DNA of 64,000 bases from Treponemataceae bacterium (GTDB lineage Bacteria; Spirochaetota; Spirochaetia; Treponematales; Rectinemataceae). The stretch spans positions 448,001 to 512,000 of the forward strand of contig CAXXGJ010000018.1 of NCBI GenBank assembly GCA_963677895.2, in the 5' to 3' direction. The notes under the pieces are model-generated. The model was not told the origin of the DNA, did not search any database, and saw only the letters and a program-made list of their open reading frames with translations. Of this stretch, positions 1-64,000 are shown one piece after another. Position 1 is the first letter of the stretch. Each line of letters begins with the position of its first letter. Made by a program: the position numbers and the translations under genes.

Positions 1-2040
1 AGAGGTCTCCAGCTCGAAAGCCGCGCCAGCCGATGTCATGAGTTCCAGGAAGGCTTGATCCGACACTCCGCAGAGCGGCGATCGAAGCACGGCCGCGTAA
101 GCCGCCTTGTCTCCGGGGTCCAGCGCGTAGCTGAGAATGCTGTAGATGTCGTTCGCGGGAGATTCCCTGAACAGGCTGCGCGGACTTTCGGAATCAAAGG
201 GTATGTCGAGGAGGCGCAAATACTTTTCGAGCCTGTGCTGATTGGTCGTGGTCCTGAGTAGGACGGCGAAATCGCCGTAGTCGGCCGTCCGAGCCGCATT
301 CCCCGAAGCGGAACCTTTCGCGGGTCTCAGTTCCATAACGCCGCGGGACCGCTTGATGAATTGCGCGATTTCGAAGGCCAGACTGTCATCGGCACCCAAG
401 GGCTCCGAGCCCGATCTTCCCTCGAGCGGCTCATCCGATGGGTCCTGGGTTTCCTCGCTCGTTTCCTTCTCTTCCTCGGGAGCGGGCAGGAGAAAATATC
501 CGATTTTCGTGCCTGGGGAATCGGCTTGGGCCTGGGGCTGGGCTTGAGCCAGGGGACGGCCGGGCTCCATGTTCGCATAACGCGCGTGGAATTCCTTCGG
601 GGTTCGCTCAGTCTCATCGCCCTTCGACATATCGTTTTTCGAACCTTCGGACATTACGAAAGCGAAGAAATCGTTGAAAAAACCGATGAGGGGAGGGGTA
701 CTTCGATAATTGGCGGATAGGACGATATCGCCGGACAAGTCTTCCGATAATTCCCTGGAAAGCCGCTTGAAGACCGCGACATCAGCGCCCCTGAATCGAT
801 ATATGGATTGTTTCTCGTCGCCGACGAAAAAGAGCTTGCCTTGTTCGAGTTCCTCCGGGCCGGGGATTCCTTCGGAAGCGTTTTCGCGTTTTTCGGCGAG
901 CAGGTAGAGAAGGTTTTTCTGAAGCTCGTTGTTGTCCTGGAACTCATCGATCATGATGCTCTCGATGGCGTTTTTCCAGTATGCCCTGATGTCTTTGCGG
1001 CGCTTCAATACATGGACGGCGCAGGCGCCGAGGTCCTTGAAATCCATGAGATCAGCCAGACGTTTCGCCTCGGCGACTTCCGCGGCGAATTCGTCCAGTC
1101 TGTCGAAAAGCGAGCAGTGGGAGGGGAATACCGCTTGGTATTCGGCGAAATCCAGAAGGTTGCGCGCTTCATCCCTGGCTTCTTTCGCGATGGCCTTGAT
1201 GGACTGCTCTGCTTCGCTTTTGCCGTATGAACGCATCGCGAGTTCGGTGAAGGCGTCTAAATGCCGCGAAAAGAACGATAGGTCGGGAGGCGTCGAGGGA
1301 TCATGGCCTATGGCTTCGATAAATGCCGATGAACAGGCAATGGCCGAGGCGCAGTCGGCCCTGGGGGCCGGGGCGCCGGATGAAAGGGCGATGATCTCTC
1401 CGGCCATTGCGGCGAGGCGCTTGAACGCCGCGCCCGCCTTTTCGGCGGCCAGCGCCCTGAGCGACTCCTTCATGGGCGAAAACTGCTTTTCGGCGAGCGA
1501 GAGCGGGGTTATGAAGCGCGAGCCGAGGTCGCCGAAAAGGCGGGCGGCCACTTCGTCGAAGGGAAATGACATCAGCGTTTCCCTTATGCCCGGCTTTTCC
1601 CTGTTTCTCAGCACATAACGATAGGCGATGCTTCTGGCGAGATCGGCCGACTTTTCCGCGTCGATCGCGAACTCGGGACTGTACCCGAAGTCCCGGGCGG
1701 CCTGGCGGACAATTTCCGCGCAGAAGGCATCGAGCGTGGTGATGTGGTTGTTCTGGAATTCGTCCAGTTGCCCGCGCGCCCATGGCGATGTCTGGGCAGC
1801 CAATTCGCCGTAGATGCGCTCATACATTTCGGCGGCCGCTTTTCGCGTGAAGGTGAGGGCAAGTATAGAGCGGACGGGGAGTTTTTTCTCGACGACGAGG
1901 TGTATGTAACGCGACGCGAGCACGGTCGTCTTGCCGGCTCCCGCCCCTGCGGTCACGACGCAATTGCGTTCGGCCGTCGCCGCCGTTCTCTGCCGCTCAT
2001 CGAGCCTTTCGAGATACATTGGATACTGGGCCGGGTTCAT
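1..2040 (-). CDS. addA: ATP-dependent helicase/nuclease subunit A (AddA/UvrD-like), 3' end runs out of the window
   Basis: Not in the ORF track because it has no stop inside the window. Manual translation from ATG 2040 gives MNPAQYPMYLERLDERQRTAA..VVTAGAGAGKTT (Walker A), LALTFTRKAAAEM, ITTLDAF, IMIDEFQD (Walker B) and VGDEKQSIYRFRGAD, all in one frame. ATGA overlap with the addB stop. Confidence 0.9.
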   Translation of the reverse strand, partial: MNPAQYPMYLERLDERQRTAATAERNCVVTAGAGAGKTTVLASRYIHLVVEKKLPVRSILALTFTRKAAAEMYERIYGELAAQTSPWARGQLDEFQNNHITTLDAFCAEIVRQAARDFGYSPEFAIDAEKSADLARSIAYRYVLRNREKPGIRETLMSFPFDEVAARLFGDLGSRFITPLSLAEKQFSPMKESLRALAAEKAGAAFKRLAAMAGEIIALSSGAPAPRADCASAIACSSAFIEAIGHDPSTPPDLSFFSRHLDAFTELAMRSYGKSEAEQSIKAIAKEARDEARNLLDFAEYQAVFPSHCSLFDRLDEFAAEVAEAKRLADLMDFKDLGACAVHVLKRRKDIRAYWKNAIESIMIDEFQDNNELQKNLLYLLAEKRENASEGIPGPEELEQGKLFFVGDEKQSIYRFRGADVAVFKRLSRELSEDLSGDIVLSANYRSTPPLIGFFNDFFAFVMSEGSKNDMSKGDETERTPKEFHARYANMEPGRPLAQAQPQAQADSPGTKIGYFLLPAPEEEKETSEETQDPSDEPLEGRSGSEPLGADDSLAFEIAQFIKRSRGVMELRPAKGSASGNAARTADYGDFAVLLRTTTNQHRLEKYLRLLDIPFDSESPRSLFRESPANDIYSILSYALDPGDKAAYAAVLRSPLCGVSDQAFLELMTSAGAAFELETS

Positions 2041-4799
2041 AGACGCTCCGATGAAAAATAAGCCCTGCAGATGGGGCGCATTGGGCACGCGGCGCAGCCC
2101 TCGGACGATGGCGTTATGGACAGGAAGGATCCGCCTTTGATGATTCCCGACGCTTTTCGCAACGCCACGGCGAGAGCCTCGCGTTCCGGATCGAATTCTT
2201 CGCGGCCGGATCGGCCGCCCCCGGGTCCGAAAACGACGACCGCCTTGCTTTCCTCTATGGACCAGTAAAGGGCCAATTCCACGGGTTTCCCTTCGCCTTC
2301 CAGTATCGCCGCATAGCTCGCTATCTGGAAATCGCCGAGTTCCCCGTTTTGATTGACGAGGAATTCCTTTTTTTTGGGCGTGCTGTTTTTTTTGTAGTCG
2401 ATGATGGCGAATTCCTCATGGCGCGGGGTCGCCGGGTCGTGGCTTCCCTGTTTCCCGGAGATCCTGTCCGCTCGCCCCTCGAGCGATAAACCCAGGTCTT
2501 CGAACTTTCTGGCCAGAGGTATTTCAAAATCGCCTATCTCCCATCCATCGGCCTTGAAGCTAGTTTCGAAATCCAGGATCCGCGTGATCCTGTCGCGGAT
2601 TTTCGGCAGGGCAGCCTCCATGGCGGGTTCGACGGCAGGTCCGTTTTGCCTCGTTATCTGCTTAAGCGCTTGCCTGAAGGCCGATTCAATCCATCCTTCA
2701 TATTCATCTTTCCTGGCGGCCGAAAAGCCGCCGTCCTTTAGCGCGATATCCTGCAGGAGGCTTCTGATGAGGGCGTGGGTCAGCGAGCCTTCGGTTACGT
2801 TGGCGATGCCTGAAGGTCCCTTATCTACATCGGGTACGCAGGTTAGGAACCATTTGAAGGGGCACTGCATCAGGTTTTTGAGCTTGGCGGGCGAAATCTT
2901 GAAAAGCGGAGCGGCGTCGCACGAGGGAAGCTTGAGAAGTCGGGCGGGATCTAGTTTCCGCCCGCCCTTGGCCGGAGACAGAACGCGCTGGCCGTCGGTT
3001 CTCATCGCCGAGAAATAACCCATGGCCGCGGTCTTTCTGTCGGCCGGCAGACGCGCGGGCAGGTCGCCGGCCGCGGAATCGCGCCACGCGCGCGATTCCG
3101 CGGCATCGGCGAGCTCTGGAATTCGATCCTGCCCGATCTTTACCTGCCTCGCTCCTTTGCGCAGGAAGTAGGGATGGGGAACCGAATATCCCGATAAGCC
3201 TTTTTCGGCGTGGCAGTATACGGCGTTCACCGCGTTGAAGGAGGACAGCAGCGCTTCGCTGACATCGGCTTCATTCAACTGTCCGCGCATTTCCTTTGGA
3301 ACGCGGGAAAAATATCCGAGGGCGGGGTCCAGGGAATCCTGCGATACGTCCATGACGAAATGGATCGGGGCGGCGATGAGCATTCCGATGTGGTAGGGGA
3401 ATACCGATATCGCGTTGAGCGATTCGTCGCTTTTGTAGCGCGCGGCGTCGAGGGCGAGGAGAAGCGTTTCCAGGGGGCTGGCCGCGAGAGCGGGATTCCC
3501 AATCTGGGAATGCCATTGATCCAGGGCATCCAGTTCTTCCAGAACGCGTTGAAGGGTACGGTCGGCTTCCGAATTCGATAGCGGCTCTTCTAGGAAGTTG
3601 TCCTTGAAATCGTGGATGGCGCGGCGAAGAGCGTTGAACGAACGAGCGCTCGTCATCGAATGCGCGATCTTGTTCAGGGAAGAATACAGCGAGATCACCT
3701 GGCTGCCCGGATCCGGACAGAGGGATAAGGTTTTTTTCCAAAGTTCGAACATGTACTGTCCGTCGATGGAAAATTCCGGGATGTTGTACTGCGACGCGAA
3801 ACGGATGAGATCCAAGGCTATGGACTCGTTTTTCCAGATGAAGGCTCCCCGGTCGAAAAGTATCCGCAAAGTCCTGAGCGAAAAACCCTCGGACGCGGCG
3901 CGTGACAAGGAGAGAAGAAGCTTGCCGAAAGGATAAGCCGCGAGCGGCTGCCCTACGCGGAAATCCATCGGCAGCGCATATTGTTTCGCCAACAATTTTA
4001 TGTGCGCCTGTATTTCCGGAGTGGACGCGGGAATACTTATGGCGATATCGGCCGGCTGCAGGCCTTCATTCAGAAGCGAAGCGCAATTCGCCAGCACCGA
4101 TCGCAGTTCCTCTCGAAACGTCGCGAATTTGAACAAGGTGATTTCGGAAGCGGACCCCGAAAAGATTTCTACTGACAAGAACCTTTTCAGAATTTCCGCT
4201 CTTTTCTCGTATCCGGGCATGAGCGCAGGTTCGAACAGAATATAGCGATTTTTCTCTTCCCTAGCGGGGGAGAGGTGACTCGATTCATAGATGCCATTTT
4301 CTTCCAGAAAGCGTGAATACTTTTCCGAAAGCGCCGCATAGTCGGCGACCTCGTCTTGGTCGATTAAATGTGCGGGAGGAAGACGGCGCAGCTCAAAGGA
4401 TAGATCGCGCAACGTAGGCGCAAGTTTCGCGAAAATTGAGGCCGCTGACAGCGCCGAGCTCATCCCTGGCTTGATCAGGCCGCGGAGGAACGGCGATTTC
4501 GACTGTTCTTCCAGGATCAGAAGCGCCCATAGCAGGCGCGATCGCGAATCGGCTTTTTTCTTTGCCTGCGGAATATTTTTTTGCGTTATGCGGTCTATGA
4601 AGGTATCCCAGCCGAGGAATCTGTCCGTCTCGATCGCGCCTATCCCCGGTTGTCCCAGCGAGGCTTCCGCCCAGGAGTCGGCGGAAACCTGAGTGGGAAA
4701 TACGAAATAGGTATTTCTATCCTTCACGTGATCGGAGATTTTTTTCGCGATCGCGCTTCCCCGGGCCGTCCCGGGCGATACCTTCGGATAGTCAGTCAT
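2037..4799 (-). CDS. addB: AddB-like subunit with C-terminal PD-(D/E)XK nuclease and Fe-S staple cysteines
   Basis: 920 aa; SPAKL..QCPFKWF, GSLTH, EGRADRI, IIDYK and terminal CAACPMRPIC; directly upstream of and coupled to the UvrD-like gene. Confidence 0.8.
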   Translation of the reverse strand: MTDYPKVSPGTARGSAIAKKISDHVKDRNTYFVFPTQVSADSWAEASLGQPGIGAIETDRFLGWDTFIDRITQKNIPQAKKKADSRSRLLWALLILEEQSKSPFLRGLIKPGMSSALSAASIFAKLAPTLRDLSFELRRLPPAHLIDQDEVADYAALSEKYSRFLEENGIYESSHLSPAREEKNRYILFEPALMPGYEKRAEILKRFLSVEIFSGSASEITLFKFATFREELRSVLANCASLLNEGLQPADIAISIPASTPEIQAHIKLLAKQYALPMDFRVGQPLAAYPFGKLLLSLSRAASEGFSLRTLRILFDRGAFIWKNESIALDLIRFASQYNIPEFSIDGQYMFELWKKTLSLCPDPGSQVISLYSSLNKIAHSMTSARSFNALRRAIHDFKDNFLEEPLSNSEADRTLQRVLEELDALDQWHSQIGNPALAASPLETLLLALDAARYKSDESLNAISVFPYHIGMLIAAPIHFVMDVSQDSLDPALGYFSRVPKEMRGQLNEADVSEALLSSFNAVNAVYCHAEKGLSGYSVPHPYFLRKGARQVKIGQDRIPELADAAESRAWRDSAAGDLPARLPADRKTAAMGYFSAMRTDGQRVLSPAKGGRKLDPARLLKLPSCDAAPLFKISPAKLKNLMQCPFKWFLTCVPDVDKGPSGIANVTEGSLTHALIRSLLQDIALKDGGFSAARKDEYEGWIESAFRQALKQITRQNGPAVEPAMEAALPKIRDRITRILDFETSFKADGWEIGDFEIPLARKFEDLGLSLEGRADRISGKQGSHDPATPRHEEFAIIDYKKNSTPKKKEFLVNQNGELGDFQIASYAAILEGEGKPVELALYWSIEESKAVVVFGPGGGRSGREEFDPEREALAVALRKASGIIKGGSFLSITPSSEGCAACPMRPICRAYFSSERL

Positions 4800-7700
4800 T
4801 CTCGATTATCGCAATCAGATCCGCGACTCTGAAGCAGCTCCTTTCCTCGGCCTTGTGCGCGATGTCGCAGACCTCGAAGGCTTGGATATCCGCGGCTTCG
4901 GCCAGTACCGTCATAATCTCCGGCACGCTCGGTTTCTCCCTTAAATCAACGCGGGCAAGGGCGTTTTCGAGAAGAGCGAAACAGGGCCAAAGTTCGAGCA
5001 AAGCATCGAATTTTTCCTTGTTGTAATAATCCTTCCCTTCCCACGTATTTATGCCCAAGGCTTCCCTGGCTTCGTGATCGTGGCTGGCCCAACGCACGAG
5101 TTCGGAAGCCCTCGCTTTCGGTGACGTCTGGGAAGGCGAATGCTTTTCCGCTGGCAGCTTGGGTGAGCGGGACGAAGTGTCCCGCGACCTTGTCGCGAAG
5201 GCGAACATAAGCGAACACAGCGCCTTCCCGTCGATCCGGTCGAGCGCGGTCTTGGACGCGTTCGCAGCCTCGTCGCTCGTTTCCGTCAAGGCTTTTCTCG
5301 CCGAGGATTCGGCATCGGCCAGCATCGCCGCTTGGATTAGTTTTTTCTTGACGAGGAATTTTTCGAGGATATAGCGCAATTCCTCGGTTTCGTTCGCGCC
5401 CGCGTTCACGCAAGACAGGCCGGCGATGAAAATATAATGAAGGAAGGCGCCCAGCGCGCGTTCCGAATCGAGAAGGGTTTTGAAATAGGATAAGGCGGTG
5501 AGGCGTCGGCTTTCCTTTATCGTTCTTATGAAAGATGTATGGAGCATCGTATCGAGGATGGCGATGCCCGTTTCGATGACGGCTCTGCCGCGCGAGACGG
5601 CCGCGATGCCCGGTCCCGGTCCTCCATCCTCCGCTATGGCCTGGGCGATGCGGGAGAAATACGCCTCCGCATCGATGCCTGCCTGGTCTATGGCCTCGGC
5701 AATGTTCCCGTCGAGAATAAAAGTCTTTTTGCAGTTATTGATGGATGTTATCGCTTTAGCCAGGGTATGATAGAGTTCAGGCTGCGCCGCTTCCTCGAGC
5801 GCGTCGTCCAGGTCGGCGATTCCTCTTCCCTTGAGGGAGATCCAGAGCCGCTCGTAACGGCCATCCATGTCGTGGACGCGGTTGAATTCGCTGAATATTA
5901 GCGTTTGGTAGCCTTCAAGATCGACATGCCATCCTTGAGTCTCCAGATCGGAACAGCGGTAAATATGCCACAAGCCTGATCGTATCTCGAAGGCGGCGAC
6001 GAAGTTGCCCGGTCCGGTATCCAGCGCGAGCGCGCGCACGATGGATTTCGTTCTGAGGTGTTTTTTCCCGTCCTGCTGTTTTTCCGCGTACCCGCAGCTC
6101 GTCGATATTTTGCCGGAACTGCGTTTCCAGCAGTTGTTGTAGAAAATGAGGGCCCTGTCCTCTTCTCCGCGGCCGTTTGAGTAGGCGAAAACGTTTTCGT
6201 CGATGCTGCCTTCGTCGGTCGTGAAGTCGAAAAGGCAGAAGTTGTCCACTTCCGCGAATAGTTTCCTCATCCTGAAAAGCGGGAATATATCCTTTTCATG
6301 ACGCGCCATGAGCGCGTCGTCGGGTTTTTCGTCCCGATAGGAGCGCTTATATTCCATTCCGTATTTTTCGGTGAATCCCTCGATCTGACCATGGCCGATC
6401 ATCGGCATTCCCGGCATGGTGGCGAGCATCGTGCATACGCCGAAATATTTATCGCCGGCGCCGAATTGGGCGATGGCCGTTTCCTCGTCGGGATTGCTCA
6501 TGAAATTGACGAAGCGTTTCAGGATCTGTTTGTCGAATTCCTGTGTGTTCTTGATCGTTAGGCGATACAGGGAATTCTTCTCGTCTTTAAGCATGTTCAT
6601 GAAGGCGGAGTTGTAGACTCTATGCATGCCGAGCGTCCGGGTGAAATAACCTTCCATCATCCAGAACGCTTCGGCGAGGAGGAGCGTGTCGGGAGATTTT
6701 TCCGCGCATTCATCGACGACCTCCCGCCAGAATTCCTGCGGCATCGCGCCGTCGAAAATCTCCTCCGGCATCGAATGTTCCGCGCGGGAGGGGATGGCTC
6801 CGCCTGAGCCTGGGGCGGGATACCATAATCGCCTGATATGCTGTTTCGCGAGAACCATGGCCGCGTCAAAGCGTATGATGCTGAAATGCCGGGCTACCTG
6901 AAGTATCTTTTCCTTTACGGCGGCGCGCGCTTCGGGATTGAGAAAATCGATCTGGGCCGTGTCGTTCCATGCCATTCCGGTTCCGTCGTTGCCGTGGTAG
7001 ATGTAACTCGTCTTGCCGCTCCGCCTGTCGAGGCGCTTGAAGACGACGGCGGCATCCGATCTCGTGTAGTAATGATCTTCGAGCCAGAGGCCGATGGATG
7101 GGTCTTCGGACAAATCCGGCCCGTGGAAGGTGTAGCTGGGAAAGGGACAATAATCCGAACCGATGAAGAGATCGGGCCTTTCCCTGATCCATGCCGAGTC
7201 CATTCCCGTATGATTGGGAACCATGTCGGCCGCGAGTCTGATGCCTCTCCATAGACAACGTCCCCTGAATGAATCCAGGGCTTCCCATCCCCCTAGTTCC
7301 GGGGCTATCTCGTAATCGAAAAGCGAATAGGCCGAAGCCGCGGCTTCGGGGTTTCCGCAATAGCGCTTGATCTTTTCGCTGGCTGGACTTCTCTGCCAGA
7401 TGCCGATGAGCCAAAGCCCGCTGATGCCCCTCGAGGCGATGGCGTCCAGTTCCTGGTCGGGAATCTCATCCAGCCTTTTGATGGGTCTTCCGAACGTTTC
7501 CGAAAGCTGATGAAGCCAGACAAGGGCGTTCTTGGCCAGAAGGACGAGCGAGGGCATCCAATCCTTGTCCTGGGTGAATTTTTCATACTCGTGCCGGGAC
7601 GATATATATCGATAGGCCTCCACAGGTCCGGGACCCGGCGGGAAACGGGGCGTTTCCTCTTCTTTAATTAGATCGAGGCTCCTGAGTATCTTCATGCCGA

Positions 7701-8448
7701 TCTCGTCGAAACTGGCTCCCCAATTGTCTTTTATCCACACAAGCTGGGCTTCGAGCGATTCCGGCGCCGCTTTCGCGGGCATGCGAAGCAGTTCCATCAA
7801 ATCGACCTTGTCGCCGACGGGGCCGAAGCTGGGAAGTTTCCTGCTCGCGCGTTCGATCGCTTCGAAGACTTCCTTGTATTTTGTCTTGCCGGCAACGCTA
7901 TCGCTCTCCGGTCCTGCCGCGCGGATGCCGTCGTCGAAGAGGAATCGAAAGGGAAGGAAGGCCGGATTTTCATTGGCGATCTTGAGAAGGATGAGTTCCT
8001 CCAAAGCGAGTTCCCTGTTGGGCACGGCTTTTTCTCCCGTCCCAGGGGTGGAGCTGCCCTCGAGCCAGTTCTCCACGCTCGCGGTTCCCCTATAGACTTC
8101 GAGAGGCGGAAATTGGGCGCTGAATTCACGGAGCAGGGATCCGCATTCAACGGCGCCGATTTCCTTATTCACCGCGCCGAGGAAGCGCTCGATGACATCG
8201 GGGGCTACCGTTTTCCTGTAGATTCCGATCACTATATGGAGGATTTCATCGATAAGCCCCATGGCGTTGAGTCGGCCCGCGCTGAGCTTCGTGCTGTCCT
8301 GTCCAGCGATCACCTTCAGTCCGCGCAGCTTTTCCGCGAGATTTCTCGCCGCCGAGAAATCCGGAAGAATGAGGTTTCCCGTGGTTCGGAAAAGGGCAGA
8401 GTTGATCCCCAAGGTCGAACGGATCGAGGCATGGATATGGAACTCCAT
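4792..8448 (-). CDS. Large alpha-amylase family (GH13) glycoside hydrolase
   Basis: DMVPNH, IRFDAAM (nucleophile), LAEAFW (acid/base) and FMSNPDEE regions. Start set at ATG 8448 behind GGAGACAGGA; long N- and C-terminal extensions. Confidence 0.85.
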   Translation of the reverse strand: MEFHIHASIRSTLGINSALFRTTGNLILPDFSAARNLAEKLRGLKVIAGQDSTKLSAGRLNAMGLIDEILHIVIGIYRKTVAPDVIERFLGAVNKEIGAVECGSLLREFSAQFPPLEVYRGTASVENWLEGSSTPGTGEKAVPNRELALEELILLKIANENPAFLPFRFLFDDGIRAAGPESDSVAGKTKYKEVFEAIERASRKLPSFGPVGDKVDLMELLRMPAKAAPESLEAQLVWIKDNWGASFDEIGMKILRSLDLIKEEETPRFPPGPGPVEAYRYISSRHEYEKFTQDKDWMPSLVLLAKNALVWLHQLSETFGRPIKRLDEIPDQELDAIASRGISGLWLIGIWQRSPASEKIKRYCGNPEAAASAYSLFDYEIAPELGGWEALDSFRGRCLWRGIRLAADMVPNHTGMDSAWIRERPDLFIGSDYCPFPSYTFHGPDLSEDPSIGLWLEDHYYTRSDAAVVFKRLDRRSGKTSYIYHGNDGTGMAWNDTAQIDFLNPEARAAVKEKILQVARHFSIIRFDAAMVLAKQHIRRLWYPAPGSGGAIPSRAEHSMPEEIFDGAMPQEFWREVVDECAEKSPDTLLLAEAFWMMEGYFTRTLGMHRVYNSAFMNMLKDEKNSLYRLTIKNTQEFDKQILKRFVNFMSNPDEETAIAQFGAGDKYFGVCTMLATMPGMPMIGHGQIEGFTEKYGMEYKRSYRDEKPDDALMARHEKDIFPLFRMRKLFAEVDNFCLFDFTTDEGSIDENVFAYSNGRGEEDRALIFYNNCWKRSSGKISTSCGYAEKQQDGKKHLRTKSIVRALALDTGPGNFVAAFEIRSGLWHIYRCSDLETQGWHVDLEGYQTLIFSEFNRVHDMDGRYERLWISLKGRGIADLDDALEEAAQPELYHTLAKAITSINNCKKTFILDGNIAEAIDQAGIDAEAYFSRIAQAIAEDGGPGPGIAAVSRGRAVIETGIAILDTMLHTSFIRTIKESRRLTALSYFKTLLDSERALGAFLHYIFIAGLSCVNAGANETEELRYILEKFLVKKKLIQAAMLADAESSARKALTETSDEAANASKTALDRIDGKALCSLMFAFATRSRDTSSRSPKLPAEKHSPSQTSPKARASELVRWASHDHEAREALGINTWEGKDYYNKEKFDALLELWPCFALLENALARVDLREKPSVPEIMTVLAEAADIQAFEVCDIAHKAEERSCFRVADLIAIIEND

Positions 8449-8637
8449 GATCCTGTCTCCGGTTGAACAGCGTTGCGAACCGCCTTCAAAAGCCGCCAAC
8501 GTGCACGCGAGCGCGTATTCCTTATGGGTTCTCATACGTCAAATATAGCTCTGCCCCCTTCTCTGTACAAGCATAAATAATTGCTACACAAGGTTGGAAG
8601 GATCTGTTATACTTACATAACAACAGCGGAGGTAAAA

Positions 8638-9261
8638 GTGTCAGTTTCGGTAGAGCATGACAAACGCAAGGAAGAGATCCTCGATAAGGCCCTCGATGTC
8701 TTCGTCATGGAAGGCTATAAAGATACGACATTCCAGAAAATCGCCGAGCGTTGCGGCATAACAAGGACGATCCTATACCTTTATTTCAATAATAAAAAGG
8801 AAATATTCTCATCCTGCATAAAGCGCTTCATGGGCCGACTGGAAAACGAAATCAGGGATATCGCCGGCGAATCCAGGAAAACCAGTTCCGAAAAGATAAT
8901 CGCGATCGGGGAGATGGTCGTCCAGCTTTGCTCGACGGAGTCGAAGCTCCTCTCGATCGTGCTGGATTACCTCTTGAAGCTAAAGCTGGCCGGAGGCGAT
9001 CCCGACGAAAGGGTGAGGCGCCGCACCGTGCGTATGCGTCATATTCTGGCGATGATCATCATCGAGGGAAAGAAAAAGGGCGAGTTCGCTTCCGCGGTGT
9101 CCGGAAGAGCGGCGAGCGAGCTTTTTTACGCGCTGATCGAAGCGGCTGTCTTCAGGATTACCGTGCTTGGCCAAAAAGACGCGTCCGTACTTTCCGATTC
9201 ACTCAGACTCCTGACATCCAGCATGAAAATCCCGGGCGGCAACTCGGGAACTCCCGTTTGA
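8638..9261 (+). CDS. TetR/AcrR family transcriptional regulator
   Basis: ILDKALDVF..GY..TT..IAERCGITRTILYLYF HTH; GTG start at 8638 after GGAGG. Confidence 0.9.
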   Translation: MSVSVEHDKRKEEILDKALDVFVMEGYKDTTFQKIAERCGITRTILYLYFNNKKEIFSSCIKRFMGRLENEIRDIAGESRKTSSEKIIAIGEMVVQLCSTESKLLSIVLDYLLKLKLAGGDPDERVRRRTVRMRHILAMIIIEGKKKGEFASAVSGRAASELFYALIEAAVFRITVLGQKDASVLSDSLRLLTSSMKIPGGNSGTPV

Positions 9262-9300
9262 GGGCGAAATAGAGGCCTCGGCCGGATCGACCGCTTTGCC

Positions 9301-10032
9301 TCATTGAATATCGAGGCTGGCTTTTTCGAGCAATCCCATTCTTATTTTGCTTAGCGCGGATTTTTTCGCTACGACCTTGGCCGTGAACAGGCTGTCTATG
9401 TTTTTTTCGTAATTGAGAATTCTGGAGATGTAATCCAGGGTTTTTACGGGCGCTCCGCTGTTCGACACCTTCGTTCTTCCCGCATTGTACATCGCCAGCG
9501 CCGAAACTTCATTGCCGGACAAATCCAGAACATGCCTAAAATATTTGATGCCCTCTTTCGCGTTGTGTGAGGGATCGTAGATTTCCGTTTCGGTAAGATT
9601 GGGGAAGGTTGAGGAGTTGAGCTGGAACAATCCCCTGTCGACGCTCGTGGCGTTCTTGTGCTGGGCTTTGGGATTGAAGCGGCTTTCCTCGTAAGCGATC
9701 GCGAAAGCCAGGCCGGCTGGGACTTCATGCTTGACCGCGTTGTCGAGAATCGCGACGGCGATTGTCCTGGAATTGGTGAGCGAGGAGAAAAAATCCACGA
9801 CGCTGTTCTTGGTGCCCGTGTTCAGGTAATACGCCGCTATCGTGTCATTGTCGTTCTTTTCTTCGATGTTCATGGGCAGGTTTTCAGGATGCACGGCGAG
9901 GGAAAGAACCTCGCTGTCAAGCTTCAAATTCACTTCCGGAGAGGGTGCGCAGGCGATACTGATTAGCCCCGCGACGATAGCTAAAAACACCGCTCCTTTG
10001 GCTCGCAATGGTCGATAGGAAAGCATTCTCAA
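9301..10032 (-). CDS. Lytic transglycosylase (SLT domain), probably a lipoprotein
   Basis: AIAYEESRFNPKA, GLFQL and ALAMYNAG motifs; hydrophobic N-terminus ending ISIAC. Confidence 0.85.
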   Translation of the reverse strand: MRMLSYRPLRAKGAVFLAIVAGLISIACAPSPEVNLKLDSEVLSLAVHPENLPMNIEEKNDNDTIAAYYLNTGTKNSVVDFFSSLTNSRTIAVAILDNAVKHEVPAGLAFAIAYEESRFNPKAQHKNATSVDRGLFQLNSSTFPNLTETEIYDPSHNAKEGIKYFRHVLDLSGNEVSALAMYNAGRTKVSNSGAPVKTLDYISRILNYEKNIDSLFTAKVVAKKSALSKIRMGLLEKASLDIQ

Positions 10033-10262
10033 CGATAACTCCTTGCATGGAAAGGCCGTAAAACCTTTCTTCCGCTTAGTCCGTCTATTGTAAGGATTGA
10101 GGCAAGATGGTCAAGTGGTCGGCAAAGTCATGGTTTTGAGCCGCCGCAGGGCGCGAAATTCCATTGAATTTCCCTGGTTTTTTCTTTGCGTGTTTGCCTC
10201 CAGAATCTTATCGCGGTTTTCCATACTTAACAAAAACAGTATTTGCCTCCATAATCGGCACT

Positions 10263-10766
10263 ATGAAAAACGCAGCGATTCGCGTCATCGTTACTGGCGG
10301 TACTTTCGACAAACACTACGACGAGATCAAGGGCGAGCTCACTTTCAGGGATAGCAGCCTGCCGGAAATCCTCACGCGGGCGCGGGTGAAGGTTCCCGTC
10401 ACCGTCGAGATGAACCAGCTTATAGATAGCCTCCAGATGCAGGACGTCAACCGGATGTCCGTGCTTCTTTCCTGCCGCAACTCCGAGGAAAGCCGGATCA
10501 TCATCACCCATGGAACCGACACCATGACGACGACGGCCTCCCTTCTCGGCGGGGAAAAGCTCCACAAGACCATCATCCTCACCGGGGCCATGGTTCCCTA
10601 CAAGGTTTTGGATTCGGACGCGCTTTTCAATTTCGGCACGGCTTTTTCCGCGGTCCAGCTCCTGCCCGAGGGGGTATATATCGCCATGAACGGCAGGGTT
10701 TTCGCGTGGGACAATGTCAGGAAGAACAAGGCTTTAGGCGTGTTTGAGGAGATGGACGGCATATGA
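10263..10766 (+). CDS. Short asparaginase-domain protein
   Basis: VTGGTFDK, ITHGTDTM, ILTGAM and SDALFN motifs; single-domain type; ATG at 10263. Confidence 0.85.
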   Translation: MKNAAIRVIVTGGTFDKHYDEIKGELTFRDSSLPEILTRARVKVPVTVEMNQLIDSLQMQDVNRMSVLLSCRNSEESRIIITHGTDTMTTTASLLGGEKLHKTIILTGAMVPYKVLDSDALFNFGTAFSAVQLLPEGVYIAMNGRVFAWDNVRKNKALGVFEEMDGI

Positions 10767-10840
10767 CGGCGCTGGGGCGGCGTAATGCGGCGCTGGGGCG
10801 GGACGCTGCGTTGGAACAGCGGATCGCGGCGCTGGGACGG
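10767..10840 (+). repeat. Three copies of the 14-nt direct repeat CGGCGCTGGG(G/A)CGG
   Basis: Copies at 10767-10780, 10788-10801 and 10827-10840 in the asparaginase-TetR gap. Confidence 0.7.
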
Positions 10841-10851
10841 CGGGTCGCCTG

Positions 10852-11535
10852 ATGGCCAGGCGGAAGGACGCCGATAAGCGGCAGCTCATCCTTGGCGAAG
10901 CCAAGCGCATGTTCGCGGGCAAAGGCTATGACGCGACTTCCATGGCGGCGCTCGCCAAGCACATTGGCATTCCGGTGGGAAGCCTCTATACCTACTTCGA
11001 GTCCAAGGAAGCCCTGCTCAATACCATCATAGAAGAAGGCTGGAACGAATTCTTCCTTTACCTCCAGGGGGGCTTATCCGAGGGCGGCTCATCCGAGGGC
11101 GGCGCCCTGTCCCGTTTAGCTTTCCTTGTGCGGAAGGCATTGCCCGAATTGTTCAAGGATCTCGACTTGATTGCGATCCTGCTCGCGCAGGCGGATCAGT
11201 CCTCCCGCCTCGGCGAAAAATTGGAGCAACTCGCCTTCCTCGTCGACTCGATAATCATGGATTTCAGGAAGGCCGAGAGGGGAAATGCGGGATCTGGAAT
11301 TCCCAACCTCAAGACAGGCCTGGCGGTCATGCTCCTCGGGAGCCTTGAGACGATGCGTTTGATTCACCGGGCCGGGATCGATATCGGGATGGAGGATGTC
11401 ATCGCCTTTCTTGTCCTGACGATCGAAGGCGCTTTGGGCTGCTCGCTGCCCGCTATTTGCGAGCCTGGAGACCCGCTTTCCACAACTGCCGCCCGGAGCG
11501 GTTCGCCTGCCTGCGCTGACGCGGCGGGAGGCTGA
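10852..11535 (+). CDS. TetR/AcrR family transcriptional regulator
   Basis: ILGEAKRMFAGKGYDATSM..LAKHIGIPVGSLYTYFESKE HTH. Confidence 0.9.
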   Translation: MARRKDADKRQLILGEAKRMFAGKGYDATSMAALAKHIGIPVGSLYTYFESKEALLNTIIEEGWNEFFLYLQGGLSEGGSSEGGALSRLAFLVRKALPELFKDLDLIAILLAQADQSSRLGEKLEQLAFLVDSIIMDFRKAERGNAGSGIPNLKTGLAVMLLGSLETMRLIHRAGIDIGMEDVIAFLVLTIEGALGCSLPAICEPGDPLSTTAARSGSPACADAAGG

Positions 11536-12505
11536 AGGGGCTCTTGCGAGCCAGCCAGAGCTTCACGATCGGGCTCACGATGAACACGAGGCGGCTCAGG
11601 AAACGGGTTTCCCATCGCACTTCCTCATAATAATCCTCGAGGGTTTTTCGCCTGAAATGCAATAGCGAATCGGCATAATCGGAGTCCTCGTACCAGCCGC
11701 AATGGAAATTGGCGGCCGCGAAGGCGTTTTCGGGCAGAAAAGTCGAATCGCCGAGGCCGAAATATCTGAACACCCGATCGAGGAAGGCCCTGAAGAAGGT
11801 ACGGCAGAGAGAGCCGCCGCCGATGTCGAGGGTTTGACCGCCGATGGAGGGGAGGGAGGCGGCGGCGGCGAAGGCGCGGCCCGCGTCTTCGGTATGGATG
11901 ATTTCGAGCCGCGTCTCGGGGGGCATCGAGAAGAGAAGGGGGTCGAAGGGCAGCCATTTCGCCCAGACGACGTAGGAGAGGCGCAGAACGGCGAAGTCGA
12001 GGCCGGACGCGCGCAGAAGCCTCTCGCATTCCGCCTTCGTTTCGCTGTAAAGATCCGAGGGATGGATTTCATCCGATGTCTTTATCCAGAAATTCTTGAG
12101 GCGGTCTCCATAGATGGCTATGCTCGAGGCGAAGATCAGGCGGGGAGGGTTCCGGGCCGACCGGCATGCCTCGATGATGTTGGCCGTGCCGCCGATATTG
12201 ATGGCTTTCGTCTTTTCGGGATCCTTTTCCGCCGCCGGCGGGATGAGGGCCGCGAGATGAATCACCGCGTCGGGGCCATCCGGGAAGGCGGAAAACGCTC
12301 TGCTTATGTCCGCCAGCGACCTTATGTCGCCGAAGACGAACTTGCAGGAAGCCCACTGCGTATTGAGCAGTCTTTTGAGCCCGGCTCCCGCCTTTTTAAG
12401 CGCCGAGGGGCTTTCGAAAATCGCGATGGAATGGCCCGCGGCAAGACAGGCCATCACCGCGCTGCGCCCCACATTCCCGAATCCGCCCGTCACCAGGATG
12501 TTCAT
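11453..12505 (-). CDS. NAD-dependent epimerase/dehydratase (extended SDR)
   Basis: ILVTGGFGNVG, VIHLAA, FASS and YSETK (YxxxK). Confidence 0.9.
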   Translation of the reverse strand: MNILVTGGFGNVGRSAVMACLAAGHSIAIFESPSALKKAGAGLKRLLNTQWASCKFVFGDIRSLADISRAFSAFPDGPDAVIHLAALIPPAAEKDPEKTKAINIGGTANIIEACRSARNPPRLIFASSIAIYGDRLKNFWIKTSDEIHPSDLYSETKAECERLLRASGLDFAVLRLSYVVWAKWLPFDPLLFSMPPETRLEIIHTEDAGRAFAAAASLPSIGGQTLDIGGGSLCRTFFRAFLDRVFRYFGLGDSTFLPENAFAAANFHCGWYEDSDYADSLLHFRRKTLEDYYEEVRWETRFLSRLVFIVSPIVKLWLARKSPFSLPPRQRRQANRSGRQLWKAGLQARK

Positions 12506-12543
12506 TCATCGCCTCCGGATAGAAAGCTTCTGAGATGAAGTAT

Positions 12544-12573
12544 ACTATAAATGAACGATCATTCAATATACAA
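12544..12573 (-). promoter_or_regulatory. Sigma70-like promoter of the SDR gene with a palindromic operator in the spacer
   Basis: Minus strand TTGTAT-N18-TATAGT; imperfect palindrome TGAACGATCATTCA at 12552-12565. Confidence 0.5.
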
Positions 12574-12650
12574 GGTTACAAGGTTTCCCTTTATTGGTCG
12601 AACAGGTATCTTATTGACGATAATCGCTGTCCTGTCGTACACTTCGCGCC

Positions 12651-14447
12651 ATGATTACGATTCATGAACTGCGAAGCAAATACATAGAATTCTTCAAGTC
12701 GAAAGATCATATCGAGATCAGCGGCAAGTCCCTCGTCCCCGAAAACGATCCTTCGGTTCTTTTCACGACGGCCGGCATGCATCCCTTGGTCCCGTATCTC
12801 CTCGGCGAGCCGCATCCCGCGGGCAAGAGGCTGACGGACTACCAGAAATGCATCCGGACCGGCGACATCGAAGAAGTGGGCGACGAAGGTCATCTCACCT
12901 TTTTCGAGATGCTGGGCAACTGGTCCCTCGGCGATTATTTCAAGAAGGAATCCATAGCCTTTTCCTGGGAATTTCTCGTCTCCCCGAAATGGCTCGCTCT
13001 CGATCCCGCGAAGATTTCCGTGACGGTGTTCGCCGGCGACGAAAATTCGCCCAGGGATGAAGTTTCCGCCGATGCCTGGAAGTCTCTGGGCATGCCGGCC
13101 GACCGGATAGCCTATCTTCCCGCCGGCGACAACTGGTGGGCCGCCGGTCCCGTCGGCCCCTGCGGCCCCGACACCGAGATTTTCATCTGGACCGGCGAGG
13201 GACTGCCTCCCGCCGGCTCCAACAAAGGCACCGATCCCAAGCGTTGGATGGAAATCTGGAACAATGTCTTCATGGAATTCAACCGCGTGGACGAAAGGAC
13301 CCTCGTGAAGCTGCCCGCCCAGAACGTGGACACGGGCATGGGCCTCGAGCGGACCGTGGCCATGCTTCAGGGCAAAAAATCGGTCTATGAGACCGAGGCC
13401 TTCACGCCCATCCTCGAAACCCTGGGACGTCTCGCGGGAAAGGCCTATGGCGCTCCCGGAAATGATCCCGAACTCGATCGCAGCTTCAGGATAGTGGCCG
13501 ACCATGTACGCACGGCCACCTTCATCCTGGGCGACCCGAAAGCCGTCCTTCCCTCCAACGTGGGAGCGGGCTACGTGCTGCGGCGCATCATCAGGCGGGC
13601 GGTGCGGCATGGCCGCAAGCTCGGCATCGAAGGCGCCTTCCTATCGATTCCCGCCGAGGGCGTGATCGAGAACTACGCGGTTCCCTATCCGGAACTCGTG
13701 GAGAACAAGGCGCGCGTCCTCGACGAGTTGCGCGGCGAGGAGGAAAAATTCCTCGAAACCTTGATAAAGGGCGAGCATGAATTCCAGAAGATGCTGCCCA
13801 ATCTCCTCAGGAATCCCCAGAAAATAATGTCGGGACGCCTGGCTTTCAAGCTCTACGACACCTATGGCTTCCCGATCGAGCTGACCGAGGAAGTAGCGGG
13901 CGAAAATGGCCTTACGGTCGACAGGGCGGAATTCGACGAGGCCTACAGGAAGCATCAGGAGCTTTCCAGGGCAGGCAGCGAGCAGACCTTCAAGGGCGGC
14001 CTGGCCGATCATTCCGAGATTTCCACGAAGTACCACTCCGTGACCCATCTCATGCAGAAGGCGCTGAGGATCGTCCTGGGCGACCACGTGGCGCAGAAAG
14101 GCAGCAATATCACGACGGAGCGCGTCCGCTTCGATTTTTCCCACCCCTCGCCGATGACAAAGGAAGAGATCGCCAAGGTGGAGGAGATCGTCAACGAGCA
14201 GATTCGCCGCGATTTGCCCGTTACGATGGAGATGATGAGCCTGGACGAGGCGAGGGCCGCGGGCGCCATCGCGCTGTTCGGCGAAAAGTACGAATCGGTG
14301 GTGAAGGTCTATACGATGGGCGATTTTTCGAAGGAAGTGTGCGGCGGTCCCCATGTGGCCCATACCGGCCTTCTTGGAAAATTCAGGATCCAGAAAGAGC
14401 AGTCTTCCAGCGCCGGCGTGCGCAGGATTTACGGTATTCTCGAATAG
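12651..14447 (+). CDS. alaS: Alanine--tRNA ligase, short form lacking the C-Ala domain
   Basis: LFTTAGM, QKCIRTGD, FFEMLGN, GPCGP, DTGMGLER, FKLYDTYGFP, editing motifs HSVTH and EVCGGPH; ends at GVRRI, 598 aa. Confidence 0.97.
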   Translation: MITIHELRSKYIEFFKSKDHIEISGKSLVPENDPSVLFTTAGMHPLVPYLLGEPHPAGKRLTDYQKCIRTGDIEEVGDEGHLTFFEMLGNWSLGDYFKKESIAFSWEFLVSPKWLALDPAKISVTVFAGDENSPRDEVSADAWKSLGMPADRIAYLPAGDNWWAAGPVGPCGPDTEIFIWTGEGLPPAGSNKGTDPKRWMEIWNNVFMEFNRVDERTLVKLPAQNVDTGMGLERTVAMLQGKKSVYETEAFTPILETLGRLAGKAYGAPGNDPELDRSFRIVADHVRTATFILGDPKAVLPSNVGAGYVLRRIIRRAVRHGRKLGIEGAFLSIPAEGVIENYAVPYPELVENKARVLDELRGEEEKFLETLIKGEHEFQKMLPNLLRNPQKIMSGRLAFKLYDTYGFPIELTEEVAGENGLTVDRAEFDEAYRKHQELSRAGSEQTFKGGLADHSEISTKYHSVTHLMQKALRIVLGDHVAQKGSNITTERVRFDFSHPSPMTKEEIAKVEEIVNEQIRRDLPVTMEMMSLDEARAAGAIALFGEKYESVVKVYTMGDFSKEVCGGPHVAHTGLLGKFRIQKEQSSSAGVRRIYGILE

Positions 14448-14501
14448 CTTTTGGCGCGCGGATAGGCGGGCGGCTTCTTTGCTTCGCCGCTGGCCGCGCG
14501 T

Positions 14502-14843
14502 TCAACTGATTCTGCGAAGGCCCTGGTATGCCGTATTGTCGTCTTCGGAGACGATGCGGAGTATCCATGGGCCTTCGGTTTTTTCTCCCTCCCACCATAC
14601 CTGCCGGATAAAATCCTCGAATCCGTCCTCCACCGTTGGATAGTCGGCTTTTCGCCATTGGAAGAAGACGTATTCGCCAGCGGGGATGGCCAAGGCTTGG
14701 CCTTGCGGCATGGCGAGAGGGCGCCGCAGGGTGGGGCCGGCGTTCCGGTCATCCACGATTATATCGTCGGGATCGAAGGTCCAGATGCCTTCTTCCGAAA
14801 GCGCGGAGCTGAGGTGGAGGCATAGGAGGCGGGGGTCGCTCAT
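14502..14843 (-). CDS. Hypothetical protein, weakly GyrI-like
   Basis: 113-aa ORF filling the alaS-dxs gap; IPAGEYVFFQW segment. Confidence 0.55.
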   Translation of the reverse strand: MSDPRLLCLHLSSALSEEGIWTFDPDDIIVDDRNAGPTLRRPLAMPQGQALAIPAGEYVFFQWRKADYPTVEDGFEDFIRQVWWEGEKTEGPWILRIVSEDDNTAYQGLRRIS

Positions 14844-14962
14844 GGCTGGATTCTGAAGGATTTTTCCTCGCTGTTCAAGCCGTGCCGGAATCGCCGCCGA
14901 TGGAATTCGGTCTTTTCCGGATATCTGGAAATAGTGCCTGTTTGATGGTATCCTGCCCTAAC

Positions 14963-16879
14963 ATGAGTCTTCTGGAAAGCATACGATCACCCGGGGATGT
15001 CAAGAAGCTCAAGGAATCCGAGCTTCGCTACCTCGCGGAAGAGATACGACATAAAATAGTGGACACTGTAAAGGCGAACGGGGGACATCTGTCCTCCAAC
15101 CTGGGCGTGATCGAGCTGAGCATAGCCCTTCACAGGGTGTTCGATTCGCCGCGCGACGCCATAGTCTGGGATGTGGGGCATCAAAGCTACACGCACAAGC
15201 TTCTCACCGGCCGCGCCCAGCTTTTCGGCAGAATTCGCAAAAAGGGCGGACTGTCGGGCTTTCCCAAGCGTTCGGAGAGCATCCACGACATTTTCGACAC
15301 CGGGCATTCCTCGACATCGATTTCATCGGCCCTGGGTCTTCTCGAGGCGAGGAAACGTTCGGGGAAGCCCGGACGCGTCATCGCCGTCATCGGCGACGGG
15401 GCCCTCACGGCGGGCATGGCATATGAGGGCTTGAGCAATGTCACTCAGCTCAACCTCCCTCTCATCGTCATTCTGAACGACAACAAGATGTCGATCTCTC
15501 CCAATGTGGGGGCGATTTCCCGCTATCTTTCCCGGCTATCCGCCAGCGTGCACTATCAGAGTTTCCGGAGGAAATTCGACACGCTCGTGGAAGCCATTCC
15601 GCATTTCGGCGGTTTTTTCCTCGATATGATCGTGCGCGGAAAGCGCGCCGTGAAGGCCATCTTCTTCAAGGAAAATCTTTTTTCCGACCTGGGATTCGAA
15701 TATGTGGGTCCCATCGACGGCCACAATATTCCCGTCCTGATCAGCGTGCTGAACCAGGTCAGAAAACTGGAACGTCCGGTGGTCGTCCATGTCGTCACGA
15801 CGAAGGGCAAGGGATTCGAAAAGGCCGAGGAGGATCCCGAGAGCTTCCACGGTGTATCGCCCTTCCATTCGGGTCCGGCCCAAACCCAACCCACCTTCAC
15901 CGAAATTTTCGGGAAGGCGATGGAGGAGATGGCCTCGGAGCGCGGCGATCTTGTCGCGATAACGGCGGCCATGGCTAAAGGCACCGGCCTTGACCTGATG
16001 GCGAAAAAATTCCCCGCCCGCGTGTACGATGTCGGGATCGCCGAGCAGCACGCGGTCACCTTCGCAGCGGGTCTGGCCACGGGGGGACTCTCTCCCGTCG
16101 TGGCGATCTATTCCACCTTCATGCAGAGGGCCGTGGACCAGGTGCTCCACGATGTCGCGTTGCCGAATCTCCATGTGGTGTTCGCCCTGGACAGGGCCGG
16201 CGCCGTTGGCGAGGATGGGGAGACGCACCAGGGGTTCTACGACATTGCGCTTTTAAAGGCTCTGCCGAACATGACGATGCTGGCGCCATCGGGCGCCGCG
16301 GAAATGAAGGCTTTTCTGGTCTATGCCTTGGCGCAGCGAGGTCCTGTCGTCATTCGCTATCCCAAGGCCCGAATCGCCCGAGACGAGAACCCTGAGGCTC
16401 CCGTGGCGCTGGCTGCCTTGGTCACCGGCCGCGGGGAATTCCTCCGCAGGACCCCCGGAGCTTCCTTGCTGGTCTGCGCGCTGGGGCCTGTAGCGAGGAG
16501 CGCGGCCAACGCGATCGACCGGCTTGCCGCGAAGGGCGTCTATATCGATCTCTATTCCCTCCGCTTCGTCTGCCCGATAGACGAAGCCTACCTCGCGGAG
16601 GTCTGCGGGCATTACGCCGAGATCGTCACGGTAGAGGAAGGTTCCAAATCGGGAGGCGTGGGGGAAACGGTCGCGTCGATTTTATCCCGGAAATCCGTGG
16701 GCGTAGGGGTCACCACGCTCGGCTTCAATGTCCTGCCCTCCGCGCAGGCGTCGCGCGACGAACTCCTGCGAGAGGCCGGCCTCGACGAGGATGGACTGTA
16801 TTCCACGATCGGGAGAATGGCTGCCGACACAAAGGGCACGAGGTTGTATGAAACGATATCTTTCGCTGCCCGGGTCTAG
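14963..16879 (+). CDS. dxs: 1-deoxy-D-xylulose-5-phosphate synthase
   Basis: GGHLSSNLG, WDVGHQSY, GDGALTAG..ND, DVGIAEQHAV, DRAG and GEDGETHQG; start set at ATG 14963. Confidence 0.97.
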   Translation: MSLLESIRSPGDVKKLKESELRYLAEEIRHKIVDTVKANGGHLSSNLGVIELSIALHRVFDSPRDAIVWDVGHQSYTHKLLTGRAQLFGRIRKKGGLSGFPKRSESIHDIFDTGHSSTSISSALGLLEARKRSGKPGRVIAVIGDGALTAGMAYEGLSNVTQLNLPLIVILNDNKMSISPNVGAISRYLSRLSASVHYQSFRRKFDTLVEAIPHFGGFFLDMIVRGKRAVKAIFFKENLFSDLGFEYVGPIDGHNIPVLISVLNQVRKLERPVVVHVVTTKGKGFEKAEEDPESFHGVSPFHSGPAQTQPTFTEIFGKAMEEMASERGDLVAITAAMAKGTGLDLMAKKFPARVYDVGIAEQHAVTFAAGLATGGLSPVVAIYSTFMQRAVDQVLHDVALPNLHVVFALDRAGAVGEDGETHQGFYDIALLKALPNMTMLAPSGAAEMKAFLVYALAQRGPVVIRYPKARIARDENPEAPVALAALVTGRGEFLRRTPGASLLVCALGPVARSAANAIDRLAAKGVYIDLYSLRFVCPIDEAYLAEVCGHYAEIVTVEEGSKSGGVGETVASILSRKSVGVGVTTLGFNVLPSAQASRDELLREAGLDEDGLYSTIGRMAADTKGTRLYETISFAARV

Positions 16880-17723
16880 AACCCTCGAACTCGGCGTACG
16901 CCCGGTCATAATGGGCATCGTCAACGTGACGCCCGATTCCTTTTTCAGCGAGAGCAGGCGCCTCGATCCTCTGGAAGCGGCCGATAGGGCTTTATCGCTT
17001 ATCGGCGAGGGGGCTGATATCCTCGATTTCGGCGCCGAGTCGACGAGGCCTGGCTCGGATCCTGTGGATCCTGAAGAGGAGAAGCGCAGGCTGATTCCCG
17101 CCATCAGACAATTCCGCAAGCAGTCAAGCGCGATTATTTCGGTGGACACCAGGCGCGCCGATGTCGCGGCGGCGGCCCTGGGCGAGGGGGCGGATATCGT
17201 GAACGACATCGGCGCGCTCGGCGACCTTGGTATGGCTTCAGTAGTGGCGCGCTATGGCGCGGCCATTGTTCTCATGCATATGCGCGGCGATCCCGCGACG
17301 ATGCAGGAGAGCCCGCGCTATGATGACTGTGCCGCCGAAGTGCGGGATTTTCTCGACGCGGCGGTCCGAAGAGCGCTCGAAGCCGGCATTCTGCCGGCCG
17401 GCATCATCCTCGATCCCGGGATCGGCTTCGGAAAGCGGCTCGAACACAACCTTGATTTGCTCGAAAGGCTTTATCTCCTGGCCGAATCCGGCTATCCTGT
17501 GCTTGTGGGGCTGTCGCGTAAGCGTTTTATCGGCGAAATCACCGGCAAGCCCGTGGAAGAAAGGCTCGCGGGGAGCCTGGGCGCCGCCTGCGCGGCCTGG
17601 GCGCGGGGAGCCGATATTTTCAGGGTTCACGATGTCGCGGCGACGCGGGACGCGCTCAAGGTTTTTGACGCGGCGGCGCGGCGCGGCCCCGGATCCGGCA
17701 TGAGGAGACCTGATGGACCTTAA
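16848..17723 (+). CDS. folP: Dihydropteroate synthase
   Basis: IMGIVNVTPDSF, GAESTRPG, LDPGIGFGK, SRKRF and RVHDV; start set at ATG 16848, overlapping dxs. Confidence 0.96.
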   Translation: MKRYLSLPGSRTLELGVRPVIMGIVNVTPDSFFSESRRLDPLEAADRALSLIGEGADILDFGAESTRPGSDPVDPEEEKRRLIPAIRQFRKQSSAIISVDTRRADVAAAALGEGADIVNDIGALGDLGMASVVARYGAAIVLMHMRGDPATMQESPRYDDCAAEVRDFLDAAVRRALEAGILPAGIILDPGIGFGKRLEHNLDLLERLYLLAESGYPVLVGLSRKRFIGEITGKPVEERLAGSLGAACAAWARGADIFRVHDVAATRDALKVFDAAARRGPGSGMRRPDGP

Positions 17724-18516
17724 CGGCCTGGCTTCTTTTTTCACGACCTATGTGCGGCCCGTTCTCGATGTGCTCCTTTTAGCCTATCTCATCTACAATA
17801 CCTACCAGATTCTGGTTAAGACGCAGGCGATTCAGCTCGTCAAGGGAATTCTGCTCCTTACCGGCATCTACGCCTTGGCCTTCTTCCTCCAGCTCTCCAC
17901 GGTAACCTGGATACTGGGGATCGTGGCGCCCGGATTGGTCATCGGCCTCGCGATCATCTTCCAGCCCGAATTGAGGAAGATCTTCATGCACTTGGGACAG
18001 GGAAGGCTTTTCCGGACGAACCGACAGCCCAGGGCCAGCCAGATCGAGGCTTCCGCTACCGCGTGCGAGATACTTGCCCAGATGAAGCGCGGCGCCCTCA
18101 TCGTGTTCAGCAGGAATGTCGGCTTGAAGGAAATAATCGACAAGGGAATCAGGCTCGACGCCGTGCTTACCACGAGTCTTCTCGTCACGGTTTTCGCCCA
18201 TGACAATCCCCTCCATGACGGCGCGGCGATCATCCAGGAAGGCCGTCTGGCCGCGGCCGCGTGCTTCCTGCCCCTTTCCAACCAACAGGATATCAAGAAA
18301 AGTTTCGGAAGCCGGCATCGCGCCGCGCTCGGCATCACCGAAGAATCCGACGCCGTCGTGCTCGTCGTGTCTGAGGAGACGGGCGCTCTTTCCCTTGCCT
18401 ACGACTCTAAGCTTTACTACGGACTCTCGGGCGAACAGCTGAGGGTGCGTCTCGCGAAGCTTCTCGAGGGCGAGGCTATGGAATCGGCCGAGGAGGAGAA
18501 GCATTATGAAGCTTGA
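17713..18516 (+). CDS. cdaA: Diadenylate cyclase CdaA
   Basis: Three N-terminal TM segments, IFQPELR, LHDGA, GSRHRAALG and VSEETG. Confidence 0.95.
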   Translation: MDLNGLASFFTTYVRPVLDVLLLAYLIYNTYQILVKTQAIQLVKGILLLTGIYALAFFLQLSTVTWILGIVAPGLVIGLAIIFQPELRKIFMHLGQGRLFRTNRQPRASQIEASATACEILAQMKRGALIVFSRNVGLKEIIDKGIRLDAVLTTSLLVTVFAHDNPLHDGAAIIQEGRLAAAACFLPLSNQQDIKKSFGSRHRAALGITEESDAVVLVVSEETGALSLAYDSKLYYGLSGEQLRVRLAKLLEGEAMESAEEEKHYEA

Positions 18517-19548
18517 ACGCTTCTTCAAGCTCATGTTCGCCGACTGGCCGGCGAAGGTGCTCTCCCTGGCGGTAGCCCTCCTTCTCACCCTTTTCTTCAA
18601 TCTCACCCGTCTGGAACAAAGGACGATCAACATTCCGCTCACCGTTTCCCTCAACGACGAGATGGCGCCTTCCAGTCAGTACCCGCGCATGGTGCGGGTA
18701 ATCCTTCGCGGCGAACGCGATGTCATCTACAGTATTCGCGAGGATGAGGTCTCTGCTTCCCTGGACCTAGCGGAATACAAGAACGAAGGCGTGTTCAAGG
18801 CACCCATACGTCTCGAAAAACGAGGGAATGCCCTTACCGCCGATCCTCTCGAGATCCATCCCGAACCTTCCGAGATAGCCATCGGCCTGGAGAGGAGAAT
18901 GACGAAGAAGGTGCCTGTCACTCCTTCGTTCAAGGGCTTTCTCGAATCCGGCTTCGAACTCACGACCTTCGACCTGGTTCCCGCGGAAGTGACGGTCTCC
19001 GGACCCGCGGGGCTCGTCGCGCGCACCACGGAAGTCTCGACCGACACGATCGAGCTGAGCGGGAAGAAATCGGATTTCACCGCCAATGTGCGTCTTCTTA
19101 AGAAGGAAAGTCTCCTTTCTCTGGATGGAAAGGAGTCGGTCGTTTTTTCCGCGAAAGTGCGAAAGTCCCTCGACATCAAGAATTTCGTCAATATAAAGAT
19201 CTATCCTCAGGGCTGAGCGCTTCGCTTGAAATCACCGATATCCTGCCCACGGGTAACGTGCGGATGCATATTCCCGAAGAGGCCATGGGTAATTTCGACC
19301 AGAATGCCCTGCTTAGCATAGATCTTTCCACGCTTACCAAACCCGGCACGTATATGGTCGATGTAGCCGTCTCGGCGCCCGAGGGAGCCGTGGTGGAAAC
19401 CTTCGAACCGCAAACCCTTACCATCAGCCTCAGGTCCGCCGGATCCGGATCGGGAAGTCAGTTGTCCGGATCGATTCCATCGTTGCCGTCTTCCGGCATT
19501 TTCGGCGCGTCTCAGCAGCAGGCGGCCCCTCAGTCCAATGGCTTCTAA
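18506..19548 (+). CDS. cdaR: CdaR (YbbR-repeat) regulator, split by a 1-nt frameshift at ~19211
   Basis: WPAKVLSLAVA TM plus YbbR-like repeats in 18506-19216; reading continues in the -1 frame (LSASLEITDILPTGNVRMH..IDLSTLTKPGTY..FEPQTL) to the stop at 19548. Confidence 0.8.
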
Positions 19549-19572
19549 TCTTTCTTCGTTCAGGAGTCCAGA

Positions 19573-19959
19573 ATGATCGCCGGTATTGGCATAGATATCG
19601 TTCACGTCAGCAGGATTCAGCGCTGGATGACAACGCCGGGGCTGGTGGAGCGTTTTTTCCATCCGATGGAGATCGCGGATTCGGCCTCTCGCGGCGCTGG
19701 CCGCGCTCTGTCTCTGGCGGCCCGTTTCGCCGCGAAGGAAGCCTTCGGGAAGGCTCTCGGAACGGGGCTGGCGAAGATGAAGCTGAAGGATATCTTCGTG
19801 AGGAACGATCATAACGGCCAGCCGTTCATCATCCTGGAAGGTACCGCCTCGGCGCGTTTCGCGCAGTTGGGCGGCGGCAAAGTACATTGTTCGCTAACCC
19901 ATGAAGGAGAAAACGCGGTGGCCTTGGTCGTGATCGAGAAAGAAGCGGGCGGGAAATGA
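19573..19959 (+). CDS. acpS: Holo-ACP synthase
   Basis: GIGIDIV, ARFAAKEAFGKALGTG and SLTHE. Confidence 0.95.
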   Translation: MIAGIGIDIVHVSRIQRWMTTPGLVERFFHPMEIADSASRGAGRALSLAARFAAKEAFGKALGTGLAKMKLKDIFVRNDHNGQPFIILEGTASARFAQLGGGKVHCSLTHEGENAVALVVIEKEAGGK

Positions 19960-20858
19960 CCAGAAGGCCCATTCAGCTTGTCGTTTCCTACGACGGCACC
20001 GATTTCGCGGGGTGGCAGCGCCAGAAAAACGAGCGTTCCGTGCAGGAAGAGATAGAGAAAGCCCTCGAGAAAATGCATGGGCATCCTGTTCGCCTGACGG
20101 GAGCCGGCCGCACCGACGCGGGCGTTCACGCGCTAGGCCAGGTGGCCGGATTTTTTACCGATATAGCGTCCATTCCCGCCGAAAAATTTCTTCTCGCCCT
20201 CAACAAGCTGCTGCCGCGCGACATACGCATCCTTTGCGCGGGCGATGCGCCGCGCGATTTCCACGCGCGTTTCGACGCTTCCCTGAGGAGATATAGGTAT
20301 TTCTTCCTTTGTTCCAGCCCCCAGGACGCTTTTTCCCAGCGCTATGCCTGGTGCCTTTCCCGCCAGCCTTCCATCGGCAAGCTCAACGCCATGGCTTCGG
20401 TCATCGTGGGCGAGCATGATTTCTCGGCGTTCGCCTCTGCCAAAGATATCAGCGTCTCGAAATCCAGGTTCATCCAGGATTCCAGCTTCTGGTTTGAGGG
20501 CGGCAAGCTTGTCTATCAGGTTTCGGCGAACGCTTTTTTATGGCGCATGGTGCGTTCCCTCGTCGGCACGATGATCTTTTTCGAATCCAAGGCCGCAACC
20601 GAGGCCGATGCGGCCAAACTTATGCTGGATATACTCGTCAGCGCGGACAGGCGGGAAGCGGGGCCGACCGCTCCTCCTTACGGGCTTTTCCTCTGGAATG
20701 TGGAATACGGCCCGCGCGCCCATGGCCATCAGCGCCGACGGCCTCAGGACGATGAGCCCGAAGAAGATGTTCCCGATGAAACCTTGCCCGGTCTTCAGAC
20801 CGCCAGGCTCGTTCCCGGCATCGGATTCGTGGACGAAACCTCGATCCTGCGCGGCTGA
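19956..20858 (+). CDS. truA: tRNA pseudouridine(38-40) synthase
   Basis: YDGTDFAGWQ, GAGRTDAGVHA, FHARF, FLWRMVR and GPTAPP.GL. Confidence 0.96.
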   Translation: MTRRPIQLVVSYDGTDFAGWQRQKNERSVQEEIEKALEKMHGHPVRLTGAGRTDAGVHALGQVAGFFTDIASIPAEKFLLALNKLLPRDIRILCAGDAPRDFHARFDASLRRYRYFFLCSSPQDAFSQRYAWCLSRQPSIGKLNAMASVIVGEHDFSAFASAKDISVSKSRFIQDSSFWFEGGKLVYQVSANAFLWRMVRSLVGTMIFFESKAATEADAAKLMLDILVSADRREAGPTAPPYGLFLWNVEYGPRAHGHQRRRPQDDEPEEDVPDETLPGLQTARLVPGIGFVDETSILRG

Positions 20859-21652
20859 GGCTGAATCCCCTTGGCCGCCAGGCTGCCGATGATGGAGGGG
20901 ATGAGGCTGTTCTTGAGCTCGGTGAGGTTCTCCTGGCGGAACCAGGTGCCTACGAGGAGGCTGGTCCCGTCGGGGGTTACCGCGTCGAGAAGGATCAGCG
21001 GCGCGGGATCCTTGAGCGCGAGGGGCTCGGCGTCGATCGCCGAACGTATCGCCGCCGCCGCCGCGGCGTAATCGCAGCCATTGGGAATGCTGAGCCAGAG
21101 ATCGAGCCTCCGCTGGGGATAATACGAGATATTGACGATATTGGATTTGATGAGCGTTTCGTTCGGCACGCGGATGAGACGGTTATCGAAGGTTCTGATT
21201 CTGATGCACATGAGATCGACGGTTTCCACGACGCCGGAGGTTGTGTCTATCTGGAGCGTGTCGCCTATTTTGAAAACCCCTTCGGAAAAAAGAAAGAGGC
21301 CGGATATGATATTGGCGACCGAAGTCTGGGCGGCGAAGCCCAGCGCTATTCCCGCGATTCCCGCGGCGCCCAGCAAGGCCGAGATGTCGAGTCCCGCTCT
21401 TTTGCTGGCGGTGAGGAATACGATGATGTTCCCGCCGTATTTGATGATGTTTTCGAGGATTGAGGCGCTGCGGTTGGGCAGTCGTCCCTTCCTTGAAAAT
21501 CTTTTTATTGCGTTGAATAATAGACGCACGATGCCGAGGCCGACGACAAGTATGAAAAAGACCGAAAAAGCCGTGGTGATGCTTTTGGCCGAGGCCAATT
21601 CGCCGAAAGCATCGGATATGGACTGAATCAAGCCGTGGACCTTTGTGTTCAT
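20795..21652 (-). CDS. Small-conductance mechanosensitive channel (MscS family)
   Basis: AGIAGIALGFAAQTSVANIISG, FKIGD and RTFDNR..VPN; start set at ATG 21652. Confidence 0.9.
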   Translation of the reverse strand: MNTKVHGLIQSISDAFGELASAKSITTAFSVFFILVVGLGIVRLLFNAIKRFSRKGRLPNRSASILENIIKYGGNIIVFLTASKRAGLDISALLGAAGIAGIALGFAAQTSVANIISGLFLFSEGVFKIGDTLQIDTTSGVVETVDLMCIRIRTFDNRLIRVPNETLIKSNIVNISYYPQRRLDLWLSIPNGCDYAAAAAAIRSAIDAEPLALKDPAPLILLDAVTPDGTSLLVGTWFRQENLTELKNSLIPSIIGSLAAKGIQPQPRRIEVSSTNPMPGTSLAV

Positions 21653-21689
21653 GACTGAACTATAAAGCAGCGGCAAGGCGAGAGGAATA

Positions 21690-22715
21690 GTGTCCGATAA
21701 AAAGAAAAAGAAAAAAAACGCCGCGGGCCTTTCTTCCCTCGCTCCGGGAAACGAAGTATCGGCCATACAGGGCAAGGAACGCTCATGGACCGGCCTGGTC
21801 GAGGCAGGCAATGGGGAGAGAGCCGACAAGTACATAGCCGAGATCGCCGGAATCCTGAGTCGTTCCCAGATCAAGGCGCGGGGAGCCAGGATCTTCGTCA
21901 ACGGAAAGGAAGAAAAACTCTCGCGTCGTCTGGTGTCAGGTGATCGGATCGAGGTGGCCTGGACCGATGAGCCGAGCCACAGCCTGAAACCCGAAAAGCT
22001 GGATGTGCAAATTCTCTATGAGGACGAGAATGTCTTCGTGTTCGATAAAGCGCAGGGGATGGTGACGCATCCCGCCAACGGCAACTGGAGCGGAACGCTG
22101 GCCAACGCGGCGGTATGGCTCGACGCCGAGCGAAAAGGCGAGGGCGAGGCGCCGCGCGGCGGAATCGTCCACAGGCTCGACAAGGACACTTCCGGCGTCA
22201 TAATCGTGGCCAGAAATACCGAAACCCACGAATTTCTCGCGGCTCAATTCAAGAACCGGAGCACTCGCAAGGAATATTGGGCAATCGTGCGCGGTTCCCC
22301 GGCGGGAGACACCGGCCATCTTGAAAATTACCTGACCCGCGACAAGTACAACCGGAAAAAATTCGCGGGGAATGAATCGCGGGGGAAACGCGCCGTTACC
22401 GATTATCGCGTGCTGGCCCGCTGGTCTGTCGAGGGCAGGCGCGACTACGCGCTCGTCGCCCTATATCCCAAGACGGGGAGGACTCATCAGCTCAGGGTCC
22501 ATATGTCGGGAATGGGCTGTCCCATATTGGGCGATCCACTTTATGCCCAAAGCGACTTCTTTTTTCCCGATGCCACGCTTATGCTGCACGCGCGGCGTCT
22601 CAGGATAGTCCTGCCAGGCATCGCCGAGCCCATGGTCTTCAAAGCCCCTATGCCCTCGCGCTTCCACGCCATGATCGCCCTCCTTGAAAAAAAAGGCCGC
22701 CGAATCCAAGGCTGA
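21690..22715 (+). CDS. rluD: RluA/RluD family 23S rRNA pseudouridine synthase
   Basis: S4-like N-terminus, IVHRLDKDTSG, TGRTHQLRVHM and ILGDPLY. Confidence 0.9.
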   Translation: MSDKKKKKKNAAGLSSLAPGNEVSAIQGKERSWTGLVEAGNGERADKYIAEIAGILSRSQIKARGARIFVNGKEEKLSRRLVSGDRIEVAWTDEPSHSLKPEKLDVQILYEDENVFVFDKAQGMVTHPANGNWSGTLANAAVWLDAERKGEGEAPRGGIVHRLDKDTSGVIIVARNTETHEFLAAQFKNRSTRKEYWAIVRGSPAGDTGHLENYLTRDKYNRKKFAGNESRGKRAVTDYRVLARWSVEGRRDYALVALYPKTGRTHQLRVHMSGMGCPILGDPLYAQSDFFFPDATLMLHARRLRIVLPGIAEPMVFKAPMPSRFHAMIALLEKKGRRIQG

Positions 22716-22768
22716 AAAGACGGCGTTTCATGAACCGGCTATGATCGATTCGGGGTTCTCAGGGCATG

Positions 22769-22804
22769 AAAAAGCCCCCCGGGCGGCCATCGGGGGGCTT
22801 TTCT
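22769..22804. terminator. Bidirectional intrinsic terminator between rluD and the RRM gene
   Basis: AAAAAGCCCCCCG..CGGGGGGCTTTT hairpin flanked by A and T tracts. Confidence 0.8.
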
Positions 22805-22865
22805 CGCATCGACCAGGGAATTGCTCCCGGGTCGTCGCGATTTTCACACTACGCTTTGAAGACGA

Positions 22866-23153
22866 TCAGTAGCTGCGGGGGCGGAAAGATCCACCGTCGC
22901 GGCGGGGCTTGTCTTCTGCTTCGTTCACGCGAAGCTGCCTGCCCATGAACTCAAAGCCGTTGAGAGCATCAATGGCCTTCTGAGCCTCGTCATCATTGAG
23001 CATCTCGACAAAGCCGAATCCCTTCGCCTTGCCAGTGTAGCGATCGATGATGATGTTGACGGAAGAAACCTCGCCGTACTGGGCGAAAAGGTCACGAAGC
23101 TGATTCTCAGCGGTACTGTAATTCATGTTGCCGACATAAACCTTCTTGGACAT
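22866..23153 (-). CDS. RNA-binding protein with a single RRM domain
   Basis: RNP2 VYVGNM, RNP1 KGFGFVEM and GRQLRVNEA; start ATG 23153 behind GAGG. Confidence 0.93.
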   Translation of the reverse strand: MSKKVYVGNMNYSTAENQLRDLFAQYGEVSSVNIIIDRYTGKAKGFGFVEMLNDDEAQKAIDALNGFEFMGRQLRVNEAEDKPRRDGGSFRPRSY

Positions 23154-23482
23154 GCGGAAAAACCTCAAATTAGGGCCGTCTTCGCAGGACGACGGCGGCA
23201 CCGGATCCGTCCGCCTAGGGCGGACGTACTGTGACTTTCAGGAGGACTGGATATACACCTCGACCGTCTTTAAAGCAGGAGGATTAGGCTGAGATAGCAA
23301 TGCTTGGGTCTTTCCGAAAGAAGAAGCGAGTGGAGCGGGGGCTCTGGAGAATTCGGCCGCCGAACCCCCAAAACCGTAAGTAAAGGAATGACGATGCATG
23401 AAAAGCCAGTTTCTACCTTAAAAACGGAGGAAGATAACAACCCTCCGAAAGCTTGTAACACCGCATACACGGCATCATTGTG

Positions 23483-23512
23483 AGTATATGGGGATTTTAC
23501 GGGTGCAGTCAA
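23483..23512 (-). promoter_or_regulatory. Putative sigma70 promoter for the RRM gene leader
   Basis: Minus strand TTGACT-N18-TATACT. Confidence 0.6.
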
Positions 23513-23548
23513 CTCCTTTTTCATCGTTTTGCCGTTATTTTAATTGCC

Positions 23549-23576
23549 TTGACAAAGAGTAGCCCATCCGTATAAT
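23549..23576 (+). promoter_or_regulatory. Sigma70 promoter of rny
   Basis: TTGACA-N16-TATAAT, both hexamers consensus. Confidence 0.75.
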
Positions 23577-23611
23577 CAAAATGACGGCATTTACATACAT
23601 CGGAGGGACAA

Positions 23612-25144
23612 ATGGCATCAAAAGTTTGGTTTGTTGCCCTTCCCCTTGCCGGCTTGATTCTTGGATGGACGATCCGCTGGCTATATGCCAGATTTCAACT
23701 CACTGCTGCGGAAAATGAAGCAGCGCGAATTAAACAGGACGCAGTTAAAGATGCAGAAGCCGAAAAAAAGGCGATCCTGGTAGAGGCGAAAGATCAGCTC
23801 ATTCGGGAACGCAACCAGCAAGAAAGGGAAATAAGGGAACGGCGCATCGAAGCCCAGAAGCTCGAACGCCGCGTAATGCAGAAGGAAGAAAACCTAGATA
23901 ACAAAATCGAAGCGCTTGAAAGACTTGAAGGAACCCTGAAAGGAAGAGAAAAGGTCATCGTCGAGAGGGAAACCGCCCTGCTCGGTCAAGAAGAACAGTA
24001 CAGACAGGAACTAGAACGCATTTCAGGTCTCACCGCGGAAGAGGCGAAGCGTATCATTATCCAGAATATGGAAAATGAGGCGAAACGCGACGCGCAGATC
24101 CTGATCAACAAAATCGATCAGGAAGCCCAGCTCACCGCCGAGAAGCGGACGCGCGACGTCCTCGTGACGACGATGCAGAGGATCGCCACCGACGTGACGG
24201 CCGAAACGACGGTCACTTCCGTGAGCCTGCCGTCGGACGAAATGAAGGGCCGGATCATAGGCAGGGAAGGGCGGAACATCCGCACGCTGGAGACGCTCAC
24301 CGGCGTGGATGTCATCATCGACGATACGCCCGAAGCCGTGGTTATTTCCTGCTTCGATCCAGTGCGCAGGGAGATCGCCCGAGTATCGCTCGAACGTCTC
24401 ATTTCCGACGGACGCATCCATCCCGCCCGCATCGAGGAGATGGTGCAGAAAGTCACGCGCGAAATCTCCCAGAAGATCTACGACGAGGGGGAGAAGGTCG
24501 TCTTCGACCTCGGTCTCCACAACATGGCCCCGGAACTCATCAGGGCGCTCGGACGGCTTTATTTCAGGACGAGCTACGGACAGAACGTCCTGCTGCATTC
24601 GAAGGAAGTGGCCATCATCGCCGGCCTTCTCGCGGCGGAAATCGGCCTCAATAGGGAAATCGCCAAGCGAGGCGCCCTCCTTCACGATATCGGAAAAGGT
24701 ATCGAGACCGATGGCGACCAGAACCACGCCGAGATCGGCATGGACCTCGTGCGCAAGATGGGCGAGGATCCGCGCGTCATAAACGCGGTAGGTTCCCACC
24801 ACAACGATGTGGAGCCTATCTGTCCCGAAAGCGTGCTCGTGCAGATCGCGGACGCCATTTCGGCGGCGAGGCCGGGCGCCAGGCGAGAAACCCTCGACAA
24901 TTACATCAAACGGCTGGAAAACCTTGAGACGATCGCGGAAAGCTTCTCCGGCGTCGACAAAGCCTTCGCCATCCAGGCGGGCCGCGAACTCCGCATCCTC
25001 GTCAACTACGAAAACGTATCCGACGAGCAGGCCAAGGAAATGTGCAAGAACATCGCCAAGAAGATCGAGACGGACTTGCGCTATCCGGGCCGCATTAAAG
25101 TGACCATCATCCGCGAGACCCGCATTGTGGAATACGCCCGATAA
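23612..25144 (+). CDS. rny: Ribonuclease Y
   Basis: N-terminal TM and coiled coil, KH domain (MKGRIIGREGRNI), HD domain (LLHDIGK) and AIQAGRE. Confidence 0.97.
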   Translation: MASKVWFVALPLAGLILGWTIRWLYARFQLTAAENEAARIKQDAVKDAEAEKKAILVEAKDQLIRERNQQEREIRERRIEAQKLERRVMQKEENLDNKIEALERLEGTLKGREKVIVERETALLGQEEQYRQELERISGLTAEEAKRIIIQNMENEAKRDAQILINKIDQEAQLTAEKRTRDVLVTTMQRIATDVTAETTVTSVSLPSDEMKGRIIGREGRNIRTLETLTGVDVIIDDTPEAVVISCFDPVRREIARVSLERLISDGRIHPARIEEMVQKVTREISQKIYDEGEKVVFDLGLHNMAPELIRALGRLYFRTSYGQNVLLHSKEVAIIAGLLAAEIGLNREIAKRGALLHDIGKGIETDGDQNHAEIGMDLVRKMGEDPRVINAVGSHHNDVEPICPESVLVQIADAISAARPGARRETLDNYIKRLENLETIAESFSGVDKAFAIQAGRELRILVNYENVSDEQAKEMCKNIAKKIETDLRYPGRIKVTIIRETRIVEYAR

Positions 25145-25155
25145 CGGGTGACGCA

Positions 25156-25962
25156 GTGTCCGAGCGAATGGCTTCAGTAATAATGGTGGGGGACGTCGTA
25201 GGCGCTTCTGGCCTGCGCGTCCTCTTTGCCCAGCTTCCCGCGTTTTCCAAGAAGAAAAATGCCGATATCGTCATCGCCAACGGCGAAAATTCGCTGAAAG
25301 GTTTCGGCATCGGCAAAGAAGAACTCGACATAATGCTCTCGAGCGGCGTCTCGGTCATAACGACGGGCAACCATGTCTGGGAGCGGAAGGAAGCGGCCGA
25401 GCTTCTGGATGCCGAAAAGGTCCTGTTGAGACCGGCCAATTACCCTCCCGGCTTGCCGGGCAAAGGCCTTCTTCATATCAAGGGCAGGGAATTCGACTGG
25501 GTGGTCATCAATTTGCAGGGCAGGGAATTCCTCTATGCCATCGATTGTCCCTTCAGGACAGCCGACGAGCTGATCGCCAAGGCCAGGCGAGAATATCCCG
25601 CGGCCATGATTGTCGTGGATTTCCACGCCGAGTCGGCGGAAGAGAAAGAAGCTTTGGCCTGGCACCTGGACGGCAGGGCGTGCGTCGTCGCCGGCACGCA
25701 TACCCATGTGCAGACCGCCGACGAGCGGATTTTTCCGGAAGGGACCGGCTATCTCACGGACCTCGGCATGACGGGACCCATCGATTCGATTATTGGCGTG
25801 AAAAAAGACATTTGCATTCGCCGCTCCCTGAGCCAGATTCCCTACAAAATGGAAACCGCCGAGGGGGAAGCGGCCATGGCCGGCGCTATTTTCGGCGTAG
25901 ACCCCCAAACCAAACGCTGCGTTTCGATAGAACGGTTCTACCTCGCCACGACGATCGCGTAG
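25156..25962 (+). CDS. ymdB: YmdB-like metallophosphoesterase (TIGR00282 type)
   Basis: GDVVG, NGEN, TGNH, RPANY, DFHAE, GTHTHV and TDLGMTG; classic position after rny. Confidence 0.93.
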   Translation: MSERMASVIMVGDVVGASGLRVLFAQLPAFSKKKNADIVIANGENSLKGFGIGKEELDIMLSSGVSVITTGNHVWERKEAAELLDAEKVLLRPANYPPGLPGKGLLHIKGREFDWVVINLQGREFLYAIDCPFRTADELIAKARREYPAAMIVVDFHAESAEEKEALAWHLDGRACVVAGTHTHVQTADERIFPEGTGYLTDLGMTGPIDSIIGVKKDICIRRSLSQIPYKMETAEGEAAMAGAIFGVDPQTKRCVSIERFYLATTIA

Positions 25963-26654
25963 CGGTCCTTCCCGACCTCGAAAGGCTCGCGATTCCAGCC
26001 CGACCATAGCTCGATATTCCTGAAACCGGCGCCGCGGAGCCAATAGACGATCATATCCGGCTTTATGACATGAAGGACGGTAATATCGCTCGAGGATTTC
26101 TTTCCTTCGGTGAGGGTCGTGGTGAAGGCGATGGTGCCGGCGCCGTTTCCGCGCTCATAGCGCCGCTCGAAGCGGAAACTTTCCGTCTCGATGTCGGGAA
26201 AGACAAAGCCCGGACCTATGTCGGGATGGGCATAGTTCATTGTCTGGATGACGAAAGGCGCGCCCGTCCCCAGCAGTCTTTTGACCATGGAGAAGAACAG
26301 CGGAATGCTTTCGGGAAGAAGATGGGGGAGGGTGTTGCCGAGACAGAGAACGGCCCCGAACCTGACGATGATGCCATAGTCGTTCTTGACGATGGATTCG
26401 GCGTCGAGCATGGATCCCTGCACGACATGGGCGCGGGAAGCGGCTCTGGCCGCCATTTCGCTGCTCAACTCGATTCCGAGCGTGTCCCAGCCCCTGTCGG
26501 CGAAGGCTCGGGCGTGTCCGCCGGTAGCCGCTCCCAGGTCGAGGATTCTTTTTTCGGCTCCGCTGGGGATGAGGGCTTCAATCGCCTCTATCGTTTTAGG
26601 GTTCAGCGGGAAGATCTCGTCATAGATGCGACTGATTCTGTCATAAAGCGGCAT
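25938..26654 (-). CDS. Class I SAM-dependent methyltransferase
   Basis: ILDLGAATG, GIELS and LCLGNTLPH; start set at ATG 26654 behind GGGAGG. Confidence 0.85.
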   Translation of the reverse strand: MPLYDRISRIYDEIFPLNPKTIEAIEALIPSGAEKRILDLGAATGGHARAFADRGWDTLGIELSSEMAARAASRAHVVQGSMLDAESIVKNDYGIIVRFGAVLCLGNTLPHLLPESIPLFFSMVKRLLGTGAPFVIQTMNYAHPDIGPGFVFPDIETESFRFERRYERGNGAGTIAFTTTLTEGKKSSSDITVLHVIKPDMIVYWLRGAGFRNIELWSGWNREPFEVGKDRYAIVVAR

Positions 26655-26709
26655 TGGCCTTCCCCTCCCTGGTTGAATTTCTTTATCAAGACTAAATATA
26701 CTCACTTAT

Positions 26710-28449
26710 ATGTCTCAAGCACAGCAAAGCACCGGCAAGGTGCTCAGTTCCCTGAAACAGTTGACGCCGGCGTTTTTCAGGCAGCTCTCCGAGGGCTACT
26801 CGACCGGCGATTTCAAGAAGGACCTCGCCGCCGGCATCACCGTCGGCATCGTCGCGCTGCCTCTCGCCATGGCTTTCGCCATCGGCGCGGGAGCCAGCCC
26901 CGCGCAGGGGCTCTATACGGCGATTGTGGCGGGATTTGTCGCAGCCTTTCTTGGCGGCAGTTTTCATCAGGTTTCCGGCCCCACGGGCGCCTTCGTCGTC
27001 ATAATCGCCGACATCATCGCCCAATTCGGCATGCCGGGACTGCAGCTGGCCACGCTCATCGCGGGGCTCCTCCTGATCTTCATGGCGATTACGGGGCTGG
27101 GGAGCATCATAAAATATATTCCCTACCCGGTGACGATCGGCTTTACGACCGGCATAGGCGTGACTATTTTTGTGGGCCAGCTCAAGGATTTTTTCGGCAT
27201 GGCGATACCCTCGCTCTCGCCCGAGTTCTTCGAGAAAATAGGCCAGTACGCGGAATATTGGCGCAGCACCAACCTGGCGGCCCTGGGCGCGGGGCTGGCG
27301 ACGGTCGGCATCATCATTCTTATAAGGAAGACAATGCCGAAGCTCCCGGCCGCCGTGACCGCCGTAGCGGTGGTCACCGCCGCAGCTTTCCTGCTGAACC
27401 TGCCTCTCGAGACCGTGGGGTCCAAGTTCGGGGCGCTCCCCAAGGGCTTTCCGGCGCCCAGGCTTCCGGAATTCAGCTTTTCCCTCATACGTAAGGTTTT
27501 CCCGAGCGCCCTCACCATCGCGCTTCTCGCGGCGATAGAGTCGCTGCTCTCGGCCGTCGTGGCCGATGGCATGACGGGTACGAGGCATTCTTCCTCCGCG
27601 GAATTGAATGGACAGGGCTTGGGCAATATCGCCAGCGTCCTCTTCGGCGGCATCCCCGCCACGGGAGCGATCGCCAGAACCGCGACCAACATCAAGTCGG
27701 GAGCCCGCTCGCCCGTTTCGGGCATGATCCACGCCATCGTGCTTCTGTTATTCACGCTTTTTCTCGGGCCTCTCGTCCAGGCTATTCCGCTCGCGACGCT
27801 CGCCGGCGTCCTCCTCGTCGTCGCCGTCGATATGAGCGAGCTGCCGCGCTTTTTCTCGATGCGGAAAGCGCCCAAGAGCGACCTCGCCGTCATGGTGACC
27901 ACCTTTATCCTGACGGTCGTGGTCGATCTCACGGCGGCCGTCGAGGTGGGCGTAATCCTCGCCATTATCCTCTTCGTAAAGCGCGCGAAGGATACGACAT
28001 CCGTCGCTACCCAGACCGATTGGCCCAAGGAAGCGGCTGAACTCCTGGAATCGGGCATGGCGAAGGCCGTCGATAAAAAGGATCTGCAGATTCTCGCCAC
28101 CCGAAAGATACCGAAAGGCTGTGAAATCTATGAGATCAATGGGCCATTCTTCTTCGGCGTGGCCGATATCCTGCAGGATACCCTGTCGGGACTCGAGAAG
28201 ACCCCCAAGGTATTCATTCTGAGGATGCGCCATGTTCCGGCGATCGACGCGACAGGCCTCAACGCGTTGCGCAGCTTCAACAAACATTGCAAGCATCATG
28301 GCACGGTGCTTATTCTCAGCGCCGTCGGGGCTCAGCCCGCGAAGGCGATAGACCGCATCGGCTTGGCCGAGGAAATCGGAGCGGAGAATATCTGCGGCGA
28401 TATCGATGATGCCTTGGCAAGGGCTGCGAAGATCGTCGGCTCACTATAA
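26710..28449 (+). CDS. SulP/SLC26 family anion transporter with STAS domain
   Basis: DLAAGITVGIVALPLAMAF, GLYTAI, SGPTGA, ATGAIARTA and the STAS motifs GPFFFG and IDATG. Confidence 0.95.
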   Translation: MSQAQQSTGKVLSSLKQLTPAFFRQLSEGYSTGDFKKDLAAGITVGIVALPLAMAFAIGAGASPAQGLYTAIVAGFVAAFLGGSFHQVSGPTGAFVVIIADIIAQFGMPGLQLATLIAGLLLIFMAITGLGSIIKYIPYPVTIGFTTGIGVTIFVGQLKDFFGMAIPSLSPEFFEKIGQYAEYWRSTNLAALGAGLATVGIIILIRKTMPKLPAAVTAVAVVTAAAFLLNLPLETVGSKFGALPKGFPAPRLPEFSFSLIRKVFPSALTIALLAAIESLLSAVVADGMTGTRHSSSAELNGQGLGNIASVLFGGIPATGAIARTATNIKSGARSPVSGMIHAIVLLLFTLFLGPLVQAIPLATLAGVLLVVAVDMSELPRFFSMRKAPKSDLAVMVTTFILTVVVDLTAAVEVGVILAIILFVKRAKDTTSVATQTDWPKEAAELLESGMAKAVDKKDLQILATRKIPKGCEIYEINGPFFFGVADILQDTLSGLEKTPKVFILRMRHVPAIDATGLNALRSFNKHCKHHGTVLILSAVGAQPAKAIDRIGLAEEIGAENICGDIDDALARAAKIVGSL

Positions 28450-28505
28450 AAGCCTTAAAGTATTGACAAGAATTATGCCTTTACTGTATAAGTTGCTTGT
28501 TGCGT

Positions 28506-28587
28506 GCGGCGATGGTGGAATTGGTAGACACGCTAGCTTGAGGTGCTAGTGCCGAGAGGTATGGAGGTTCAAGTCCTCTTCGCCGCA
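28506..28587 (+). tRNA. tRNA-Leu (anticodon GAG)
   Basis: Acceptor GCGGCGA/TCGCCGC, D-loop GGAATTGGTAGAC, anticodon arm CTAGC-TTGAGGT-GCTAG, long variable arm, GGTTCAAGTCC T-arm; CCA not encoded. Confidence 0.96.
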
Positions 28588-28593
28588 GCAGAT

Positions 28594-28623
28594 AGGGCTG
28601 TCCCAACGGACAGTCCTTTTTTT
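28594..28623 (+). terminator. Intrinsic terminator after tRNA-Leu
   Basis: AGGGCTGTCC-CAAC-GGACAGTCCT followed by a T run. Confidence 0.85.
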
Positions 28624-28736
28624 ATGCGGAAATCCCCGGCTCGCAAGCCTGCTACGATTTTTTATTGACAAGGGAAGTCTTATATCCTATTGTTTACTAG
28701 TTTTATAAGTATTAAATGTGTTTACAGGAAGGAAGC

Positions 28737-29837
28737 ATGAAAAAAGTAAAGCTGTCGACGGCAATCTGCGCGATCATCTCCATGGCATTCATTATCGGTC
28801 TCGCCTCCTGCAATATGGCGGGGCTCAGCTCGTCGGATTTCGATGACCTCGGCGACGGATCCTCGACATCGAAGGGGCTTGCGGCCTCGGGAAATCTGAC
28901 GGTAAACGGTATCCTGGTGACCTTCGATCCGAATGGCGGAACCGTCGAAACCGGCAGCAAAACAGTCAAACATGGCTCCGCGTATGGCGAGCTTCCCCAG
29001 CCAAGCCGCGGCGGTTATAAATTCGGCGGCTGGAGGACGGGACAGGAAGGGGAAGGGAATCTTGTCACGGCTACCTCGAAAGTCGCGGTCAAGGCTGACC
29101 ATACTCTCTATGCCGCGTGGAATCTGGCGCCGAAGAAGATCGCCGGAACGGCGGTGGCGGGGGAGACCTGCTTCTTTTTCGAGTTCGATGTGGACGGTCC
29201 CGAGAAGACAGCCAGCGTGCTGGTTCCCGCTTCGCAGGGCGGATATATCCAGAACGAGAAGATGGTCTATGAAAAAATCATCTACGACATGCCTAATCTC
29301 TATGTCGATTATACCAGTGGCATAATGGCGGGAGCGACGGAAGAAAAGGATGGAGTGTCTTACTCTTTCCAGGGGAATTACTCGCCGACCGATGGCTTCG
29401 TGGGCGTCATCACGAAAAATGATAATGGCGCGGCATCGGGCGGCTATCTGGTAGGGACCCCCCTGTTCCGCGGCATGAACGTCGTTAATTATGTCGGCGC
29501 CGCGACGTACTTGTTTGACACCCCAACGCCTCAGACGCTGCTTTTTAACGCGACGGCCAATTTCGACACGAATGAAGTCGTCGGCACCTGGTGCGAATCG
29601 GGCGAAGGCTGGGGCTATGGAATCCACGGTAGCATCGGCGGCGCTCTAGAGAGCAGCAAGGTCATAAGCCTGAACGCGGCCCTCCTGCCTGGCTTCGTAT
29701 TGCCGGACCCGTTGAGCGTGCTGGGCGAAGGCAGGTTCAAGAATGCAAGTAAAGAGACGGTATCGGGCTATCTGAACTTGTATTATGGCGAACAGGTGCT
29801 GCCGTCCACTATCATTGCCGTTAGGGAGTCCGACTGA
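28737..29837 (+). CDS. Lipoprotein with one InlB B-repeat (Listeria-Bacteroides repeat) and an unknown C-terminal domain
   Basis: Lipobox [35 protein letters not shown]; promoter TTGACA-N17-TATTGT at 28665; start ATG 28737. Confidence 0.75.
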
Positions 29838-30065
29838 AAGGAGGGGCAACCGAAGAGAAAATCCTCTATTTTCTTTGAAGAAGCCCCAATTCTTTTTGCC
29901 TCAGTAAATTAGGAATATTTCGCGGTGGATGTTCTATTTCGCATATATTGACAAAATGAGGGTAAATTCGGAGAATAGCACTGTTGGGGTGAAACAGGCA
30001 AAAATGAGACATCGTGGGTGCCCCTTGCCGTATCTTCCAACGCTGTTTTTCGGAGGTTTCTTTAG

Positions 30066-30668
30066 ATGAAGTACCTTAAGGTATTTGCTCTCGTCCTCGT
30101 CGTCGCTCTCGTCGGTTCCTGCGCAGCCAAGCTTCCGCAGAAAGATATTGATCTCGCCAATACGGCGCTGAGCGATGCCCAGGCAGCCAAGGCCGATGTA
30201 TACGCTCCCGCTGAGTACCAGACCGCTCAGGACGCCAAGAATTCCCTGGATACCGAGATCGCCGTCCAGGAAGCCCTGCAGTCCGGCAAGTCATATAAGC
30301 TGACCGGCGAGCTCGCGAAGGCTCTCCTCGACGCAGCCACGAAAGCCAAAGACGCGGCCGCCGCCAATATGGAAACGGTGAAAGCCGAAGTCGCCACGCT
30401 GATCACCGATGTGCAGGCCGCTTTCCCGACCGTAAAAGCCGAATCCGAAGCCGCTTCCAAGGAAGCGAGGAAGGCTGCCAAGGCCGGGCTCAATGTCCAG
30501 GCAATCGCCGCCCAGGTAACCGCCGAGGAAGAGGCCATCACCGCCGCTCAGGCCGCCAATGACGCTCAGGATTACGCGGCAGCCAAGGACCAGCTCACCC
30601 TGCTCAAGGATGAGATTGCCCAGCTCCAGGCCAGCCTGGAAGCCGCCGGCTTCACCGCCGCGCTCTGA
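30066..30668 (+). CDS. Ala-rich helical lipoprotein (DUF4398-like)
   Basis: Lipobox VGSC, AKADVYAPAEY motif, coiled-coil composition, GGAGG RBS. Confidence 0.75.
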   Translation: MKYLKVFALVLVVALVGSCAAKLPQKDIDLANTALSDAQAAKADVYAPAEYQTAQDAKNSLDTEIAVQEALQSGKSYKLTGELAKALLDAATKAKDAAAANMETVKAEVATLITDVQAAFPTVKAESEAASKEARKAAKAGLNVQAIAAQVTAEEEAITAAQAANDAQDYAAAKDQLTLLKDEIAQLQASLEAAGFTAAL

Positions 30669-30709
30669 TCTATCGACGATTATCGTCGCCGTTTCGCGAC
30701 GGATCGTTG

Positions 30710-30743
30710 AAAAACCACCCGGTTTCCGCCGGGTGGTTTTTTT
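30710..30743 (+). terminator. Intrinsic terminator
   Basis: AAAAACCACCCGG-loop-CCGGGTGGTTTTTTT. Confidence 0.85.
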
Positions 30744-30876
30744 ATGCTTTATCTTGTCTACCCCAGGAATTCCGTCGCGGCAGGGAAAACGTGAAATCAT
30801 TTCCTGAATCGGCCTTTCCCCGCGGCAGGCTGGCGCGGCGGCGGATTGGCCGCTAAGATGAAAGCAGGCGGTACCC

Positions 30877-31812
30877 ATGATTTTCCGATACACCGAAGCG
30901 CCGAGCTTCAACAGTCTCCTTCTCGAAAAAATGCTTTGGGCCGTGAGGGTAAAAGACTCCCAGGAGACGGAAAAGCCGCGTTTCCGTTCCAGGGAATACT
31001 CGAAAAGCATATCCAGTCCTTCGCCGCCCGAGCATCTGCGGCTTCGCGTCGATATCGCGAAAAGCGAATTCATGGGAAGACCGATCCACGCGCTCTCGCC
31101 CAAGGCCGGCGCCGGTTCGCCCCTCGTATTGTTCCTCCATGGCGGTTCCTATGTCCTCAACGCGACGCACCCGCATTGGCGGTTCCTGGCCGGCCTTGTC
31201 GAGCGCTCGGGATGTAGCGTCATGGCTCCCGACTACCCCCTGGCTCCCGAATATAGTTATGTAGACGCCTATAGACTGCTCGTGCCGCTTTACCGAGAGC
31301 TTGTCGCCGAGAAATACCATCGCAAGATCATCCTCATGGGCGATTCGGCGGGGGGCGGCCTCATTCTCGGCTTGGCGATGATGATCCGCGACGAGAATAT
31401 TTCCCCCGCGGACGCGGTTGTCCTGCTTTCCCCCTGGCTGGATGTGACCATGAGCAATCCATGCATAGAACGAATTGACCGCGCCGATCCTTTTCTCAAC
31501 GTCGGGGCTCTCGTTCGCGCGGGCAAAGCCTGGGCCAGGGGAGGCAATCCCCGAAAGCCTCTCATAAGCCCCATCTACGGCAAGGTGGAGGGCCTTCCTC
31601 CCTTACATCTGTTCATAGGGACCAAGGATGTCCTGGCCGCCGATTGCAGGCGGTTCAGGGAGCGCTGCACGGCGGCGAATGCCCGTCTTGCCTACTATGA
31701 GTTCGAAAACATGGTGCACGACTGGATGCTTCTGGACTTCAAGGAAGCGAGGATGGCGGCCATGCAGATAGCGGCCATCGTGGCGGGAGCGAGAGATTCG
31801 GAGATGGTCTAG
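30877..31812 (+). CDS. Alpha/beta hydrolase (HSL-type esterase)
   Basis: LHGGSY, DYPLAPE, GDSAGG, SPWLD, GTKDVL and MVHDW. Confidence 0.9.
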   Translation: MIFRYTEAPSFNSLLLEKMLWAVRVKDSQETEKPRFRSREYSKSISSPSPPEHLRLRVDIAKSEFMGRPIHALSPKAGAGSPLVLFLHGGSYVLNATHPHWRFLAGLVERSGCSVMAPDYPLAPEYSYVDAYRLLVPLYRELVAEKYHRKIILMGDSAGGGLILGLAMMIRDENISPADAVVLLSPWLDVTMSNPCIERIDRADPFLNVGALVRAGKAWARGGNPRKPLISPIYGKVEGLPPLHLFIGTKDVLAADCRRFRERCTAANARLAYYEFENMVHDWMLLDFKEARMAAMQIAAIVAGARDSEMV

Positions 31813-31820
31813 CGATGCGT

Positions 31821-31852
31821 AAAAAAGGGCGACGTCCGCAGGACGTCGCCCT
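31821..31852 (-). terminator. Intrinsic terminator of the carboxyltransferase gene
   Basis: AGGGCGACGTCC-GCA-GGACGTCGCCCT with A6 on the plus strand, which is a U tract on the minus strand. Confidence 0.85.
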
Positions 31853-31876
31853 CGTCGAAATTACGTTATGCGATGC

Positions 31877-33676
31877 TTATTCGGCGTTTTCGACGGCGAA
31901 CTGCCAATAATCCGCGCCATGGCCGTCCTCGACGGCATAACCGGCGGGAAGGGAAGACGCTCCGCTCGCGAAAGCGGGAGGGGTGAAGTATTGAATGCCC
32001 GCTGGATCCAGGGCCTCCTGGCTGTCCTTTTCGGCGGAATCGGAGAGCGCGGCTGCTACGGCGGCCGCGACGGCGATCTCTGTCGCCGCTTTATAGCCAT
32101 CTGATTTTTTCCATTCTTCCATTCGCTGGCCCTTGAGGAATTTCTCGGCCACGGAAGGGAAAAGCTCCAGAAGCAATTTTTCCTTCTCGTCGATCGCCAG
32201 GAGGCTACCGCCCGCATCCTCCTGGATTGGATTGGGCTGTTCCTTATAATTCGAAGTGTCGTAGGGGATCTCTTCCTTCGTGCCGCAGATCTTGAAGCGG
32301 AATTCCGGGTCGACCGGCCATGGCGTTTTTCCGTAGGACCCTTTCACCAGCTCGGCGAAGTTTTTCGACACATTGGCGTAGGGATCTTCGCCCTTAATTT
32401 TTGAAACGACATAATTGACAGCCTGCACACCGACGATCTGGCTCGTGGGCGTCACGAGGGGCGGAACGCCCGCATCGAGCCTTACGATGGGTACTACCTT
32501 CAACACCTCATTGAGGTGCTGTTCCAGTTTGGCTTCTTTCAGCTGGGCCATCATGTTGGTATACATGCCGCCAGGGATCTGCGCGGTCTGGACGATGGCA
32601 TCAGGTTCGGGATAGTTGAAGGCGGCTTCGATCTGCCTGCATCGCTCGAGAGCCTTCGTGAATTTGCCGCCGACCGTGAACTCCAGCGCGTCGTCGAAGA
32701 GGCTGTTGAGTTCGGGCGGGAGCCTGTCCTTGGATAGGTCCATCGCGGGAGGCAGCCTCTTGTACTGATCGAATTTGGAGAGTTCGGCCCTTATGTCGCG
32801 GAGCGCCGCGTCGATTTTGGCCACGGCGGCGTTGTCGACGCCGGTTTCCATCCCCAGCTTGTCGGCGAAAATCCTGATGATCTCGTATGCGGGCGCCGCG
32901 GGTCCGCCGGAGAAAGAGAGCATGGCCGTATCGACGATGTCGACGCCGTTCACCATGGCGGAGAGAAGGCTTGCCACGCCGTATCCGGGGGTGCAGTGGG
33001 TATGAAGATCGATGGGGACGCTCACCTCGTTTTTCAGGGCTTTTATAAGCCTGGCCGACTTCACCGGATCGATGAGTCCGGCCATGTCCTTGATGGTGAT
33101 CATGTCGGCGCCGACGGCTTCGAGCGTCTTGGCTTTTTTCACGAAATAGTCAATGTTGAAAATGTCGTTGGGCAGGTGCTTGCCTGATATGAAGGACCTG
33201 AATCTTTCCGTCCCCGAGAACTTCGGATCCACGGTGTAGCAGACGGCGCAATCGGCCATTCCGCCGGCTTCCTTGACGAAGTTTATGGATGATTTCATGT
33301 TTTCGATATCGTTGAGGGCGTCGAAAATACGCATGATGTCGATGCCCGAAGCGACCGCGTTCCTGCAGAAGCCGCCGATGACCGAATCGGGGTAGGGATT
33401 ATAGCCGAAAAGGTTTCTTCCCCTGGAGAGGGCGGTAAGCTTGGAGGCTCCGCCGATCCCTGCCTTGATGGACTCCAGCCGCTGCCAGGGGCTTTCATTG
33501 AGGTAGCGCATCACCGAATCGGGTACCGCTCCTCCCCATACTTCCATGGCGAAGAAATGCGCGTCGCGGTAGTCCGGGAGGACTCTGTCCACCTGGGCCT
33601 GGTTCATCCTCGTAGCGAACTGGGATTGCTGACCATCGCGCAGTGTCAGATCCCTTATCTTGAGCTGTTTCTTCAT
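31877..33676 (-). CDS. Pyruvate/oxaloacetate carboxyltransferase (OadA / PycB / transcarboxylase 5S-like) without a biotinyl domain
   Basis: LRDGQQS..ATRM, EVWGGA, RIFDALN, IKDMAG, LHTHCT, QIPGGM and PLVTPTSQIVG; no AMKM motif. Confidence 0.9.
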   Translation of the reverse strand: MKKQLKIRDLTLRDGQQSQFATRMNQAQVDRVLPDYRDAHFFAMEVWGGAVPDSVMRYLNESPWQRLESIKAGIGGASKLTALSRGRNLFGYNPYPDSVIGGFCRNAVASGIDIMRIFDALNDIENMKSSINFVKEAGGMADCAVCYTVDPKFSGTERFRSFISGKHLPNDIFNIDYFVKKAKTLEAVGADMITIKDMAGLIDPVKSARLIKALKNEVSVPIDLHTHCTPGYGVASLLSAMVNGVDIVDTAMLSFSGGPAAPAYEIIRIFADKLGMETGVDNAAVAKIDAALRDIRAELSKFDQYKRLPPAMDLSKDRLPPELNSLFDDALEFTVGGKFTKALERCRQIEAAFNYPEPDAIVQTAQIPGGMYTNMMAQLKEAKLEQHLNEVLKVVPIVRLDAGVPPLVTPTSQIVGVQAVNYVVSKIKGEDPYANVSKNFAELVKGSYGKTPWPVDPEFRFKICGTKEEIPYDTSNYKEQPNPIQEDAGGSLLAIDEKEKLLLELFPSVAEKFLKGQRMEEWKKSDGYKAATEIAVAAAVAAALSDSAEKDSQEALDPAGIQYFTPPAFASGASSLPAGYAVEDGHGADYWQFAVENAE

Positions 33677-33776
33677 ATCGAAAGTCCTCCGATAAATTAT
33701 GCCGTTATTTTTATCAAATAAGTATACATCCTGAAAAGAGGATCGAGAAGTGGGCCAGCGGTCGGGTACTATTCTT

Positions 33777-33805
33777 TTGACAGAATCCCTTTATTCGGCT
33801 ATAAT
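33777..33805 (+). promoter_or_regulatory. Consensus sigma70 promoter of the kor-mcm operon
   Basis: TTGACA-N17-TATAAT. Confidence 0.8.
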
Positions 33806-33939
33806 AACGGATATGCCGCATTCCTAGACTAGCCTCGAACAAATTTTATCCAAGCTATTTCTGTCTTGTTCCTGGCGCCTTGGAAAAAATTCCGACCTGT
33901 ATAGGCCGGGAGCGGCGCAAACATCGTTGAGCAGGGTAT

Positions 33940-34215
33940 ATGGCTGAACAAAAAAAAGGCTATTATCATGTGATCCGCGAGAAGTACTGCAAAGGCTGCG
34001 GCATATGTGTCGCATTCTGCCCCAAACATCTTCTCGTGCTGAAAAACGGCAAGGTTTTCCCCGAGAAACCTGAAATCTGCATCGGGTGCCGCATGTGCGA
34101 ATTCAGGTGCCCGGACTATGCGATCGAGGTAAAGCCGCTCGAAAAAGAGCCCAACCACGGACACAACGTGGATGCCTACGATCTCAGTCTGCCGCCGGAG
34201 GCGCACAATGGCTAA
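33940..34215 (+). CDS. korD: 2x[4Fe-4S] ferredoxin, 2-oxoacid:ferredoxin oxidoreductase delta subunit
   Basis: CKGCGICVAFCP and CIGCRMCEFRCP. Confidence 0.85.
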   Translation: MAEQKKGYYHVIREKYCKGCGICVAFCPKHLLVLKNGKVFPEKPEICIGCRMCEFRCPDYAIEVKPLEKEPNHGHNVDAYDLSLPPEAHNG

Positions 34216-35341
34216 TATCGTCAAACTCATGCAGGGAAATGAAGCGTGCACTATGGGCGCGCTCGCCGCCGGACTCCAGTTCTTCGGCGGCTACCCGATT
34301 ACCCCTTCCACCGAGATAGCCGAGATGTGCTCCGAGGAGCTGCCCAAGGTCGGCGGTAAATTCATTCAGATGGAAGACGAGATCGGCTCCATCGCCGCGT
34401 GCATCGGCGCTTCCCTCACCGGGAAGAAGGCCATGACCGCCACGTCGGGTCCCGGATTCTCCTTGATGCAGGAAAACATCGGCTATGCCTGTCTCTGCGA
34501 AATTCCCGTCGTCATCATCAATGTTCAGCGAATGGGCCCTTCCACGGGCATGCCTACCAGCCCCGCCCAGGGCGATGTAATGCAGGCGCGCTGGGGCACC
34601 CATGGCGATCATTCCATCATCGTCCTCACTCCGGGTAACGTGAAGGAATGTTTCGAACTCACCTTCAAGGCCTTCGTCCTCTCGGAAAAATACAGGATTC
34701 CCGTCATCGTCCTGGCCGACGAGGTCATCTGCCATATGAGGGAAAAGGTGGTTCTGCCCGATCCCAAAACCTACAAGATTCCCATGCGCGCCATGCCGGA
34801 ATCCCCGGCCGGGTACAAGCCATACGCGGCCGATCCCGATGGCGGCGTGCCTCTCATGGCGCCCTTCGGCAAGGGTTACCGCTGGCACTGCACTGGTCTG
34901 TTCCACGACGAAACGGGAGCCCCATCGGGCAAGCCCGCCGTCGCCAACACTCTTTTGCGGCGGCTCGATCGAAAAATCGAGAAGAACAAGGCCGAATTCG
35001 AGGATTATTTCGCCGAAAACCTGGATGACTGCGACGTCGCTGTCGTTTCCTTCGGTTCCTCGGCCATGGCCGCCCTGTCGGCGGTGAGGCGGGCGCGCGC
35101 GGAAGGCTTGAAGGCCGGCATGCTCAGGCTCAAGACCATGTGGCCTTTCCCCGACGAAACCGTGCGAAGATTGACTTCCAGCGCGAAAACGATAATCGTT
35201 CCCGAGATGAATCTTGGCCAGGTCGCCCTCGAAGTGGAGCGCGTGATCCACGGCAAGGCGGATGTCGTAAAGCTCGGGAAGGTGAACGGCGAACTTTTCC
35301 ACCCCGACGAAGTGTACGCGGCCCTCAAGGAGGCCTTCTGA
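34208..35341 (+). CDS. korA: 2-oxoacid:ferredoxin oxidoreductase alpha subunit
   Basis: GNEA, GYPITPSTE, QMEDE, TATSGPGFSLMQE and QRMGPSTG; ATG 34208. Confidence 0.9.
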   Translation: MANIVKLMQGNEACTMGALAAGLQFFGGYPITPSTEIAEMCSEELPKVGGKFIQMEDEIGSIAACIGASLTGKKAMTATSGPGFSLMQENIGYACLCEIPVVIINVQRMGPSTGMPTSPAQGDVMQARWGTHGDHSIIVLTPGNVKECFELTFKAFVLSEKYRIPVIVLADEVICHMREKVVLPDPKTYKIPMRAMPESPAGYKPYAADPDGGVPLMAPFGKGYRWHCTGLFHDETGAPSGKPAVANTLLRRLDRKIEKNKAEFEDYFAENLDDCDVAVVSFGSSAMAALSAVRRARAEGLKAGMLRLKTMWPFPDETVRRLTSSAKTIIVPEMNLGQVALEVERVIHGKADVVKLGKVNGELFHPDEVYAALKEAF

Positions 35342-36201
35342 TGGCTGAACTACTCGACTATTTCCGCAAGGAAAGGCTTCCCCATATCTGGTGCCCCGGC
35401 TGCGGCCATGGAACGATCACGGGAGCCCTTGTCCGGGCCATCGACAAGCTTGGACTCGATAAGAACAACATCGTCCTCGTCTCCGGCATCGGCTGCTCGA
35501 GCCGCGCCGTCGGTTACCTCGATTTCGACACGGTGCATACGACACACGGACGGGCGCTCGCCTTCGCGACGGGCATCAAGCACGCGAGGCCCAATCTCAA
35601 GGTGATTGTCATGACCGGCGACGGAGACTGCACGGCCATTGGCGGCAACCATTTCATCCACGCCGCCCGCCGCAACATCGACATCACGACGATCATCATG
35701 AACAACAATATCTACGGCATGACTTCGGGGCAGTATTCCCCGACAACGCCGCATGACATGATGGCAACGACCGCCCCCTATGGCAACGTCGACTATCCGT
35801 TCGACGTCTGCGAACTCGCGAAGGCCGCCGGCGCGACCTATGTGGCGAGGGCGACGTCCTACCATGTTACCCTCCTCACCGAGCTTATCGAAAAAGCTCT
35901 ACAGCACAAAGGCTTCTCTGTAGTGGAAGCTTTCGGCCAATGCCCCACGTATTTCGGCAGAAAAAATAAGCTGGGCGGGGCGGTGGAACTGATGAACTGG
36001 ATCAAGGACGGCACGGTCAATGTAAAGGCCGCCGCCGCGCTTCCTCCGGAAAAGCTAGAGGGCAAATTCCTCATCGGCGAACTTTTCACGCACGACAGGC
36101 CCGAGTATACGGCCAGCTACGCAGAAATGACGGCGAAAGTCCAGAGAACATACAACGATTACAAGGGAGGTAACCGGGGATGCGAGTTGAATTCAGACTA
36201 A
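35341..36201 (+). CDS. korB: 2-oxoacid:ferredoxin oxidoreductase beta subunit (TPP-binding)
   Basis: WCPGCG, SGIGCS, HGRA, GDGD..IGGNH and YGMTSGQ; ATG 35341 overlaps the korA stop. Confidence 0.9.
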   Translation: MAELLDYFRKERLPHIWCPGCGHGTITGALVRAIDKLGLDKNNIVLVSGIGCSSRAVGYLDFDTVHTTHGRALAFATGIKHARPNLKVIVMTGDGDCTAIGGNHFIHAARRNIDITTIIMNNNIYGMTSGQYSPTTPHDMMATTAPYGNVDYPFDVCELAKAAGATYVARATSYHVTLLTELIEKALQHKGFSVVEAFGQCPTYFGRKNKLGGAVELMNWIKDGTVNVKAAAALPPEKLEGKFLIGELFTHDRPEYTASYAEMTAKVQRTYNDYKGGNRGCELNSD

Positions 36202-36731
36202 GCGGCTCCGGTGGCCAGGGCCTTTTGCTCGCGGGCATCACGCTCGCCGAAGCGGCCATCGATGAGGGCAAGAACGCGGTACAGACACAGAGTTACGGAC
36301 CTGAGGCGAGAGGCGGCTCAAGCAAGGCGGAAGTCGTGATCTCCGACGAGGAAATCGATTACCCGAAGGCGACCGATCCCGATTTCCTTCTCGCGCTCAC
36401 CACGGATGCGTATAAAACCTATGGACCCCTGATGAAGAAGGGACTGATCATCACCGATACGTCGGTGACGCTCGATCCGGCCATCGTGGCGAGAACTGTC
36501 GCCCTGCCGATTCTGGCTTCGGCCGTGGAGAAGGTGGGCAAGAAAGTCGTCGCCAATATGGTGGCCCTGGGTGTCCTCGGCGGCATTTCCGGCGTCGCGA
36601 GCCGCGAAGTGCTGCGAAAAGCGGTCAAAGCCAGGGTTCCGAAGGGAACCGACGAGCTGAACCTTAAGGCGCTCGATGTGGGCCTCGAGCTGGCGGCCGA
36701 GTCCGGAGCTTCCGGTTCGAAGACCAAGTAA
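36180..36731 (+). CDS. korC: 2-oxoacid:ferredoxin oxidoreductase gamma subunit
   Basis: SGSGGQG, QSYGPEARGG and NMVALG. Confidence 0.9.
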   Translation: MRVEFRLSGSGGQGLLLAGITLAEAAIDEGKNAVQTQSYGPEARGGSSKAEVVISDEEIDYPKATDPDFLLALTTDAYKTYGPLMKKGLIITDTSVTLDPAIVARTVALPILASAVEKVGKKVVANMVALGVLGGISGVASREVLRKAVKARVPKGTDELNLKALDVGLELAAESGASGSKTK

Positions 36732-36743
36732 GGAGAATCAACA

Positions 36744-38411
36744 ATGAGCGAAAGCGAAAAGCTCGAGAAAGCGCTCCAGGACTGGAACGCCAAAGTCGAG
36801 AAGTCCATCGCCAAATATCCTGAAAGGAAGGCCGCATTCGTCACAGGCTCCAATAGTCCCGTCAAGCGTATCTATACGCCGATCGATGCCGGGAACAAGG
36901 ATAAACTTGAGACGGTGGGCCTGCCTGGAGAGTTTCCCTATACCAGAGGCGTCCAGTCGACCATGTATCGCGGACGTCTTTGGACCATGAGGCAGTACGC
37001 GGGTTTCGGCAACGCCGAAGAATCCAACGCCCGCTACAAGTTCCTCCTGGCCCAGGGGCAGACGGGTCTGTCCATCGCCTTCGACCTTCCCACCCAGATC
37101 GGCTACGATTCGGATCATCCGCTCGCCGCCGGCGAGGTGGGCAAGGTGGGCGTGGCGATCGACTCCCTGGAGGACATGGAAACCCTTTTCGGCGGCATTC
37201 CGCTGGACAAGGTTTCCACGAGCATGACCATCAACGCTCCCGCTTCGGTTCTCCTCGCGATGTACATCGCGGTGGCCGAAAAGCAGGGCGTGTCGGCCGA
37301 CAAGCTCGACGGCACGATCCAGAACGACATCCTCAAGGAATACGTCGCCCGCGGCACCTATATCTTTCCGCCGACGCCTTCCATGAGGCTCATCACCGAC
37401 ATTTTTTCTTATTGTTCGAAAGAGGTGCCCAGCTGGAATACGATTTCCATCTCCGGCTACCATATCCGCGAGGCGGGCGCCACGGCCGTCCAGGAAGTGG
37501 CCTTCACCCTGGCCGACGGCATCGCCTATGTCGACGCGGCCATCAAGGCCGGCCTCGACGTGGACGAGTTCGCGCCTCGCCTTTCTTTCTTCTTCAACGC
37601 GCACAACGATCTTTTCGAGGAAGCGGCCAAGTTCCGCGCGGCTCGCCGCGTCTGGGCCCATATCATGAAAGAACGTTTCGGCGCCAAGAACCCCAAGAGC
37701 CTCATGCTGCGCTTCCATACGCAGACGGCGGGCTCGACGCTCACGGCGCAGCAGCCCGAGAACAATGTCGTGCGCGTCACGATCCAGGCGCTCGCGGCCG
37801 TGCTCGGCGGAACCCAGTCCCTGCACACGAATTCCAGGGATGAGGCCCTCGCCCTGCCGACCGAAGCTTCCGTGCGCATCGCGCTCCGGACCCAGCAGAT
37901 TCTCGCTTACGAGTCAGGTGTCGCCGAGACGCCCGACCCGCTGGCCGGTTCCTACTACGTGGAAACCCTCACCGACTCCATCGAGGAGGGCGTCCTCGCC
38001 TACATCAAGCGCATCGACGATCTGGGCGGTGCGGTAAAGGCCATCGAACAGGGCTACATCCAGCAGGAAATCCAGGATTCGGCCTATGCCTGGCAGATGG
38101 ATGTCGAAAAGAATGAACGCGTGGTGGTCGGGCTCAACAAGTTCCAGGTGAAGGAGGGCCCGCCCAAGGGACTCCTGCGCGTGGATCCCGCCGTCGGCGA
38201 AAATCAGGTCGCGAAGCTGCGGGCCCTCAGGGCGCGCCGCGACAACGCGGCCGTCACGGCGGCGCTGGAAGCCCTGAAAGTCGCCGCCATGGGCTCGGAC
38301 AATCTCATGCCTTACATCCTTACCGCGGTCAAGACCTACGCGACATTGGGCGAGGTCTGCGATGTGCTGAGGGGCGTCTTCGGCGAATATCGCCCCAGCG
38401 TCATGTTCTAA
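36744..38411 (+). CDS. Methylmalonyl-CoA mutase, substrate-binding subunit
   Basis: [40 protein letters not shown] and LHTNSRDEA. Confidence 0.93.
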
Positions 38412-38427
38412 TCGAGGGAGTCACAGC

Positions 38428-38826
38428 ATGGAACGTAAAATACGCGTTATCGTCGCGAAACCCGGCCTCGACGGCCATGACAGGGGCGCCAAGGTCATAG
38501 CCCGAGCCCTGCGCGACGCGGGCATGGAAGTAATCTATACAGGACTGCGCCAGACTCCCGAACAGATCGTCCAGGCGGCCATTCAGGAAGATGCCGACGT
38601 GATCGCCCTTTCCATTCTTTCGGGGGCGCACAACCATCTCTTTCCCCGCGTCGTGGACCTTCTCAAGGAAAAGGGCGCCGATGACATTCTCGTGTTCGGA
38701 GGCGGTGTCATACCCGAGGAGGATATTCCTTTCCTCAAATCCAAGGGCATCGCGGAAGTCTTCGGACCGGGCACGCCCACTTCGGTGACCGTGGATTTCA
38801 TCAAGACACATCTAAAAAGAGAGTAG
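38428..38826 (+). CDS. Methylmalonyl-CoA mutase cobalamin-binding subunit
   Basis: [10 protein letters not shown] (DxHxxG), SILSGAH, GGGVIP and FGPGT. Confidence 0.93.
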
Positions 38827-38835
38827 CGTTCATAC

Positions 38836-39905
38836 ATGATTGATACCCTCGCGCGCCGCTGCCTCGATGGCGACCTGCGTGCCGTGGCGAGGCTGATCAG
38901 CCTGCTCGAGGACGGCGACAAGGATGCTTTCGGCACCCTCGCCGCCCTCAAACAGCGCTCTGGCCAAGCCCATGTCATAGGCATCACTGGTCCCCCCGGC
39001 TCGGGCAAAAGCACATTGACGGACAAGCTCATCGGCGAATTCCGCGCGAGCGGGAAGAAGGTGGGCGTCATCGCCGTCGATCCGTCGAGTCCCTTCTCCG
39101 GCGGCGCCATCCTGGGCGACCGCCTTCGCATGCAGGGGCACGCGACCGATCCCGGCGTTTTCATACGCAGTCTCGCCTCGCGGGGCCGCCTCGGCGGGCT
39201 CTCGAAGGCGACGGCCTTCGCCGTGCGCGCCCTGGAAGCCGCCGGCTACGATATCGTGATCATCGAAACGGTAGGAGTAGGCCAGTCGGAAATCGATATA
39301 GTCAAGGTGGCCGATACGGTGGTTCTCATCTCCGTTCCAGGCTTGGGTGACGACATACAGGTCATCAAGGCGGGAATCATGGAGATTGGCGACATCTTCG
39401 TCGTGAACAAATCGGACAGGGATGGAGCCGACAGGGTGGTGAGGGAAATACGCGCCATGCTAGAAACCCAGGCGATGCTCAAGCGGGGAAGAAGCGTGGA
39501 AGCGGGGCCCGACACTCTCTCCGCGAGAAATATGGAAATACTGCATCATGGCCAGAATGACCTCCGTCCCGAAACCATGCCCGAGAGGGCGGATCCCTTC
39601 GCCCTGCCTCCCGTGATGAAGACGATAGCCGAAACGGGGGAGGGCGTGCCCGAACTCTGCCGGAAAATCCTTTCGCGTTTCGAAGACGGCGAAGGCTTCG
39701 GGCGAACTCGAGACGAGACGTCGGGCTTCCATAAAATCCCAGCTCAAGGATCTGGTCGGATGGCAGGTCATGGACTATTTCGTCGATCACGAGGAAAACG
39801 GCCAGCCTGGAAAACCTGGCGCGCGCCGTCCTGAAAAGGGAGATCGACGTCTATACCGCGGCGCGGGAACTTTTTTCAGCGCTCATCAAAGGAGAAAGAC
39901 AATGA
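38836..39905 (+). CDS. meaB: MeaB/ArgK GTPase chaperone of the mutase, with two apparent 1-nt insertions (~39684, ~39802)
   Basis: GITGPPGSGKST, AVDPSS..GGAILGDRLRM, ETVGVGQSE and VNKSD. The expected C-terminus (..GELETRRR.., ..REIDVYTAAREL..) lies in the two other frames and ends at TGA 39905. Confidence 0.85.
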
Positions 39906-40306
39906 AACTCGAAAGACTGGATCATATCGGCATCGCCGTGGAAAAGATCGACGAAGCGCTGCCCATCTGGGAAGGATTTCTCGGTCTTCCCCTCCATGGA
40001 ACGGAGGAAGTGAAGGAGCAGAAAGTCCGCACCGCCTTTTTGCCCATAGGCGAATCGGAGGTCGAGCTCCTGGAGTCCACGGATCCTGAAGGGGCGATAG
40101 CGAAGTTCATCGCCGCGAAGGGCCAAGGCATCCAGCATGTCGCTTTCAGAGTGGAGGACATCGATGCGGCGCTCGCGGAACTCAAGGAAAAAGGCGTTCG
40201 CCTGATCGATCAGACGCCGCGCGCCGGCGCTGGCGGAGCGAGGATAGCCTTCCTCCATCCCAAGGCCACCGGCGGCGTCCTGATCGAACTCTGCGAAAGG
40301 AAGTAG
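39902..40306 (+). CDS. mce: Methylmalonyl-CoA epimerase
   Basis: LDHIGIAV, ELLE, GIQHVAF, FLHPK and VLIEL (VOC fold); ATG 39902 behind AAGGAG. Confidence 0.93.
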   Translation: MKLERLDHIGIAVEKIDEALPIWEGFLGLPLHGTEEVKEQKVRTAFLPIGESEVELLESTDPEGAIAKFIAAKGQGIQHVAFRVEDIDAALAELKEKGVRLIDQTPRAGAGGARIAFLHPKATGGVLIELCERK

Positions 40307-40369
40307 CGAATAAGGGTTCTAAGAAAAATTATATATATTGTAGAAATAATATTAAATATATAAGATATA

Positions 40370-40389
40370 GTTATATATCTATATATAAC
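40370..40389. promoter_or_regulatory. Palindromic operator candidate GTTATATAT-CT-ATATATAAC in an AT-rich island
   Basis: Perfect 9-bp inverted repeat upstream of mmdA. Confidence 0.5.
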
Positions 40390-40538
40390 AATGTATATTA
40401 ACAATTTTTAAGGTATAGATATTTTTTTAGTCAGGGACTATAATATTTCTCGGTACTTTATCAATCATTAGCTTTCCGGGACTGTTTCGTATGGATTCGC
40501 AACAGCCCGGCGGGCGGATGCAAGGATGGTCGGCGCAT

Positions 40539-42083
40539 ATGGATGAAAAGCTTAAAGAGCTTGAAGAGCGGCGCGCCAAGGTGCTTGCGGGCGGTGGCCC
40601 CAAGCGCATTGCGGCCCAGCACGCGAAAGGCAAGAAGACGGCGCGAGAAAGGATTGAGGCTCTTCTTGACCAGGGATCCTTTGTCGAACTGGATGCCTTT
40701 GTCGAGCATCGCTGCACTGATTTGGGGATGAACGAAGTTCAGGCTCCCGGAGAGGGTGTGGTGATCGGTTACGGAACCATCAATGGCAGAACCGTCTATG
40801 TATTCGCCCAGGATTTTACCGTCATCGGTGGATCCCTTGGCGAGATGCACGCGGCGAAGATCTGCAAAGCCATGGATATGGCGGTAAAAGTCGGTTGCCC
40901 CTGCATTGGGATCAACGATTCCGGCGGAGCGAGAATCCAGGAAGGCGTGGACGCCCTATCCGGATACGGCGACATTTTCTACCGCAACACATTAGCTTCT
41001 GGTGTAGTGCCGCAGATTTCCGTGATAATGGGACCCTGCGCGGGCGGCGCCGTCTATTCCCCAGCGCTCACGGACTTTGTCTTTATGACCGAGGGCTCCT
41101 CGAACATGTTCATCACCGGTCCCCAGGTCATTAAGGCCGTTACCGGCGAAGACGTCTCCGCGGAAGATCTCGGCGGCGCTCGTGTCCATACCGAAATCTC
41201 GGGCGTATCCCAGTTCCGCTTCAAGGACGAGGATGCGACCATCGAAGGCATCAGGAAACTCCTCTCCTTCCTGCCCCAGAACAACATCGAGGACGCGCCT
41301 CTCGTAAAGAATGGCGACGAACCTTTCAGGGCAGATCCCGAACTCGCCAATATCATGCCCGATTCGCCCAATAAACCCTACGATGTCCGCAGCGTCATCG
41401 AGCGCGTTGTCGACCTGGGCGATTATCTTGAGGTTCAGCCCGATTATGCCAGGAATATCGTCACCTGCTTTGCCCGCCTGGGCGGTAGATCGGTAGGCAT
41501 CATCGCCAATCAGCCCGCCGTCATGGCAGGCGTTCTCGATATCAACGCTTCGGATAAAGCCTCTCGCTTCATCCGTTTCTGCGACTCCTTCAACATTCCC
41601 CTCGTGACCTTCACCGACACCGCGGGATACCTCCCCGGCGTGGGACAGGAACACGGCGGCGTCATCAGGCACGGAGCCAAGCTCCTCTACGCTTATTCGG
41701 AAGCCACCGTCCCGAAGCTGACCGTCATCCTGAGGAAGGCTTACGGCGGCGCCTATATAGCCATGTGCTCCCGCCACCTCGGGGCCGATCAGGTTCTAGC
41801 TTGGCCGACGGCGGAAATCGCGGTCATGGGTCCGGACGGAGCGGCCAACATCATCTTCAAGAAAGAGATCGATGAGGCGGCCGATCCCGCCGCGGCCAGG
41901 AAGGAAAAAATCGCCGAGTACAAGACAAGCTTCGCCAACCCTTATAAGGCGGCGGTGAGAGGCTATGTCGACGACGTGATCGATCCGGCCCAGACCAGGG
42001 CCCGGCTCTGCTCGGCGCTGACCATGTTGCTCGGCAAACGGCAGACGCTCCCCGCGCGCAAGCACGGGAACATGCCCGTCTGA
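40539..42083 (+). CDS. mmdA: Methylmalonyl-CoA decarboxylase alpha subunit (acyl-CoA carboxyltransferase)
   Basis: KTARERI..LLD, QDFTVIGGS, DSGGARIQEG, GPCAGGAVY, RKAYGGAY and KHGNMP; start set at ATG 40539. Confidence 0.9.
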   Translation: MDEKLKELEERRAKVLAGGGPKRIAAQHAKGKKTARERIEALLDQGSFVELDAFVEHRCTDLGMNEVQAPGEGVVIGYGTINGRTVYVFAQDFTVIGGSLGEMHAAKICKAMDMAVKVGCPCIGINDSGGARIQEGVDALSGYGDIFYRNTLASGVVPQISVIMGPCAGGAVYSPALTDFVFMTEGSSNMFITGPQVIKAVTGEDVSAEDLGGARVHTEISGVSQFRFKDEDATIEGIRKLLSFLPQNNIEDAPLVKNGDEPFRADPELANIMPDSPNKPYDVRSVIERVVDLGDYLEVQPDYARNIVTCFARLGGRSVGIIANQPAVMAGVLDINASDKASRFIRFCDSFNIPLVTFTDTAGYLPGVGQEHGGVIRHGAKLLYAYSEATVPKLTVILRKAYGGAYIAMCSRHLGADQVLAWPTAEIAVMGPDGAANIIFKKEIDEAADPAAARKEKIAEYKTSFANPYKAAVRGYVDDVIDPAQTRARLCSALTMLLGKRQTLPARKHGNMPV

Positions 42084-42097
42084 CCGGGGGAGGCAGC

Positions 42098-42457
42098 ATG
42101 TACAATCAATGGATGATAATGTTCGCTGGCGTAGCCACTGTATTCGTGGCACTTGTCGTCATTATCGCAATGCTCGAAGTATTCCATATTGTTTTCGGAA
42201 AACGTCTCGAAAAAAAGCGGCCGGATTTGGCGCCTCTTCCCGAAATCCACAGTCATGCCGCGCCGCCGGCGCACAGCCCTGCCCAAACATCGCAGCCCGG
42301 CGGTGAACTCGTGGCCGTTATAACCGCTGCCATCTCTGCAGCTACAGGCAAGGCTCCAACGGCTTTTCTTATCAACTCAATCAGCGCTTCATCCGAAGCG
42401 GGAAGCGGTTTCAATACCCCGATATGGGGCCAGATCGAGCGACTCGCTCGCAAATGA
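42098..42457 (+). CDS. mmdD: Na+-translocating decarboxylase delta subunit (OadG/MmdD-like)
   Basis: N-terminal TM (G..TVF..L), Pro/Ala linker, [10 protein letters not shown] helix and C-terminal W. Confidence 0.8.
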
Positions 42458-42476
42458 GCATTACAAGGAGAATACT

Positions 42477-42887
42477 ATGAAACAGTATAAAGTAACCGTG
42501 AATGGCCAGAACTATGATGTGATCGTCGAGGAAGTCGGCGTTGCCGGAATTTCCGCCCCAAGAGCCGCCGCTCCGGCAGCCCCAGTCGCCCCTGCCCCAG
42601 TAGCGGCAGCTGCACCCGCCGCCGCCCCCGCCGCGGCACCTGCCGCCACCTCGACTTACGTCCCATCCGCGGGAGCCATCACCGTCAAATCGCCGATGCC
42701 GGGCACCGTCCTGTCTTTCAAGGTAATCGAAGGCCAAGAAGTGAAGCGCGGCGACGTGCTCCTTATCCTCGAAGCCATGAAAATGGAAAACGAGATCGTT
42801 GCTCCCCAGGCGGGTAAAGTCGCCGCACTTAGGGTTCCCGTCAGCGCTTCTGTCAATACCGGCGATCCACTCGTCGATCTCACCTAA
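42477..42887 (+). CDS. mmdC: Biotin carboxyl carrier subunit
   Basis: YKVTVNG..YDV N-terminus, Ala/Pro linker and EAMKM. Confidence 0.9.
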
Positions 42888-42902
42888 AGGGGAGGCGTCC
42901 CC

Positions 42903-44033
42903 ATGCTTGAATTTTTGACAGAGTTCGTTCAGTCGACCGGATTCGCCAATCTAGACCTCGGTCAGCTTCTTATGCTGATTGTCAGCTGTATTCTCCTCTA
43001 CCTTGGGATCTACAGGAAATATGAACCACTGCTTCTGGTTCCCATCGCTTTCGGCATGCTTCTCGCCAACCTTCCTCTCTCAGGCATCACCGACGGCCCG
43101 ATAGGAAACCAGCCCGGCGGCCTCATCTATTATCTCTACCAGGGCGTAAAGTTAGGCATATATCCGCCTCTCATCTTCCTGGGCATCGGAGCGATGACCG
43201 ATTTTGGCCCTCTCATTGCGAATCCTTCCAGCCTTCTCCTGGGAGCGGCCGCCCAGATCGGCATTTTCATCCCCTTCATTCTTGCAACCTACCTGGGTTT
43301 CGATCTTAAGGCCGCGGCGAGTATTGGCATCATTGGCGGAGCGGACGGCCCGACAGCTATCTACCTGACATCCCGCCTCAAGCCGGAAATGCTGGGGCCT
43401 ATAGCGATCGCCGCTTACTCCTACATGGCTCTTGTTCCCCTCATTCAGCCGCCCATAATGAGAGCGCTCACCACTCCCAAGGAAAGAGCGGTCAAGATGG
43501 CCCAGCTACGCGAGGTTACAAAGACCGAAAAAATCGTGTTTCCCATTGCGGTGACGCTTTTCGTCGGCCTACTTCTTCCCTCCGCCGTCCCTCTTGTCGG
43601 CGCCTTGATGCTTGGAAACCTTTTCAAGGAGACCGGCTCGACCGGCAGGCTTTCCGAAACCGCCCAACATGAGCTGATCAACATCCTTACGATTTTCCTC
43701 GGCGTCGCGGTCGGCTCCACGGCAACCGCAGAACGCTTCCTGAATCCCGAAACATTGAAGATCATCGTTCTCGGACTCTTCGCCTTCTCCTGCGGTACGG
43801 CAGGCGGCGTCCTTTTCGGGAAATTGATGTATCTGGTAACGGGGGGTAAGGTCAACCCGCTCATCGGCTCGGCGGGTGTATCTGCGGTTCCGATGGCCGC
43901 TCGTGTTTCCCAGGTTGTCGGCGCGGAAACCGATCCGACAAACTTCCTGCTCATGCACGCCATGGGACCCAATGTCTCAGGCGTCATTGGCTCCGCCGTG
44001 GCTGCCGGCGTTTTACTGACGATACTTGGATAA
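42903..44033 (+). CDS. mmdB: Na+-translocating decarboxylase beta subunit
   Basis: [35 protein letters not shown] and AMGPNV. Confidence 0.93.
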
Positions 44034-44050
44034 GAAACAAGAATCGGCGC

Positions 44051-44079
44051 AAGCGGTCCCTTCAGGGACCGCTTTTTTT
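44051..44079 (+). terminator. Intrinsic terminator of the mmd genes
   Basis: AAGCGGTCCC-TTCA-GGGACCGCTTTTTTT. Confidence 0.9.
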
Positions 44080-44247
44080 ATGCTGTTTAATCAAAAATTT
44101 TGAATTTTATGTTTCTATCTATAAGATTGAGACCAAAAATTGCCGCCTTTCTCTTTCCCGGCATAGACTGACATGCTATAGTTCTCGAAATTCTGGTATA
44201 TTTATACTTTTTCGATGGGTTTTTCCATCGCAACCTGGAGAATAGTG

Positions 44248-46686
44248 ATGAATGTGCTTAAATTCGGCGGCGCTTCGGTAGGAAGCGTCGAAGCGATCGG
44301 AAACCTGGTCGAGATTGTCAGGGCGGGTAACGAGAAGATCATCGTCGTTTCGGCTTTCGCCGGCGTCACGGACGAGTTGATCCGCGCCGCGAAACGAGCC
44401 GAGAAACGCGCCGATTACCTGCCTGTTCTCGAAACGCTTCGCTCCAGGCACAAAACCGTGGCCGAGCATTTCCTGAGGGACAAAGCGGCTACCGCCGCTC
44501 TCTCCGAGATAGACGCCCATTTTATGGAGTTGAGCGACTTCCTGCGGGGCATAGAACTCCTGAGGGATCTGACGAAGCGCAGCCTCGACCAGATCATGAG
44601 CGTCGGCGAACGCCTCTCCGCCGCCCTGATCGCCCGAATCCTGACGGCGGGGGAGATACCGGCCCGGTACGTCGACGCGCGCGAACTAATCAGGACCGAC
44701 GCCAATTTCGGCTCGGCCCGCTATCTCGAGGGTGAAACCCGCCAGCTTGTCGCGGCGAGGCTGCCCGCAATCGACGCCGCGGCCGTCATACCCGGATTCA
44801 TCGGCTCGACGACGGAAGGTTTCACCACGACGCTGGGGAGGGGAGGCTCCGATTTCACGGCCAGCATCATTGGCTCCTGCCTCGGCGCCGACGAGATAAG
44901 GATATGGTCCGATGTGGACGGCATGCTCACGGCCGATCCCCAGCTGGTGGCCGACGCCTTCCTGATCCATGAAATTTCCTATGAAGAAGCCCTCGAAATG
45001 ACCCATTTCGGGGCGAAGGTAGTGAATCCCCCGGCCCTTCTGCCGGCCATGGAGTCGGGCATCCCCATCAGGATACTCAACGCCTTCAATACTTCGGGCA
45101 AGGGCACGCTGATCGTGAAACAGGCAGGGAAGAGCGACTATCCCGTCCGTGGGCTGGCGTCCATACCCGCGGTCAGCTTGCTCAGCATTCGCGGCATCGG
45201 GATGCCCGGCGTGACCGGCATCGCCGGCCGGATGTTCGGCGCCCTGGCCCGCTCCAGGATAAACGTGATACTCATAACGCAGGCATCGAGCGAGCTCTCG
45301 ATCTGCTGCGCGATAGATCCAGAGGACGCGATCGACGGCCGGCGGGCGCTCAGGGAGGAATTCGCCCTTGAGATAGCCGCCGGATTCATCGGCGAGCCGT
45401 CGATAGAGAGCGAACTGTGCGTCATCGCCGTCGTGGGCGAGCAGATGAAGCAGAGAACGGGCATAGCCGGAAGGGTCTTCTCCGCGCTGGGGAGGAATGG
45501 CGTCAACGTCGTGGCCATCGCCCAGGGCTCTTCCGAGCTCAATATCTCCATCGTGACTTCCGCCCAGAACAGGGCGAAAGCGCTGAACGTCATCCACGAT
45601 TCCTTCTTCCTCGCCGGAATCAGGACGGTCAACCTCTTCATGGTCGGCACCGGCCTGATAGGCGGAACCCTTCTCGCCCAGATCGCCGACCAGAGAGAGC
45701 GGCTCCTCAGGGAACATTCCATTCGGATCAACCTCGTGGGGCTCGCCAATTCCAGGAAGATGATCATCGACCCGAGGGGCATCGACGAGACCGACTGGAA
45801 GAAAAGCCTTTCCGAAGGCAGGGCGGCGGATTTCGGCCGCTACGTGGATGCGATCAAGGCCCTCAACCTGCCCTCGGCCTGCTTCTGCGACTGCACGGCC
45901 AGCGAGCTGCCCCCCGATCACTACAAGGAGCTCTTCGAAGCCTCCATTTCCGTCGTCACGCCCAACAAGCGCGCCAATGCCGGTCCGTTCGAGCGTTACC
46001 ACGCCCTGAAGGAAGCCGCCCGCCAGATGGACGTCGCGTACGGCTATGAGACCACCGTGGGCGCCGGCCTGCCCGTCATCGGCACCCTCCACGACCTCGT
46101 GGCCTGCGGCGACAGCATCGCCAGGATAGAAGCCGTCCTTTCGGGGACCGTCAGTTTTATCTTCAATCAGCTAGGCAGGGGCAAGAGCTTTTCCTCCCTC
46201 GTCCTCGAAGCCAAGGAAAAGGGCTATACCGAGCCCGATCCCCGGGACGACCTGGGCGCCATCGATATCGCGCGAAAGACGCTGATCCTCATACGGGAAG
46301 CGGGATTCCGTCTCGACTACAAGGATATAGCCATACAGCCTCTCCTCCCGGAGAGCCTGACGAAGGCGCCCAGCGTGGAAAAGTTCCTGTCGATGCTGCC
46401 CGAAGCCGACGAAACGATCGACGGGATGGCGAAGGATGCCGCTTCGCGAGGCAAAGTGCTGCGTTACGTAGCTACGATCCAGCCCGATTCAGCCTCGCTT
46501 TCCCTGCGGGAATACGGCCCCGAGAGCCCCTTCTACAACCTGAGCGGCACCGACAATCTCGTCATGTTCACGACGGCCCGCTACTCGGCCAATCCGCTCG
46601 TGGTGCGCGGTCCCGGCGCCGGCGCCGCGGTTACGGCCGGCGGCGTCTTCGCGGACATTCTGAAGACGGCTCAGTCCTATCTGTAA
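44248..46686 (+). CDS. thrA: Bifunctional aspartate kinase / homoserine dehydrogenase I
   Basis: VLKFGG, TTLGRGGSD, two ACT domains, GTGLIG, YETTVGAGLP, GYTEPDPRDD and GPGAG. Confidence 0.95.
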   Translation: MNVLKFGGASVGSVEAIGNLVEIVRAGNEKIIVVSAFAGVTDELIRAAKRAEKRADYLPVLETLRSRHKTVAEHFLRDKAATAALSEIDAHFMELSDFLRGIELLRDLTKRSLDQIMSVGERLSAALIARILTAGEIPARYVDARELIRTDANFGSARYLEGETRQLVAARLPAIDAAAVIPGFIGSTTEGFTTTLGRGGSDFTASIIGSCLGADEIRIWSDVDGMLTADPQLVADAFLIHEISYEEALEMTHFGAKVVNPPALLPAMESGIPIRILNAFNTSGKGTLIVKQAGKSDYPVRGLASIPAVSLLSIRGIGMPGVTGIAGRMFGALARSRINVILITQASSELSICCAIDPEDAIDGRRALREEFALEIAAGFIGEPSIESELCVIAVVGEQMKQRTGIAGRVFSALGRNGVNVVAIAQGSSELNISIVTSAQNRAKALNVIHDSFFLAGIRTVNLFMVGTGLIGGTLLAQIADQRERLLREHSIRINLVGLANSRKMIIDPRGIDETDWKKSLSEGRAADFGRYVDAIKALNLPSACFCDCTASELPPDHYKELFEASISVVTPNKRANAGPFERYHALKEAARQMDVAYGYETTVGAGLPVIGTLHDLVACGDSIARIEAVLSGTVSFIFNQLGRGKSFSSLVLEAKEKGYTEPDPRDDLGAIDIARKTLILIREAGFRLDYKDIAIQPLLPESLTKAPSVEKFLSMLPEADETIDGMAKDAASRGKVLRYVATIQPDSASLSLREYGPESPFYNLSGTDNLVMFTTARYSANPLVVRGPGAGAAVTAGGVFADILKTAQSYL

Positions 46687-46740
46687 AGAACGATTCTGTT
46701 TCCGTCGCGTATCAAATCGTGGTGCCATATATATGAAGAA

Positions 46741-46772
46741 ACCCAGCGGTTCAGTTACATGAACCGCTGGGT
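46741..46772. terminator. 13-bp inverted repeat between convergent thrA and TRAP permease genes
   Basis: ACCCAGCGGTTCA-GTTACA-TGAACCGCTGGGT. Confidence 0.7.
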
Positions 46773-46834
46773 CTCTGATCTATTGAGCCGTTGGCGCCCC
46801 GCTGATTTTTATCTGCAGCCGCTACCTGCTATAC

Positions 46835-48871
46835 TCAGGCGACCACACTTGGGCTGGCTGTCTTTTTCGCTTTTGATATCTGCAAAAGGACGACTGCCAG
46901 GAGTAGGACAGCGCCGATAGAATCGGTCAGGAGCCCTGGTGTGACCAGACCGAGTCCCCCCAAAAACGCCAGAATTCTTTCATACCACTTCATGTTCGTG
47001 AGCATATATCCTTCAGCGCCCATCGCGACACCGATGATGCCGATAATGGATGAGATAATCATCCAGATCATCTGCACGGGATGATCAGATACGCCGAAAA
47101 GAAGCATTTGGGGATTAAAGACGAAAATGAACGGGATGATGAAGGCCGCGATGCCCAGCTTTGTCGCCTGAATGCCAGTCTTTATCGGATCGCATTTGGC
47201 GATCGCCGCGCCGGCGAAAGCTGCCAGGCAGACTGGCGGCGTGATATCGGCCAGTACGCCAAAATAAAAAGCGAACATGTTGGCGGAAAGTACAATGGCC
47301 GCTGAATCTGGCGGGAAGGCATATCCTGCCGTATGGTTGAGAATCATGATGATCGCCGGAGCGGCTATCGTGGAGGTGATGACATAGTTGGCCGTAGTGG
47401 GGACGCCCATGCCGAGAATAAGGGAAGTAAACATGGTGAAGATGAGCGTCAGCATGAGATTGTTGTGTGCGGCGGCGACCAGGACTTCGCCGAGTTTCAG
47501 GCCGAGACCGGTCTTCGTCACTACGCCAGTGATGATGCCGGCGCATGCGCAGGCCGCGATAATACCAAGGGCGCCCCTGGCTCCGGATTCGAGCGAGTTG
47601 ACTATGTCCATGAAGACAAACGTCGCCTTTTGACCTCTGATTAAATTGACGACCGAGACGATGCCTGCGACTGCCACGGAGATGATGATCGCCCACAAGG
47701 CCGCCTTCATTGGGGTTGCGCCCGAGGTGAGAAGGTAGATGATCGCGACCAAAGGAAGCATCAGATAGCCCTTTTTAAAAAGGAGATCCTTGGCTTTGGG
47801 CAATTCTTCGCGCTTCAGGCCTTTGAGACCTAGCTTTTTGGCTTCGAAATGAACTTGCGTGAATACGGCAAAGAAATAGAGCAGGGCGGGAATCGCGGCG
47901 GCGAGGGCAATTCGCCCATAGGGGACACCCGTGAATTCCGCCATGAGGAAGGCTGCGGCGCCCATGATGGGGGGCATTAGCTGTCCGCCAGTCGAGGCTG
48001 TGGCTTCGACTGCGCCTGCAAATTCAGGTTTGTAGCCTAGCTTTTTCATCATTGGAATGGTGAAGGATCCCGTTCCTACGACGTTGCCGACAGATGAGCC
48101 GGAGACTGTTCCCATGAGAGCGCTGGAGATGACCGCTACTTTCGCGGGGCCTCCTGATGCCCACCCTGCGAGGGAGTTGGCGATGTCAATGAAGAATTGG
48201 CCAAGACCCGTTTTCTCGAGGAATGAGCCAAAGAGGATGAACAGGAATATAAAGGTACTCGACACGCCTATTGGCGTACCAAATATGCCTTCCGTCGTGA
48301 ACCAGAGGTGCTCGATCAATCCATCGACCGTAACGCCCCTGTGCGCCATCTTGCCTGGAATATAGGGACCAGCGAATGCGTAGGCGATGAAGACGAGGGC
48401 AACGATGACCATCGGGAGTCCGACGACGCGGCGAGTCGCCTCAAGCACGAGCAGGACGCCGACGATTCCTATCGCGATGTCGAGCGGGGTCGGAGTTCCC
48501 GAACGCTGTGACAGCGTATTCGTCCACAATATGGTTATATAGAGAGGAGCCGCCGCGCCCAACACCGAGAGGACCGCATCGAGGGGATGTAATTTTTTCC
48601 TGGACCATTTCTTGCTCGTCGGGTAGAAAAGAAAGATGAGGCAAAACGCGAAGCCTACATGGATCGAACGCTGCATCATGGCGTCGAGTACACCAAAGCC
48701 GGCCGTATACAGCTGAAAAACTGAAAAGACGATACAGAGCGCGGCTATCATCTTGCCAAAGAATCCCGCAAACTGCCGGTAATCCGATTCCTTATCGAAT
48801 TTTCGCATTATCTCCTGGGCATCGACGGGTGTGTCAGTAGCCTTTGCTTCGACTTCTGGTTTTTCACTCAT
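46835..48871 (-). CDS. TAXI-type TRAP transporter fused permease (4TM/12TM)
   Basis: GGPAKVAV, SGSSVGN, ASTGGQLMPP.MGA, LGMGVPT and ADITPPV. Confidence 0.93.
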   Translation of the reverse strand: MSEKPEVEAKATDTPVDAQEIMRKFDKESDYRQFAGFFGKMIAALCIVFSVFQLYTAGFGVLDAMMQRSIHVGFAFCLIFLFYPTSKKWSRKKLHPLDAVLSVLGAAAPLYITILWTNTLSQRSGTPTPLDIAIGIVGVLLVLEATRRVVGLPMVIVALVFIAYAFAGPYIPGKMAHRGVTVDGLIEHLWFTTEGIFGTPIGVSSTFIFLFILFGSFLEKTGLGQFFIDIANSLAGWASGGPAKVAVISSALMGTVSGSSVGNVVGTGSFTIPMMKKLGYKPEFAGAVEATASTGGQLMPPIMGAAAFLMAEFTGVPYGRIALAAAIPALLYFFAVFTQVHFEAKKLGLKGLKREELPKAKDLLFKKGYLMLPLVAIIYLLTSGATPMKAALWAIIISVAVAGIVSVVNLIRGQKATFVFMDIVNSLESGARGALGIIAACACAGIITGVVTKTGLGLKLGEVLVAAAHNNLMLTLIFTMFTSLILGMGVPTTANYVITSTIAAPAIIMILNHTAGYAFPPDSAAIVLSANMFAFYFGVLADITPPVCLAAFAGAAIAKCDPIKTGIQATKLGIAAFIIPFIFVFNPQMLLFGVSDHPVQMIWMIISSIIGIIGVAMGAEGYMLTNMKWYERILAFLGGLGLVTPGLLTDSIGAVLLLAVVLLQISKAKKTASPSVVA

Positions 48872-48891
48872 GCGGATGGTCCCTCCTGGTT

Positions 48892-49404
48892 TTATTGTAT
48901 TGATGTCGCCTTAGCGACCAAAAACAACTGGGTTTCCTGGGGAACCCAGTTGGTGAAAGGATAGAAATGATCATCAACGGCGATTCCGTGCCCTTCGACG
49001 ATAGAAACCATCACGGGGATGACAGCGAAATCGCGCGACATGTCCAAAATGAATTTGCCGCCGACGAGGTGATATCCACCTTCGGCGTCGGCCGGCATGC
49101 CCACTCCCGAACTCTCATACTCCAGCTCGAACAGATGCAAAATTAGCGTTCCGTCCGGGCCGGCGACAACCGTAAAGCGTTCTACCACGGGTGTCAGGTG
49201 GTAAGAATGCACGAAGACGTGGTCGAAGCGATTATTACGCAGAGGAATTTCTGCGATGATTCGTGATTCGCGGTCCGATACGATCAAAATAATAGGGCCG
49301 GCCGTCGATCCGATCTGCTGCGATGTGTCCTGCGCGAAAACGGGTGGAATGCGGACCGCCAGCGACAAGAACGCGGCGATTACCGCAAATATTGCCCGTT
49401 TCAT
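48892..49404 (-). CDS. DUF1850-like accessory protein of TAXI-TRAP operons
   Basis: Signal peptide, HS...TPV.E and GVGMP; typical position between binding protein and permease. Confidence 0.7.
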   Translation of the reverse strand: MKRAIFAVIAAFLSLAVRIPPVFAQDTSQQIGSTAGPIILIVSDRESRIIAEIPLRNNRFDHVFVHSYHLTPVVERFTVVAGPDGTLILHLFELEYESSGVGMPADAEGGYHLVGGKFILDMSRDFAVIPVMVSIVEGHGIAVDDHFYPFTNWVPQETQLFLVAKATSIQ

Positions 49405-49415
49405 TTTGTTGCTCC

Positions 49416-49446
49416 AAAAACAGGCGCTAGCATGATTACTAGCGCC
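49416..49446 (-). terminator. Intra-operon hairpin after the TAXI binding-protein gene
   Basis: GGCGCTAG/CTAGCGCC stem followed by TGTTTTT on the minus strand. Confidence 0.55.
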
Positions 49447-49506
49447 CGCTTACTTGAATTCTTTCAATAAATCTGAAAAACATGGTAACGGGAAGCGAGA
49501 ATAAAA

Positions 49507-50442
49507 TTATTTATTCTCCTTGAAGAACTTCTCGGCACCTGGATGCAGCGGGATGGACATTCCATCGGTTCCCGTGGCGATGGTGGCGTCGGCGCCTTTC
49601 TTATGCGACGCGGCAAGGCGTTCCCTGTTGGCATACATGGTCTTGAGAAGGTCATAGACGAGCTGGGCGTCGAGCTTGGAGCTGACGGCGAGCATGGACT
49701 TCACGGAGACAGTCCAGACATCGGAAGTCTGGCCCATGTAGGTGCCGGCGGCGAGTTTTTCGGGCGTATAGAACTGATATTTTCCCATGAGTTTCTTCGC
49801 CACTTCTCCGTCGATCGCGACGATCGTGATTTTCTTGGAAGCGCCGAGGTCCTGGATGGCCGCGGTCGGGGCTCCGGCGGTGTTGAATGCCGCGTCGATG
49901 TTCCCGTCTTTCAGGTTGGATGCGGATTCGGCGAAGGACAGATACTGAACCTTGATGTCGGCATAGGAAAGTCCGGCCGCTTCGAGCACCTGGCGAGCGT
50001 TGAGTTCGACGCCCGATCCGGCCGCGCCCACTGAGACTCTCTTGCCTTTGAGATCGGCGACGGTTTTGATGCCGGAATCCTGGAGGGCGATGAGCTGGAC
50101 CGTCTCGTTGTAGATGCAGGCGAGTCCGCGGATGTTCTTGGTGCCCTTGCCCTTGTAGATTTCGAGATCGTTGAGAGCGTAATAAGCGGCGTCGTTCTGC
50201 ACGAAGATGACATCGACTTCGCCCTTGGCGAGCATGGCGATGTTGGCGGCGGAAGCGCCCGTCGCGGTGGCGTTGGCGTTCATCTTGGGGATATTCTTGT
50301 TCCAGATCTCGGCGAGAGCTCCGCCGAGGGGGAAGTAGGTTCCGGCAGTACCACCGGTCGCGATGGTGAGGAACTTCTGCTGAGCGGAAACGCTGCCTAC
50401 GATAGCCAGCAAGCAGAACAACATTGCCAATAGCTTCTTCAT
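49507..50442 (-). CDS. TAXI family TRAP transporter solute-binding protein
   Basis: IATGGTAGTYFP.GG, DLKGKRVSVGA.GSG and IPLHPGA; start ATG 50442 behind GGAGG. Confidence 0.93.
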   Translation of the reverse strand: MKKLLAMLFCLLAIVGSVSAQQKFLTIATGGTAGTYFPLGGALAEIWNKNIPKMNANATATGASAANIAMLAKGEVDVIFVQNDAAYYALNDLEIYKGKGTKNIRGLACIYNETVQLIALQDSGIKTVADLKGKRVSVGAAGSGVELNARQVLEAAGLSYADIKVQYLSFAESASNLKDGNIDAAFNTAGAPTAAIQDLGASKKITIVAIDGEVAKKLMGKYQFYTPEKLAAGTYMGQTSDVWTVSVKSMLAVSSKLDAQLVYDLLKTMYANRERLAASHKKGADATIATGTDGMSIPLHPGAEKFFKENK

Positions 50443-50502
50443 TGAAACCTCCATAAATAACATTGACCTTAGCCAGCCTTAGAGCGCTGTCCTAACGTCA
50501 TC

Positions 50503-50531
50503 AGTATAGAATGGAATTGGCTATCCGGCAA
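50503..50531 (-). promoter_or_regulatory. Putative promoter of the TAXI-TRAP operon
   Basis: Minus strand TTGCCG-N17-TATACT. Confidence 0.6.
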
Positions 50532-50576
50532 TCGGCAATTTCTGATTTAGGCTTTAAGGAGTGGATGCGGCAATTA

Positions 50577-50660
50577 ATAAAAAGAAGGCTTCCGAAGAAG
50601 GAGGCACAACCCGGAAACCTTCATATCCGATACTTGGGCTTAGCCTGCGTAAAGGGATAC
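50577..50660 (-). ncRNA. Candidate small RNA with an anti-SD sequence in its terminator loop
   Basis: Promoter TTGACC-N18-TATATT (50694-50665), 11-bp stem 50622-50612/50594-50584, loop containing CCUCCUU, U5 tail, no ORF. Confidence 0.5.
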
Positions 50661-50764
50661 CAAGAATATAGCGAAAAGCGAAAATGATGGTCAATACTTT
50701 ATCGATAAAAAAAGCTCTTTAGATTCTGTTTTTAGGCCCTAGGGCGTGACTCATCTGGGCTGTC

Positions 50765-52144
50765 ATGAGATTGCGCTTTGTCCTTTCCTCGTGTATTGTA
50801 CCTGCGTTTGGAGGTCTGTCCGTGATTTCTTTCGAACACTGGAAAGATGGTTTCGTGATGACGATTGAAGGCAGGCGGGTCCTGCGGCACTCCTCCGCTT
50901 CCCCGGTCATCTTCCTGGGCATTCCGGATAAAAGAACGGCGGAAAGCCAAGCCGTAAAATCCGGAAAATTCACCTGGCAGCATCTCGGCATTCCCCGCAT
51001 CGTCAACGAGGGTCCCGAACTCACCGTGCTGGACTTCGGTCCGGCTTGCACGATAAGACTCTTCTATGGCGAAAGAGTGCTCCATATAGGCTTTTCCTCG
51101 TCGAGCGCGAAACCGGGAGCGGTCAGGCTGCGTTTCGGCGCCGTCCCCGGAGAAATGCTGTTCGGCGCCGGCCCTTCCGCCGGCTGCGACATGAAAGGCA
51201 GGAAAGTCGCGCTTTCGCCTGACGGCTCGGATGAAGCCTCGCGACAGGAGCCTTCGGTCATGTCCAACTCCGGCACCTGGATTCATGTGGACGGCGGGGG
51301 ATCTACCGATTGGGACTTCCGCGGCTCCATCACCGAGCTTTCCTGTTCGACCATGCCTAGGGAAATCGCCCTTGGTTTCGGGAAGACCGTCGCCGCCGGC
51401 ATGGAACTTTTAACAAGACACAAGGCCGGAAAGCGGGCAAGGCTGCCCGATTGGATGCTGGCCGGTCCAATATTCGAGGAAAAGGGGAGAGGTTTTCGGA
51501 TCGAAGCCGCCGCGGACGGCGAAGAAAGCCGCTTTATCGGCGGGGAGGAGTGGGCGAAAATTCTGGCCGCTGCCTCGGCGAGGGCTCTTCCTCTCCAGGC
51601 GGCCGGGATGAAAAGCGCCGGCGGTCTCGTCGGCACGATTCTGTCGCTCTCTTTCTCCGGATATGGCCAGATATTCATGCGCGATGGTCTTGAGCTGGCG
51701 GCTTTCGGTCCGCTTTTCGTGGCGAGCGCCCTACCCGACGGACAGGACGAGGCAAAAGACCGCAGGTTCGCGACATCGGCCGCGATATACGCGATCCTGA
51801 AGCCCTATCGGGAGCGCTGTTCGGCGGAATGGGTGGAGAAGGGCATCCCCTCTCTGGTTCATCCCGCGCTGTTGTATCCTAATGAAGACGCGTTGTGGAA
51901 ATTCTGCGACCAGTACCTGTACGGATCCGATGTCTTCATCGCCCCGACGCCGGAAGGAGGGCAAGGTCCGCGCCGCCTATACCTGCCCGACGATGAATGG
52001 ATTCATATCTGGACATCGCGCCGCTATCGGGGGGGAGTAACCATCGTCGACGCCCCCGAAGGGAAACCGGCGATCTTCTACAGGAGCCGCAGTCCCTTTG
52101 CCAGGCTCTTCGACGATCTGAGGCTGAAGGCCACTAGACTCTAG
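50765..52144 (+). CDS. Degenerate GH31 (YihQ/alpha-glucosidase-like) protein lacking the catalytic core
   Basis: LPDW, LKPY..GIP, QYLYGSDVFIAP, LYLPDDEWIHIWT and DAPEGKPAIFYR match the GH31 C-terminal region; no W.DFGE/DMNE or DIGG motif; only 459 aa. Confidence 0.7.
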   Translation: MRLRFVLSSCIVPAFGGLSVISFEHWKDGFVMTIEGRRVLRHSSASPVIFLGIPDKRTAESQAVKSGKFTWQHLGIPRIVNEGPELTVLDFGPACTIRLFYGERVLHIGFSSSSAKPGAVRLRFGAVPGEMLFGAGPSAGCDMKGRKVALSPDGSDEASRQEPSVMSNSGTWIHVDGGGSTDWDFRGSITELSCSTMPREIALGFGKTVAAGMELLTRHKAGKRARLPDWMLAGPIFEEKGRGFRIEAAADGEESRFIGGEEWAKILAAASARALPLQAAGMKSAGGLVGTILSLSFSGYGQIFMRDGLELAAFGPLFVASALPDGQDEAKDRRFATSAAIYAILKPYRERCSAEWVEKGIPSLVHPALLYPNEDALWKFCDQYLYGSDVFIAPTPEGGQGPRRLYLPDDEWIHIWTSRRYRGGVTIVDAPEGKPAIFYRSRSPFARLFDDLRLKATRL

Positions 52145-52162
52145 GCGTAAGCCTTCCAGGTT

Positions 52163-53458
52163 CTAGACGCGCGTCACGCGCTTGCGGGAGAGGAGGGCGA
52201 CGGCCCGCGCCTCTATGGCATTCCCCGATCCGATCTCCCCGAAGCCTTCGTTGGTTTTAGCCTTGACGGATACGGCGGAACGCGGCAATCCCAGCGTCTC
52301 GGCTATGGAGGCGCGGATGGCTTCGCGGTATGGTCCCAGCCTCGGCTTCTCAAGGATGACGGTGCAGTCGATGTTGCCCAGCTTCCAGCCCGCATCGCGG
52401 ACTTCGTCAGCCGCGATGCGCGCCAGGTGCCCCGAATCCGCATCCTTCCAGCGCGGATCGGAGGGCGGGAAATGGGAACCGATATCGCCCAAGGCCGCCG
52501 CGCCGATGAGCGCGTCGATGATGGCATGCCAGAGAACGTCGCCGTCCGAATGGCCGACTTCACCCTTGTCGTGTTCGATCCCGATTCCCCCGAGGAGGAG
52601 CCTGCGGCCGGATACGAGGGCGTGGATGTCCCAGCCTTCGCCGATCCTGAAGGTGATGCTGTCTTCTTCGGCGGGCAAATCTTCCCTGAAGGTTATCTTT
52701 CTGTTCTTCCTGTCGCCGGGGACGGAGGCTACTTTCCCGACATAGCGATCCCATATCGAGGCGTCATCCGTACAGGTCCAGCCTTCGGTGGCGGCGGCGC
52801 CGTGGGCGGCGGCGAGGGCCGCGAGGGCGAATCCCTGGGGCGTCTGAGCGGCCTTTACCGAATCGCGCTCAAGGTGGGTTTCGATGAAGCCGTCGGCCGA
52901 TATCGCTTTGGGGGTGTCGGGAAGATCGCTCAAAGGAATGCAGGCGCCGTTGGCTCTGGCCGAGGCGAGGACAGCGTCGATGGTATCGGCCGCCACCCAG
53001 GGGCGTGCCGCGTCATGAACGAGGACGACTGCCCCGGCCGGATCGATGGCGGTGTCGGGAAGAGCGGTGCCGGGAAGAGCGGCGCCACAGGCTTCGACGA
53101 GCGCGTCGAGTCCGCTTTTCACCGAGGCTTGTCTCGTTTCGCCGCCCTGGACGAAATGAAGACCGCATGCCAGCGCGGCCAGCTTTACGGCCAGCACCTC
53201 GTCGACGCTCGCCCGTATCTCGTCGAGCCGGCCGGCGGGGTAGGTGATGACGACGCCGGCGAGATCCCTGAGGTGGAGGAAGGCCTCCAGCGAATGCTGA
53301 AGTATGCTTTTGCCTTCCAGCGAAAGGAGTTCTTTTTTAGTGCCGCCGAACCGCGAACTGGAGCCGGCCGCGGTCAGAAGGAGAAACACTCCATGGCCGA
53401 GGGGTAGGCGAGGAGCTTCCAGGCAGCGATGAGCATCCAGCGGGTCTGTGCCGGACAT
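52163..53458 (-). CDS. ispDF: Bifunctional IspD/IspF
   Basis: AAGSSSRF, GGETRQAS, VHDAARP, QTPQGF; G.DIH, GHSDGDV and GDIGSHFPP. Confidence 0.95.
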   Translation of the reverse strand: MSGTDPLDAHRCLEAPRLPLGHGVFLLLTAAGSSSRFGGTKKELLSLEGKSILQHSLEAFLHLRDLAGVVITYPAGRLDEIRASVDEVLAVKLAALACGLHFVQGGETRQASVKSGLDALVEACGAALPGTALPDTAIDPAGAVVLVHDAARPWVAADTIDAVLASARANGACIPLSDLPDTPKAISADGFIETHLERDSVKAAQTPQGFALAALAAAHGAAATEGWTCTDDASIWDRYVGKVASVPGDRKNRKITFREDLPAEEDSITFRIGEGWDIHALVSGRRLLLGGIGIEHDKGEVGHSDGDVLWHAIIDALIGAAALGDIGSHFPPSDPRWKDADSGHLARIAADEVRDAGWKLGNIDCTVILEKPRLGPYREAIRASIAETLGLPRSAVSVKAKTNEGFGEIGSGNAIEARAVALLSRKRVTRV

Positions 53459-53464
53459 CGGATT

Positions 53465-53965
53465 TCAGCTCTCGAGGCGCGCGTGGATGAGCTCGGCGAT
53501 TTCTTCCTTCGGCTTTCCGAGCGAGAAGGATATCTCGTCCTGAAGGAGGTTGATCGCCGAATCGTAGAGTTTCCGCTCGAGGATGGGGAGTTCCTTGATC
53601 TTCGAGCGATGATAGAGAGAGCGTACGACAGAGGCTATATCCATGATGGAACCTTTCTTGAGGAGATCCAGGTTCATCTGGTAGCGAAGTTTCCAATCGG
53701 ATGGTATGGGGGCGTAGTCCTCCGAGATGAAGGTCAGCGCCAGTTCTGCCTCGGTCTGGGGAACGATGGGGCGCAGTCCAAGGAATTCCGCCTTGTCCAC
53801 GGGCACCATGACGGTCATGTCGGAAAACTCGAGATAGATGATGTAGTAGAGAATCTTGGAATCCTTGAAGGATTTTTCCCTGATCTCGAGGATGCGTCCG
53901 ACACCCTGGCTGGGATAGACGACGCGCTGATCTATTTTATAGGCGGGGACCGTTTTGTTCTCCAT
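53465..53965 (-). CDS. carD: CarD family transcription factor
   Basis: VVYPSQGVGRI, VMVPV..GLR and WKLRY; carD-ispD linkage; start ATG 53965. Confidence 0.92.
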   Translation of the reverse strand: MENKTVPAYKIDQRVVYPSQGVGRILEIREKSFKDSKILYYIIYLEFSDMTVMVPVDKAEFLGLRPIVPQTEAELALTFISEDYAPIPSDWKLRYQMNLDLLKKGSIMDIASVVRSLYHRSKIKELPILERKLYDSAINLLQDEISFSLGKPKEEIAELIHARLES

Positions 53966-54072
53966 AGAAGGCCATTGTATCAAAAAAAAGGGCTTTCGTC
54001 AAAGCATTGACATCGTAATGACGATTTCCATGCTTGCGGGGATCAAATCCGAAGTGTATCGTTCAGCCTGGT

Positions 54073-54777
54073 ATGAAAAAGGTCAGACCGCTGCCCCCTG
54101 AAGCCTGGGCTTTCCCCTTCATAATCGCCGCCGTCGCCCTTGCCGGCATTGTCTTCAGGGCGGAAATAGCCGATGTCTACAGGAACAGGGAGACCGTCAG
54201 GGCATGGATGGAAGGGCTTGGCGTTCTGGGCCCCCTCGTTTTCATAGGCATACAGATACTCCAAGTCGTCGTCTTCGTGATCCCCGGCGAGCTCACCCAG
54301 GCTTCGGGCGGTTTCATTTTCGGTTTCTGGGGAGGCGCTATCCTCAGCCTGGTCGGGATAGCGGCAGGGTCTCTCGTCAACTATGGAATAGGCCGATTTT
54401 CCGGCCGCCCCTTTATCCGCGGCATTTTAGGCGAAGAACGCCTTGAAAAGGCGGAAAAAGCCCTGACAGAAAACAGAAGGGCTGAAGCGGGATATTTCCT
54501 CCTCTTTCTCGTGCCGGGCATCCCTAAGGATATTCTCTGCTACATCGCCGGCATGGCGAAAACACCTCTCGTCGAGTTCCTGGCGGCATCCATGACGGCT
54601 CGCCTCCCCGGGATCGCGGGCAGCACGCTCATCGGAATGGCCGCCTATTCCGGCCGGATAGCCCTTGCCCTTTGGCTCTTCGCCGCGGCCGTTATCCTTT
54701 TCATCGCCGGGCTTGTCTGGCGCAAGCCGCTCGAAGTCTGGCTCGCCAGGCGCTTCGGCGGGCTGAGGAATCGCTGA
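54073..54777 (+). CDS. TVP38/TMEM64 (DedA/VTT) family membrane protein
   Basis: QVVVFVIPGE, GGFIFG, LFLVPGIPKD.LCY.AG and RLPG. Confidence 0.85.
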   Translation: MKKVRPLPPEAWAFPFIIAAVALAGIVFRAEIADVYRNRETVRAWMEGLGVLGPLVFIGIQILQVVVFVIPGELTQASGGFIFGFWGGAILSLVGIAAGSLVNYGIGRFSGRPFIRGILGEERLEKAEKALTENRRAEAGYFLLFLVPGIPKDILCYIAGMAKTPLVEFLAASMTARLPGIAGSTLIGMAAYSGRIALALWLFAAAVILFIAGLVWRKPLEVWLARRFGGLRNR

Positions 54778-54791
54778 AACTGGAGGAAACC

Positions 54792-56420
54792 ATGGGCGGA
54801 GCCTGGTGGACAGAAGCCGTTTTCTATCAAATCTATCCCCGGAGTTTCAGGGACGCGAACGGCGATGGGACAGGGGACCTGGCCGGCATAGCGGAAAAAA
54901 TGGAGTATCTCGAGTGGCTGGGCGTCGATGCCCTCTGGATATCGCCCTTCTTTCCGAGCCCCATGAAGGACTTCGGCTACGATGTGGCCGACTATAGGGG
55001 CATAGATCCGCTCTTCGGGAGCGCCGAAGATTTCAGGCTGCTTGTAGAGAAAGCCAAACAGCGCGGGATCAGGATTGTCCTCGACCTCGTCGCCAACCAT
55101 AGCTCGGACGAGCATCCCTGGTTCAGGGAGGCGAGGACTTCGCGAGCGTCGCCGAAGCATGGATGGTATCTCTGGGCGCCCGATACAGGGAGACCTCCCA
55201 ACAACTGGAAGGCGATCTTCGAGCTGGGTACGGCCTGGCACTCCAACCCCGCGACAGGCGAACGCTATCTCGGGACCTTTACCCGGCACCAGCCGGAATT
55301 CGACTGGCGGAACCCGGAAGTCCGGGAAGCCTTCTATGACATCATGCGATACTGGTACGATCTGGGCGTGGACGGATTCAGGCTCGACGTCGCCACCGCG
55401 TACATGAAGGATCCCGAGCTGCGCTCCAATCCGTTCTCCTTCAAGGCCGTCCCGGATTTCTTCCAGAACCATATCCACGACCGCAATCATCCCGATTTTC
55501 ATAGAGTGTTCAAGGAGATGCGGCGCGTCGCCGACGAATGGGAATCCGCTTGCCCCGGGGCGAGCGGACCCGGCGAGCGCGTGCTTATCGGGGAGACCCA
55601 CGGCGAGAACCCGACTCTCGCCGCGTCCTGCCATGGCGAACGGGGCGACGAGCTGCATATGGCGTTCAATTTCGATTTCCTGAACCAGCCCTGGAAGGCC
55701 GAAGCCTTTCGGCGTTCGGCGGAGCGCTGGTATTCTCTTCTGCCCGCCGGGGCATGGCCCAATTTCACCTTGAGCAATCACGACAGGCCGCGCCATGCCT
55801 GGCGCTACCGCTCGCGCTACCCGAAAATTACCGAGGCGAGAGCGAAGATCGCCGCCGCTATGCTCCTTACGCTCAAAGGGACTCCCTTCCTTTACTATGG
55901 GGAAGAGATCGGCATGACCTGTTACAGGCTACCCCGCGCCGCCCTCCGCGACCCCCTCGGGATCAAAACCTGGCCTCTGACCTCCCTCGGCCGCGATCCT
56001 GAGCGCGGACCCATGCAATGGGACGCGAGTCCCGGCGGCGGATTCGGTTCCGAAAAGCCATGGCTTCCTCTCGGTCCCGACTGGCGCGAGCGCAACGTGG
56101 AAGCCCAGCGCGGGCGGCCTGACTCCATTCTCGCATGGTACAGGGACCTCATCGCGCTCAGGCGGACAAGCGTCGCCCTGAGCGGCGGCTCCCTGCGTTT
56201 CCTCGATGCCGCGCCCGGCGTCCTCGCTTTTGAAAGGAAGGACGAAGCTTCCGGGGAAAATATCGCGATTTTTCTCAATTTCGCGTCGCGCGCGAGGAAG
56301 ATCGAACTAAAGGAAAATCTAGCCGTCCTGCTTGGGACCGCCCGCCCCGGGGGCGCTGTCCTGGCCGCCGGCGGCAGCCTTCTCGGTCCATGCGAAGCGC
56401 TCATCGCCCGCCAAGGCTGA
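54792..56420 (+). CDS. GH13 alpha-glucosidase
   Basis: YQIYPRSF.DANGDG.GDL, DLVANHSS, GFRLDV, IGE, SNHD and YYGEEIGM; ATG 54792 behind GGAGG. Confidence 0.92.
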   Translation: MGGAWWTEAVFYQIYPRSFRDANGDGTGDLAGIAEKMEYLEWLGVDALWISPFFPSPMKDFGYDVADYRGIDPLFGSAEDFRLLVEKAKQRGIRIVLDLVANHSSDEHPWFREARTSRASPKHGWYLWAPDTGRPPNNWKAIFELGTAWHSNPATGERYLGTFTRHQPEFDWRNPEVREAFYDIMRYWYDLGVDGFRLDVATAYMKDPELRSNPFSFKAVPDFFQNHIHDRNHPDFHRVFKEMRRVADEWESACPGASGPGERVLIGETHGENPTLAASCHGERGDELHMAFNFDFLNQPWKAEAFRRSAERWYSLLPAGAWPNFTLSNHDRPRHAWRYRSRYPKITEARAKIAAAMLLTLKGTPFLYYGEEIGMTCYRLPRAALRDPLGIKTWPLTSLGRDPERGPMQWDASPGGGFGSEKPWLPLGPDWRERNVEAQRGRPDSILAWYRDLIALRRTSVALSGGSLRFLDAAPGVLAFERKDEASGENIAIFLNFASRARKIELKENLAVLLGTARPGGAVLAAGGSLLGPCEALIARQG

Positions 56421-57071
56421 ATCCGCGCGCCTGGGGAGGTGGCGGGGCTTGCCGCCGGCCGAGGCCCGCTCTAGCTGGTATTCCTGCATGCGCGAAAAAG
56501 CGTCGAGAAGCCTCCGCTTGTCGGGGTAATTCTCCAATCCAGCCGATTCCAGGGTACAGAGCAGTTCGTGCACCGTCTCCAGGGTGGAAAGGCAGAGAGG
56601 GCCGGGCTGTCGCTTGATAAGCCACCGGCTCGGCGTTCGTGGCGTGAACATCAGCCTGGGAAGCCTCATCAGTCCCGGGCTCTCGCGGAGGACGGCCTTG
56701 GAGCAGGCCCAGGTAGCGTCGACAAGGAAGGCGATGACCCTCCGCCCTGAAACCTCGCCCGCGAACCGTTCCGCCATTCCTGGGTTGGAGAGATCGAAGG
56801 AGCCGCGGCCGGGGTAGAGGAGGACGGGAAAATTCCCGGGATCGTCGATGAGTTCCCTGACCCGCTTATGCTCGTCGAAGGCGATTCCCGGCAGCAATTC
56901 CGCGTCGGCTATATTCAGACAGGTCAGCCGCCCCGTGCCGCAGCGCTCGCGCCGCCATTCCTTGGGGTGCATGAGAAGGACGATCTTCGTTCGCAGGACC
57001 ATCGGAGGTTCGACAGGGCAGAGGCAGGATTCCAGAGGACGGCGGCAACGGGGACAAACATTCCGAAACAA
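56319..57071 (-). CDS. DTW-domain tRNA-uridine aminocarboxypropyltransferase (TapT-like)
   Basis: CPRC..CLC, HPKE..TG, LLYP, VDATW and LSTLE. Confidence 0.88.
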   Translation of the reverse strand: MFRNVCPRCRRPLESCLCPVEPPMVLRTKIVLLMHPKEWRRERCGTGRLTCLNIADAELLPGIAFDEHKRVRELIDDPGNFPVLLYPGRGSFDLSNPGMAERFAGEVSGRRVIAFLVDATWACSKAVLRESPGLMRLPRLMFTPRTPSRWLIKRQPGPLCLSTLETVHELLCTLESAGLENYPDKRRLLDAFSRMQEYQLERASAGGKPRHLPRRADSALAGDERFAWTEKAAAGGQDSAPGAGGPKQDG

Positions 57072-57235
57072 TCTTTATCGCTCCTGGCGAGTACTATACA
57101 ATAAATCGAACATCCTGGGGATAGAGGAGCGGATGAGGTATGGCTTTTGGCCTTTGGCTCCGGAGCGTTTTTTTATTATTATAAAAGAGAACGATCGCGA
57201 ACATAAAATCCCCGATATAGCCAGGAGCGATACTC

Positions 57236-59074
<1,839 letters not shown>

Positions 59075-59123
59075 GCTTTTGGCGATGAGGGACTCCACGA
59101 TTATCGAAGAAAAGGGGTGATGC

Positions 59124-60662
59124 TTGAAGCGGCTGCAGAAGATTCTATCGAGTAAAGCGAACCTGGTGTTCTTCGCGATGCTCATTCAGCTGGCGATCCT
59201 TGTAGGCGGCCTCATCGCGTTCATGGATTCCTTCTATATTTTTTACAGCTTGAGCATCGTGTTGAGCTTCGCCGTGGTCCTATGGATTCTCAACGACACG
59301 AGCAATCCCGCGTATAAGATAGCGTGGCTCATTCCGATTCTTGTCTTCCCCATCTTTGGAGGTATCTTCTATCTCTTTTTCGGCAAGATTCGCCTGAGCG
59401 GGAAAATGAAACAGCAGATCAAGGAAGGCGAAAAATGGGTGCGTCCGCTGACGACGCGGGGGAGCGAAAACCTCGGGAAACTGGAATCCCTGAATATTGA
59501 CGCCGCCATGCAGTCGCGCTATCTCAGCGTCCACGCCAGGAACCCGGTCTGGACCAATACGGCCACCGAATATCTTCCCTCCGGTGAAATAGCCTTCGAA
59601 CGCATAACCGAAGCGTTGAAAAAGGCCGAACATTTCATATTCGTCGAATTCTTCATCATCGGGGAAGGCCGGATGTGGGAAACCATCCTCGCCATCCTCG
59701 AGGAGAAGGCGAAGCAGGGCGTCGACGTGCGCGTCATGTACGACGATTTCGGCTGCATCGGGCGATTGCCGTCCAACTATGAGAAGCGACTGGAGGCCAT
59801 GGGCATCAAATGCGCGGTCTTCAATCTGCTCAAGCCCCTCCTCTCCGCCAGCTACAATCACCGCGATCACCGGAAGATTCTGGTGATAGACGGCAGGGTG
59901 GGATTTACCGGCGGCATAAATCTGGCCGACGAGTATATCAATGAATTCCCCCGATTCGGTCACTGGAAGGACAATGCCATTAGGCTGGAAGGGGATGCCG
60001 TGGCCAGCTTCACGTCGATGTTCCTCAAGTTGTGGAGCTTCGCGAGACGGAAGCATGATGACGACCTGCGGTACGAAATTTTCCCCCAGGAAGGATGGCC
60101 CGTCTCGGAATCCGACGGATTCGTCCAGCCCTACGAGGATAGCCCCCTGGACTCGGAGCTTGTCGGCGAAAATGTCTACCTGAACATCATCGGCAAGGCA
60201 AAACGGTATCTCTACATCACGACACCTTACCTCATCATCGACAACGAAATGCTGATGGCGCTCACCCTGGCCGCGAAGAACGGACTGGATGTCCGCATCA
60301 TAACCCCTCACATCCCCGACAAATGGTATGTCCATGCCGTCACCCGCGCCAACTATCGCGCGCTCGTCGCCGGCGGCGTGCGGATCTTCGAGTATATGCC
60401 CGGCTTCATCCATTCGAAGACCTTCGTGGCGGACGATATCTTCGGGACGGTGGGCACCATAAACCTGGATTTCAGGAGCCTCTACCTCCATTTTGAGTGC
60501 GGCGTCTGGCTTTACGGCTGCAAAAGCCTTCTGGCCATGCGCGACGACTTCCTCGCCACCCTGGGGAAATGCCAGGAAGTGACCATCGCCGAGCTCGATG
60601 CCATTAAAATCCATCGCAAGGTTGCCGGCTGGCTGCTGAAGGTCTTTTCGCCCCTTCTCTGA
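59124..60662 (+). CDS. cls: Cardiolipin synthase
   Basis: N-terminal TMs and two HKD motifs (HRKILVID, HSKTFVAD), NLDFRS. Confidence 0.93.
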   Translation: MKRLQKILSSKANLVFFAMLIQLAILVGGLIAFMDSFYIFYSLSIVLSFAVVLWILNDTSNPAYKIAWLIPILVFPIFGGIFYLFFGKIRLSGKMKQQIKEGEKWVRPLTTRGSENLGKLESLNIDAAMQSRYLSVHARNPVWTNTATEYLPSGEIAFERITEALKKAEHFIFVEFFIIGEGRMWETILAILEEKAKQGVDVRVMYDDFGCIGRLPSNYEKRLEAMGIKCAVFNLLKPLLSASYNHRDHRKILVIDGRVGFTGGINLADEYINEFPRFGHWKDNAIRLEGDAVASFTSMFLKLWSFARRKHDDDLRYEIFPQEGWPVSESDGFVQPYEDSPLDSELVGENVYLNIIGKAKRYLYITTPYLIIDNEMLMALTLAAKNGLDVRIITPHIPDKWYVHAVTRANYRALVAGGVRIFEYMPGFIHSKTFVADDIFGTVGTINLDFRSLYLHFECGVWLYGCKSLLAMRDDFLATLGKCQEVTIAELDAIKIHRKVAGWLLKVFSPLL

Positions 60663-60796
60663 ATATCCCGCCGCCGCTCCGTTCTTTTAAATAGTCGTCC
60701 AAGCCTCCGCCAAATTATATCGCTTGCCTGGCGCAAACTCATGAGCTACAGTAAAAGTCCGGAAATGGCCGCGCGATGCCCTAAGGCGAAGAGGCG

Positions 60797-62764
60797 GTGA
60801 AGGATGCGACGATGATCTCCAATATCTTCGCGCCGCTCGTGGCGGGGCTGTTTTTCCTTCTCTATTTCATATACTTCATCATAGCCAACCCCTCGAAAGC
60901 CGCATCCTACCGGTATTTCGTCATATTCCTCATCAGCATGAGCGTCTTCACCCTCGGGAGGCCTCTCCAGTTGATGCTGGGACCGCACCCCCTTCCTCTG
61001 ATCATCGTCAATATACGTGTCTTCATTCTCTGCGCGGTGATAGCGCCTATCATAATCCTCGCCTCGGATCTATTCGCGAAGCGAAGAAAAAAGACCTTCC
61101 AGGCCATCATTGTTTCGGTATGCGTCCTCCTCGGCCTCACCTATGTGGTGTTCAACACGCTGGGTACCGGTGCGAGCAAGGTTCTTTTCGGATTCGCCGG
61201 CATGATAGCGCGCGACAACGATACGCCATCGGGAATGGCTCCTTTTTATGGACGGGAAGTCACCATCGCGGTTCAGGTAGTCATCGGCCTCATCCTTCTT
61301 TTATTCTCCCTGGTCAAGCTTGTGGCGCTGATGCGAGAGACATCGCTCAAGGGGTTTCTCAAGAGCCAGGTTTTTCTGTTCAACGGGGGAGTCTTCATAT
61401 TCGCCGCCTCCTTCATCATGGGATCTCTCCTGAAACAGTGGGGCATCTACTATGCCGCGTCGGTGGCGAGCGCTCTCCTCTTCGGCGCGAGCGTCATGAT
61501 CGACGCGAAGGAAGTGCATCGCGGCTACGAGAAGCTGATTCCTTTCATAAAAGAGGACATCGTCGACAATGTCGCTTTCAGCGAGTTCACCAAGCCCAAG
61601 CTGACGGAGATGCTCGGCTGTCTCGGCAAAGGCGACCTGAACACCGTCGTCGTGATGAAAATGATGACCGGCCGGCCCGAAGCCCTGAGGGACCTGAGTT
61701 CGATGGACGAGGTTATGAGGATCGCGGGCAAAGCCTTCGAAAACGCCTTCAGCGAGGAGTGTTTTCTCCTCATTCCCCTCTCCAGGGGGAGGATAATGGC
61801 GGTCCTCAGACTTACCGAGGATACGGTCGCCGGCAGAAAAAGAGCTATCCTCTGGGATGCCCTGGAGGGCATCCAGACCGAAGCGCGACGAGGCCTGAAG
61901 TGCGGGCTCGCCATCGGGATAGGAAGGAGCTGCGGACGCATGGAGGACCTGCGCCTCTCCTATCATGAGGCGCTCAAGGCGCAGGAATACGCCGAGCGAC
62001 TTGAGACCTCGAGCATTATCCACGTCGAGACCCTCGATGGCCTCGATAGGCGCGAAAGCCGCTATCCCGTCAAGGAAAAGGAGACGCTTCTCTCCCTGAT
62101 CGAGGCGGGCGAAGCGGAAAAAGCCGGGAAGGCTTGCGCCGAATTCATGGTGAAATTCGCGCCCTTCGTTGCGGAGCGGCCCGAGGTCCTGAAAGTCCGG
62201 CTGTACGAGTTTGTCGGTTCCTTGATCGACGCGGCGATGCTTGGGGGAGGGGACGAAAACAAGTTGAACGAACTCGTCGCCGGCTATTTTGGCGACATTG
62301 ACCACGCCAAGGATCCCGAAATGGTCGGAAAGTGGATGGAAAAGGTAGCGCGGGAGGTGGCCGAATCGGTAGCCCACGTCCATGAAAACCGTTCCAAGTC
62401 CCTGGTCAAGCGCGCGATGAAATACGTTGAGGAGCATTCCGAATTGCCCCTGAGCTACCGCGATGTGGCCAAGGAAGTCTTCGTCAGCCCCTCCTATTTT
62501 CTCTTTCTCTTCAAGCGCGAGATGGGGCTCACTTTCGTGGATTTCCTGACCGCGGTGAGGGTGGAGAAGGCCAAGCTCCTTCTCGCCACCACGGAGAAGA
62601 ACGTCACTGAGATCGCTTTCGAGGTTGGCTTCAATAACCCGAATTATTTCTCGAGCACCTTCAGGAAGCTCGTCGGAATGAGCCCGAAGGAGTATCGAGG
62701 AGGAGAAATCTCCGAGATCGCCGCGAAACAGAGTGTTTCGTCATATTTTGTAGAAAAAAAATAA
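60797..62764 (+). CDS. Membrane-anchored AraC family transcriptional regulator
   Basis: About seven hydrophobic segments in the first ~235 aa; AIGIG..LRLSYHEALKA central segment; C-terminal AraC HTH (SPSYF..FK, EIAFEVGFNNPNYFSSTFRK..GMSP..YR). Confidence 0.85.
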   Translation: MKDATMISNIFAPLVAGLFFLLYFIYFIIANPSKAASYRYFVIFLISMSVFTLGRPLQLMLGPHPLPLIIVNIRVFILCAVIAPIIILASDLFAKRRKKTFQAIIVSVCVLLGLTYVVFNTLGTGASKVLFGFAGMIARDNDTPSGMAPFYGREVTIAVQVVIGLILLLFSLVKLVALMRETSLKGFLKSQVFLFNGGVFIFAASFIMGSLLKQWGIYYAASVASALLFGASVMIDAKEVHRGYEKLIPFIKEDIVDNVAFSEFTKPKLTEMLGCLGKGDLNTVVVMKMMTGRPEALRDLSSMDEVMRIAGKAFENAFSEECFLLIPLSRGRIMAVLRLTEDTVAGRKRAILWDALEGIQTEARRGLKCGLAIGIGRSCGRMEDLRLSYHEALKAQEYAERLETSSIIHVETLDGLDRRESRYPVKEKETLLSLIEAGEAEKAGKACAEFMVKFAPFVAERPEVLKVRLYEFVGSLIDAAMLGGGDENKLNELVAGYFGDIDHAKDPEMVGKWMEKVAREVAESVAHVHENRSKSLVKRAMKYVEEHSELPLSYRDVAKEVFVSPSYFLFLFKREMGLTFVDFLTAVRVEKAKLLLATTEKNVTEIAFEVGFNNPNYFSSTFRKLVGMSPKEYRGGEISEIAAKQSVSSYFVEKK

Positions 62765-62874
62765 GATTTTTAATGCGCCCGGCCTCGTCGTGGTCCCCAA
62801 TGAAGAGCGAAGGGGACGCGGCGTCGGGTGTCGAATCTCCTTCACATCGCCATCAATGTAAAGGAGAGCCATCG

Positions 62875-63867
62875 ATGAACGTGAAGAAAGCATTCGGGAT
62901 TCTCGCCGTCCTTCTGCTTCTCTGCCCCGCACTCGTTTTCTCGCAGGCCAAGGCCAAGGTGAAGTACCGCCTGAACGTAGGCATGGTGGTCACCGAGACC
63001 GATCCAATGTTCATAGGAGCGCAGGAGTTCAAGAAGAATGTCGAGGCGCGGACGAAAGGCGAAATCGCCATCGGCGTCTATCCCAACTCCCTCCTTGGAG
63101 ACACCAAGGATATGCAGGAACAGGTGAAGGCCGGCGCGAACATCGCCGTCATCACCGACGCCGCCCGCCTTGCGGAAAGCGTTCCCGCCATCGGCATTCT
63201 GGGCGCGCCCTATATCGTCGACAGCGCAGAAGAAGCCAAAAAGCTCACGACCTCAACCCTCTTCAAGGGCTGGACGGACGAACTCGCCGACAAGTACGAC
63301 TACAGGGTTCTTTCCTTCAACTGGTACCAGGGAGCCCGCCACTTCTGGACCAACAAACCCATTAAAGTGCCGGCTGACCTGAAGGGATTGCGCATCAGGA
63401 CGCCGGGCGCCACGGTCTGGCAGGCTACCATCAAGGCCATGGGCGCCGAGCCCACATCCCTGGGCTGGGCCGAAGTCTATCCCGGCATCCAGCAGAAGGT
63501 CATAGACGGCGCCGAAGCCCAGCATCCCGCTTCCTCCGGAATCAGGATGTACGAGGTCGCCAAGTATTTGGCCAAGACCTACCACTTCCAGCTCGTGACC
63601 CCCCTCGTCTGCTCCGAGTCGTGGTTCCAAACCCTGCCCAAGGCTTATCAGGAAATTCTTCTCGAGGAAGCCCTGAAGGCCGGCGACTACGCCACCAAAC
63701 TGACCATCGACGGGCTCGCGGCCAACGAAGCCGAGTTCAAGTCCAAGGGCGTCATCATCTCCGAACCCGATCTCGCGCCTTTCAAGAAAGCCTGCGAAGC
63801 CGTCTACGATCAGATCCCCGGCTATAGGGATCTGAAGAACCAGGTCAACAAATTGCTCGGGAAGTAA
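62875..63867 (+). CDS. dctP: DctP family TRAP transporter substrate-binding protein
   Basis: Signal peptide, YPNSLLG, G.RH, DLKGLRIRT and EVY..IQQ.VIDGAE; ATG 62875 behind AAGGAG. Confidence 0.9.
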   Translation: MNVKKAFGILAVLLLLCPALVFSQAKAKVKYRLNVGMVVTETDPMFIGAQEFKKNVEARTKGEIAIGVYPNSLLGDTKDMQEQVKAGANIAVITDAARLAESVPAIGILGAPYIVDSAEEAKKLTTSTLFKGWTDELADKYDYRVLSFNWYQGARHFWTNKPIKVPADLKGLRIRTPGATVWQATIKAMGAEPTSLGWAEVYPGIQQKVIDGAEAQHPASSGIRMYEVAKYLAKTYHFQLVTPLVCSESWFQTLPKAYQEILLEEALKAGDYATKLTIDGLAANEAEFKSKGVIISEPDLAPFKKACEAVYDQIPGYRDLKNQVNKLLGK

Positions 63868-63883
63868 GCCTGAGTATCTTCGG

Positions 63884-63928
63884 GAGGAAGCCCCTGGCCG
63901 AACCTCGGTTCGCGGGCTTCCTCTTTTT
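63884..63928 (+). terminator. Hairpin with T tract after dctP
   Basis: GAGGAAGCCC..GGGCTTCCTC-TTTTT. Confidence 0.65.
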
Positions 63929-63958
63929 ACACACCCTAAGGGGAAGGCTGGAAAAACC

Positions 63959-64000
63959 ATGAAAACGTTGCGCGCCATCGATAACTACATTATAAAATCC
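63959..64000 (+). CDS. Start of a probable TRAP small permease (DctQ), truncated by the window edge
   Basis: ATG 63959, MKTLRAIDNYIIKS, directly after dctP; the assignment is positional only. Confidence 0.45.
   Translation, partial: MKTLRAIDNYIIKS

Follow-up and report, generated by a model that had tools for sequence, protein, structure and literature searches.

The transcarboxylase (EC 2.1.3.1) of Propionibacterium freudenreichii/shermanii is composed of 5S, 12S, and 1.3S subunits plus a small fourth ORF, and the cited passages of PMC2909200 gave the P. freudenreichii enzyme as a four-gene operon. Other described systems were as follows: (i) the Na+ pump MmdADCB of Veillonella and Propionigenium; (ii) the mmc cluster (mmcH/I/J plus mmcL) of propionate-oxidising syntrophs, in which, according to the cited part of PMC8892533, genes for decarboxylase alpha, epsilon, and gamma subunits stood together with a 5S-type gene and those for mutase and epimerase; (iii) the oxaloacetate decarboxylases OadGAB of Vibrio and Salmonella, in which the gamma tail bound the alpha association domain (excerpt of PMC7274780), and OadH/D/B/A of Enterococcus faecalis, with a biotin-less OadA and a separate carrier (excerpt of PMC6193673); and (iv) a Kor-based methylmalonyl-CoA route from propionyl-CoA to 2-oxoglutarate proposed for Cloacimonadota (excerpt of bioRxiv 10.1101/2025.11.11.687785). 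For a clostridium, a comparable gene set had led to the proposal of a transcarboxylase (excerpt of PMC7764203), pump and transcarboxylase were never found together in a gut-genome survey (as given in the cited passage of PMC9403272), and transcarboxylase was unmentioned in the cited portion of PMC8100219. The literature search, largely outside subscription journals, found nothing on the tail described below or on a spirochaete transcarboxylase.

The locus studied here was found in a 64,000-nucleotide stretch of a Treponemataceae bacterium (that whole stretch being the window) and consisted of a gene for a biotin-less carboxyltransferase (CT), transcribed divergently from the gene run kor (4 genes)–mcmA–mcmB–meaB–mce–mmdA–mmdD–mmdC–mmdB. 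CT, MmdA, and MmdC correspond to the three catalytic parts of the Propionibacterium enzyme, but CT, at 36% identity to the Propionibacterium 5S and below the 5S cut-off, belonged to another clade, the fourth subunit was the membrane-anchored MmdD, the pump gene was often in the locus, and the context was Kor-fed and mostly without fumarate reductase, unlike the Wood-Werkman cycle. The source cluster had all four subunit types of Veillonella/Propionigenium MmdADCB in order; it differed by a co-inherited pyruvate CT and by a beta subunit that was the dispensable part. The mmc clusters, in the part of their description cited above, carried fumarase, succinyl-CoA synthetase, and malate dehydrogenase, whereas clusters of the source type had kor together with a membrane delta and, in many cases, mmdB. 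The Vibrio/Salmonella and E. faecalis decarboxylases shared the CT fold (2nx9, Z 42.1), but CT, compared with canonical OadA, had neither association hairpin nor biotinyl domain and was unlinked to oadB. The Cloacimonadota route, as far as described in the cited excerpt (bioRxiv 10.1101/2025.11.11.687785), was similar in having kor beside epimerase, methylmalonyl-CoA carboxylation coupled to oxaloacetate decarboxylation, and no succinate/malate dehydrogenase; it differed in phylum, and neither a shared carrier nor a biotin-less CT or tail figured in that route description. Similar gene sets are already known (Propionibacterium, syntrophic mmc clusters), and the source locus is a variant of them.

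The carboxyltransferase and its divergent gene cluster

On its domains, fold, and motifs, the 599-aa product of 31877..33676 (minus strand) is a pyruvate/oxaloacetate carboxyltransferase of 5S/OadA/PycB-type fold: the Pfam domains HMGL-like and PYC_OADA both scored over their cut-offs, and the motifs RDGQQ (13), IKDMAG (195), HTHCT (225), and VTPTSQ (408), which we take to be catalytic, were intact. The Pfam scan gave no Biotin_lipoyl domain in CT, so that ORF and domain content confirmed the initial annotation of a CT lacking the biotin domain. The structure model, predicted from a 114-row alignment, had a mean pLDDT of 87; the fold comprised residues 1-521, and its comparison, which covered these residues and thus CT without the tail, gave Z 42.1 for the CT domains of Vibrio OadA (2nx9; rmsd 2.1 over 439 aligned residues), Z 40.3 for Propionibacterium 5S (1rqh; rmsd 2.1 over 438), and Z 40.4 for two-subunit pyruvate carboxylase. 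CT matched 5S in sequence (E 5e-67) and scored 308 bits on PRK12330 (5S model), under the cut-off of 827, so that it could act as a transcarboxylase while standing outside the 5S sequence family; PRK09282 (pyruvate carboxylase subunit B) was the sole NCBIfam model over cut-off (425 vs 402 bits). The C-terminal hairpin of canonical OadA, absent from CT, was present in two of the genomes compared (G039 and G047). A terminator-like hairpin with U-run was located 3′ of the CT stop codon (31825..31853, minus strand; z -3.8), with 0/200 shuffles as stable, though the consensus terminator scan did not list it. A perfect sigma-70 consensus TTGACA-17-TATAAT (33777..33805, plus strand; 12/12 match) faced the kor–mcm–mmd genes; shuffles yielded 1.3 sites at a looser threshold.

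The divergent cluster, all on the plus strand, began with a four-subunit, kor-like 2-oxoacid:ferredoxin oxidoreductase (33940..36731), assigned by domain models; PRK08659 was over cut-off and 2-oxoglutarate-specific models were under theirs, and its substrate is presumptive. Domain models likewise gave the two-subunit methylmalonyl-CoA mutase, MeaB GTPase, and methylmalonyl-CoA epimerase (36744..40306). The C-terminus of MeaB (39600-39834) may be frameshifted, its Pfam match ending at residue 284, and the MeaB orthologue in relative G001 matched in two pieces. MmdA (40491..42083) was a 12S-like acyl-CoA carboxyltransferase (TIGR01117, 902 bits; cut-off, 999). MmdD, the delta subunit (42098..42457; OAD_gamma, 40.6 bits), contained a TVF motif in its membrane helix (42137-42145; motif scan) and, on conservation, a docking helix (42305-42343) and a basic Trp motif (PIWGQ; Trp codon 42425-42427); a PDB sequence search with MmdD gave 0 matches at E<=10. 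MmdC (42477..42887) was a biotin carrier with AMKM, the sole one found in the genome search, and MmdB (42903..44033) was assigned by domain models as the Na+-translocating decarboxylase beta, so that the pump set (alpha, delta with membrane helix, carrier, beta) was complete in the source cluster. We take CT, MmdA, and MmdC to be 5S-, 12S-, and 1.3S-type subunits, and the passages cited at the outset support these labels. An aspartate kinase/homoserine dehydrogenase gene, a consumer of oxaloacetate-derived aspartate, stood directly behind mmdB (44215-46686); the aspartate kinase gene was matched within 12/45 loci screened.

AMKM carrier, MmdA, and CT of the source type each occurred once in the source genome (92.8% complete), which gave no Biotin_carb_C match; a dedicated CT carrier or biotin carboxylase partner, which would have countered the sharing of MmdC, was thus not among the matches in this genome. 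Since the carrier was single, we infer that an active CT must borrow MmdC. The ATP-grasp matches in this genome came without the Biotin_carb_C domain. A second beta (L031:7111-8452, contig C38) was followed by a 63-aa membrane-only peptide, with no carrier nearby. GTP-PEPCK, malic enzymes, and aconitases were encoded; a Wood-Werkman reading was rejected, as no Succ_DH_flav_C, Ldh_1_N, Si-citrate synthase, or PEPCK_ATP match was found in this 92.8% complete genome. An 853-aa ORF (L121:3551-6109, G000:C1) joined succinyl-CoA ligase alpha to a DASS-family symporter, as either a real fusion or an assembly artefact.

The C-terminal tail and its comparison with MmdD

The CT tail was about 75 aa long, lacked a biotin domain, and displayed two parts on the minus strand: (i) an Ala/Val helix EIAVAAAVAAAL (32045..32080; residues 533-544), delimited by conservation and helical in models, and (ii) a distal motif (31880..32008; residues 557-599), delimited by conservation, with an acidic helix and an invariant Trp591 (codon 31904-31906; alignment) inside DYWQFA (residues 589-594). 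Helix and late Trp thus lay where the initial annotation had placed them, and the distal helix spanned residues 588-596 in the predicted model. The homologue search retained the best 120 of 8000 scored candidates, whose source names pointed to Spirochaetota, and exclusion of 2 tandem fusions, 3 truncated, and 2 redundant rows left an alignment of 113 homologues plus the query. Among these 113 homologues in the matches listed, mean identity to the query was 0.77 over residues 1-522, 0.09 over 523-557, 0.29 over 558-599, and 0.049 over the helix 533-544, and Trp591 was identical in 113/113. The helix was changed already in homologues of 96-98% identity (P0002 and P0003), its pattern occurring in 3/116 homologue tails among the matches listed and in 4/38 genome tails, including all three genomes of the source genus. 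The expected conservation of the tail in orthologues therefore held for distal Trp591 and failed for the Ala/Val helix. By sequence, the latter prolongs the final CT helix, an extension limited to the source genus, and lies within a hypervariable linker, whose length varied about threefold. The long tail form, that of the source clade, made up 46/116 and the short form 58/116 of the tails among the matches listed; HHalign matched the two distal forms weakly (35.7%, E 4e-4).

Comparison was also made with the delta subunits, the initial annotation having proposed that the tail mimics MmdD through its helix and Trp, draws MmdA and MmdC into a soluble assembly, and rivals MmdD. The pattern [IVL][AST]AA[VIL].A gave 38 matches per 1.35 million residues of ordinary ORFs and occurred in 32/37 deltas, so a visual likeness of tail and delta was understandable; it was seen in the models as a helical segment and in all three genomes of the source genus. 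The proposed "same layout" stood as this likeness of shared rare pattern and late Trp (PIWGQ in MmdD), and it did not extend beyond chance. On a delta C-terminal profile built from 36 of 37 deltas, true MmdD scored 83 bits and the CT tail 5.8 bits, the best of the 116 tails among the matches listed, yet unrelated six-frame ORFs of the source genome reached 10.9 bits. HHalign of the CT tail against the delta profile gave 0.07%, and a second comparison 0.05-0.16%. None of 22 CT tails matched OAD_gamma or ACC_epsilon at E<=10, the profile search thus turning against the proposal; as positive controls, a 53-aa MmdD fragment without the membrane helix and 3/3 soluble epsilon-like ORFs matched OAD_gamma weakly (15-20 bits). 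The true delta arm (helix, strand, PxWG, Arg) was well conserved. Its strand was absent from the CT tail, as was the PxWG-type motif followed by Arg that was found in 37/37 deltas, and the mean net charge of the Trp motif was -3.3 in CT tails (n=114) vs +1.5 in deltas (n=37). With its helix altered at 96-98% identity, its score within chance, no profile match in any tail–delta comparison, opposite motif charge, and, as shown below, a delta arm kept everywhere, the source tail is very unlikely to be an MmdD mimic of this kind. A loose PxW[GAS] second Trp, recalling the delta motif, was present in 11/116 tails among the matches listed (P0049, P0052, P0054, P0056, P0058-P0060, P0063-P0065, and P0076; best, 1.2 bits on the delta profile).

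Because the CT tail matched neither the delta profile nor OAD_gamma, it is best described, on these comparisons, as a flexible linker followed by a short acidic helix that carries the Trp and is distinct from the MmdD motif. This helix is probably a docking peptide that would bind either CT itself or one of MmdA, MmdC, and the delta arm, and its Trp motif is a plausible, putative tether. The distal-tail pLDDT was about 75 in the full model and 78-87 for the tail alone; being no higher in full CT, the model confidence gave no support to self-docking of the tail on CT. In complex prediction, tail residues 526-599 were combined with MmdA, three segments of the MmdC N-terminus, and the delta arm; both runs scored 0.00, and as the controls did not fold either, this result points neither way. 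In an ESM Atlas search with the CT tail, every match was under 0.9 (best, 0.85; PYC_OADA fragments). A spirochaete–Bacteroidota tail homology suggested by eye was rejected (HHalign 0.03-0.12%). The Trp motif was kept in genomes with both betas, with MmdB only (G049 and G056), with the orphan beta only (G006 and G007), and with none; the tail as a beta-subunit ligand was rejected because of this retention in all four beta configurations.

Distribution and modular variation in relatives and sister clades

The relatives sample comprised 60 genomes: 36 of the source family (f1), 6 of a second family (f6), and 18 others. Source-clade CT, a type without biotin domain, was present in 36/36 f1 and 6/6 f6 genomes and MmdA in 35/36 f1, 6/6 f6, and 1/18 other-family genomes; the 18 other-family genomes carried mostly canonical biotinylated OadA, and the source-type CT occurred in 6/151 genomes of a phylum sample. 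Biotin_carb_C had no match in 34/36 f1 and 6/6 f6 genomes and was over cut-off in 1/43 genomes of the two families. On the gene linkage in relatives that the initial annotation wished to see checked, CT and mmdA were located together, with CT beside kor–mcm–mce–mmdADC, in 28/29 readable genomes (14 genomes with the genes on separate contigs being left out), with G014 unlinked and, in G008, CT directly divergent from mmdA; the 5S-, 12S-, and 1.3S-type subunits were likewise encoded together in 28/29 readable loci. Succ_DH_flav_C was found in 5/36 f1 and 0/6 f6 genomes.

The mmdA-D-C loci displayed modular variation downstream of mmdC: 19 of 37 continued with mmdB, 13 were without it, 3 carried a different beta, and 2 ended at a contig edge. 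With at least 2.7 kb read past mmdC for an mmdB-less call, 35 loci were classifiable and mmdB was absent from 13 of these. The delta docking arm was retained in all 13 mmdB-less loci, so delta would be part of the pump-less complex and not a rival; this speaks against the proposed competition between tail and MmdD, and delta is more likely a scaffold than a competitor. The TVF motif of the delta membrane helix was present in 19/19 mmdB loci, 0/13 mmdB-less loci, and 0/3 others; mmdB-less deltas mostly kept a different hydrophobic anchor, and delta in G011 and G026 kept a hydrophobic N-terminal segment. OAD_beta had no match in G011 (97% complete), G026 (98%), or G030 (89%), three draft genomes from two genera that kept CT, MmdA, MmdC, and the delta arm. 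The other 10 of the 13 mmdB-less genomes had a beta elsewhere, and 8/8 of those inspected had an orphan beta plus a membrane-only gamma-like peptide, so most mmdB-less genomes could still pump in trans. A stand-alone beta gene followed by a membrane-only gamma-like ORF of 48-64 aa was observed in 16/16 relative loci inspected (L137-L152); this ORF had no docking arm, no carrier matched nearby, and no significant Pfam match.

In the MmdA tree (34 rows, G009, G017, and G022 left out; a quick method with unresolved root and non-independent kin), the mmdB-less state required 5 changes, at least 4 of them forced by starred branches, with gain and loss not distinguishable; G003/G023 and G002/G005 were sisters contrasting in mmdB state. 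In G002, an aspartate kinase gene directly followed mmdC, a junction that looks like a clean mmdB deletion. Full-length citrate synthase was found in 8/13 mmdB-less vs 2/19 mmdB-bearing genomes, which is a hint only. In G036, G029, and G010 (L053/L132, L061, and L068), a malonate-decarboxylase-like beta plus canonical OadA replaced mmdB; delta there was soluble, and a tail-bearing CT was still in the genome.

Sister CTs (53-60% identity) exhibited different C-termini: P0123, P0124, and P0128 had a biotin domain where the CT tail stands, and others had a long charged helix with an aromatic end motif, a short helix, or nothing. No complete C-terminus among 49 loci had a biotin motif, and a more distant spirochaete CT (G200) had no tail. 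In an Ignavibacteria sister clade, CT–mmdA–soluble epsilon–carrier formed a run in six loci, two with breaks (L092, L094, L100, L116, L117, and L120), the same gene order as in the P. freudenreichii operon (cited passages of PMC2909200). Four of four Ignavibacteria genomes tested lacked OAD_beta and had biotin carboxylase, so the CT operon there could serve ATP-dependent carboxylation. Tandem CT–CT fusions of about 1115-1190 aa without biotin domain were present in Marinifilum and relatives (L078, L081, L084, L085, L087, and L090; proteins P0004, P0053, and P0122).

A probable shared biotin carrier and rival readings

CT, MmdA, MmdC, and the delta arm were kept in every configuration and the betas were variable, and the module is read on that ground as a transcarboxylase: probably a methylmalonyl-CoA:pyruvate transcarboxylase with a shared carrier, built on the Mmd subunits with MmdD as scaffold and the pump as an optional drain. 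CT would use the stand-alone carrier MmdC, which the cytoplasmic arm of MmdD, by analogy with OadG/MmdD biochemistry, would keep attached to MmdA. One biotin would visit both carboxyltransferases (methylmalonyl-CoA + pyruvate = propionyl-CoA + oxaloacetate) with no ATP and no free CO2, and beta, where present, would be an optional third site that frees CO2 and pumps Na+. Through mutase and epimerase, the module would connect Kor (2-oxoglutarate/succinyl-CoA) with the pyruvate/oxaloacetate node in hosts that appear mostly to lack succinate dehydrogenase/fumarate reductase; the forward direction, from 2-oxoglutarate to propionyl-CoA, would supply oxaloacetate, and the reverse direction is also possible. 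A transcarboxylase independent of ATP, biotin carboxylase, and the Na+ pump is conceivable on these data: no biotin carboxylase was matched, and beta was absent from three genomes but present in the source genome. Of the initial proposal, the shared carrier MmdC and the transcarboxylase are thus favoured by comparative genomics, and the soluble complex competing with MmdD is not.

The two betas of the source genome, the orphan beta plus membrane-only gamma in 16/16 relative loci inspected, the separate biotin acceptor of the four-subunit E. faecalis decarboxylase (excerpt of PMC6193673), and the top structural match to OadA 2nx9, tied with 5S, would all fit CT as a split oxaloacetate decarboxylase alpha that loads MmdC, MmdB or the orphan beta releasing the carboxyl, so that coupling ran via the Na+ gradient and direct transcarboxylation was negligible. 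However, G011, G026, and G030 without any beta are left unexplained by it, and CT travels with mmdA and not with beta; we consider this reading unlikely. PRK09282 as sole NCBIfam model over cut-off (425 vs 402 bits) would suit a two-subunit pyruvate carboxylase in which CT forms subunit B and the biotin carboxylase is missing from an assembly only 92.8% complete; with Biotin_carb_C not over cut-off in 42/43 f1 and f6 genomes, ATP-grasp matches of the source genome without that domain, and CT without a biotinyl domain, this reading is hardly credible.

A further reading concerns the tail alone and is compatible with the shared-carrier transcarboxylase: the Trp motif would only stabilise the CT oligomer or gate the active site, and CT would meet MmdC by diffusion. 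Sister clades with unrelated tails or none, and the joining of two CTs through the same helix in Marinifilum, are consistent with such a role, but the threefold variation of linker length suits a tether and no self-contact was readable in the predicted models, which leaves this role possible though doubtful. Equally tentative is an extension of the shared-carrier transcarboxylase to a modular biotin hub, in which MmdA–MmdC–delta might serve the methylmalonyl-CoA CT, a Trp-tethered pyruvate CT, and interchangeable Na+-pumping betas (MmdB, or free-standing beta plus membrane-only gamma), with carboxyls going partly to ATP-free oxaloacetate synthesis and partly to Na+ pumping; repeated mmdB loss with loss of the beta-type membrane motif of delta might then have given a membrane-anchored transcarboxylase. 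In citrate-synthase-bearing members, such a hub could complete an oxidative cycle that leads from acetyl-CoA + pyruvate to propionyl-CoA and regenerates oxaloacetate.

If the shared-carrier transcarboxylase is real, pump and transcarboxylase, usually counted as alternatives for one step, would be two states of one assembly, and these genomes, with both betas, only one, or none, would form a natural series for testing carboxybiotin sharing. It would also correct the annotation of 'pyruvate carboxylase B' or 'oxaloacetate decarboxylase alpha' in this spirochaete family and in related Bacteroidota/Ignavibacteria, and it would bear on whether these organisms produce or consume propionate.
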